Shown in pieces: positions 1-35,590 of a stretch of DNA of 35,590 nt. The notes under the pieces are model-generated. The model did no database searches. It was not told the DNA's origin and was given only the letters and a program-made list of their open reading frames with translations. Within the stretch, counting starts at the first letter, position 1, and every line of letters starts with the position of its first letter. Source of the stretch: Candidatus Woesearchaeota archaeon (GTDB lineage Archaea; Nanobdellota; Nanobdellia; Pacearchaeales; GW2011-AR1); NCBI GenBank assembly GCA_964604105.1, contig CAZRXO010000004.1, positions 1 through 35,590 of the forward strand. Direction: 5' to 3'. A program made the translations under genes and the position numbers.

Positions 1-672
1 CGTCACATCTTTTGTGTAAGTTGCATTTACTCTGCTTCCATCAGGCAAACTTCCGTCTAAAATAGGCTGAGCATAAGAAATATATTTTCCGCATCTCTGA
101 GCAAGTTTCTCGACGAAACTTTGGAGTTTATTAACATCCTTGAATACAAGATTTGTTTTAATATTTCTATAAATTCTATGAACAATATATATAGGACTAC
201 TCGCTCCATTGCACTCTATATCCTCTACAAAATAATCTCTTAATAGGGGCTCTATTTCATTAAAACCTATAAAATCCCTGCAAAGATAGTAATATATTTT
301 TTTATAACTTTCATAAGAAAGGTTTATTCCAAATTCAATTGCCAGAAGCTTGAATCTTTTGTCAATATAATCCATTAATGCTTCTTTGTTCTTTTCGACG
401 ACTCTGTCAAAATCAATCATGTCATTCATAGCAGAAATTAGATTATTCTTATGTTCTCTTTCTTTTTCATCCAACAATGGCTCTTCTATTTCATAAACAA
501 GTTCATAAATTTTTGGATCCCAGTAAATATGCACAAAAGCAAATGGCGCGATTAAACAATATCTTAAATCAATTTTTGTTTTGTCTTTTATTGTTCTCAA
601 TGGAGGAATTTTTGGAGAAAAGTTTATTGGAACTTTTTGATAGTCTTGTATGCTTATTTCTTTTTCTGCCAT
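1..672 (-). CDS. Type II/IV secretion (pilus assembly) ATPase, FlaI/PilB/CpaF family; N-terminal part only, runs off the window
   Basis: Not in the ORF track. Manual translation from ATG at 672 is open to position 1: MAEKEISIQDYQKVP...FVHIYWDP...YEIEEPLL...RDFIGFNEIEPLLRDYFVEDIECNG...VEKLAQRCGKYISYAQPILDGSLPDGSRVNAT, the N-terminal domain signature of archaeal secretion ATPases. Lies directly downstream of pilins. Confidence 0.92.
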   Translation of the reverse strand, partial: MAEKEISIQDYQKVPINFSPKIPPLRTIKDKTKIDLRYCLIAPFAFVHIYWDPKIYELVYEIEEPLLDEKEREHKNNLISAMNDMIDFDRVVEKNKEALMDYIDKRFKLLAIEFGINLSYESYKKIYYYLCRDFIGFNEIEPLLRDYFVEDIECNGASSPIYIVHRIYRNIKTNLVFKDVNKLQSFVEKLAQRCGKYISYAQPILDGSLPDGSRVNATYTKDVT

Positions 673-687
673 TTTTTAATTTTTTAT

Positions 688-1206
688 TTAACTAACCTCA
701 ATATCAATTACTGTTTTCTCTCCACCATTGTTTGAAATGAAAAATTTGTAAGGTGTTGAAGCTTTAGTTATTGATTTTAACTCGTCTTTTCCCTGGTATG
801 TTATGTTATAATCTTCAGTATAATCTCTTGTTAAAGTTACTATGTTTAATTTTCCTGTTTTTTTAGTATGTATAATTAGATTTCCGTTGGGAATGTCTGT
901 TCCTGGCTCGCTGTATGTGTGCCTGCTTTCTATTTCAAAAATAATCTTATCACTTTCCCCATCTATTTTTAAAGTTCCTTTTTTTATTCCTAATTCAATT
1001 ATTCTTTGATTTCCAGGACCTCCCATTGTTAGAATAGTGGAGTCAATTTCTTTAAGCATACCAATTGATTGTTCAATAATTGATTTGTCTTGGAGCTCTT
1101 CTATTTTTGGCTTCACAAAAGAAAGAACCGCGCCAATCATAACAAGGGCTATCAGAGTATAAATCACTGTTTCAATCCAAACCTGCCCTCTCCTCTTTTT
1201 AATCAT
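688..1206 (-). CDS. Pilin-like protein with class III signal peptide
   Basis: KKRRG|QVWIE followed by a hydrophobic helix, with Glu at +5. Confidence 0.85.
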   Translation of the reverse strand: MIKKRRGQVWIETVIYTLIALVMIGAVLSFVKPKIEELQDKSIIEQSIGMLKEIDSTILTMGGPGNQRIIELGIKKGTLKIDGESDKIIFEIESRHTYSEPGTDIPNGNLIIHTKKTGKLNIVTLTRDYTEDYNITYQGKDELKSITKASTPYKFFISNNGGEKTVIDIEVS

Positions 1207-1271
1207 ATATTATTTAACAAGATTTAGTTTATAATATTTTTCTTTTACAAAAAACTTCGAACAAACTCTAT

Positions 1272-1778
1272 TTATGCTAATGATAAACAATTATCAATCT
1301 CGGATAATGAATCAGAAACTTCACATTGTTTTCCGTTAATAACAGGAGCGATTTGTATCAAGTCTGGTTTGTCAGGAAAACCCCTTGCGGTGTATGTTAA
1401 ACCAGCATTTTTTTCAGGAAGTTTCACACTTTCAGAATCTGATAGATAATACCCCAAATATGGAATAACCTGTTCTTCATTTGTTATTCTAAAACTTTTA
1501 GTTATTCCCTCTCCAGATATTAAAACAACAACTTCGTCGACATCTATGTCTCCTATATCTATTGAAAATTGAAATTCATTTGAACTAAAATCATAGCAAG
1601 TATACATACTGCCAATTGTTACTTTTTCGAAAACTCCGAAACAAGATTCTGTTTGCTTAAGTTGATTCTTTATTAAGGGAACTACAACACCCCAAACAAC
1701 CATAACTATTGTCATTGCTAATGCAATTAGAATTACTGTAGCAACAACTGTTGATAAACCTCTTTTATTTTGCATCAT
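1272..1778 (-). CDS. Archaeal type IV pilin
   Basis: NKRG|LSTVVATVILIAL archaeal pilin N-terminus; paired cysteines. Confidence 0.9.
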   Translation of the reverse strand: MMQNKRGLSTVVATVILIALAMTIVMVVWGVVVPLIKNQLKQTESCFGVFEKVTIGSMYTCYDFSSNEFQFSIDIGDIDVDEVVVLISGEGITKSFRITNEEQVIPYLGYYLSDSESVKLPEKNAGLTYTARGFPDKPDLIQIAPVINGKQCEVSDSLSEIDNCLSLA

Positions 1779-1894
1779 TTTCCGATGTTTTGTTTAATTC
1801 TTCCTTGCAAAAACTTCATATTCGTAAGAATTGAAGTTGCCAAAATTCCATCAGGAATTTTTAGCACAAGGAATTGAAAATTGAAGATTTTCAT
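1775..1894 (-). other. Palindromic intergenic element carrying a 39-codon ORF (MKIFNFQFLVLKIPDGILATSILTNMKFLQGRIKQNIGK)
   Basis: Nested inverted repeats at 1801-1873. ATG lies 4 nt after the upstream pilin stop, and TGA overlaps the next ATG (ATGA). Confidence 0.45.
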
Positions 1895-1898
1895 CTTA

Positions 1899-2363
1899 TC
1901 ATATAACAATGTCCTGTCCGTATTGTTCCTCACATATAAAAATTTTGTTTTTTCCTTCTGAGCTTCCCATTAAAACAGGAATTATTTTTATCTCATCTGC
2001 ATTGCTAGTTTCAGAATATATGTCTCCTGAAAAAGTTCCCCCTTGGTTTAATCCCAAATCAGGCCAGCTCGAAGATATTTCTTTTAAATCCTTTGTTTTA
2101 TGACTTCCATCTCCAGAAATTTTTATCTTAATGCCAAAAATTGGAACATTACCATTATTTGCAATACTTAAAGTTCCTGAATAAGAATCATAATCTGTGT
2201 CAAACTCGACATCACCACAGACGAGATTCACGTTTTTTCCAAATTTTGTTCCTTCTTCTTGAATTATATTTCGGAACCATACAAAAACAATCAATCCAAT
2301 CACCACAATCATGGCAATTAACAAAACAGTTGCAATCACAGGAGATATTCCTCTTTTTCTCAT
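1899..2363 (-). CDS. Archaeal type IV pilin
   Basis: RKRG|ISPVIATVLLIAM canonical archaeal pilin N-terminus. Confidence 0.92.
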   Translation of the reverse strand: MRKRGISPVIATVLLIAMIVVIGLIVFVWFRNIIQEEGTKFGKNVNLVCGDVEFDTDYDSYSGTLSIANNGNVPIFGIKIKISGDGSHKTKDLKEISSSWPDLGLNQGGTFSGDIYSETSNADEIKIIPVLMGSSEGKNKIFICEEQYGQDIVI

Positions 2364-2404
2364 CTTGTAATTAATATTTTCTTCTTTTTAAATCTTTTTT
2401 GAAT

Positions 2405-3850
2405 TTAACTTAAGTCTAAATTATATAACTGTTGTATTTCTGAATCTGACAGAGCTCTGTTGAATATCATAACCTCATCTATTTTTCCAGTCCAATCATA
2501 ACCATTACTAGAAGAAATTGCAAAAGATGTTTTTGTTGGGTCTTTATATGTGGCTGTGCCGCAAAGAATGTCATTTATATATAACTTAGCGTTTCCTGTT
2601 TCTGATTGTATTACAGTTGTGTAAAAATGCCATCCAGTAATATCTGAAGGAACACTACAGAAAGGATTATTCCAACTATCCCAAGTATTCAAACATATTG
2701 TTCCTGAGCCTGGAGTCCCAAAAAATAAATCTGGCCCTCCTGTTCCAGAATTGCCAATACACCAAAGCATATCTGTTCCCGATCCAGTATATGTTGCCCA
2801 TGCAGAGATAGTTACTGTTGAAGGAATGTTTATGTTTATATCAATATAATCATTACTTCCATCAAACTCATAAGCTTGTCCAAATTTTCCTGAAGTTAAT
2901 GTTGCTCCATTAACAACTCCGTCGTTATTTCCAATTTTATCAGTAGCATCACTGTCAAGCTTCCACCAAGAAATTCCTCCAAGATTTTCTACAAACTTAG
3001 TTGCATTTAATTCACAGATTCCATTAATACAATCAGAACTAGTATCACAAGTTTCACAATCTATTGTTCCTTCACAACCATCATCCCATGTTCCACATTC
3101 ATAGCCCAAACTTGTGCAAGTTTCAGGAGTGCATCCTTCACAGACACCTCCAACACAACATGAATCTTCACAATCTGAACTTGATTGGAAAGAACCTCCT
3201 TGACATTCCTCACTACTACTACAACATGTTCCTCCTAATTCAATTTCACAAAGAGGTTCACCACTAAATCCTCCACAACTCACTACCTCTTTAACTTTTG
3301 AATCCCCACAACTTACAAGCCTTCTTTTATTTTCTATTTCTTCAAATCTTATTGGAATAATTTCAATTGAATAAATTTGATTAGCCAAATTAAAACTCTC
3401 TGTTCTTTCTTCATTTGGTTTCATAGCATTTTCCTTTGTTGAAGTAAACAATATGGCATTTTCTAATAATACCTCATTGCTCTCGTTAATATATTGTGAC
3501 AAATCTATTGTTGCTAATTTTTGGCTAGAATCATTTGTAGCGTGGATAAAATATCCTGCTATGTTGAATTTTCCATTATTTTTCAGTGTCAAATCCAGAT
3601 TTAAATTTGCACAATTAAGGTTAATATCTTTTATAAATATGGAAACTCCGTCAGGGCATTCTAATTCTTCTCCTGGTAAATATGTTTTCATCCATTGATA
3701 AATAGCAACACTCATAGCCACTGCAGCAGTTATTAATAAAACATAACCAATCATTATGCTTATGCCTTTCTTATTCAAATTACCATATTGATTTCGAAAA
3801 GATAGAAATTTTTTATTTCCTGCCTTATTCTTTTTAATTTGTGATAACAT
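2405..3850 (-). CDS. Pilin-like protein fused to a Cys-rich linker and a C-terminal LamG/concanavalin-like domain (probable adhesin)
   Basis: NKKG|ISIMIGYVLLI; Cys-rich middle region; WWKLD...GKFGQAYEFDGSNDYI...TISAW...WHF...GKIDEVMIFNRALSDSEIQQLY. Confidence 0.88.
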   Translation of the reverse strand: MLSQIKKNKAGNKKFLSFRNQYGNLNKKGISIMIGYVLLITAAVAMSVAIYQWMKTYLPGEELECPDGVSIFIKDINLNCANLNLDLTLKNNGKFNIAGYFIHATNDSSQKLATIDLSQYINESNEVLLENAILFTSTKENAMKPNEERTESFNLANQIYSIEIIPIRFEEIENKRRLVSCGDSKVKEVVSCGGFSGEPLCEIELGGTCCSSSEECQGGSFQSSSDCEDSCCVGGVCEGCTPETCTSLGYECGTWDDGCEGTIDCETCDTSSDCINGICELNATKFVENLGGISWWKLDSDATDKIGNNDGVVNGATLTSGKFGQAYEFDGSNDYIDININIPSTVTISAWATYTGSGTDMLWCIGNSGTGGPDLFFGTPGSGTICLNTWDSWNNPFCSVPSDITGWHFYTTVIQSETGNAKLYINDILCGTATYKDPTKTSFAISSSNGYDWTGKIDEVMIFNRALSDSEIQQLYNLDLS

Positions 3851-4361
3851 GTTGTTCCCCTTCTGATGTTATAACAAGTATGAAATAGAAATTTTCTCCT
3901 GGTTTTAAATCAAAGGCATATTCAACCCCATTAATTTTTACTATTACTTTGCTTCCAGGGGAAACATAGGTTTCATTTAAAGGAGTTCTTCCATATAGGT
4001 GTAGTAAGTCTGATATACCACTTCCAGTTTCTATAGTAACTTCTCCTTCTAATTCTTGATACCCCAAAAAAATTATTTTTTCAGTGTTACCAAAAATAAA
4101 ATACAGCTTGTTTATTTCTCCATATTTTGAATATTCCTCAATAAAACCTACTAAAAGCCCTGCCATGTCAACTTCATCAAGCTCGTTGTATATTCCATAA
4201 TCCAAAACCTGAGCACTTTCAATTTTCAATTCTTCCCCTAAATCATAAACCTTTGTAGACTCGTCCTTTTCTAAATAATTTGAAACTGCAACAAATCCAA
4301 TAATTACCGCAATGATTATAATCGCTGCAATCAGATAAAACTGCCCTCTTTTGTTTATCAT
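3834..4361 (-). CDS. Class III signal peptide (pilin-like) protein
   Basis: NKRG|QFYLIAAIIII; first gene of the pilin run. Confidence 0.8.
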   Translation of the reverse strand: MINKRGQFYLIAAIIIIAVIIGFVAVSNYLEKDESTKVYDLGEELKIESAQVLDYGIYNELDEVDMAGLLVGFIEEYSKYGEINKLYFIFGNTEKIIFLGYQELEGEVTIETGSGISDLLHLYGRTPLNETYVSPGSKVIVKINGVEYAFDLKPGENFYFILVITSEGEQHVITN

Positions 4362-4450
4362 ATTTTAAATTATGAAATTAAGTTTATTAATGTTTTTATA
4401 CTAACACTCTTTTCATACTATTATATTAGAAATTATATATTATAAATTTT

Positions 4451-4710
4451 TGTAGACTCGGAAGTTTGCTCAAAGATTATTAAAAAGCTACCTTTATTCT
4501 TCCTCAGCTCTGCGACCCACCAAGCATCTTAACAAATGTTTAGGGCTGCTCCGATCAAGGCCTGACCCAATTCGCATCTGCAAAATCAAGACGGACAAAA
4601 CTTCAACGTCGGAACAAAGACTTTTCCAACCCATCTATCACCGACTTCCTTGCAGTCTGCCTAAAGTCCGTTTGCAAATAGCGGAGGACTAACCCGCCAA
4701 CCTGTCTACA
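4451..4710 (-). ncRNA. ffs: Archaeal signal recognition particle (7S/SRP) RNA
   Basis: GC-richer non-coding island. On the minus strand the 5' TGTAGAC pairs with the 3' GTCTACA. Alu-like loops AGTCC and GGACT are complementary. The helix 8 SRP54-binding motif reads TCAGG-CC...GG-AGCAG. A TATA-like TTTTTATA lies at 4731-4738. Confidence 0.88.
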
Positions 4711-4755
4711 TAATTAGAGAGAATTAATAGTATAAAAAACTTTAGTTTTAAAAAA

Positions 4756-4953
4756 TTCGTTCGCTCTGCTCACAATTAATTGCTACGAAATCGCAGGCGG
4801 ATTTCTCCGCTAAAGAAAACTATTAATCCAAAAAAGACTTCACATCGTTTGCTCAATCCTTATAGAATTTTTATCCTCTTAACAAATTTCCCGACGGAAA
4901 ATCCTGCGTTTAGCGGATTTGGAGTTAGTATTATTCTCGCGACAGCAAGAGAA
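4756..4953. repeat. Cluster of short GC-rich hairpins / structured intergenic element
   Basis: GCGGA/TCCGC at 4797-4810; TCCGCTAAA 4806-4814 complementary to 4909-4917; CGCAGG 4792-4797 complementary to 4903-4908; TTCTC...GAGAA at 4933-4953. Confidence 0.45.
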
Positions 4954-4956
4954 ATT

Positions 4957-5193
4957 TTAAGGAGTTAAATAATCTGCAGGATTTTCTTCAAGGTTATAAC
5001 CCGGAATGATAGGAGTATATGGTTTCAAAATTGGAACCCCCTCAACGTTTTCACAAACATATAATTCTCCATTAATATTAACAGGATTTAAGAGATTCTT
5101 TGAACTAACTTCAGAAGATTCTAAACATTGAATTTCTAATGAACTTTTATTTTGATCATGGCCTGGCAAACCCACAGCCACACAAAAACCCAA
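4957..5193 (-). CDS. Small hypothetical protein; 5' end possibly frameshifted
   Basis: 78-codon ORF with TTG start; the upstream ATGs at 5206 and 5228 are out of frame across T runs. Confidence 0.4.
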   Translation of the reverse strand: MGFCVAVGLPGHDQNKSSLEIQCLESSEVSSKNLLNPVNINGELYVCENVEGVPILKPYTPIIPGYNLEENPADYLTP

Positions 5194-5229
5194 CCAAACC
5201 CCCCATAAAAAACTCCCCCATTATTCATA

Positions 5230-6243
5230 TTAATTACCTCGTAAACTCAAAACAACCAATATCAAAATCAATAAAACAGCCAACCCAACTAACAACCAAA
5301 GCAACCAGTTATATCCTTCTTCAATTTCTAAAACTTTTTTCTCAACAGATTCATGACAACCAATTCTTTCAAGGGGTTCATTATAAGCAAACTCACATTC
5401 ATTTAAATCAACACACTCTCGAAATTTCATTCCGTTGTGGCAAGAACTCCAATCTCCGCATTCCCAATCAGGAGTGCAATAACCAACATAATCAAAATCA
5501 CTATCCCCACCACAAATTTCTTCCCCACATCCTTCTTCTAAAATTTCAAATTCATCAGATGCACTTAATGTTTCATAAACTAAATCACTACATCCAACTT
5601 TAAAATTATAATCACCAGCATTTGGAAATGAAGTTTCATAAACAAAAAGTCCCAAGCCAGAATCATAAACCATATTAAATAAATTCACATAACCAAAACC
5701 CGAATCAAAAACAATTCTACAACTTCCAGTATCAATAGGTAAACCAGTATCTGCATCAGTATAATCCGCATAAAAATTAATATCCTCTCCTTCATAAACA
5801 TTTCCAAAATCAGAATCATCCCAGATTTCCAAGTCAGCATCTTCATCACCAGCTTCTGAAATTTCAAATTCATCTATTTCTTCTGCAAGATTATAATGAA
5901 AATTATTACAAACAACCTTAAAATCAAAAACCCCTACATTTGAAAAAACATCAGTATAAGTATAAAGTTCTAAACTCGAGTCATAAGTCATAAAAGCAAG
6001 CATTCCCCCATAACCAGAACCCATATCAAATGAAATCTCGCAAAGAGCATTAGGAATAATTTGCCCATTATGGTCTGCAATATAATTCGCATAAAAAACA
6101 TTGGGTTCATTTACATAAATATCTCCAAAATCAGAATCATCAAAAATACTAAGACTTGTTTCTTGGTCTGATGCACTTACCTGCAAAGAAAACAGGAAAA
6201 CTAAAAAAATTCCCACAATCAAAAACATTTGTACTTTTTTCAT
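5230..6243 (-). CDS. Acidic membrane-anchored surface protein with two tandem ~107-aa beta-rich domains and a TSP1-like Cys module
   Basis: Signal peptide; repeated I(F/W)DDSDFG...FYA.Y...C.I.FD.G.GY...M.YDS.L.L..Y; W-x-C-G-D-W-S-x-C module; C-terminal TM. Confidence 0.85.
   Translation of the reverse strand: MKKVQMFLIVGIFLVFLFSLQVSASDQETSLSIFDDSDFGDIYVNEPNVFYANYIADHNGQIIPNALCEISFDMGSGYGGMLAFMTYDSSLELYTYTDVFSNVGVFDFKVVCNNFHYNLAEEIDEFEISEAGDEDADLEIWDDSDFGNVYEGEDINFYADYTDADTGLPIDTGSCRIVFDSGFGYVNLFNMVYDSGLGLFVYETSFPNAGDYNFKVGCSDLVYETLSASDEFEILEEGCGEEICGGDSDFDYVGYCTPDWECGDWSSCHNGMKFRECVDLNECEFAYNEPLERIGCHESVEKKVLEIEEGYNWLLWLLVGLAVLLILILVVLSLRGN
5530..6160 (-). repeat. Intragenic tandem duplication, ~321-nt period
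   Basis: TCCAAAATCAGAATCATC at both 5803 and 6124; the two translated units align. Boundaries are approximate. Confidence 0.8.
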
Positions 6244-6307
6244 ATAATTTCATGAAGAAATAATGTTTATAAATCTTTCTGTCTGATGTAATTTTAAAAT
6301 GATAACA

Positions 6308-7120
6308 CTATTTCCTAACAGCAAACAAAACAAAAATCAAAACTAAAAAAAGAATCAATACAATTCCCAAAATAGAAAACAATAAATAACTCTCTCCTGA
6401 ATCTTCTTGAACAATTGCATTTCTTAAAACCGGTTCATCACAACCCACAGCCCCAGTAGGTTTATTATAAGAATACTCACAATAATTTGTGTCCTTACAA
6501 TTTCTCGTCTTTAACCCATTATAACAAGCACTCCAATCTCCACAATCCCAATTTGATTCACAAATATCATAAAATAATCCCCCATCGTCACCGCAACAAC
6601 AATCATCCTCTTCCTCTTCTTCATAAGGCAAAGTTATTATTTCACAAGTTAAATCACAATAATCACAGGAAGAAGTTGAATTATCACACACCACACCATT
6701 ATTAATTCCATCGTCGCAACTTTCTCCTAAATCCAAAACACCGTCGCCACAAATTCCCACAGGAGGACTTGAACAATCTTCTGGACAACTTAGATAATCT
6801 TCACTTCCAGAACAAATTCCATCCCCACAATATCCAAAAGCATAATCACAATATCCTGGCAAACCAGCATAACCTGCATCACAGCAATTCCCATGACCAT
6901 CTCCATCGCTGTCAACTTGAAGAGGATTGTAAACATAATAACAATTATCATTAATATTCAAAACACCGTCGCCATCATAATCTCCATATGGGTCAGGCAT
7001 TGACATTGCAAAAACAAAACTCGCAAATAAAACAATTCCAAATATTAAGACTATGCCCTTAGTAAAAATCCTTGAAAAATCTTTTTCAAGGTACACCAGT
7101 GGTGAGTTTTTAATTTTCAT
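6308..7120 (-). CDS. Cys-rich surface protein (thrombospondin type 3 Ca-binding repeat, CGDG repeats, TSP1-like module, TM anchor)
   Basis: DYDGDGVLNINDNCYYVYNPLQVDSDGDGHGNCCD; CGDGVLDLGESCDDG; WDCGDWSAC; C-terminal TM. Confidence 0.85.
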   Translation of the reverse strand: MKIKNSPLVYLEKDFSRIFTKGIVLIFGIVLFASFVFAMSMPDPYGDYDGDGVLNINDNCYYVYNPLQVDSDGDGHGNCCDAGYAGLPGYCDYAFGYCGDGICSGSEDYLSCPEDCSSPPVGICGDGVLDLGESCDDGINNGVVCDNSTSSCDYCDLTCEIITLPYEEEEEDDCCCGDDGGLFYDICESNWDCGDWSACYNGLKTRNCKDTNYCEYSYNKPTGAVGCDEPVLRNAIVQEDSGESYLLFSILGIVLILFLVLIFVLFAVRK

Positions 7121-8000
7121 TTTTCCTCTTTTTATATTTTAATCCTATAACTAATAACCCTAAAAGAACAATTAATCCTAATGCAATCAAACCCATTCCT
7201 AATTTAGTTTTTATAAAACCAACAACACTTCCAGTAATTCCAAGACCACTACTATCTTGTTCCTCTTCTATAATCTCAAATAATTCCTCATCGTCGCCTG
7301 TCTCAACACTTAAATCAATTAACCCAGACTCTTCATTTGTTGTCGCTGAACTACTTGAAGATGAACTAGAACTACTACTTCCTCCGCCACCGCCTCCACC
7401 GCCTCCACCGCCTCCGCCACCACCAGAAGAACAAGCCCCACAATCAGTTGAACAACTTGAACATGTTTCTCCATTGTTGCAAGTTCCGTCGCCACAAAAA
7501 AGTCCTTGAACACAAGAACTTGGTTGGCCTGTACAAATATAACTATATTCAACTTCGCAAATCAAAGAACATCCATCAGAACTATTTGAATTTCCGTCGT
7601 CGCATTCTTCACCAGCCTCAATAACTCCATTACCACAAACATCATCAAGAGAAGGCAATTCATTCAATGTTAAATTTAAATTAATTTCTTTACCCCAATC
7701 ATCAGGATTATAATCAACTTTCTCATTTGCCTCAACACCATTAATTACAAAGCTCACTTCCCCAGAAGAAATACCATAACAAGGAGACACATCAGTATAA
7801 TAATGTCCTTGATTAAAATTATCATAACCAACAATATCGTGGTTCAACATTGCCTTAAGTAAATAATCTCCTGAAATTAAATTTCCATTGTAGTAGATAT
7901 TTCCATAATAAGTTACAGGAATATTCGGTGGGCACGATGCTGCAGATAAAAAACTAATTGCGAATAAAAACATAATCCCAAACACAAATTCTTTTCTCAT
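7110..8000 (-). CDS. Surface protein with myxococcus-type Cys-rich repeat, Gly/Ser linker and TM anchor
   Basis: Signal peptide; CGNGVIEAGEECDDGNSNSSDGCSLICEVE; poly-G/poly-S; ITGSVVG before the TM; basic tail. Confidence 0.85.
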   Translation of the reverse strand: MRKEFVFGIMFLFAISFLSAASCPPNIPVTYYGNIYYNGNLISGDYLLKAMLNHDIVGYDNFNQGHYYTDVSPCYGISSGEVSFVINGVEANEKVDYNPDDWGKEINLNLTLNELPSLDDVCGNGVIEAGEECDDGNSNSSDGCSLICEVEYSYICTGQPSSCVQGLFCGDGTCNNGETCSSCSTDCGACSSGGGGGGGGGGGGGGGSSSSSSSSSSSATTNEESGLIDLSVETGDDEELFEIIEEEQDSSGLGITGSVVGFIKTKLGMGLIALGLIVLLGLLVIGLKYKKRKNEN

Positions 8001-8020
8001 AAAAAATCAACAACTAATTT

Positions 8021-8044
8021 CTTTAAAAACATTATTGTCGTCGA
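8021..8044 (-). promoter_or_regulatory. TATA box with upstream TCGACGACAATAAT motif (extended BRE or activator site)
   Basis: Minus strand TCGACGACAATAATGTTTTTAAAG, 20 nt before ATG 8000; same motif at 11141-11164. Confidence 0.65.
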
Positions 8045-8087
8045 AAATGTAGTTTTATGTTATTATTTTAGGTTGATGAAAATCTGA

Positions 8088-8351
8088 TTAAACTTTGTAA
8101 ACCTCATCATGGTGTTTATATCTTTCAATTGTTACTATTTTTTTTGTTTCATTTATAGAATAAACTAAAACATAACTTCCTATATGAACTCTCCAAAAAC
8201 CTTGTAATGGTTTTTTCAAAGGTTTAAACTGATAAGGATTTTCTTGAATCTGCTTTATTTTCTTACTAATATAAATTGAACTTACTTTATCTTTTTTAGA
8301 AAGTTTTTTTAGAATTCTCTCAACCTCTTTTCTTACTTCAATTGAATACAT
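8088..8351 (-). CDS. relE: RelE/ParE family toxin
   Basis: 87 aa, basic; KPLKKPLQGFWRVHIGSYVLVYSI...HHDEVY. Confidence 0.9.
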   Translation of the reverse strand: MYSIEVRKEVERILKKLSKKDKVSSIYISKKIKQIQENPYQFKPLKKPLQGFWRVHIGSYVLVYSINETKKIVTIERYKHHDEVYKV

Positions 8352-8352
8352 T

Positions 8353-8586
8353 TTAATTTAATCCAAAATAAGAATCCCAATCGTCAACTTTTACAGTTTC
8401 CTCATTTTGAGCAGCGATTAACTCCTTAATAAATTCTGGTTTTAATTCTTCTTCTAAAAATTCCTTTCCATAAATATGAAGAACTAAGTTTATTGCCTCA
8501 CTTTTATCTCGCAGATTTTCTCGTGCTTTCACTATATTTAAAATCCTATTTGCAGGCTCATTTATATTTACTATTGCTTTTACCAT
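8353..8586 (-). CDS. Antitoxin (DUF2683-like, RHH type)
   Basis: MVKAIVNINEPANRILNIVKA...DKSEAIN...EEELKPEFI; acidic tail; directly upstream of the RelE gene. Confidence 0.85.
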   Translation of the reverse strand: MVKAIVNINEPANRILNIVKARENLRDKSEAINLVLHIYGKEFLEEELKPEFIKELIAAQNEETVKVDDWDSYFGLN

Positions 8587-8701
8587 ATTAACTTAGTATT
8601 AACATGAGATTATGGTTTATATATTTTTGGTTAGCGTTCTTATTAATTTCAAAAGGGTAACAAGTAGAAAAGTTTATATAGTTTTGAGAAATAAATTTTT
8701 T

Positions 8702-9079
8702 ATGGAAAAAAACAAACTAGAAAATCTAACATTAAAACAAGTGAAACAATTGTTTCTTTCTATGGGAAGAAATGAAGATAGTTTGCCATTCACAAAAGTA
8801 ATTGCAAGACTTCAAGATTATAATCGTAAAAAATTAGATTGTTTTAAAGAAAAGTATGGTTTTGAACTCAAACAAACTTATGAATTAGACTCCTTGGGAG
8901 TATACTCTTTATCTTTAACCTTTGGACATTCTAGTCCTTTAGATCTTGATATTGACGATCGAGAATCAAAATCTATTAAGAACTTACCAGAGATTTTTTG
9001 GGATAAGACATGTTTTTCACTACCTGTAGCGAGAGTTATAGCAGTCAATGGTTTTAGATATGATCTTATTGAAGATTAA
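8702..9079 (+). CDS. Hypothetical protein
   Basis: ORF 8612-9079. Start moved to ATG 8702 (MEKNKLE) because TTTATATA at 8673-8680 precedes it. Confidence 0.6.
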   Translation: MEKNKLENLTLKQVKQLFLSMGRNEDSLPFTKVIARLQDYNRKKLDCFKEKYGFELKQTYELDSLGVYSLSLTFGHSSPLDLDIDDRESKSIKNLPEIFWDKTCFSLPVARVIAVNGFRYDLIED

Positions 9080-9177
9080 TCTTTCATTTTTCAAATTAAT
9101 TATTCTCTCTCACGACATCGTCATCAAACTAATTCTAAAAAATAAAAAGAAAATAAAAAATAAAAATTTAGTTATGT

Positions 9178-10995
9178 TTAGTCAAAATAATAACTCAATG
9201 GATCATAAGTCATAGTTTCATGACCTGAAACAGGAAGTTTAGTTCTTAACCAATATCCTTCTCCTAAATCCACTGTTGTAGCAATATTCCAACTTGATAT
9301 TCCATCCCACTTCAAAAATCCACTTGCATACCAATCTCCATTAAGAGTTTCAAATGCAGTTGCTGGAGGCAGATTAAATGGATTTGAACCAAATCTACCA
9401 ATTAAATTCCAAGCATCAGATGCTAATTCAACAGACGGAACAGGACCCATTCCTGGAGCAAAGTTTTCTTCAATTCCATAAAGAGTATCTGCATTATCCA
9501 TCTTTATCCAATAAGCATAACCTGGAACAACAGTATCCAACTTGTAAGTTGATGAAGACCAAGTAAAACTTGTATGCCCTGAACTAGGTCTTGATTTGTA
9601 CCACCTTCCTTCATTATCATTGTATGTTGAATCATACATTAAAACAGTTGCTGTGCTTGAATCTACATAAGCAACATTCGGAAGAATATCTGCAAAAACA
9701 GCGTCGATATCTGAATCAGCAGGCACATAAGGAATAGAAATTAAATTCCATCCAGAGCCCAAGTGAACACCCCAACTATAAACAGTTACATCAAAAGAGT
9801 AATATTTATAGTCAACACCATTGCTGGCACGGATAATCACATGATTCTCTCCTCTCTGGTCATTTGTTGGAGTCCAAAGAATCTTACACTTATCTGCACC
9901 CACTGGAGTTGAAGTCATACCAACAGGTAAAACAACACCATCACAAGCAGTGATTCCAGATATAGATGTTTTAAATCTATGAACATTTCCACTAACCGCC
10001 CAAGGAGCATCCAAATCAAATTCAAATGCTTCATTAGCTACTACTTTTTGCATTGGAGTCATGTGTTCTGGATCTTCAACTTCTAAAATATGTTGAGCAA
10101 GACAAACTTCACCACCATCTTTATCTTCAAAACATAAATCAACAGTGTGTGGACTTGCAGAAGTCCAAGTATGATAAATTTCACAAGTTCCAGTTGCATC
10201 AGCTGTGCTTGTATCTACAACTTCATCAACAGTTCCTGCATCAAAAGTCCAAGTACAAAGCAAACCTGCATTCAAATCAGCAACAACATCAATTGCATTT
10301 GCATCAAAGAAAGCAGCCTGACTAGAAGCAACATCTGTTGGAGTTGTAATCCAAACAGGACACCACGGAGCAACATTCGCAACAGAAACATCAACAGAAT
10401 CTACAGCAGTATTTCCTGCTAAATCTTCAACAGTTACAACAACAGTGTAAACACCATTATCATCATATTGGTGTTGTTTTGAACTCCCACTTGCAGGACA
10501 AGAAGTCGAATGACCATCACCCCAATCAAGAGTACAAGTAACAGGATTTACATCTCCATAATTTGTTAAAATCTTAACTTTATTATTATACTCATCTGCA
10601 CCAGGATACATTGGAGTTGTTTCATGAATATCAACCCATGGAGCAGTGTTATCTATTGTAAAAGATTCTTGATCATATAACCATGAATCAAGAACAAGTC
10701 TTAAACAATAAGAACCATCAGAATAATCTGTGGTATCCCAATCATAAATTAATTCATCACTTGCTAACGGACCAGATAAATCATCCCAATCACTTGAACC
10801 ACAAGGACTCGGAGCATATTGTAAATATAATCCCGGAGCACTTGCAGTATTAGTCCATTCTATTAAATAACTATCGCCTGAAAGATATGATGGAAAAGGC
10901 GAAGGAACAAAATCCACTCCTCCAACAGCACTAACAACACCAAAAGTTCCTAACAACATAACCCCTAACATTAATGTTAACATTAATTTTTTCAT
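9178..10995 (-). CDS. Large secreted PKD/Ig-like domain protein, candidate S-layer or cell-surface protein
   Basis: Signal peptide; DWGDG...HQYDDNGVYTVVVTVED PKD motif; two GWNLIS/AWNLIG...PGYAYWI/GEGYWL repeats; acidic; strong SD and long leader. Confidence 0.8.
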   Translation of the reverse strand: MKKLMLTLMLGVMLLGTFGVVSAVGGVDFVPSPFPSYLSGDSYLIEWTNTASAPGLYLQYAPSPCGSSDWDDLSGPLASDELIYDWDTTDYSDGSYCLRLVLDSWLYDQESFTIDNTAPWVDIHETTPMYPGADEYNNKVKILTNYGDVNPVTCTLDWGDGHSTSCPASGSSKQHQYDDNGVYTVVVTVEDLAGNTAVDSVDVSVANVAPWCPVWITTPTDVASSQAAFFDANAIDVVADLNAGLLCTWTFDAGTVDEVVDTSTADATGTCEIYHTWTSASPHTVDLCFEDKDGGEVCLAQHILEVEDPEHMTPMQKVVANEAFEFDLDAPWAVSGNVHRFKTSISGITACDGVVLPVGMTSTPVGADKCKILWTPTNDQRGENHVIIRASNGVDYKYYSFDVTVYSWGVHLGSGWNLISIPYVPADSDIDAVFADILPNVAYVDSSTATVLMYDSTYNDNEGRWYKSRPSSGHTSFTWSSSTYKLDTVVPGYAYWIKMDNADTLYGIEENFAPGMGPVPSVELASDAWNLIGRFGSNPFNLPPATAFETLNGDWYASGFLKWDGISSWNIATTVDLGEGYWLRTKLPVSGHETMTYDPLSYYFD

Positions 10996-11002
10996 AATTT
11001 TT

Positions 11003-11053
11003 TATAACCTCCTTTCAACTCTAATAACCTTTCTGTATCAAAAAGGGTTATAC
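11003..11053 (-). promoter_or_regulatory. 5' leader with Shine-Dalgarno (GAAAGGAGGT) and hairpin
   Basis: Plus-strand ACCTCCTTTC about 11 nt from the start; TAACCTTT...AAAGGGTTA stem upstream. Confidence 0.6.
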
Positions 11054-11140
11054 TGAAATTGTTATACGTATAACTATTAACTTGTGAATAAGAAAAGTGC
11101 ACACCAGTTTTTAACACCATAGAAATTTTAATTGTAATTT

Positions 11141-11164
11141 CTTTATAAGGATTATTGTCGTCGA
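11141..11164 (-). promoter_or_regulatory. TATA box with upstream TCGACGACAATAAT motif
   Basis: Minus strand TCGACGACAATAATCCTTATAAAG; the 14-mer and its spacing match 8021-8044. Confidence 0.65.
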
Positions 11165-11227
11165 GAAAACATATTTTTTGTTACGACTATATTTCAATAC
11201 TACCTAAAAAAATAAAAAAAACCAAGT

Positions 11228-12031
11228 TCAATAACTCCCCCACAAAACCAGCTTTCCCTCGCTATCTCGCAAAAATAAAGTGTCGCCAGTATCAGTCCAA
11301 ACATAATCGCTCCGCACCCAACATAAAATATTTTCGTCATTCGTGCAATTCTCACCGACCACCACACCAACTTCTTTTCTACTTCCCAAAACAAAATTCT
11401 CAAACAAAAACTTTTTCCTACCTTCATCTTTTATTTCCCAAGCATTTAAATCACAATCAAAATCACAAACATTTTCAAAAACAACAAAATCATTTGCAGA
11501 ATTAAATTCTTTTAACTTAATACAATCCACACAAACATCCTCAGACTTTTCACACAAATTAATATTTTTTTCAACACAATTTTCCCACCCCCTCCTAAAT
11601 TCATTATAATATTCGTCCTTCCCCGACGGGAAATAATAATTTGCAAAACCCTCTTCAACAAGTTTTAAATTCACATTTTGCACCCCGATAAAAACATAAA
11701 CTAATTCTCTTCCATATTTATCTTGTTTTTCTTTTCCATATTTTATCCCAACATCTCTGTTCAAAACCAAATCTTCCAAGAACTCCTGCGCTTCAGAATA
11801 ATATTTTTCACCTCGTTCAGGAGAATTAATTCCCAACAACCGATAACTTGTCTCATTCACAACAATAGTATCACCGTCAATAACTCTATCAATTTTAACA
11901 ACTTCATAATCAACTAATTTTTCCAAAAGAAATTTATCGAGAAAACTATAATTCAACCAAATAAATATTATAATAAAGAAAATCAATAGTAAAATATTTT
12001 TTTGTTTCTCTTGCATGATATAATATAGCAT
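11228..12031 (-). CDS. Membrane-anchored thermonuclease (SNase) with C-terminal lamin-tail-like domain
   Basis: RVIDGDTI...RLLGINSPE...DKYGREL.YV...LVEEGFA; C-terminal VWTDTGDTLFLRDSEGKLV. The true start may be ATG 12016. Confidence 0.9.
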   Translation of the reverse strand: MLYYIMQEKQKNILLLIFFIIIFIWLNYSFLDKFLLEKLVDYEVVKIDRVIDGDTIVVNETSYRLLGINSPERGEKYYSEAQEFLEDLVLNRDVGIKYGKEKQDKYGRELVYVFIGVQNVNLKLVEEGFANYYFPSGKDEYYNEFRRGWENCVEKNINLCEKSEDVCVDCIKLKEFNSANDFVVFENVCDFDCDLNAWEIKDEGRKKFLFENFVLGSRKEVGVVVGENCTNDENILCWVRSDYVWTDTGDTLFLRDSEGKLVLWGSY

Positions 12032-12055
12032 AGAGGATTAATAAAAATTATTGTG

Positions 12056-13504
12056 CTAATAGGATTTCCCCACATAAACAAAATAATCCGCTGAATTCTT
12101 GCACCAAATACAGTTCTTTCCTTTTACAAAAGATTGTTTCTCAGGAATATTCAAAGTCTTAGCCCCACCAGTTGCATCTTTAACACAATCTTCACATTCA
12201 ACACTTTTACACATTGGAACCAATGCAATTTTTTTATCACTAATTACTTTTTGCAATTCCTTCATATCATTTGCATTGGTTATCGAGGACTTCAAAAGTT
12301 TCTCTGCATTATTATAAAGTTCATTTTGAATTTCATCAAGAAATTTTGGAATTTCCTTTTTCAAAGCAGAAATTTTAACCTCTTGTTTTTTTCCAGTTCT
12401 CTTTGTTACAACAACTTGCTTTTTTTCTAAATCCCGAGGACCAATTTCAATTCTAATTGGAATACCTTTCAACTCCCATTCATTAAATTTCCAACCCGGA
12501 GAATAATCCTCTCTATCATCAATAAAAGCCCCAAATCTCGCAAGACTTTTTTTAATCTCTTTTGCTTTTGCTAAAACTTTTTTTTCTTTTCCTTTAAACA
12601 ATAATGGAACAATTACAATTTTTTGACTACACATTCGAGGAGGCAAGACCAAACCATTGTCATCAGAATGAATTGCAAACATCACCCCAAGCATTCTTGT
12701 TGTTATTGCATAAGTTGATTGATAAGCAAATTCTTCTTTTCCTTTTTTATCAATAAATTTAATATCATATGCTTTTGCAAAATTCTGTCCATCGTCGTGA
12801 TAATCTGGCCCTTGAATTGCTTTTCCATTTGGCAACATTAATTCAAATGAATAAGTTGCAACAGCACCTGCAAATTTTTCCTTATCTGTTTTTCTACCTA
12901 ACAGCGAAGGCAAAGCCATATAATCTTTCATAAAATCAAAGTAAATTTTTGTAATTCTCTCTTTATCTTTTTCTAAATCTTTTTTATTTGAATAAACATG
13001 GTGTCCTTCATTCCATAAAAATTCTCGAGTTCTCAAAAATGGGACAGGATGTTTAAATTCCCATCTAACAACATTATTCCATTGGTTCAACCTCAACGGC
13101 AAATCTCTCCAGCTTCGAATCCACTTTGAATAAGAATCATACATAATTGCTTCACTAGTCGGTCTAACAGCCAACCTTTCATTTAATTTTGTATTCCCTG
13201 CATGAGTTACCCACGCAACTTCTGGAGTAAATCCCTTAACATGGTCTTGCTCTCGCGATAAAAGCGATTCAGGAATAAACAAAGGAAAATAACAATTCTG
13301 AACTGCAATTTTTTTAAATTGTTTATCAATAACACTAACAAGCTTTTCCCAAATAGAATATGCTCGCGGCCTAAACACAATCGCACCCGACACAGAACTA
13401 TAGTCTGCCAACTCAGATTTCAAAATAAGTTGAGTATACCATTCTGAAAAATTCTCACCTTTCTTAACAGTCAAACCTTCTTTTGATTGTTTCTTTTTTG
13501 TCAT
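12056..13504 (-). CDS. proS: Proline--tRNA ligase (archaeal/eukaryotic type)
   Basis: FSEWY, RPTSE, VRWEFKHPVPFLRTREFLWNEGH, EKFAGA, GQNFAKAYDI, C-terminal GKSY. Confidence 0.98.
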   Translation of the reverse strand: MTKKKQSKEGLTVKKGENFSEWYTQLILKSELADYSSVSGAIVFRPRAYSIWEKLVSVIDKQFKKIAVQNCYFPLFIPESLLSREQDHVKGFTPEVAWVTHAGNTKLNERLAVRPTSEAIMYDSYSKWIRSWRDLPLRLNQWNNVVRWEFKHPVPFLRTREFLWNEGHHVYSNKKDLEKDKERITKIYFDFMKDYMALPSLLGRKTDKEKFAGAVATYSFELMLPNGKAIQGPDYHDDGQNFAKAYDIKFIDKKGKEEFAYQSTYAITTRMLGVMFAIHSDDNGLVLPPRMCSQKIVIVPLLFKGKEKKVLAKAKEIKKSLARFGAFIDDREDYSPGWKFNEWELKGIPIRIEIGPRDLEKKQVVVTKRTGKKQEVKISALKKEIPKFLDEIQNELYNNAEKLLKSSITNANDMKELQKVISDKKIALVPMCKSVECEDCVKDATGGAKTLNIPEKQSFVKGKNCIWCKNSADYFVYVGKSY

Positions 13505-13527
13505 ATTATTTTATATTATTTTAATTA

Positions 13528-14001
13528 TTAAATCTTTTGAATTTTATCTCTAAGCTCTTCAACTTTATTTAAAGTCAATTTATCTAAAACTTCTTTTATA
13601 GAAAGTAAAAAATCCGCCAATTGTTCAAAATTAATATTAACTTGTTTATTTTTCAAGTAATATTGATTATCTATTCTTAATTCCTTATCTTTCTCTAAAA
13701 TATCAGAAACCCCTTTATTAAAAATTCCTTCAGATTCTAAAAATTTAATTAAACTAATTGTGCAGTCATGAATTTCACATTTAATTCCTAATTTCATTAA
13801 CACAGAATAAATTGCAAAATATTCAATATAATATTTTGTTGTCGCCAACCACCTATTTGATTTAGTCTGGCTTATAGTTCTCAAAACCCTCAAACTCTCT
13901 TCAGCATTTTGAAAATATTCTTGACTAAGATTATCATTCGGGAAATCAAATTTAATTCCACTTTTTTGTTTTTTACACCAACTTATTTTTTTCATATTCA
14001 T
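13528..14001 (-). CDS. HEPN domain protein
   Basis: AEESL...KYYIEYFA...GIKCEIHDCT...LRIDNQYY; overlaps the nucleotidyltransferase gene. Confidence 0.85.
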   Translation of the reverse strand: MNMKKISWCKKQKSGIKFDFPNDNLSQEYFQNAEESLRVLRTISQTKSNRWLATTKYYIEYFAIYSVLMKLGIKCEIHDCTISLIKFLESEGIFNKGVSDILEKDKELRIDNQYYLKNKQVNINFEQLADFLLSIKEVLDKLTLNKVEELRDKIQKI

Positions 14002-14563
14002 TTATAAAAAAATTTACAACTTTACTTGTGTTATTTAAAATAATATGTTTTTTGTAAATCTCTTTCACCAAAGTTAAAGTAAGCTTATTAAAAGAAACAA
14101 TTTGAACTTTATGAATTCTTTTATTATAAACTTCCCCAAATTCTTTAATAATTTTATTAATATTCTGCTTTCCAACAACTAATAAATCAATATCAGAAGA
14201 TTTCTTAACATCAACAACAACAGAACCAAAAATCACAAAAGTATTCTCGTTAAAACAAACTGAAAGCTTTTCAAATAAAACATCTAACAATTTATTCTCC
14301 TTCAATTTTCTAAATAGTTTCTCCTTCTCTGCAATCACAAGATATTCTATTAATTTTCTACTATTCAAATTCAAAAAATAATCAATTATATTAACTCGTT
14401 TTTCCTTTAATAAAATCCCCTCACTGACTAATGCTTCAACATAAGATTTTATTGACTGATGAGGTTTTCCTAAAGCTAAAGCTATTTCTCGGAGATAATA
14501 TCTTTTAGAATAATCATTCAAAAATAATTCAAGTATTGAATACTTGGTAATTTTTTCTACCAT
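13973..14563 (-). CDS. wHTH-fused minimal nucleotidyltransferase (MNT)
   Basis: N-terminal YLREIALALG HTH; IFGSV-x8-DIDLLVVG. Confidence 0.88.
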   Translation of the reverse strand: MVEKITKYSILELFLNDYSKRYYLREIALALGKPHQSIKSYVEALVSEGILLKEKRVNIIDYFLNLNSRKLIEYLVIAEKEKLFRKLKENKLLDVLFEKLSVCFNENTFVIFGSVVVDVKKSSDIDLLVVGKQNINKIIKEFGEVYNKRIHKVQIVSFNKLTLTLVKEIYKKHIILNNTSKVVNFFINEYEKNKLV

Positions 14564-14604
14564 TTGGTAAATTAAGTTACTTGAGGTTTATAAAAGTTTT
14601 GTGG

Positions 14605-15321
14605 CTAAGGCTTGGCAGTTTTCCAAAGTAAATCAAAATATTCTTCTTGAGTTTTTGAAATATCTTTACTCTCAATCTTAATTGCAAAATAAGGTTCTTG
14701 CCAAATAAAAAATATTACTTTGTCTGAATAAATAAGTGTGGTAACTGGCGGGATTAATTTTTTATTCAAATATCTGTATTCTCCATTTTTAAGTTTTGTA
14801 AACTTCGCCCCTTCTTCAACAAGAGCTTTTTCTTTAGTCTTTAGTTCATTCATTCTCAAAACTCCTTGATCTGCTAAATATTCTAAAACATCTTCATATT
14901 CTTGCCTTATACCAATGGTTTTATAATTTTTATTTTCATTAATGAAATCTTTAATAACATTTTTCATTCCCTCAATCCCAGAAAATAATTCGCAGGAGAC
15001 CTTTATCTGATCCTTTTTTTCAAGTTTTTTAATTTCTGGGAAAATAGACTCAAGAGAAGAATATTTTTCTTTAAAATAAATTAATAATTTTTCTGGAGAG
15101 ATTGCAAAAAAATGCTTTGCCTTATTCTCTACAAAGAAGGATATAAATCCTCTTTGAATCATCTTCTCAAGGAGATCATAAATAGTAGTCCGATCAATTT
15201 TAGTATCTTTCGAAATCTTCAGAGCAGTTGAACCATTATTCTTAATTAAAGATAGATAGATTTTAATTTCTCTTTCCTCAAATCCTAAATCTAAGAGAAT
15301 ATTCTTTATTTTAATCTCCAT
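14605..15321 (-). CDS. TrmB family transcriptional regulator
   Basis: LGFEEREIKIYLSL...IDRTTIYDLL...AISPEKL...GIEGMK...YFDLLWK. Confidence 0.92.
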   Translation of the reverse strand: MEIKIKNILLDLGFEEREIKIYLSLIKNNGSTALKISKDTKIDRTTIYDLLEKMIQRGFISFFVENKAKHFFAISPEKLLIYFKEKYSSLESIFPEIKKLEKKDQIKVSCELFSGIEGMKNVIKDFINENKNYKTIGIRQEYEDVLEYLADQGVLRMNELKTKEKALVEEGAKFTKLKNGEYRYLNKKLIPPVTTLIYSDKVIFFIWQEPYFAIKIESKDISKTQEEYFDLLWKTAKP

Positions 15322-15351
15322 AATGAGAATTATAGATTAACCTATTTAAAT

Positions 15352-15370
15352 GTTGTGGAAATCCTACAAC
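15352..15370. promoter_or_regulatory. Imperfect palindrome, candidate TrmB operator between divergent TATA boxes
   Basis: GTTGTGGAAATCCTACAAC flanked by TTTAAA and TTTATAA. Confidence 0.55.
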
Positions 15371-15404
15371 TAATGTTTATAATTTAACTTAGGGATTAAA
15401 TTTT

Positions 15405-15836
15405 ATGGAATATGAAGATGTAAGACCCAAAGATATGCTAATTGTAAGAGAATTAATAGATGGAATGCCCCGAGGAAGAGCAGTAGTTATTGGGACACCA
15501 ACCCCTGATATTTACAGAGAAGATATTCCTTTTGTAAGAAGCTTATGGATCCCCGCAGGACAGCTTTGCTTTAAAGAAACTTACGATGGAGAATCTAGAA
15601 AATATAGAAGAGGAACATTTTGTTCAATATTAAATCCTAAATTTTGGGAACAAGGAGCAAAAGAAGATTATGCTCCTTATAATTTCAATCCAAAATTAAG
15701 TAAAGAACTTTTAGAAAGAGCGAAAAAAGAACTAGCACCAAAAAATAGGATGAGAATTAAAATGATTGGGCTACACGGAAAACTGAATTTAGAAGAAGTA
15801 TATCAAACTATTAAAAAATTACTCAAGGAGCCATAA
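15405..15836 (+). CDS. Hypothetical protein
   Basis: 143-aa ORF following a TATA box; ends 1 nt before the symporter start. Confidence 0.75.
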   Translation: MEYEDVRPKDMLIVRELIDGMPRGRAVVIGTPTPDIYREDIPFVRSLWIPAGQLCFKETYDGESRKYRRGTFCSILNPKFWEQGAKEDYAPYNFNPKLSKELLERAKKELAPKNRMRIKMIGLHGKLNLEEVYQTIKKLLKEP

Positions 15837-15837
15837 A

Positions 15838-17226
15838 ATGATCTTTGATAAAATATCTTTATTTAATACCTTAATTATAATTACTTATTTGTTAATCTGT
15901 CTTCTTATAGGATTTATTTCATTCAGAAAAAAATCAGAAGATAGTTTTCTAATTGCAGATAGAAAAGTCAAAACTTTACCCTTGGTTGCAACGCTGTGCG
16001 CAGGATTTATTGGCGGAGGAGAGTTAGTAACATTTACTGCTCTTGCATTTGAATATGGAATCTCTTCGATTTGGATGTTTGTCGGAGCTTCAATTGGATT
16101 ACTTATCTTCCCTTTTGTAATAGGAAAAAAATTAAAACCCTTAGCAGATGAAAAAGAATTTCATACCCTTTCTGATTATCTCTACCACAAATTTGGAAAA
16201 AGAAGTGGCGTTATAAGTGCGATAATAGTTTTTGTTATGTATATGGCTCTCTTACTTGTTCAGTTTATAGCAGGTGGAAAAATATTATCAGCAATATCTG
16301 GTTGGCATTATTCCTATTCTATTTTGATTATGGGAACAATTATCTTACTTTACTTAATGCTTGGTGGATTTAGTTCAGTTGTCAAAACAGATGTTTTCCA
16401 ATTTTTTGTTATGGTTACCTTAGCTTTTGTCTTAATATTTTCGTTCACAAAACCTATTTCAATAACTCCTGAACAATTTAATCTGTTTTCCGTCGGGATT
16501 ACTCAAATCATAGGATTTATTTTAATTGGCCTTTTTATTCTATTAATCTCTGCAGAAATCTGGCAAAGAGCATATGCTTCTGCTTCAAAAAGAACATTCA
16601 AAAGAGGATTCATTATAGCAGGATTTGTGTTATTAACTATAGGAATAACTATCAGCATCATTGGAATAGTTACAAAAAATAATTTTCCAACAATTGAATC
16701 TTCTGAAGCATTATATTATGGACTTACTCACCTATTACCCTCGGGATTACTAGCATTTGCATTAATCTTTATTTTTGCATCAATAATGTCTAGCGCAGAT
16801 ACTTTTACTTTTATTACCTCAATGAACATCTCAAAAGATTTCATTTCACATCGTAGAAAAATTACAAAAGAAAAATTAATTAAACTAACAAGAATATCAA
16901 TCTTTGCATTAATTCTTTTTTCTATTATTGTTGCAATATTCATTCAAAATATAATTGATGTTGTCTTTGCAGTTGTTGCAATTGGACTAGCCTTAAGTCC
17001 CGCACTTGTAGGTTCTTTTATCTGGGAGCTAAAAGAAAAAGCAGTATTTTATAGTATTTTATTTGGATTTTTATCTGCAATTATTTTAGTCGCTGTAGGT
17101 TATATCACTCCTGAAACTTCCATAATAACATTGCCTGTATCTTTAATAGTCTTAATTTTAGGGCAGATATTTTTCAAGAAAGAAACATATCAAATCAATT
17201 CCCCTTCTTTTCCACTTGCAGTATAA
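15838..17226 (+). CDS. Sodium:solute symporter family protein
   Basis: About 13 TM; FLIADR, TLSDYLYHKFG, GGFSSVVKTDVFQ, WQRAYAS, ASIMSSADT. Confidence 0.95.
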   Translation: MIFDKISLFNTLIIITYLLICLLIGFISFRKKSEDSFLIADRKVKTLPLVATLCAGFIGGGELVTFTALAFEYGISSIWMFVGASIGLLIFPFVIGKKLKPLADEKEFHTLSDYLYHKFGKRSGVISAIIVFVMYMALLLVQFIAGGKILSAISGWHYSYSILIMGTIILLYLMLGGFSSVVKTDVFQFFVMVTLAFVLIFSFTKPISITPEQFNLFSVGITQIIGFILIGLFILLISAEIWQRAYASASKRTFKRGFIIAGFVLLTIGITISIIGIVTKNNFPTIESSEALYYGLTHLLPSGLLAFALIFIFASIMSSADTFTFITSMNISKDFISHRRKITKEKLIKLTRISIFALILFSIIVAIFIQNIIDVVFAVVAIGLALSPALVGSFIWELKEKAVFYSILFGFLSAIILVAVGYITPETSIITLPVSLIVLILGQIFFKKETYQINSPSFPLAV

Positions 17227-18053
17227 ATTCCATTCACAGCATCAACAACATAATTTGATTCTAAAGCAAAACCTAAACTTTCTCCGCCACCAACTTTAAA
17301 ATTATTTAACCCAATTACTTTTCCACTTTTATCAATCAATGGCCCCCCAGAATTTCCTGGATTCAGCGCAGCATCGGTTTGTATATATGCTTCAATTTCA
17401 TTTAACCCTGGCCGATTCACCGCAGAAATAATTCCTTCTGTAACAGAAAACTGCAAACCCAAAGGATTACCAATTGCAATCACTTTCTCACCAATAGAAA
17501 TATCATTTGAATCCCCAAAATCCAAGGCAGGAAAATCCCCCTCGATTTTCAATAAAGCAACATCCATTTGAGAATTTTTTCCAACAAGAGAAACAGAATG
17601 TGAATCTCCCTCGTAAGTTAAAATCGCTGCAGCCTTCGCACCATCCATAACATGCGCATTTGTAACAACATAACCCTCACTGTCGATAATAAAACCTGTC
17701 CCTTGCGAAACATCTGTTCGAATTGTCACAACAGCCCGAATCGCATCTTCAATTACCCCAGAAAAATCCGCAGAAGTTTCAGCCTTCAACAAATCAAATT
17801 CCTCGTCGATAGTTCCAAGTTGCGCACCCAAATCTTTTAATTCATCTTGACTCTCCAGCAAACCAGTCGTTAATTCGTTTAATTTTATTTGCGTGTCGGT
17901 TTGCAAAACAGAAATTTGATTACTCAATTGTTGATGATTAATTTCCATTCGCACAAAAAGTGTATAAGTCAAAATAGAACTCACCACAATAAAAATTACC
18001 AGAATAGAACTTACTCCTCCAATCAAAACTTTATGGTGTCTTTTTAATGGCAT
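17190..18053 (-). CDS. Trypsin-like (HtrA/S1C) serine protease; N-terminal TM and coiled coil, no PDZ
   Basis: GTGFII, TNAHV, DVALLKI, IQTDAALNPGNSGGPL. Confidence 0.95.
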   Translation of the reverse strand: MPLKRHHKVLIGGVSSILVIFIVVSSILTYTLFVRMEINHQQLSNQISVLQTDTQIKLNELTTGLLESQDELKDLGAQLGTIDEEFDLLKAETSADFSGVIEDAIRAVVTIRTDVSQGTGFIIDSEGYVVTNAHVMDGAKAAAILTYEGDSHSVSLVGKNSQMDVALLKIEGDFPALDFGDSNDISIGEKVIAIGNPLGLQFSVTEGIISAVNRPGLNEIEAYIQTDAALNPGNSGGPLIDKSGKVIGLNNFKVGGGESLGFALESNYVVDAVNGIYTASGKEGELI

Positions 18054-18114
18054 TTTATCACCTTTAATAAATTAAAACCCCAACATATAAAAATCTATCT
18101 CTCTTAATTGTTAA

Positions 18115-19179
18115 ATGAAAAAATCACAAGCATCAATAGGGAAAATTATTTTAATAATAGCCCTAATCTTTTTAGTTCTTTGGCTCTTCATAAAAATAAC
18201 TCACCCTTTTCAACCGCCAGAACCTCAAACACCAGAATCAAAATGGTTAATGCCTGAAGATTTCAATAATCAACCAGCATGGGGAATTAACAACGGAATT
18301 ATAATTAGCACATGGCCAGGAGACCTCGGAGGAATTGGCGGAGGCGGACCAAAAGGTTTATTCAGAATTTACAAACACGGCGACAAGGGTTTAGGTTGGA
18401 TGAATTTTTTATCATTAGAACCAACAACACAAAATAGTCTTCCAGGATTTAGTGAATTAGAATCAATTTTATTTGTTCCAAATCCTTATGCAAATTTAAA
18501 CAATCCAAATTCAATAATAGACAATAAACTCCCAGCATCATACGACAATTTAGCAACAATAACAAATGAAAATGGAATAGAACAATTAAATTTGCTTTTT
18601 GGAATTGAAAATTCTTTTGCAAACAACGGACACATTTATACAACAGCACATATTCGAAAAGACAAACCTGACGAAATTGAATTCAGATTTTATACACACG
18701 ACGACACAGCACCAATAAAAAAAATAAGATTAAGTTCAACAGCAGGAAATTTCAATCATATGAAATTATTATATTTAGCAAACGAAATAATTGACTCAAG
18801 AAATCTTTATGAAGGATATCAAGAAACAGGGAAAAGAGATTTTGCTCCGTGGACAACATTTGAATTTAATAAATTAAAAAAATTATCAGACAATTCAATA
18901 ATTGTAGCAACAACGCGAAGTGCCGACGACCCCGGAGAATTTTGGAATGATTTTTTCACACGATACGAATTAACTCAATACTTCAGAAAATACCCTGGCT
19001 CTTACGACGGCAACGAATTCTCCGCAGTAAACGCAAAATATGTTTTCTGGCACACAGGAAAACCAATTCCCGGAGGAGTCAGTTACGAAAACTTTGAACT
19101 CAACGACCCAATCTTCGAGCAAGGTCAACAAATTTGGTTTGGTGCAACAGACAAAACTCCGCAAGAACTTGGTTTCTAA
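18115..19179 (+). CDS. Secreted or membrane-anchored hypothetical protein, possible class III signal
   Basis: MKKS|QASIGKIILIIAL, Pro-rich linker, then an aromatic beta-rich domain. Confidence 0.8.
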   Translation: MKKSQASIGKIILIIALIFLVLWLFIKITHPFQPPEPQTPESKWLMPEDFNNQPAWGINNGIIISTWPGDLGGIGGGGPKGLFRIYKHGDKGLGWMNFLSLEPTTQNSLPGFSELESILFVPNPYANLNNPNSIIDNKLPASYDNLATITNENGIEQLNLLFGIENSFANNGHIYTTAHIRKDKPDEIEFRFYTHDDTAPIKKIRLSSTAGNFNHMKLLYLANEIIDSRNLYEGYQETGKRDFAPWTTFEFNKLKKLSDNSIIVATTRSADDPGEFWNDFFTRYELTQYFRKYPGSYDGNEFSAVNAKYVFWHTGKPIPGGVSYENFELNDPIFEQGQQIWFGATDKTPQELGF

Positions 19180-19192
19180 ATCAAATAAAAAA

Positions 19193-19264
19193 CGGGCGCA
19201 CGAGGAATCGAACCTCGATCAACAGGGCCGAAACCTGTTATTCTATCCGTTAAACTATGCGCCC
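19193..19264 (-). tRNA. tRNA-Arg(TCG), intronless, CCA not encoded
   Basis: GGGCGCA acceptor stem; anticodon arm ACAGG-TTTCGGC-CCTGT; T arm CGAGG-TTCGATT-CCTCG. Confidence 0.96.
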
Positions 19265-19303
19265 ACAAATTTAATACAAAATAAGACTTTTTATGTTTGT
19301 CGA

Positions 19304-20008
19304 TTAACCCAGAAGTTCTCCAGATTTTAATCCCAAACCCTTAGACAAAATATCTGCATGACCTGCAGCTGGAATCGGAAGATTATTAACTAAATCATTA
19401 TCCCAAATTAAATTTTTCTTAGGAACACAAAATTCATCCCATGTTGCCGAGTAAATATTAGTATATTCAATTTCATTAGGCAACTTTTGATTTTTTAATT
19501 CACGAATTAATTTCGAAGTCGGCAACATTTCTCGACAAGAAGGAATCAATAAAGAATATGGAAAAAATAATGGAACAATAGTTCCTTGATGGGGTGTCCC
19601 CATTGTATTAATTTTAGAAATTTTCTCTGGAGAAATATAACCACGCACCAAAGCAATTCTTAAAACAATCCCCCCCATACTTCTTCCAAAAATTTCAAAC
19701 CGCTCTCCATTAAAATTATCATCAACACATCTCCCTAATTTCTTTGCAATTTTGTAGATACTTTGGAAGCTATTAAAAACAAAGATTTTCGAATCCTTTG
19801 AAGAACAACCTTTTTTTACAACCCTACCATTTCCCTCACATAATCCCCCAACAAGAATTGAATCATATTTTGGTTTTGCAAAATTCGGATCTAAAAAATT
19901 TCCTAATTGAAAATAATCTTCCAAATCCCTAGAAAAATTAGCAGCCATATACCCCCCAATTGCACGACCTTCTCCTTTCATCCACTGCAATGCATTCATA
20001 AACCACAA
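19304..20008 (-). CDS. Alpha/beta hydrolase (small lipase/esterase-like)
   Basis: ILVGGL oxyanion region, GRSMGG nucleophile, MGTPHQGT, IYSATWDE, AGHADIL. Confidence 0.88.
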   Translation of the reverse strand: MWFMNALQWMKGEGRAIGGYMAANFSRDLEDYFQLGNFLDPNFAKPKYDSILVGGLCEGNGRVVKKGCSSKDSKIFVFNSFQSIYKIAKKLGRCVDDNFNGERFEIFGRSMGGIVLRIALVRGYISPEKISKINTMGTPHQGTIVPLFFPYSLLIPSCREMLPTSKLIRELKNQKLPNEIEYTNIYSATWDEFCVPKKNLIWDNDLVNNLPIPAAGHADILSKGLGLKSGELLG

Positions 20009-20080
20009 ACAACTTCTAACTTTTTAAAAATTTAGATAAACAACCAACACATTTTTAACTCCTCCAAACTTATTCTAAAT

Positions 20081-21358
20081 ATGCAAAAAGAACCAACAGC
20101 CCAGCCTGGAGATTTAGTAGAAATTCATTTAACGCGAAAAATCTACGAAGGGGTTTTACTTGAATCTTCTGAAGATGAAAAAAACATTGTTCTCATCAAA
20201 CTTGCAACAGGATATAATATTGGTTTTCTAAAAAAAGATGTTATTAAAATTAAAACAAAAAGAAAAGCAAAAGAAATTGAAACTAAATTAATTTTAAAAG
20301 CAGATTCTAAAAAACCAAACATTGCAATGATTATCACCGGCGGGACAATCGCCTCAAAACTCGACACAAAAACAGGGGCAGTACACCCATTAACAAACCC
20401 CCAAGAACTTTTCAAATTTTATCCTGAACTTTTTGAAAAAGTAAATGTTCTAAAAATAGAAATTCCATTCATGAAAGCATCAGAAGACATGGATTATAAA
20501 GACTGGCAAAAAATTGCAAAAACATCAGAAAAACTTTTGAACAATGATAATATCAAAGGAGTCATTATAACTCATGGAACAGATTTCCTACATTACACGT
20601 CAGCCGCACTTTCTTTTTTCTTGAAAGATTTAAACAAACCCGTTGTATTAACATATTCGCAACGAAGTATTGATAGGGCTTCATCAGATGCAAACTTAAA
20701 CTTGCAATGCGCAGGTTTAGCAGCAATCTCAGACATTGCAGAAGTTATGCTCGTCGGACATGCAAATCAAAACGACGAATTCTGTTATGCAATGCTCGGC
20801 ACAAAAGTTAGAAAAATGCATACTTCAAGACGAGATGCTTTTCAACCAATCAACACAAAACCAATTGCCAAGATATATCCTGAGAAGATAGAAATTCTAA
20901 GCGAGCATAAAACAAGAAATAAAAATAAAATTAAAGCAGATACCAAATTTGAAGAAAAGGTTGCATTAATTAAAATTTACCCTGGACAAGACCCGTCGAT
21001 ATTAGATTATTATCTTAAACAAAAATACAAAGGACTTATTTTAGAAATGGGTGGTTTAGGACATCTTCCTACAAAAAGAGCAAGAATTAGTTGGACAAAA
21101 AAATTAAAAGAGGTTCAAGAAAAAGGTTTAATAATTTGTGCCACAGCACAAACAGTTTATGGCAGATTAAATCCTCTCGTTTATTCAAATGGGAGAGAAC
21201 TTTTAGAGACAGGAATAATTTATCTTGAGGATATGCTTTCTGAAACAGCATTAGTAAAATTAGGTTGGGTATTAGGACATCCTGAATGGAAAGATAAAGT
21301 TAAAGAAAAAATGTTAGAAAATGTGGCAGGGGAATTAAATAATAGGTTGGAGAAATAA
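20081..21358 (+). CDS. gatD: Glu-tRNA(Gln) amidotransferase subunit D
   Basis: KLATGYNIG N-domain, TGGTIAS, HGTD, SQRSIDRASSDA, RKMHTSRRDAF. Confidence 0.97.
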   Translation: MQKEPTAQPGDLVEIHLTRKIYEGVLLESSEDEKNIVLIKLATGYNIGFLKKDVIKIKTKRKAKEIETKLILKADSKKPNIAMIITGGTIASKLDTKTGAVHPLTNPQELFKFYPELFEKVNVLKIEIPFMKASEDMDYKDWQKIAKTSEKLLNNDNIKGVIITHGTDFLHYTSAALSFFLKDLNKPVVLTYSQRSIDRASSDANLNLQCAGLAAISDIAEVMLVGHANQNDEFCYAMLGTKVRKMHTSRRDAFQPINTKPIAKIYPEKIEILSEHKTRNKNKIKADTKFEEKVALIKIYPGQDPSILDYYLKQKYKGLILEMGGLGHLPTKRARISWTKKLKEVQEKGLIICATAQTVYGRLNPLVYSNGRELLETGIIYLEDMLSETALVKLGWVLGHPEWKDKVKEKMLENVAGELNNRLEK

Positions 21359-21359
21359 A

Positions 21360-22028
21360 ATAAAAAAGAAATTCAAGGGTGATAAAAAGAAAGGCTCAGG
21401 ACTTTTAACAGGTTTTGACAAATGGCTGGCAAAAACACTTCTACCTTATGTCCCAAAATCAGTTCAAACATATCACTTAACATACACAACAATTATCTGG
21501 AGTGCATTAATTATCCTCGGCGGTTACTTAGCAAACTCAAATCTAAAATGGTTAATCTTTGTTTCATTAATGATATTCCTTCAATATATAACAGATTTAC
21601 TCGACGGTAAAGTCGGAAGAGAAAGAAACACTGGATTAATTCAATGGGGATATTACATGGACCATTTCCTCGATTATATTTTCCTGTGTTCAATTTTAAT
21701 AAGTTACTCATTAATGCTTCCGATAAACTATGATTTTATGATGTTATTAATTCTTGTTATCTTTGGGGGATTCATGGTAAATTCTTTCCTTGCATTCTCT
21801 GCAACAACAGAATTCAAAATCCATTATCTCGGTGTTGGTCCAACAGAAATCCGATTAGTCTTCATAATAATTAACACGCTAATAGTTATCTTCGGAAAAA
21901 GCTACATGATTTGGGCATTACCTTATGTTTTAGGGATTTCATTTTTAGGTTTAATTATAGTTATCTACAGAAAACAAAAATACATCTGGAAATTGGACGA
22001 AAAAATAAAAGGAAAAATTATCAACTAA
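21360..22028 (+). CDS. CDP-alcohol phosphatidyltransferase family protein; probable start upstream of the track ATG (ATA at 21360)
   Basis: DLLDGKVGR...GYYMDHFLD motif. The frame is open from 21339 and encodes KFKGDKKKGSG...PKSVQTYHLT plus TM segments before ATG 21570. Confidence 0.8.
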   Translation: MKKKFKGDKKKGSGLLTGFDKWLAKTLLPYVPKSVQTYHLTYTTIIWSALIILGGYLANSNLKWLIFVSLMIFLQYITDLLDGKVGRERNTGLIQWGYYMDHFLDYIFLCSILISYSLMLPINYDFMMLLILVIFGGFMVNSFLAFSATTEFKIHYLGVGPTEIRLVFIIINTLIVIFGKSYMIWALPYVLGISFLGLIIVIYRKQKYIWKLDEKIKGKIIN

Positions 22029-22030
22029 GA

Positions 22031-22459
22031 TTATTTCTTAGTCAATCTTCTTTCAATCCTATCCAATTGCTTTAATATCTTTATATTCTCTCTTTCAGCT
22101 TTTCTATTCACAGCATAATCATACTCTGCTCGCTGTCTATCTCTTTCTGCAGAACGATTTTGTGACATCAAAATTATCGGAGCTTGAATTGCAGCTAAAC
22201 AAGACAAACATAAATTCAAAAGAATAAATGGATAAGCATCCCATGCCCGACCAAATAAAATCCAAGTAGTATTAACAGCCATCCAAATTCCAAGAAAAAC
22301 AAAAAAACCAATAATAAACCCCCAACTACCAGCCCACCGAGTAATCCAATCTGCAGCCTTTTGCCCCTGTGTTAATTTATTTGTCGACGGCCCTGCAGCC
22401 ACAAGTTTAACAGCCTTATCTTTAAGCAATTTCAATTCACTCTCTTTTTTCACAACCAT
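22031..22459 (-). CDS. DUF1003 family membrane protein
   Basis: AGSWGFI...DAYPFILLNLCLSCLAAIQAPIILMSQNR. Confidence 0.93.
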   Translation of the reverse strand: MVVKKESELKLLKDKAVKLVAAGPSTNKLTQGQKAADWITRWAGSWGFIIGFFVFLGIWMAVNTTWILFGRAWDAYPFILLNLCLSCLAAIQAPIILMSQNRSAERDRQRAEYDYAVNRKAERENIKILKQLDRIERRLTKK

Positions 22460-22516
22460 AAATATATTTATGAAATGTTTTTTATAAATTTATTGTTTAG
22501 AAAAATTCCTTGAAAA

Positions 22517-23437
22517 TTACAAAAGTTCTCTTAATCTATCTACTCGAGAAGGGTGCCTTAATTTTCTTAATGCCCTTGCTTCAATTTGCCTTATTCGTTC
22601 TCTTGTAACATTAAAATATTCTCCGATTTCTTCAAGAGGTTTATCTTCATAAAATCTCATCTTAATTACTTCCCTCTCTCGCAAAGACAAAGTCATTAAC
22701 ACTTCTTCAATAGTCTCAATTCTTTCTTTCTCAAAATAACTTTCCTCAGAAGAATCTCTTCCAAAAGAAGATTGATATCCCCTTAAAAATCTAGAATAAT
22801 TTTCATCCCCTTCAACAAGATAGTCCAAAGAATTTGGATTTGTTGGAATCACATTATATCTCTCAAACTTCTTTTGTCTCTTTTCTTCTAATTCTTGTCT
22901 TATTTCACTTAGTTCCCTCGGAAGCCCAGCTTTGTTTCTTAATTTATAAATATCCCTATCAAATCTTGTCCGAAACACAGAAGAATATTTTAATTTAGAT
23001 AATTTATATGAAGGTGTGTCGGGGTTTTCTCTTATATACTCAATTAGTTCTTGCTCTCTTTTTTGCCATTCTTCTTCAGCATACTGATGTTGAGTAAATC
23101 TTTTTCTCACTGACAAACCTGCTTCTTCTTTTGCTTTGTTAAAAGACCGCCCATAAAATCTCAAAATTACTGGTTGAAAACCCAAATCTACTGCATCAGC
23201 ATATGTAGCATCAGGATATTTTCTTAACCATTTATCAAAAATTTCTTTCATATTGTGGAGATTCTTTATTTTTGCTCGAACTCCTGCATCTTGTTTTGCC
23301 CAATTTATTCCATGATGATAAAAAGAACATAAAATTCTCCTAAAATCTTCTTCCATCCTTCTAAAACTAATTTTAGGATTCTTCCTTAAATAATCAAAAA
23401 GATCTTCTTTATTTTTCTCAGTATATCTTTGACCCAT
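22517..23437 (-). CDS. Protein with three helical repeats and a C-terminal RpoD-like sigma-70 region 4
   Basis: [14 protein letters not shown]...[31 protein letters not shown]; no sigma region 2 visible. Confidence 0.85.
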
Positions 23438-23539
23438 AACAAAAATTGTATTTCTTAGTTTATAAAAGTTTTTATCGTAGTAACTTTGAGGGGGTTACAA
23501 AATACAAAGGTTTTTATAGGAAGTAATTCTATGAAAAGC

Positions 23540-24439
23540 ATGGCAAAAAAAGAAAAAAAAGTAATCAAATGCGAAGGGAGGTTTTCTCAATTAAGAGACT
23601 ATCTATACAATGAAGTAATTCCCACTGCAATGGAAAAGAGATCAATTATAAAAAAAGAAGATTTAACGGAAATGTGGGAACTTGCAAATCACGGCACAGA
23701 TTTACTTTATTTAGATCCAAAAGATCCATACTATCTGAGCAGAACAGACATGAATAGGAAGGGTCCCCCAGAAAACCCCCTTTCTCTTGTCCCATTATTA
23801 GAATCAGGACAATTTTATCTTGAACCAAAATTAATTAGTGAATATGCCTTAGAAATGGGAAACAATTCAGACCTTGCAACAAAATTAGCAAAAATGGGAG
23901 AGCATCCATTAGAATTTTGGAGAGGAACTCTCGGAAGAGAAGGAAACCACATAGTTTTTCCAAATGGAAAAAATATGGGGGAATACAAAATTTCTGGAAA
24001 TTTTGGAATTGGAACAATCGCTACCGGAGGGGTCCATGGAGGGGGAATTAGATCTGATTCTCCTTTTTTATTTGAAGTTCAAAAACAGAAATCTAATGGA
24101 GAAAGAGACCTAGTAGCATTAATAGGATTTTGGGCCCAAGAGAATAATATAGTTATTTATCAAATGCAATCATGCAAAAATGCAAATTTTCCCGATGGAG
24201 TTCCTTTTGGGGTGGGTTGCCTAAGAACTGCAGAATGCATTGCAAAAGAATTGGGTTTCAAAAAAATTATAGTTCCAACTGCAAGAATGCATCCAATATT
24301 TAGAGAATTCCCTGATAATTGGAGACAATTCGGTGCAGAGTTTGTTGCAATCTACGATAACTCCTCAAGCAAATTGGGTTATAATGGAAGCCGAAGATCT
24401 AACTCTCATGAAAAAGATTTAGCCGGAACATCCTGTTAA
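23540..24439 (+). CDS. Hypothetical protein; C-terminus possibly GNAT/VirK-like
   Basis: Long ORF. ATG 23540 preferred because TTTTTATA lies at 23511-23518. The fold guess rests only on IYQMQ...GVGCLRTAECIAKELGFKKIIV. Confidence 0.7.
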   Translation: MAKKEKKVIKCEGRFSQLRDYLYNEVIPTAMEKRSIIKKEDLTEMWELANHGTDLLYLDPKDPYYLSRTDMNRKGPPENPLSLVPLLESGQFYLEPKLISEYALEMGNNSDLATKLAKMGEHPLEFWRGTLGREGNHIVFPNGKNMGEYKISGNFGIGTIATGGVHGGGIRSDSPFLFEVQKQKSNGERDLVALIGFWAQENNIVIYQMQSCKNANFPDGVPFGVGCLRTAECIAKELGFKKIIVPTARMHPIFREFPDNWRQFGAEFVAIYDNSSSKLGYNGSRRSNSHEKDLAGTSC

Positions 24440-24476
24440 CCCAAAACCTTAAAACTTTCTTTCTCTTATCTCCTAT

Positions 24477-25934
24477 ATGCCTAAAATAGATTACAAAAAA
24501 CTCGGATTCAAAGCAGGTTTAGAAATTCATCAACAATTAGATTCACATAAACTTTTTTGTGAATGCCCGTCGATTTTAAGAAATGATGAACCAGAATTTG
24601 AAATCAAAAGAAAACTTCATGCAATTGCAGGAGAATCAGGTAAAATCGACATTGCAGCAAAACACGAAGCTGAAAAAGATAAAGAATTTATTTACCAATC
24701 CCACGACACAACATGCTTAGTTGAACTCGACGAAGAACCACCACATCAAATAAATCAAGAAGCATTACAAATCGCATTACACATTTCTCTTTTATTAAAT
24801 TGCGAAATTCAACCAATAACTCAAATAATGCGAAAAACAGTTATCGACGGCTCAAACACCTCAGGTTTCCAACGAACATTAATGATTGCACGCGACGGAT
24901 TTATAGAAACTTCAAAAGGCAAAGTTGGAATTTGGTATATTTATTTAGAAGAAGATGCAGCACGACCAACTTCGGGAAACGAGGAGGACATTGAAAAAGG
25001 ACATGTAAAAACTTACAAATTAGATAGATTGGGAACACCAATGGTAGAAATTGTCACAGCACCAGATATTCTCGACGCTGAACACGCAAAAGAAACAGCA
25101 CTAAAAATTGGAAACTTAATTCGAAGCGCACAAGTAAAACGAGGAATCGGAACAATTCGTCAGGACATAAACATCTCAATTAAAGGACATCCTCGAGCAG
25201 AAATCAAAGGTTTTCAAAATCCAAAGATAATGACTTCAACAGTTGAAAAAGAAATTGAAAGACAAAAAGAGAATTTAAAGAATAAAAAAGAACTGATTAG
25301 TGAAACAAGAAACTCAAATCCTGACTCAACAACAACTTTCATGAGACCACTTGCTGGAGAAGCCCGAATGTATCCTGAAACAGATTTACCTTTACTAAAA
25401 ATCTCACGAGACATAATTAATCAATCAAAAAAAACACTACCTCAATCAAGAGAAGAAACAGAAAAAGAACTCGCAAAACAAGGATTAAACCAAGATATGA
25501 TTAAACTTCTTTTCAAACAAAATAAAATCGAAGAGTTTAAAGAACTTCTAAAAATAATAAGTAAACCGCCACTTATTGCAAAAATTCTCCTCATGTTTCC
25601 CAAAGAAATTGCAAAAAAAGAAAATATTGATTTGGAAATTGTCGAAGAAAAACTCGAAGAGTATAATATAGAAATTTTAAATGCAATAAATAATAAAAAA
25701 ATTAATGAAAATGAAATAAAAGAAGTAATGATTAAATTGGCAAAGAACATAAATTTCGACGAAGCTATTAAAAAAGAAAAAGTAGATATAGAAAATATTG
25801 AAGAACAAATTAGAAAATTAATCAAAAGCAAACCAGGATTAAATCCAAATGCTCACATGGGATTAGTAATGAAAGAATTTGCAGGAAAAATTTCTGGGGC
25901 AGAAGCAATGGAAATAATTCATAAATTTTTGTGA
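24477..25934 (+). CDS. gatE: Glu-tRNA(Gln) amidotransferase subunit E (short form)
   Basis: GLEIHQQL, KLFCECP, DEEPPH, MRKTVIDGSNTSGFQRT, RGIGTIRQDINISI, ARMYPETDLP. Confidence 0.97.
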   Translation: MPKIDYKKLGFKAGLEIHQQLDSHKLFCECPSILRNDEPEFEIKRKLHAIAGESGKIDIAAKHEAEKDKEFIYQSHDTTCLVELDEEPPHQINQEALQIALHISLLLNCEIQPITQIMRKTVIDGSNTSGFQRTLMIARDGFIETSKGKVGIWYIYLEEDAARPTSGNEEDIEKGHVKTYKLDRLGTPMVEIVTAPDILDAEHAKETALKIGNLIRSAQVKRGIGTIRQDINISIKGHPRAEIKGFQNPKIMTSTVEKEIERQKENLKNKKELISETRNSNPDSTTTFMRPLAGEARMYPETDLPLLKISRDIINQSKKTLPQSREETEKELAKQGLNQDMIKLLFKQNKIEEFKELLKIISKPPLIAKILLMFPKEIAKKENIDLEIVEEKLEEYNIEILNAINNKKINENEIKEVMIKLAKNINFDEAIKKEKVDIENIEEQIRKLIKSKPGLNPNAHMGLVMKEFAGKISGAEAMEIIHKFL

Positions 25935-25992
25935 TTAGTAAGTTCTTTAGAAAAGTTGATGGAAGAGAAGTTATAGGGTATTATTCAAAAAT

Positions 25993-27108
25993 TTACCTCC
26001 TAATCATTTTTATTTCCTTAAATGCCTGATTAATCATTAATTTTGAAAGTTCACATTTAATTTTATTTGGCTTTGAAAAATTTTCTGAGGATTGATAATT
26101 TTCATTAAAACATCCCCCACCACAAATATATTTAATAGAACATTTACTACAAGGAGACATTTTATCAACAGATAATTTATTTAATCTGTCACACTTTTCT
26201 TTATTTAAATTAAGACTATTCCCACTAACTTTTCCCGCAACAAAAGGAGAATCAAAATCATCATGAATTGCCCTCACACATTTAGTTATCTTCCCGTCTG
26301 CAGTTACTGCAATCCTATTTCCCCTAACAAACTGGCAAAAATAATCTCGAGGGTTAAACAAATTTCTTAATGCCCAATTTGAAACATAAACTATTCTTCC
26401 TGTTTTTTTTGAAAATTCTCTTGCAACTTTTGCAGCCTTAAAAAAATATTCAACAAATTCTTCTGGATTAACAGATTTTAATTTTGTTTTTATTGCACGC
26501 CCATCAATTAACAAAGCTTCTAAACGAATATGGTTTATTCCCAGCCCCAAGATATATTTTACAATTAAAGGCATAGTTTTTATAGTTTCATTTGTAACAA
26601 CAACTTTTAATCTAATTTTAGATTTACTTTTAACTAACAAACTAATTAATCTTTCAATATAATACGAGGATTTTAAATTTCCTTTTACAAATGGTCTTTG
26701 TTTATTATGAAATTTAGGAGGACCATCACAGCAAATATCAAATCTAAACTTTTTTGAAATCATCCAAATTATATTTTCTTCACTAGTAACACCATTTGTG
26801 CTTATCCAATAATTTGAATCAATTTTTTCTTTTTCTAAAAATTCCACAACAGTTTTTATTGTGTCTATTCTTAATGTTGGTTCTCCTCCAAAAAAATGTA
26901 TATTTAATTTTGGTTCTTTTACATTTGAAATAAATTTATTAAAATTTTTTATTATTATTCTAAGATAAGACACTGCAATTTTTGGACTCATTTCTTGTGA
27001 ATCTTCCATAGTACAAGAAACACAATCTCTTTTATCATCAAAACAATAAATACAATTAAGAGGACACTTAGAAGTAAGATATAATGTTATAGAAAGTCGT
27101 TCTTCCAT
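25993..27108 (-). CDS. Radical SAM/SPASM domain enzyme, candidate peptide maturase
   Basis: CPLNCIYC, FFGGEPTL, STNG, DGP..HNKQR; SPASM C-x18-C ... Cx2Cx5Cx3C-x18-C. Confidence 0.93.
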   Translation of the reverse strand: MEERLSITLYLTSKCPLNCIYCFDDKRDCVSCTMEDSQEMSPKIAVSYLRIIIKNFNKFISNVKEPKLNIHFFGGEPTLRIDTIKTVVEFLEKEKIDSNYWISTNGVTSEENIIWMISKKFRFDICCDGPPKFHNKQRPFVKGNLKSSYYIERLISLLVKSKSKIRLKVVVTNETIKTMPLIVKYILGLGINHIRLEALLIDGRAIKTKLKSVNPEEFVEYFFKAAKVAREFSKKTGRIVYVSNWALRNLFNPRDYFCQFVRGNRIAVTADGKITKCVRAIHDDFDSPFVAGKVSGNSLNLNKEKCDRLNKLSVDKMSPCSKCSIKYICGGGCFNENYQSSENFSKPNKIKCELSKLMINQAFKEIKMIRR

Positions 27109-27109
27109 T

Positions 27110-27424
27110 CTAATTCTCTAATTCTAAAGTTTCCTTGACCTTCTTGGCTAAACCTTTCACTTTTATTTCAAGAACAACAGGAAATTTTTTTTTAGGGGAA
27201 TACATTGCAAGATATATCACCTCCTCTTCACCAATTCTAACAGAAACATGGTAATTTCCATTATAAGAAGTAGGTTCGGATTTTTTATCCCTATAAGAAT
27301 CATCAACAAAATTTCCTAAACCCACAAGAATTGCAGTAGGTCCACCTATAACTATTGCTTTTTCTTTAAATTCTTTAGTTAAAGCCCTTACTTCTTCAAG
27401 AGTTTCATAAACTTGAATTTTCAT
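27110..27424 (-). CDS. Hypothetical 104-aa protein in the radical SAM operon
   Basis: ATG 27424 (MKIQVYET) lies 2 nt after the peptide stop; its own stop lies 1 nt before the rSAM ATG. Confidence 0.75.
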   Translation of the reverse strand: MKIQVYETLEEVRALTKEFKEKAIVIGGPTAILVGLGNFVDDSYRDKKSEPTSYNGNYHVSVRIGEEEVIYLAMYSPKKKFPVVLEIKVKGLAKKVKETLELEN

Positions 27425-27426
27425 TT

Positions 27427-27516
27427 TCAAATACAACAAGCATCTTGTTCAGGATCTGGTCCAAAACCAAGTTCTTTCACTTCCAAGTCTTCAACTAAAC
27501 TTTCTTTAATTTCCAT
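27427..27516 (-). CDS. 29-aa candidate RiPP precursor MEIKESLVEDLEVKELGFGPDPEQDACCI
   Basis: Below the ORF track cut-off. ATG about 24 nt after a TTTTAA TATA-like box (27541-27546); first gene of a tightly packed three-gene operon. Confidence 0.75.
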   Translation of the reverse strand: MEIKESLVEDLEVKELGFGPDPEQDACCI

Positions 27517-27550
27517 AACATTTAAGGATCATAGAACTTCTTAAAACTTA

Positions 27551-27570
27551 TTCGTATATTATAATACGAA
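27551..27570. promoter_or_regulatory. Palindrome, candidate TrmB operator
   Basis: TTCGTAT-N6-ATACGAA between two divergent TATA-like boxes. Confidence 0.65.
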
Positions 27571-27602
27571 AATAATATAAACTCCAACACCCATTTATTC
27601 AC

Positions 27603-28319
27603 ATGAGAAATAAACAAATAATTAAAGAGTCAGGTTTAACAGAAAATGAATCGGAGATATATTTAATTCTAATAAATAAAGGGGAATCAACAATCTACCA
27701 AATATCAGACCATACAAAAATATCAAGACCAAATATTTATGATGTTATCAAAACTCTCAAGGAAAAAGGACTTGTATCTGAAATAATCAAAGAAAATAAA
27801 AAACACTTTCAAGCAATATCTCCTGAAAAACTCTTAGACTTACTAAAAATAAAACAAGAAAATCTTTTAGAAATTATCCCAGAATTAATGAATAAATACG
27901 AAGGTAAAATAAGAAAGCCAACCATAGAAGTATTTCAAGGTATAGAAGGATTAAAATCAATAATGAATGATTTACTAAAAACTAAAAAAGATATTTTAAT
28001 CTTCAATCAAATAGAAGAGGAAAAAATTCTTGATTATATTCCGGATTTTTACTTAGAGAGATATTTTAATCAAACAACAAAAAATAAGATAAAGATCAAA
28101 GTGCTTTATTCTTATGAAAAATGTCCAAAGAAAAGGAAGAATTATCAATTCAAAAAACTCTCAGATGAACATCTTGGAAATGTAGGCTATTGGGTTTATG
28201 GAAACAAAGTTGCAATTGGTATCTGGACACAGCAACCAATTTTCATAAGAATCACTGATGAAGAAGTTGCAAAGACTTATAAAAAAAGTATTGAATTAAC
28301 TTGGAAATCCACAAAATAA
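27603..28319 (+). CDS. TrmB family transcriptional regulator
   Basis: GLTENESEIYLIL...ISRPNIYDVI...KGLV...AISPEKL...FQGIEGLKS. Confidence 0.92.
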   Translation: MRNKQIIKESGLTENESEIYLILINKGESTIYQISDHTKISRPNIYDVIKTLKEKGLVSEIIKENKKHFQAISPEKLLDLLKIKQENLLEIIPELMNKYEGKIRKPTIEVFQGIEGLKSIMNDLLKTKKDILIFNQIEEEKILDYIPDFYLERYFNQTTKNKIKIKVLYSYEKCPKKRKNYQFKKLSDEHLGNVGYWVYGNKVAIGIWTQQPIFIRITDEEVAKTYKKSIELTWKSTK

Positions 28320-28334
28320 CAAATTTTATAAAGG

Positions 28335-28350
28335 TATATCAATTGATATA
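28335..28350. promoter_or_regulatory. Perfect 16-bp palindrome between TATA and start (autoregulatory operator candidate)
   Basis: TATATCAATTGATATA, 3 nt before ATG 28354. Confidence 0.7.
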
Positions 28351-28353
28351 ACC

Positions 28354-28650
28354 ATGTTGAAGTTAATCAAAAAACAAAATCCTTCTGCAAGATATCCTCG
28401 GCTAGACACTGTTATGTTTCTAGAAGATTTCATAAAAGAATACGACGGAGAATTCAGAAAAAAACAACTCTGGCAAGCACTTCCAAAAAAAATAATGTAT
28501 CAAACATTTTCTCTAATTTTAGATTATCTTATTCTCTCAGGAAAAGTATCTGTGGATTCGGAAGGAAAAATAGGATGGATATACTACCCCAAGAATGTAG
28601 AAAAAAGACTCAAAGAAACACATTTATTTTGGAGAAAAAATGGAAAGTAA
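28354..28650 (+). CDS. Small wHTH-like protein, probable antitoxin
   Basis: PRLDTVMFLE...LWQALPKKIMYQTFSLILDYL..SGKV; overlaps the downstream toxin-like gene. Confidence 0.7.
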   Translation: MLKLIKKQNPSARYPRLDTVMFLEDFIKEYDGEFRKKQLWQALPKKIMYQTFSLILDYLILSGKVSVDSEGKIGWIYYPKNVEKRLKETHLFWRKNGK

Positions 28651-28960
28651 AATAAACTTTGCTAATGAAAAAATACAAAAAGCATTTGAAAAATTAAAAA
28701 AAGACGACCCAAATTTATACAAAATAATTATAAGAGCATTTGAAGATATTGAAAAAAATGTATTCTGCGGAATTCAAATCCCAAAAAGATTAATTCCAAA
28801 AGAATACTTTCAGAAATTTAATGTAAAAAATATTTGGAAATATAATCTTCCTGATGCGTGGAGATTAATTTATAGTATTGAAGGAAAAAATTTACTCATA
28901 TTCTCAATAATTCTCGAATGGCTCGACCACAAAACTTATGAGAGAAGATTTAAATATTAA
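28640..28960 (+). CDS. RelE-like toxin
   Basis: GIQIPKRLIP...NIWKYNLPDAWRLIYSI...LEWLDHKTYERRF. Confidence 0.7.
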   Translation: MESKINFANEKIQKAFEKLKKDDPNLYKIIIRAFEDIEKNVFCGIQIPKRLIPKEYFQKFNVKNIWKYNLPDAWRLIYSIEGKNLLIFSIILEWLDHKTYERRFKY

Positions 28961-28977
28961 ATTTAACTAAGATACAA

Positions 28978-29337
28978 ATGAAGCTACACTTACACTTAAT
29001 TACAGCACTATTAATCTTTGTATTAATTTTAGTTGGGGGAGCATATACATATCATCACGTCGAAGGATGGAGCATATTAGATTCTACATATTTCACAGTC
29101 ATAACAGCAACAACAATCGGCTACGGGGACTTAACACCCCAAACAACAACAGGAAAAATATTCACAATGTTTTTCGCATTCTTCGGCGTAGCAACAGTAT
29201 TATATTTCATTTCAGCAATCGGCTCATATATATTCAAAGAAAATATTAACAAAAGAGTCGACCAATTAAAGCACCATATTCAAAAACAAGAAGAATTAAA
29301 AAACAAGAAAACTAACAAAAAGTTGAAAAGAAAATAA
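28978..29337 (+). CDS. Minimal two-TM potassium channel
   Basis: DSTYFTVITATTIGYGD selectivity filter. Confidence 0.95.
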   Translation: MKLHLHLITALLIFVLILVGGAYTYHHVEGWSILDSTYFTVITATTIGYGDLTPQTTTGKIFTMFFAFFGVATVLYFISAIGSYIFKENINKRVDQLKHHIQKQEELKNKKTNKKLKRK

Positions 29338-29377
29338 ACAAAAAACTGAAAAGATAAAGAAGTTATATTCTTGAGAA

Positions 29378-29464
29378 TTTTTGGTTTTGTTATTCATTCA
29401 CTAATCTGGGTGGGCGAACAAAGTGAGTTGGGTGGGGGATGGTGGCGGGATTCAAAACCAAAAA
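29378..29464. repeat. G-rich element bounded by 12-bp perfect inverted repeats
   Basis: TTTTTGGTTTTG at 29378-29389 and CAAAACCAAAAA at 29453-29464; internal TGGGTGGG twice. Confidence 0.55.
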
Positions 29465-29508
29465 ACCCAAACCAACAAATTAATAAATAATCATTCTATC
29501 TCCTAAGT

Positions 29509-30780
29509 ATGCAAAGAACATTAATTAAAGATATCAAACCAGAAAAAGATGTTTTATTAAAAGCCTGGATTTATGAAATTCGCTCACTCGCAAAATTAAG
29601 TTTTATTCTTCTTCGAGACCAATCAGGAATTGTCCAATGTATTACAAAAGACGAAAAGATAATGAAACAAATTTCAGATTTGTCCTTGGAGTCAGTTATT
29701 GAAATAAAAGGCAAAACAAAAAAAGCAAATGTCAAAGCAGAGTTTGCAAGAAATGATATTGAAGTTGAAATAGCCTCGATAGAAATCATAAGCAAAGCAG
29801 AAAATCTCCCAATTCATGTAAATGAAAAAACAACAAGCACAGATTTTGCAACAAGATTAGATTACAGATTTTTAGATGTTCGAAAACCAAAAGTCCAAGC
29901 AATTTTCAAAATCGAAGCAACTATGTTAAGTGCATTCAGAGAGTTCATGGAAAAGCAAGGTTCTATGGAAACTATTTTTCCGTCGATAATTTCAGCAAGT
30001 TCTGAAGGAGGAACAGAACTTTACAGATTAAAATATTTTGAAAAAGATGCTTTTTTATCGCAAAGTTGTCAGTTGTATAAACAAATGATTGCTTGTTCTT
30101 TAGAAAAAGTTCATACAATTTTTACTGTATGGAGAGCAGAAAAACATAATACTCCAAGACATTTAAATGAATCAAGACAATTTGATTTTGAAATGGCTTT
30201 TGCAGATGAATTTGAAGTTATGAAAATTATGGCAGAGTGTGTTCAATTTATGATTAAGAAAATTTCAGAAAAAAATAAACAAGAACTAGAAATTTTAAAA
30301 GTTAAGTTGAAGGTTCCGAAGGTGAAGTATTTGACTTTTGAAGAAACAAATAAACTTTTGAAAGAGAATAAAATAAAAACAGAAAAAGCTGATTTAACTG
30401 GAGAGGGAGAGAAAAAGTTGGGAGAATTATTTCCAGAAACAATTGTTTTTGTTCACGATTGGCCAATGGCAGGAAGAACATTTTATATAATGCCCAAAGG
30501 AGAAAAATCCTCTCACGGATTTGATGCAATTTACCAAGGAATGGAGATAACTTCAGGAGGACAAAGAGTTCATATTCCAAAAATTTTAGAAAAACAACTT
30601 AAAGAAAGAGACCTTAATCCTAAAGATTTCAAATCATATATTGATAGTTTTAGATTTGGTGCGCCTCCTCACGCAGGATTTGGAATGGGTGTCGAAAGAT
30701 TATTAATGGTCATCCTAGGAGTACAAAATATTAGAGAAGTTGTATTATTTCCGAGGGATAGAACGAGGTTAACTCCTTAG
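29509..30780 (+). CDS. aspS: Aspartate--tRNA ligase, archaeal type
   Basis: TRLDYRFLDVR, SEGGTELY, LSQSCQLYKQ, RAEKHNTPRHLNE, EITSGGQR, PPHAGFGMGVER. Confidence 0.95.
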   Translation: MQRTLIKDIKPEKDVLLKAWIYEIRSLAKLSFILLRDQSGIVQCITKDEKIMKQISDLSLESVIEIKGKTKKANVKAEFARNDIEVEIASIEIISKAENLPIHVNEKTTSTDFATRLDYRFLDVRKPKVQAIFKIEATMLSAFREFMEKQGSMETIFPSIISASSEGGTELYRLKYFEKDAFLSQSCQLYKQMIACSLEKVHTIFTVWRAEKHNTPRHLNESRQFDFEMAFADEFEVMKIMAECVQFMIKKISEKNKQELEILKVKLKVPKVKYLTFEETNKLLKENKIKTEKADLTGEGEKKLGELFPETIVFVHDWPMAGRTFYIMPKGEKSSHGFDAIYQGMEITSGGQRVHIPKILEKQLKERDLNPKDFKSYIDSFRFGAPPHAGFGMGVERLLMVILGVQNIREVVLFPRDRTRLTP

Positions 30781-31532
30781 GATTTTCTTGAGATTTTCCA
30801 AAGTAAACCAAAATAATTTCGATAATTATTTGCTACTTCTGAATTTTTTATTGAAAAACAAAAGGGGTTTTCCCCAGAAACAATTGTTCCAACTTCATTT
30901 CCCGATATATCTATTGTAACAGGGGAGATAATATTATTTGGCAAAAATTTCACTTCTGTTAAAGAAAGTTTTTCCCTAGTCTTTGCGAATTCTCTTGCAT
31001 CAGAATTATACAATATTCTAAGTTTTATTCCTTTTTTTATTCGACGTTTTTGCCAATCCAGATGATATGCATCAAGCATTTCTGCAACCTGTTTTGATGA
31101 ACCTAAAATATAAATCATTTCTCCTTTAGATCTATTTGCAAGAATCCTTTCATCAAATGATTTTATTCCCTTAACCCCCCTTAAAATTTCTGCTTCCTGT
31201 TTAACTTCATGTGACTCAAAAATTCCTTTTAATGAAGGTAAAATATTATTAAGCTCTTTCTTTTTATTTTCAACTTCTTTTTCTTGTTCTAAAATACTAT
31301 CCTTTAGAATTTCTGGAGATTTTGCCTCAAAACTTTTCCTATTATTTTCTACCACAACCCCCACAAGCCCTTTTTTATTTAGTCGGTCAAGAATATCATA
31401 CACCTTTGAATTTGAAACCCTGCCCTCCTTTATTATATTCCCAATAGTGGATTTTCCTAACTTCATTAATGAGAAATAAACTCTTGCCTCTCCTTCAGTT
31501 AGCCCAAATTTTTCAAGTGTTTTTGCTTCCAT
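30777..31532 (-). CDS. TrmB family transcriptional regulator
   Basis: FGLTEGEARVYFSL...SKVYDILDRL.KKGLV...RGVKGIKS...YFGLLWK. Confidence 0.92.
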   Translation of the reverse strand: MEAKTLEKFGLTEGEARVYFSLMKLGKSTIGNIIKEGRVSNSKVYDILDRLNKKGLVGVVVENNRKSFEAKSPEILKDSILEQEKEVENKKKELNNILPSLKGIFESHEVKQEAEILRGVKGIKSFDERILANRSKGEMIYILGSSKQVAEMLDAYHLDWQKRRIKKGIKLRILYNSDAREFAKTREKLSLTEVKFLPNNIISPVTIDISGNEVGTIVSGENPFCFSIKNSEVANNYRNYFGLLWKISRKS

Positions 31533-31563
31533 AAATTTAGATAGTTTTAGATTATTTAAATCT

Positions 31564-31595
31564 TATTATCTCGCCCCACCCAAAGGGGGATAATA
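31564..31595. promoter_or_regulatory. Inverted repeat between divergent promoters
   Basis: TATTATC...CCCC-N7-GGGG-GATAATA. Confidence 0.5.
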
Positions 31596-31624
31596 CTTAT
31601 ATATCAAAGTAGGATTATTATCTC

Positions 31625-32116
31625 ATGATAACAGATAAAAAAAAGTTAGAAGACATGGCAATTAAGATTGAAAACTGTTTAGAAAAAGGAGATATTTATC
31701 TTGCTACAATATATGCTTTAGAAGAAGGACATGTTGAAAGAGCAATGGAAATTTATGAAAAAGCAGGATGGTTTTCTTCTGCAGCCCATCTTGCTAAAGA
31801 ATCCGGACTCGTTAAAAAAGCACAAGAATTAATTGATAGACAAATTGAGAGAGATGAAATGTCTGGTAATTTTGGCAATGCCGCGATAGTTGCAGAATTA
31901 TGGGGGAGAAGTAAAAAATCAAAAGAATTATATGCTAAATGTTCTAAAATTTACGAAGAAGCAGGAAATTTTCTTTTCGCAGGACTTGATGCTAAATCAG
32001 CAGGATTAGATGAAAGAGCTCAAAAAATGTATAGTAAATATGAGGATTATTGCGCAAAAGAAGCTGGACCCCCTTTAAACGAATTCCCACTTTGGTTTGG
32101 ATTTTTTTCATGGTAA
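31625..32116 (+). CDS. Helical repeat (TPR/SNAP-like) protein
   Basis: Repeating YE.AG.F..AA..A...G....A..L units. Confidence 0.75.
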   Translation: MITDKKKLEDMAIKIENCLEKGDIYLATIYALEEGHVERAMEIYEKAGWFSSAAHLAKESGLVKKAQELIDRQIERDEMSGNFGNAAIVAELWGRSKKSKELYAKCSKIYEEAGNFLFAGLDAKSAGLDERAQKMYSKYEDYCAKEAGPPLNEFPLWFGFFSW

Positions 32117-32183
32117 AATTATTTTAACCTTTCTTTATCCCAACACCAATTAATTTTATATACTTAATTTTATTATAATAAAT

Positions 32184-33479
32184 ATGAAATTCCTACAAAT
32201 TCAACAAGCAATAGAAAAAGCATCAGGAAAAGTCGCTGTGCGAGGATGGGTATTTAGAGAGAGAGGTTCAAACAAAATGAAATTCATTGTTCTTAGAGAT
32301 TCGACAAATATTATCCAATGTATTTTAAAAAAAGAAAATTTTGAAGCACAATGGAAAAAAATTGATTCATTAAAAATAGAATCCTCTATTGAAATAGAAG
32401 GAACAATCAAACAAGATAAACGTGCACCAACAGGTTTTGAAATTCAAGTTTCAAAAATAAATATTTTACAAATTGCAGAAGATTATCCAATTAACAAAGA
32501 TTTAAACGAAGAACTTCTCGGAGACCGACGACATCTCTGGTTAAGAAGCAGAAAAATGACTGCAATTTTAAAAATCCGTTCAACAATCTTCGGAGCAATC
32601 CACGAATATTTTCGTAGCAAAGAATTTTATGAATATCAATCTCCAATTTTCCAATCAGTGCAATGTGAAGGCGGAAGCACTTTATTCAATGTTGATTACT
32701 TCGGAAAAAAAGGAGTTTTCCTCGCACAAACATGGCAACTATTTGCAGAACCCGCAATTTTCTCGTTAGAAAAAATTTACACAATTGCACCATCATTCAG
32801 AGCAGAAGAATCAAAAACATCAAGACACTTAACAGAATACTGGCATGCAGAAATGGAAGTTGCATGGGCAAACTTCAAAGACATTCAGGATTATGGAGAA
32901 GAATTAATTAAGCATATTGTAAAAAAAGTTCTTGAAAAAAATAAACCTGAACTTGAAATTTTAGAGAGAGATGTAAAAAAACTAGAACCAACAATAAATA
33001 AAAAATTTCCTCGCATGACTTATGATGAAGCATTAAAAATTTTAAAAGAAAAGTGCAAGATAAAAATTCCTTGGGGGAAGGACTTGCGAACAATTGAGGA
33101 AGATAAACTAAGCAGATTATATGACACACCTGTAATTGTAACAAACTATCCTAAAGAAGTCAAAGCATTTTACATGAAAGAAACTGACGGCAATTCCAAA
33201 GTCGTGAATGGATGTGATTTCATTGCACCAGAAGGTTACGGAGAAATTATCGGCGGAAGTGAAAGAGAAGCAGACCCAAAAAAAATCATAAAGCGATTAA
33301 AAGAAATGAAAGAAAACCCTAAGCAATATGGATTTTACCTCGACACAAGAAAATACGGAAGTATTCCTCACGGAGGATTTGGCATGGGCGTCGAAAGAAT
33401 TATATCCTGGATTTGCGGTTTATCGACGATAAAAGATGCGATTGCTTTTCCGAGGACAATGACTAGATGGAGTCCATAA
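32184..33479 (+). CDS. asnS: Asparagine--tRNA ligase
   Basis: RRHLWLRS, CEGGSTLF, FRAEESKTSRHLTEYWHAE, GYGEIIGGSERE, YGSIPHGGFGMGVER. Confidence 0.96.
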   Translation: MKFLQIQQAIEKASGKVAVRGWVFRERGSNKMKFIVLRDSTNIIQCILKKENFEAQWKKIDSLKIESSIEIEGTIKQDKRAPTGFEIQVSKINILQIAEDYPINKDLNEELLGDRRHLWLRSRKMTAILKIRSTIFGAIHEYFRSKEFYEYQSPIFQSVQCEGGSTLFNVDYFGKKGVFLAQTWQLFAEPAIFSLEKIYTIAPSFRAEESKTSRHLTEYWHAEMEVAWANFKDIQDYGEELIKHIVKKVLEKNKPELEILERDVKKLEPTINKKFPRMTYDEALKILKEKCKIKIPWGKDLRTIEEDKLSRLYDTPVIVTNYPKEVKAFYMKETDGNSKVVNGCDFIAPEGYGEIIGGSEREADPKKIIKRLKEMKENPKQYGFYLDTRKYGSIPHGGFGMGVERIISWICGLSTIKDAIAFPRTMTRWSP

Positions 33480-33509
33480 TTTTAAAAATCAACTTTTACT
33501 TATTGAAAT

Positions 33510-34679
33510 ATGAAAAGTAAAATACATTTACCAGATTATAGTGGAAGAAGTATTGTTAATTTAATGAGTTCTATTGCAAAATCATTTGGAACAAAAACTT
33601 CCTATCCAACCTTAAAAATTTTACCCGCTGAAAAATTAAAAGATTCTAAAAATATTGTCCTCTTAGTTATAGACGGGTTGGGCTATGAGTATTTAAAGAA
33701 AAAAGAAAAAACAACATTAAACAATTACATGATGGGCTCAATGACTTCTGTGTTTTTGCCAACAACAGCGTCGGCAATTACAACTTTCTTAACAGGAGTC
33801 GCACCCCAGCAACATGCATTTACAGGGTGGCACATGAATCTAAAAGAAATAGGTGTCGTGTCCTCAATTCTCCCATTTTCTCCTAGATTTGGAGGTCCCT
33901 CATTCAATGTTTATGATATTTATATCAAAGATGTTTTAGATCAAAAAGCTTTCACAAGCAAAATCAAAGCACAAAATTTCTCAATTAATTATTATAAAAT
34001 TATTAATTCGGAATTTACAACAGCGATGTCTCAAAATTCTAAAAAACTAAGTTACAAAACACTAAATGGTTTTTTTAAACAAATAAAAAAAGCAATTAAA
34101 TCTAGTAATAAAAGAAAATATATTTATGCTTATTGGCCTGAATTTGATAGCCTTAGTCATGAGCATGGGACAGAACATAAAAAAACTGAAAAACATTTTA
34201 AGCAAATAGATAAAAAAATAGTAAAATTTATTCAACACCTAAAAGAAACAGACACTACATTAATTATAACGGCAGATCATGGTTTTGTTAACACTCCATT
34301 AGAAAAGACAATTAAATTAGAGGATCACCCAAAAATGAAGGAGTGTCTAACTTTACCTCTTTGTGGAGAAGGAAGAGTCGCCTATTGTTACGTTCGACCT
34401 TCTAAAACGAAACAATTTGAAAAATATGTAAAAACTAAACTAAAAAAATATTGTAGTCTACACAAAAGTCAAGACTTAATTGACAAACATTATTTCGGTT
34501 TATTTGAACCAAATCCAAAACTATTTGATAGAGTGGGAGATTATGTTTTGATTTGTAAAGAAAACTATATCATCAAAGATTCAATAATACAAGTGAAGAA
34601 AAGAAAACCCCACATTGGCCACCATGGAGGAGTTAGTAAAGAAGAAATGCTTGTTCCATTAATTATAATAAAAACCTAA
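33510..34679 (+). CDS. Alkaline phosphatase superfamily (nucleotide pyrophosphatase/phosphodiesterase) protein
   Basis: VIDGLG, TSVFLPTTASA, DSLSHEHG, ITADHG, GHHGGVSKEEMLVP. Confidence 0.92.
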   Translation: MKSKIHLPDYSGRSIVNLMSSIAKSFGTKTSYPTLKILPAEKLKDSKNIVLLVIDGLGYEYLKKKEKTTLNNYMMGSMTSVFLPTTASAITTFLTGVAPQQHAFTGWHMNLKEIGVVSSILPFSPRFGGPSFNVYDIYIKDVLDQKAFTSKIKAQNFSINYYKIINSEFTTAMSQNSKKLSYKTLNGFFKQIKKAIKSSNKRKYIYAYWPEFDSLSHEHGTEHKKTEKHFKQIDKKIVKFIQHLKETDTTLIITADHGFVNTPLEKTIKLEDHPKMKECLTLPLCGEGRVAYCYVRPSKTKQFEKYVKTKLKKYCSLHKSQDLIDKHYFGLFEPNPKLFDRVGDYVLICKENYIIKDSIIQVKKRKPHIGHHGGVSKEEMLVPLIIIKT

Positions 34680-34737
34680 AAGAACAAAATTCATCAACGC
34701 TGGTTGTTGCGGAAATTATTACATTATTGAAATATAA

Positions 34738-34950
34738 TTATTTCTTCTGCTCTTTAAAATAACAATCAGAACATAAAATCTTAAACTTCGATTTCGCAGA
34801 TTTATCCTCGACATATTTGCAATAACATGACGTCAACTTTACCTTGCACTTTGCACAACAACCTTTCTGGTCATTCCACGTTTGTCTTTTCGTAACAGGA
34901 AAATTAAAATCCCGCAACTTAGTCCCCTTAAGAACATCTATATAACCCAT
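34738..34950 (-). CDS. Small zinc-finger protein
   Basis: CAKC...LCSDC; TATA-like box about 24 nt upstream. Confidence 0.65.
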   Translation of the reverse strand: MGYIDVLKGTKLRDFNFPVTKRQTWNDQKGCCAKCKVKLTSCYCKYVEDKSAKSKFKILCSDCYFKEQKK

Positions 34951-35040
34951 TCAAAACCCACATCTTCCCCCATTATAAATATATCTCTACATTAATATAT
35001 CTCTCATAAAATATAAAAAGAAAGAAGTTTTTTAATAAAT

Positions 35041-35460
35041 ATGCAAACCAACAAAACAAATACAAAAAAGTTCATTGTCACCTCAGGACCAGTAATTATT
35101 GAAGACAACAAAATTTTATTAGTAAAAGATAACAAAGATCCATTTTACAAACTTCCAGGAGGCATAGTCAAAGAAGGAATGTCTCTAGAAAAAGCATGTA
35201 AAAATGAAGCCAAAGCAGAAATAAATGCAGAAGTAGAAATAATAAGGCCTTTAATGCCAAACATATTATATGAAAATCCGAAAACAAAAGAAAAGATGAC
35301 AATTGTCTTAATTAATTACCTTTGTAAATTAAAAAACAAAAAAGACATTAAAATTATTTTTCCAACACAAGAAATTAAATGGATTTTAATAAAAGACATC
35401 AAACAAGGAAAAGGAAATGCTTCTCCAAATGTCCAGGAACTTGTGAAAAAAGAATTCTAA
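35041..35460 (+). CDS. NUDIX fold protein with degenerate Nudix box
   Basis: KILLVK...YKLPGGIVKEGMSLEKACKNEAKAEIN. Confidence 0.85.
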   Translation: MQTNKTNTKKFIVTSGPVIIEDNKILLVKDNKDPFYKLPGGIVKEGMSLEKACKNEAKAEINAEVEIIRPLMPNILYENPKTKEKMTIVLINYLCKLKNKKDIKIIFPTQEIKWILIKDIKQGKGNASPNVQELVKKEF

Positions 35461-35512
35461 TAACTCTAAGATTGATATTCAACTAATCTTAAACATATAA
35501 AAATTTTTCCTC

Positions 35513-35590
35513 TTAATAACTTTTTCTAGCGAAACATTCAAGCGAACAGGCTGTCCCACAATTAACAAAATTTAAATAGTTTATTACCGT
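35513..35590 (-). CDS. Possible 3' end of a gene entering from outside the window
   Basis: Open frame ...TVINYLNFVNCGTACSLECFARKSY-stop. Confidence 0.3.
   Translation of the reverse strand, partial: TVINYLNFVNCGTACSLECFARKSY

Follow-up and report, generated by a model that had tools for sequence, protein, structure and literature searches.

A putative radical SAM peptide-modification system in a small accessory segment from a DPANN-type archaeon

Why would an organism with less than 1 Mb of DNA keep a pathway for modifying a peptide of 29 residues, and does the locus described here encode one? We analyzed a stretch of 35,590 nt (hereafter the window), positions 1 to 35,590 of contig CAZRXO010000004.1 in assembly GCA_964604105.1 (769 kb, genome 79% complete) of Candidatus Woesearchaeota archaeon (Nanobdellota; Nanobdellia; Pacearchaeales; GW2011-AR1). 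To our knowledge, archaeal modified peptides are almost uncharacterized, and the four genes considered here, whose core motif is defined, make a concrete, very compact case for study, for which natural variants are at hand (short and long precursors, enzymes with and without an N-terminal domain, a candidate operator). The locus could show a new solution to leader recognition and possibly a new radical chemistry at a peptide C terminus.

The initial annotation proposed a single RiPP-like system made up of a hidden precursor, an unfamiliar small protein and a radical SAM enzyme of the SPASM type, a proposal that passed the check for upstream peptides given below. Its author knew of no such pathway from a reduced DPANN-type genome, a statement overtaken by antiSMASH surveys, which, in the portion of PMC12144867 available to us, already call radical SAM RiPP clusters across DPANN. 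For DPANN archaea that portion holds automated cluster calls only and no products were found in it; its Supplementary Data 1 may list such clusters. The peptide type and its helper protein are not yet catalogued.

The putative operon and its 29-residue precursor

The features of the locus are as follows.

27427..27516, minus strand: precursor gene of 29 codons and a stop, MEIKESLVEDLEVKELGFGPDPEQDACCI; the leader is acidic (9 D/E, 2 K/R) and the core C-terminal
27430..27468, minus strand: core, GFGPDPEQDACCI; the motif of the family is G-F-[GA]-P-D-x-x-Q-[DE]-A-C-C-[IF]
27110..27424, minus strand: accessory protein gene, 104 aa, ATG at 27424, stop at 27110, free of cysteine
25993..27108, minus strand: radical SAM/SPASM enzyme gene, 371 aa
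27551..27570, no strand: palindrome TTCGTAT-N6-ATACGAA, perfect 7-nt arms (repeat search), overlapping the TATA-like spacer
27603..28319, plus strand: divergent TrmB-family regulator gene, 238 aa (N-terminal TrmB winged-helix domain, PF01978: 62.8 bits, cutoff 25.6)
25935..29508, no strand: variable segment of 3.57 kb, holding the cluster, ORFs of 98 aa and 106 aa (the latter weakly RelE-like) and a K+ channel gene (119 aa)

Along the minus strand, the 29-aa ORF is separated by 2 nt from the 104-aa gene and this by 1 nt from the 371-aa gene, and the sequence agrees with the initial description of a short ORF (27516-27427), gaps of 2 and 1 nt and a radical SAM enzyme with seven SPASM cysteines. 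The ORF listing also holds an alternative TTG start for the middle gene, giving a 109-aa form (27439-27110). A TATA-like box had been placed before the 29-aa ORF; AT-rich, TATA-like strings are present upstream, and they stand as a candidate promoter element only.

Between positions 24000 and 29500 there are 59 ORFs that are 25 aa or longer, the chance background for any 29-codon ORF, and the present one stands above it because it is conserved in other loci. Upstream DNA is readable in three of the five close-homologue loci (the other two end at a contig edge), and all three carry peptides ending in GF[GA]PDxxQ[DE]ACC[IF] upstream of the radical SAM gene, so that the conserved short ORFs that were predicted upstream of homologues are found, with D/E-A-C-C-x endings, in 3/3 readable loci. 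Homologous peptide genes precede the enzyme genes of L012, L032 (two copies) and L034, and between loci we count 2 to 7 synonymous codon differences per pair over the last 14 codons. A co-occurring variant strain, represented by a single contig at depth 3.9, has one change in the core, which is synonymous (27460), and three amino-acid changes in the leader (27477-27484). Because the peptides are conserved in 3/3 readable loci and the core carries synonymous changes, the 29-aa ORF is, at sequence level, a real and conserved gene.

Peptide and enzyme genes remain tightly linked and co-conserved over 36 to 82% enzyme identity, and the general signature of a RiPP, a short precursor whose leader varies while its core is conserved, adjoining and co-conserved with a modifying enzyme, is found here. 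The Asp/Glu pattern is conserved in the close family only. Among the peptides of distant enzymes, that of L003 (enzyme 36% identical) ends KCCI and that of L157 ends GCTVCI, with no acidic residue among its last 13 positions, and the acceptor residue, even the reaction type, may therefore differ, a point against the reading preferred below; other endings are KCSL in one L003 paralogue and MDCFD in the L037/L038 peptides. The peptide at 27427-27516 is the sole copy in the 769-kb assembly. No short precursors were found in the protein database, perhaps because such ORFs are rarely called, and none of the six sequencing runs listed is an RNA run.

The enzyme, the small protein and their genomic setting

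The CX3CX2C motif (C15/C19/C22) and all seven SPASM cysteines (C258, C277, C320, C323, C329, C333, C352) are invariant in 16 aligned sequences, and the enzyme scores above the cutoffs for the radical SAM family (PF04055, 30.5 versus 29.5 bits) and the SPASM domain (TIGR04085, 42 versus 27 bits). The extra CVSC motif noted initially is present (C29, C32) but not conserved, 2 of the 16 aligned sequences having neither cysteine, and in view of this alignment C29/C32 are unlikely to bind a cluster. Among NCBIfam models, that of the PapB ranthipeptide maturases (NF047865) ranks first for the window enzyme, at 112 bits, as it does for all four homologues tested (96 to 138 bits), against a cutoff of 340. 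Models with lower scores include those for the nif11 maturase (100.7 bits), HxsB (90.2), QhpD (TIGR03906, 80.5 against a cutoff of 453), the SCIFF maturase (TIGR03974, 80.1 against 425) and the anaerobic sulfatase maturase (anSME; TIGR03942, 78.8 against 349). The mycofactocin maturase model (TIGR03962, cutoff 265) is not in the best 25 of 54 families at E ≤ 1, and the homologue P0003 reaches 45 bits with it. A grouping with sulfatase maturases, named at the outset as a finding that would speak against a modified peptide, is not suggested by these scores, in which peptide-maturase models rank higher (PapB over anSME), all below cutoff. The enzyme falls far short of all the named maturase families, an observation that counts against the reading we prefer below. 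By sequence, the closest solved relative is 5wgg/5why (E = 1.9e-33), which we take to be CteB; anSME structures match at E = 1.1e-18.

An N-terminal domain of about 60 aa, present in 20 of 21 close homologues, is missing from the window enzyme, which likewise counts against our preferred reading; a search of the rest of the genome, 79% complete, did not find this domain either. In the homologues it is collinear with the N-terminal regions of the models for the CefB, not_ScfB and nif11 maturases. A PqqD-like identity for the domain was rejected by sequence, with no Pfam match and no PDB sequence match below E = 0.3. In a quick tree of 62 rows, which took in 37 of about 200 loci, the window enzyme falls in a clade of 22 (SH-aLRT 99) with L157 as sister, and we show by sequence comparison that this clade of SPASM radical SAM enzymes is monophyletic and is accompanied by a peptide gene and a TrmB-type regulator. 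P0001, 82% identical to the window enzyme, has the short architecture as well, and P0025, 73% identical to the small protein, agrees with P0001 in the length of its longest contig (3210); these two relatives indicate that the system is still under selection. SPASM homologues occur in 24 of 401 sampled genomes of this archaeal order, and the best matches listed on viral contigs have 24 to 26% identity.

The family of the 104-aa protein is rare, with 13 matches in 1.84 billion representatives (profile search). Three of its 14 aligned members carry a core-like tail at their own C terminus (...GFGPDSDQEACCI, ...GIGPDPDQDACCV and ...PDSKIWSYCI), and 11 have no core and stand alongside separate short precursors. 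The short peptides align with the C-terminal part of the long forms (last strand, helix and tail), and the window's protein, free of cysteine, ends ...KETLELEN. Given the three members with a core of their own, the window's protein looks like a coreless relative of long-leader precursors, an assignment that displaces the MftA-B-C analogy first drawn for the middle gene: no PqqD or RRE signal is found, and no Pfam or NCBIfam model matches any of the 14 members at E ≤ 1. The protein's own last strand and helix are also resembled by the leader of the 29-aa peptide. A structure model (AF2, 14 sequences, pLDDT 82; it replaced a 5-sequence model with pLDDT 65) found no PDB fold match by Foldseek at E ≤ 0.001, the best with VIA wide having Z 3.4, and an ESM Atlas search with the protein gave no usable match. 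A PqqD/MftB-type element is an improbable identity for it, for want of a family match and a PDB fold match, the missing fold match alone not excluding the RRE family. The idea of an N-terminal domain detached from the enzyme was rejected (probability 0.8% by hhalign against that domain of the homologous enzymes; both are present in L032, L033 and L034). Across 400 further genomes of the order, the only matches to the protein have E ≥ 1.4e-4 and lie inside open frames of 109 to 321 aa, which we read as noise. The protein is missing from L012 and L003 and is thus not essential to the family, which also counts against the reading preferred below.

When co-folded with the enzyme, the 104-aa protein has a median score of 0.39, against 0.00 for the best control. 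In the benchmark, 58 of the 80 solved complexes attain this mark, as do 2 of the 110 mismatched pairs; among complexes scoring at most 0.60, those that attain it are only 7 of the 80 solved ones, together with both mismatches. Contact agreement between runs is at least 70%, with a partner pLDDT of at least 58, and the prediction lends weak support to binding between the two proteins. The protein has no known fold match that could back a binding role.

Beyond PF01978, the regulator reaches 45 bits against a cutoff of 500 for full-length TrmB equivalog models. Divergent TrmB homologues (35 to 53% identity) adjoin the peptide genes of L032, L003 and L157, so that, with the window, 4/4 loci with at least 0.7 kb of readable upstream DNA have one. 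The palindrome lies in the 86-nt divergent intergenic region, and similar half-sites are seen by eye in the matching spacers of the same three loci, in AT-rich DNA where short palindromes are common; we regard it as a candidate operator. Folding of the G-rich spacer was no better than that of shuffles (z = −1.56).

The variable segment carrying the cluster is missing from the same-genus genome G611, where the flanking GatE and AspRS genes lie 8 nt apart, and its GC content is 28.0%, against 31.8% in the remaining window. The segment is apparently mobile; no flanking repeats, tRNA or known RNA were found at its edges. No gene in 25935-29508 matches a peptidase or transporter family, which bears out the remark that no protease or exporter is adjacent.

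Proposed mechanism and competing explanations

We lean towards the view, which we hold to be somewhat better than an even bet, that a working RiPP-type system sits on this small accessory segment and operates as follows. The TrmB-like regulator would act on the divergent promoter via the palindrome, after which the peptide, small protein and enzyme genes would be transcribed as an operon. With its SAM cluster and two auxiliary 4Fe-4S clusters, the enzyme would abstract hydrogen from the core, and one or both C-terminal cysteines would be linked to a carbon atom in a residue further upstream, most plausibly in an Asp or Glu side chain by analogy with ranthipeptides and QhpC, to give one or two small thioether rings beside the C terminus. 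The coreless 104-aa protein would work in trans, providing docking or recognition, a role that would make up for the N-terminal domain lost from the enzyme. Because there is no dedicated protease or exporter, the product may stay attached to its leader or remain intracellular. Judged from sequence features, the peptides probably constitute a new family of radical SAM-modified, thioether-linked peptides.

The same cysteines could take part in a different chemistry, and we consider it unlikely, while still the most credible of the rivals, that the C-terminal dipeptide is the target, for example of an MftC-like oxidative decarboxylation or cyclization of the penultimate Cys and terminal Ile, Phe or Val, leaving a small redox-active or signaling end group that is kept in the cell like a peptide-derived cofactor. 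What the divergent members have in common is indeed a Cys in the penultimate position with a single hydrophobic residue after it (ACCI, ACCF, ACCV, KCCI, GCTVCI, SYCI), the acidic positions vary, and exporter and protease are absent from the segment. However, the mycofactocin maturase model ranks with the weakest matches (outside the best 25; P0003 at 45 against 265 bits), the KCSL ending of the L003 paralogue and the MDCFD endings of L037/L038 depart from the pattern, and no accessory enzymes of a cofactor pathway are present.

The window copy might instead be a decaying remnant in which nothing is modified, an enzyme minus its recognition domain beside a long precursor minus its core; the missing N-terminal domain, the cysteine-free ...KETLELEN terminus and the absence of the cluster from the same-genus genome are what one would then see. 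We think this quite improbable, since all three ORFs are intact with 10/10 cluster cysteines kept, the orthologue at 82% identity shares the architecture and the sole core change in the variant strain is synonymous; moreover, the named SPASM models PapB, YhhB and DynA also have about 330 to 370 residues and match from their first positions. Least credible, and in our estimate very improbable, is a true substrate other than the peptide, either a protein cysteine oxidized as by anaerobic sulfatase maturases or a small molecule, with the peptide a bystander. The anSME model score is little below those of the peptide-maturase models and anSME structures do match the enzyme, but the peptide and enzyme genes are tightly linked across the whole identity range and the segment has no sulfatase or other candidate substrate gene.

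A bolder reading, which we put forward only tentatively and hold to be doubtful, is a new class of C-terminal modification of peptides and protein tails. A domain of about 100 residues, without a solved PDB match, would act either as built-in leader or as free partner for short precursors, and SPASM chemistry on the penultimate Cys would be unlike the named ranthipeptide, sactipeptide and mycofactocin patterns. Such a system would be carried on a small mobile segment in genome-reduced DPANN archaea, its product possibly a signal or cofactor in dealing with the host.

Comparison with known systems

Ranthipeptides are defined by a thioether that links the sulfur of a Cys to a carbon other than the alpha carbon in another residue. 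In PapB/PapA (freyrasin), as here, a SPASM radical SAM enzyme adjoins a short acidic precursor with cysteines near Asp/Glu, and the PapB model has about the length of the window enzyme, the match beginning at position 4. PapA has repeated Cys-X3-Asp motifs, whereas the window peptide has a single C-terminal Cys-Cys with the acids before it (the reverse order), and the present system differs further in its archaeal source and its extra accessory long-leader protein. The SCIFF system CteB/CteA shares the radical SAM core and SPASM layout. The N-terminal domain of most family members sits where the first ~96 residues of CteB are, unlike in the window enzyme, which lacks it, and the SCIFF precursor has six cysteines in about 45 residues, compared with two in 29.

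Mycofactocin (MftA-MftB-MftC) is similar in its order of peptide, small protein and SPASM enzyme, in its C-terminal target and in the lack of an exporter. MftA ends Gly-Val-Tyr (GVY), whereas the window peptide ends ACCI; the middle protein has no PqqD/RRE signal, the MftD/E/F genes are absent and the MftC model is a weak match, so that none of the marks of mycofactocin membership (MftC-type enzyme, PqqD-like MftB, Gly-Val-Tyr ending) is found. In QhpD/QhpC, Cys-to-Asp/Glu thioethers are made in a small protein and not in a free peptide, which resembles the family members whose ~100-aa protein carries the core; the window differs in having no nearby amine dehydrogenase genes and in the position of its core at the extreme C terminus. 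As to the NHLP and Nif11 long leaders, none of the 14 family members matches such models at E ≤ 1, and the likeness is one of architecture: there too, a folded domain of about 100 residues leads a short C-terminal core, and the nif11-type maturase model is the second best for the window enzyme.

Cluster layout and peptide gene

The three-gene cluster read in the initial annotation is confirmed, with its genes tightly packed on the minus strand of the window and an 86-nt spacer between the 29-aa ORF side and a divergent 238-aa gene:

27516-27427, minus: 29-aa ORF, proposed precursor peptide (ORF reading)
27424-27110, minus: 104-aa ORF, small protein (ORF reading)
27108-25993, minus: 371-aa radical SAM/SPASM ORF (PF04055 and TIGR04085)
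Starting at 27603, plus, divergent: 238-aa gene with a PF01978-type TrmB DNA-binding domain (62.8 vs 25.6)

Neither Pfam nor NCBIfam has a model matching the 29-aa or the 104-aa product at E ≤ 1. With 59 ORFs of at least 25 aa within 5.5 kb around the cluster, the 29-aa ORF is unremarkable alone, and enzyme relatives were therefore collected for comparison. An index of 5.8 billion proteins yielded 24 matches, 21 of them (P0001 to P0021) at 44 to 82% identity, and scans of genome and metagenome contigs yielded five close loci at 51 to 61% enzyme identity (L012, L031, L032, L033, and L034). Ahead of the cluster's first gene, L031 and L033 have only 9 and 25 nt before the contig ends. A conserved peptide lies upstream in all three loci not cut at a contig end, as same-strand short ORFs ending in ...ESGFAPDEDQDACCI (L012), ...ELGFGPDEEQEACCF and ...DFGFGPDEEQEACCI (two ORFs, L032), and ...ELGFGPDSDQEACCI (L034). 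The main interpretation of the initial annotation, a RiPP-like system of peptide, small protein, and SPASM enzyme, thus survived the refutation test that it had itself proposed.

Across the last 14 peptide codons, locus pairs differ by 2 to 7 synonymous and 3 to 5 non-synonymous codons, the pattern expected if a translated core is under purifying selection. The peptide has one copy in the assembly. In a variant strain co-occurring in contigs of four lake-water DNA runs, the sole core change (27460) is synonymous and the leader carries three amino-acid changes at 27477-27484 (one contig, depth 3.9).

The radical SAM/SPASM enzyme and its relatives

The enzyme scores 30.5 against a cutoff of 29.5 for PF04055 and 42 vs 27 for TIGR04085. 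Across an alignment of 16 sequences, C15, C19, C22, and the seven SPASM cysteines never vary; the extra CVSC pointed out in the initial annotation is not conserved there. Among the NCBIfam models compared, no named maturase family reached its cutoff with the window enzyme (PapB, 112 of 340 bits; nif11 maturase, 100.7 of 518.7; HxsB, 90.2 of 370; QhpD, 80.5 of 453; SCIFF, 80.1 of 425; anSME, 78.8 of 349), and four homologues gave the same top ranking. Of solved structures, 5wgg/5why is closest in sequence (E 1.9e-33), with an anSME structure behind (1.1e-18).

Nearly all close homologues (20 of 21) are 425 to 459 aa long and carry a conserved N-terminal domain of ~60 residues (consensus KDxLWNGLPAVFYxxKYIIFSPY...), which is absent from the window enzyme and from P0001 (82% identical, 372 aa). 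This domain has no Pfam match of its own, is collinear with N-terminal parts of CefB, not_ScfB, and nif11 maturases in some model alignments, and was not found elsewhere in the window's genome (79% complete). In a quick maximum-likelihood tree of 62 rows (window, all 24 database matches, and 37 chosen loci), the window and P0001 to P0021 fall in a single clade (SH-aLRT 99) to which L157 is sister (91); because the window/P0001 pair is nested within that clade, the loss of the domain is a derived state.

Further out, L003 (another genome of the same class; enzyme 36% identical) has two upstream peptides, ending in ...EYFDSEENLVKCCI and ...AKCSL, and L157, which matched best among 400 sampled same-order genomes (E 1.9e-75), has one ending in ...GLSAGCTVCI. 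A different conserved peptide, ending in ...KTMDCFD, accompanies the enzymes of L037 and L038 (~30% identity). At three loci of the same archaeal family (L172, L175, and L177, in genomes G582, G571, and G327), SPASM genes are preceded by 77- to 87-aa proteins ending in ...EF[CS]NY.LGLM[KQ]N..., which resemble the small HxsD-type partner of His-Xaa-Ser systems; SPASM loci L169, L170, L173, and L179 have CxCxC-rich or RC[SK]GWCHD-repeat peptides. Of 401 genomes sampled from the order, the window's included, 24 have SPASM homologues accompanied by other cysteine-rich peptides, and a published antiSMASH survey describes rSAM RiPP clusters as spread across DPANN (PMC12144867).

The 104-aa protein and the regulator

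A profile built from five members of the 104-aa family matched 13 proteins among 1.84 billion representatives (7 at E ≤ 1e-10), and no Pfam or NCBIfam family was assigned to its 14 members. Three of the 14 aligned members have a core-like tail, namely P0027 (the L034 gene; ...KKYMGFGPDSDQEACCI), P0031 (...SLGIGPDPDQDACCV), and P0037 (...YGVFPDSKIWSYCI), and others have degenerate ends (...KELGLEELLG, ...EMAFGRVE), the window copy ending in ...KETLELEN. At L034 the DNA of the long-form tail matches that of the short precursor beside it at every position, so at least this fusion is recent. In a joint alignment the short peptides fall on the last strand, C-terminal helix, and tail of the long forms; the short precursors would thus seem to be offshoots from the 3' end of a long-leader precursor gene. 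The 104-aa protein of the window contains no cysteine and resembles such a long-leader precursor whose core is lost, a reading that replaces the mycofactocin-like (MftB-type) one of the initial annotation and is the more interesting of the two.

An alpha/beta domain is predicted for the 104-aa protein with fair confidence (pLDDT 82, pTM 0.67), without a match among PDB structures; a relationship to the enzyme's N-terminal domain was ruled out by profile comparison. The predicted complex with the enzyme (score 0.39 vs 0.00 for the best control) hints that the two may bind. L012 and L003 lack the protein, and a search of 400 further genomes of the order gave no convincing match to it.

A divergent TrmB homologue is present in 4/4 loci with at least 0.7 kb of readable upstream sequence (window, L032, L003, and L157), the other three being 35 to 53% identical to the window's. 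The window spacer holds a palindrome, TTCGTAT-N6-ATACGAA, whose half-site recurs, by eye, in the other three spacers; as a candidate operator, it would be bound by the TrmB protein.

Genomic setting and proposed chemistry

The assembly (769 kb, 46 contigs, 79% complete, 31.7% GC) fits an archaeon, with GatD, GatE, and a ProRS with a ProRS-C_1 domain encoded in the window, and one related locus was deposited under the name Candidatus Woesearchaeota. L012, a 6.9-kb contig (38.9% GC), also has the peptide-enzyme pair, with an enzyme 61% identical to the window's, and carries the depositor's label uncultured Gammaproteobacteria; either the contig was mislabelled in binning or the system crossed domains. 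Between the GatE and AspRS genes lie 8 nt in G611, a genome of the same genus (86% complete), and 3,574 nt in the window, and thus the cluster lies in a variable, probably transferable segment (28.0% GC vs 31.8% in the rest of the window), at whose edges no flanking repeats or tRNA were found:

25935-29508: variable segment with cluster, regulator, 98-aa ORF, 106-aa ORF, and small K+ channel
28354-28960, plus: overlapping 98-aa and 106-aa ORFs, the latter weakly RelE/YoeB-like (E 0.0028, below cutoff)

Related DNA (64 to 77% identity) on two other contigs of G611 suggests that the latter ORFs are a mobile toxin-antitoxin-like pair. In the spacer that precedes the AspRS gene (31% GC) lies a G-rich stretch (29395-29465) with partial copies on contigs C9 and C11 (~90% identity, 30 to 31 nt); the stretch matches no tRNA or known Rfam family and folds no better than shuffles. 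A 15-nt AT-rich word in the same spacer (29480-29494) recurs at positions 8-22 of C2, C3, C17, C20, C32, and C43, and this shared offset from six contig ends suggests a dispersed repeat where the assembly breaks. Elsewhere, 22517-23437 (minus) encodes a 306-aa protein with bacterial-type sigma-70 region 4 (PF04545, 73.4 bits) that passes the superfamily model TIGR02937 (60.5 vs 42.9), unlike the archaeal-looking rest of the genome (GatD/GatE, TrmB). Large proteins with Laminin_G_3, DUF4215, and PKD domains (2405-3850, 7110-8000, and 9178-10995, minus) are likely surface or adhesion proteins, as expected in an episymbiont.

We propose that the enzyme would link the cysteines at the peptide's C-terminus to carbon atoms of residues further upstream, and that the coreless 104-aa domain may aid recognition in trans. 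By analogy to the reactions of PapB and QhpD, the side chains of Asp and Glu would be the most plausible acceptors. Only the close clade has the acidic pattern D-x-[DE]-Q-[DE]-A, and a Cys beside a hydrophobic C-terminal residue is common to the close and distant peptides; chemistry on the terminal Cys-Ile itself is nevertheless unlikely. Slightly less probable again is that the window copy is a decaying remnant, its enzyme short of a domain and its 104-aa protein of a core, with the peptide core and the enzyme's cysteines kept. That the enzyme's substrate is not a peptide seems very improbable. The analysis shows that a peptide with leader and core is conserved, that the SPASM enzymes form a dedicated clade, that a regulator is linked to them, and that members of the accessory family can carry the core themselves.

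The system is best read as a new family of a type already known, that of rSAM/SPASM-modified peptides. Its precursor, its accessory domain, whose fold matches nothing in the PDB, and its mobile setting in an archaeon with a reduced genome are uncatalogued.
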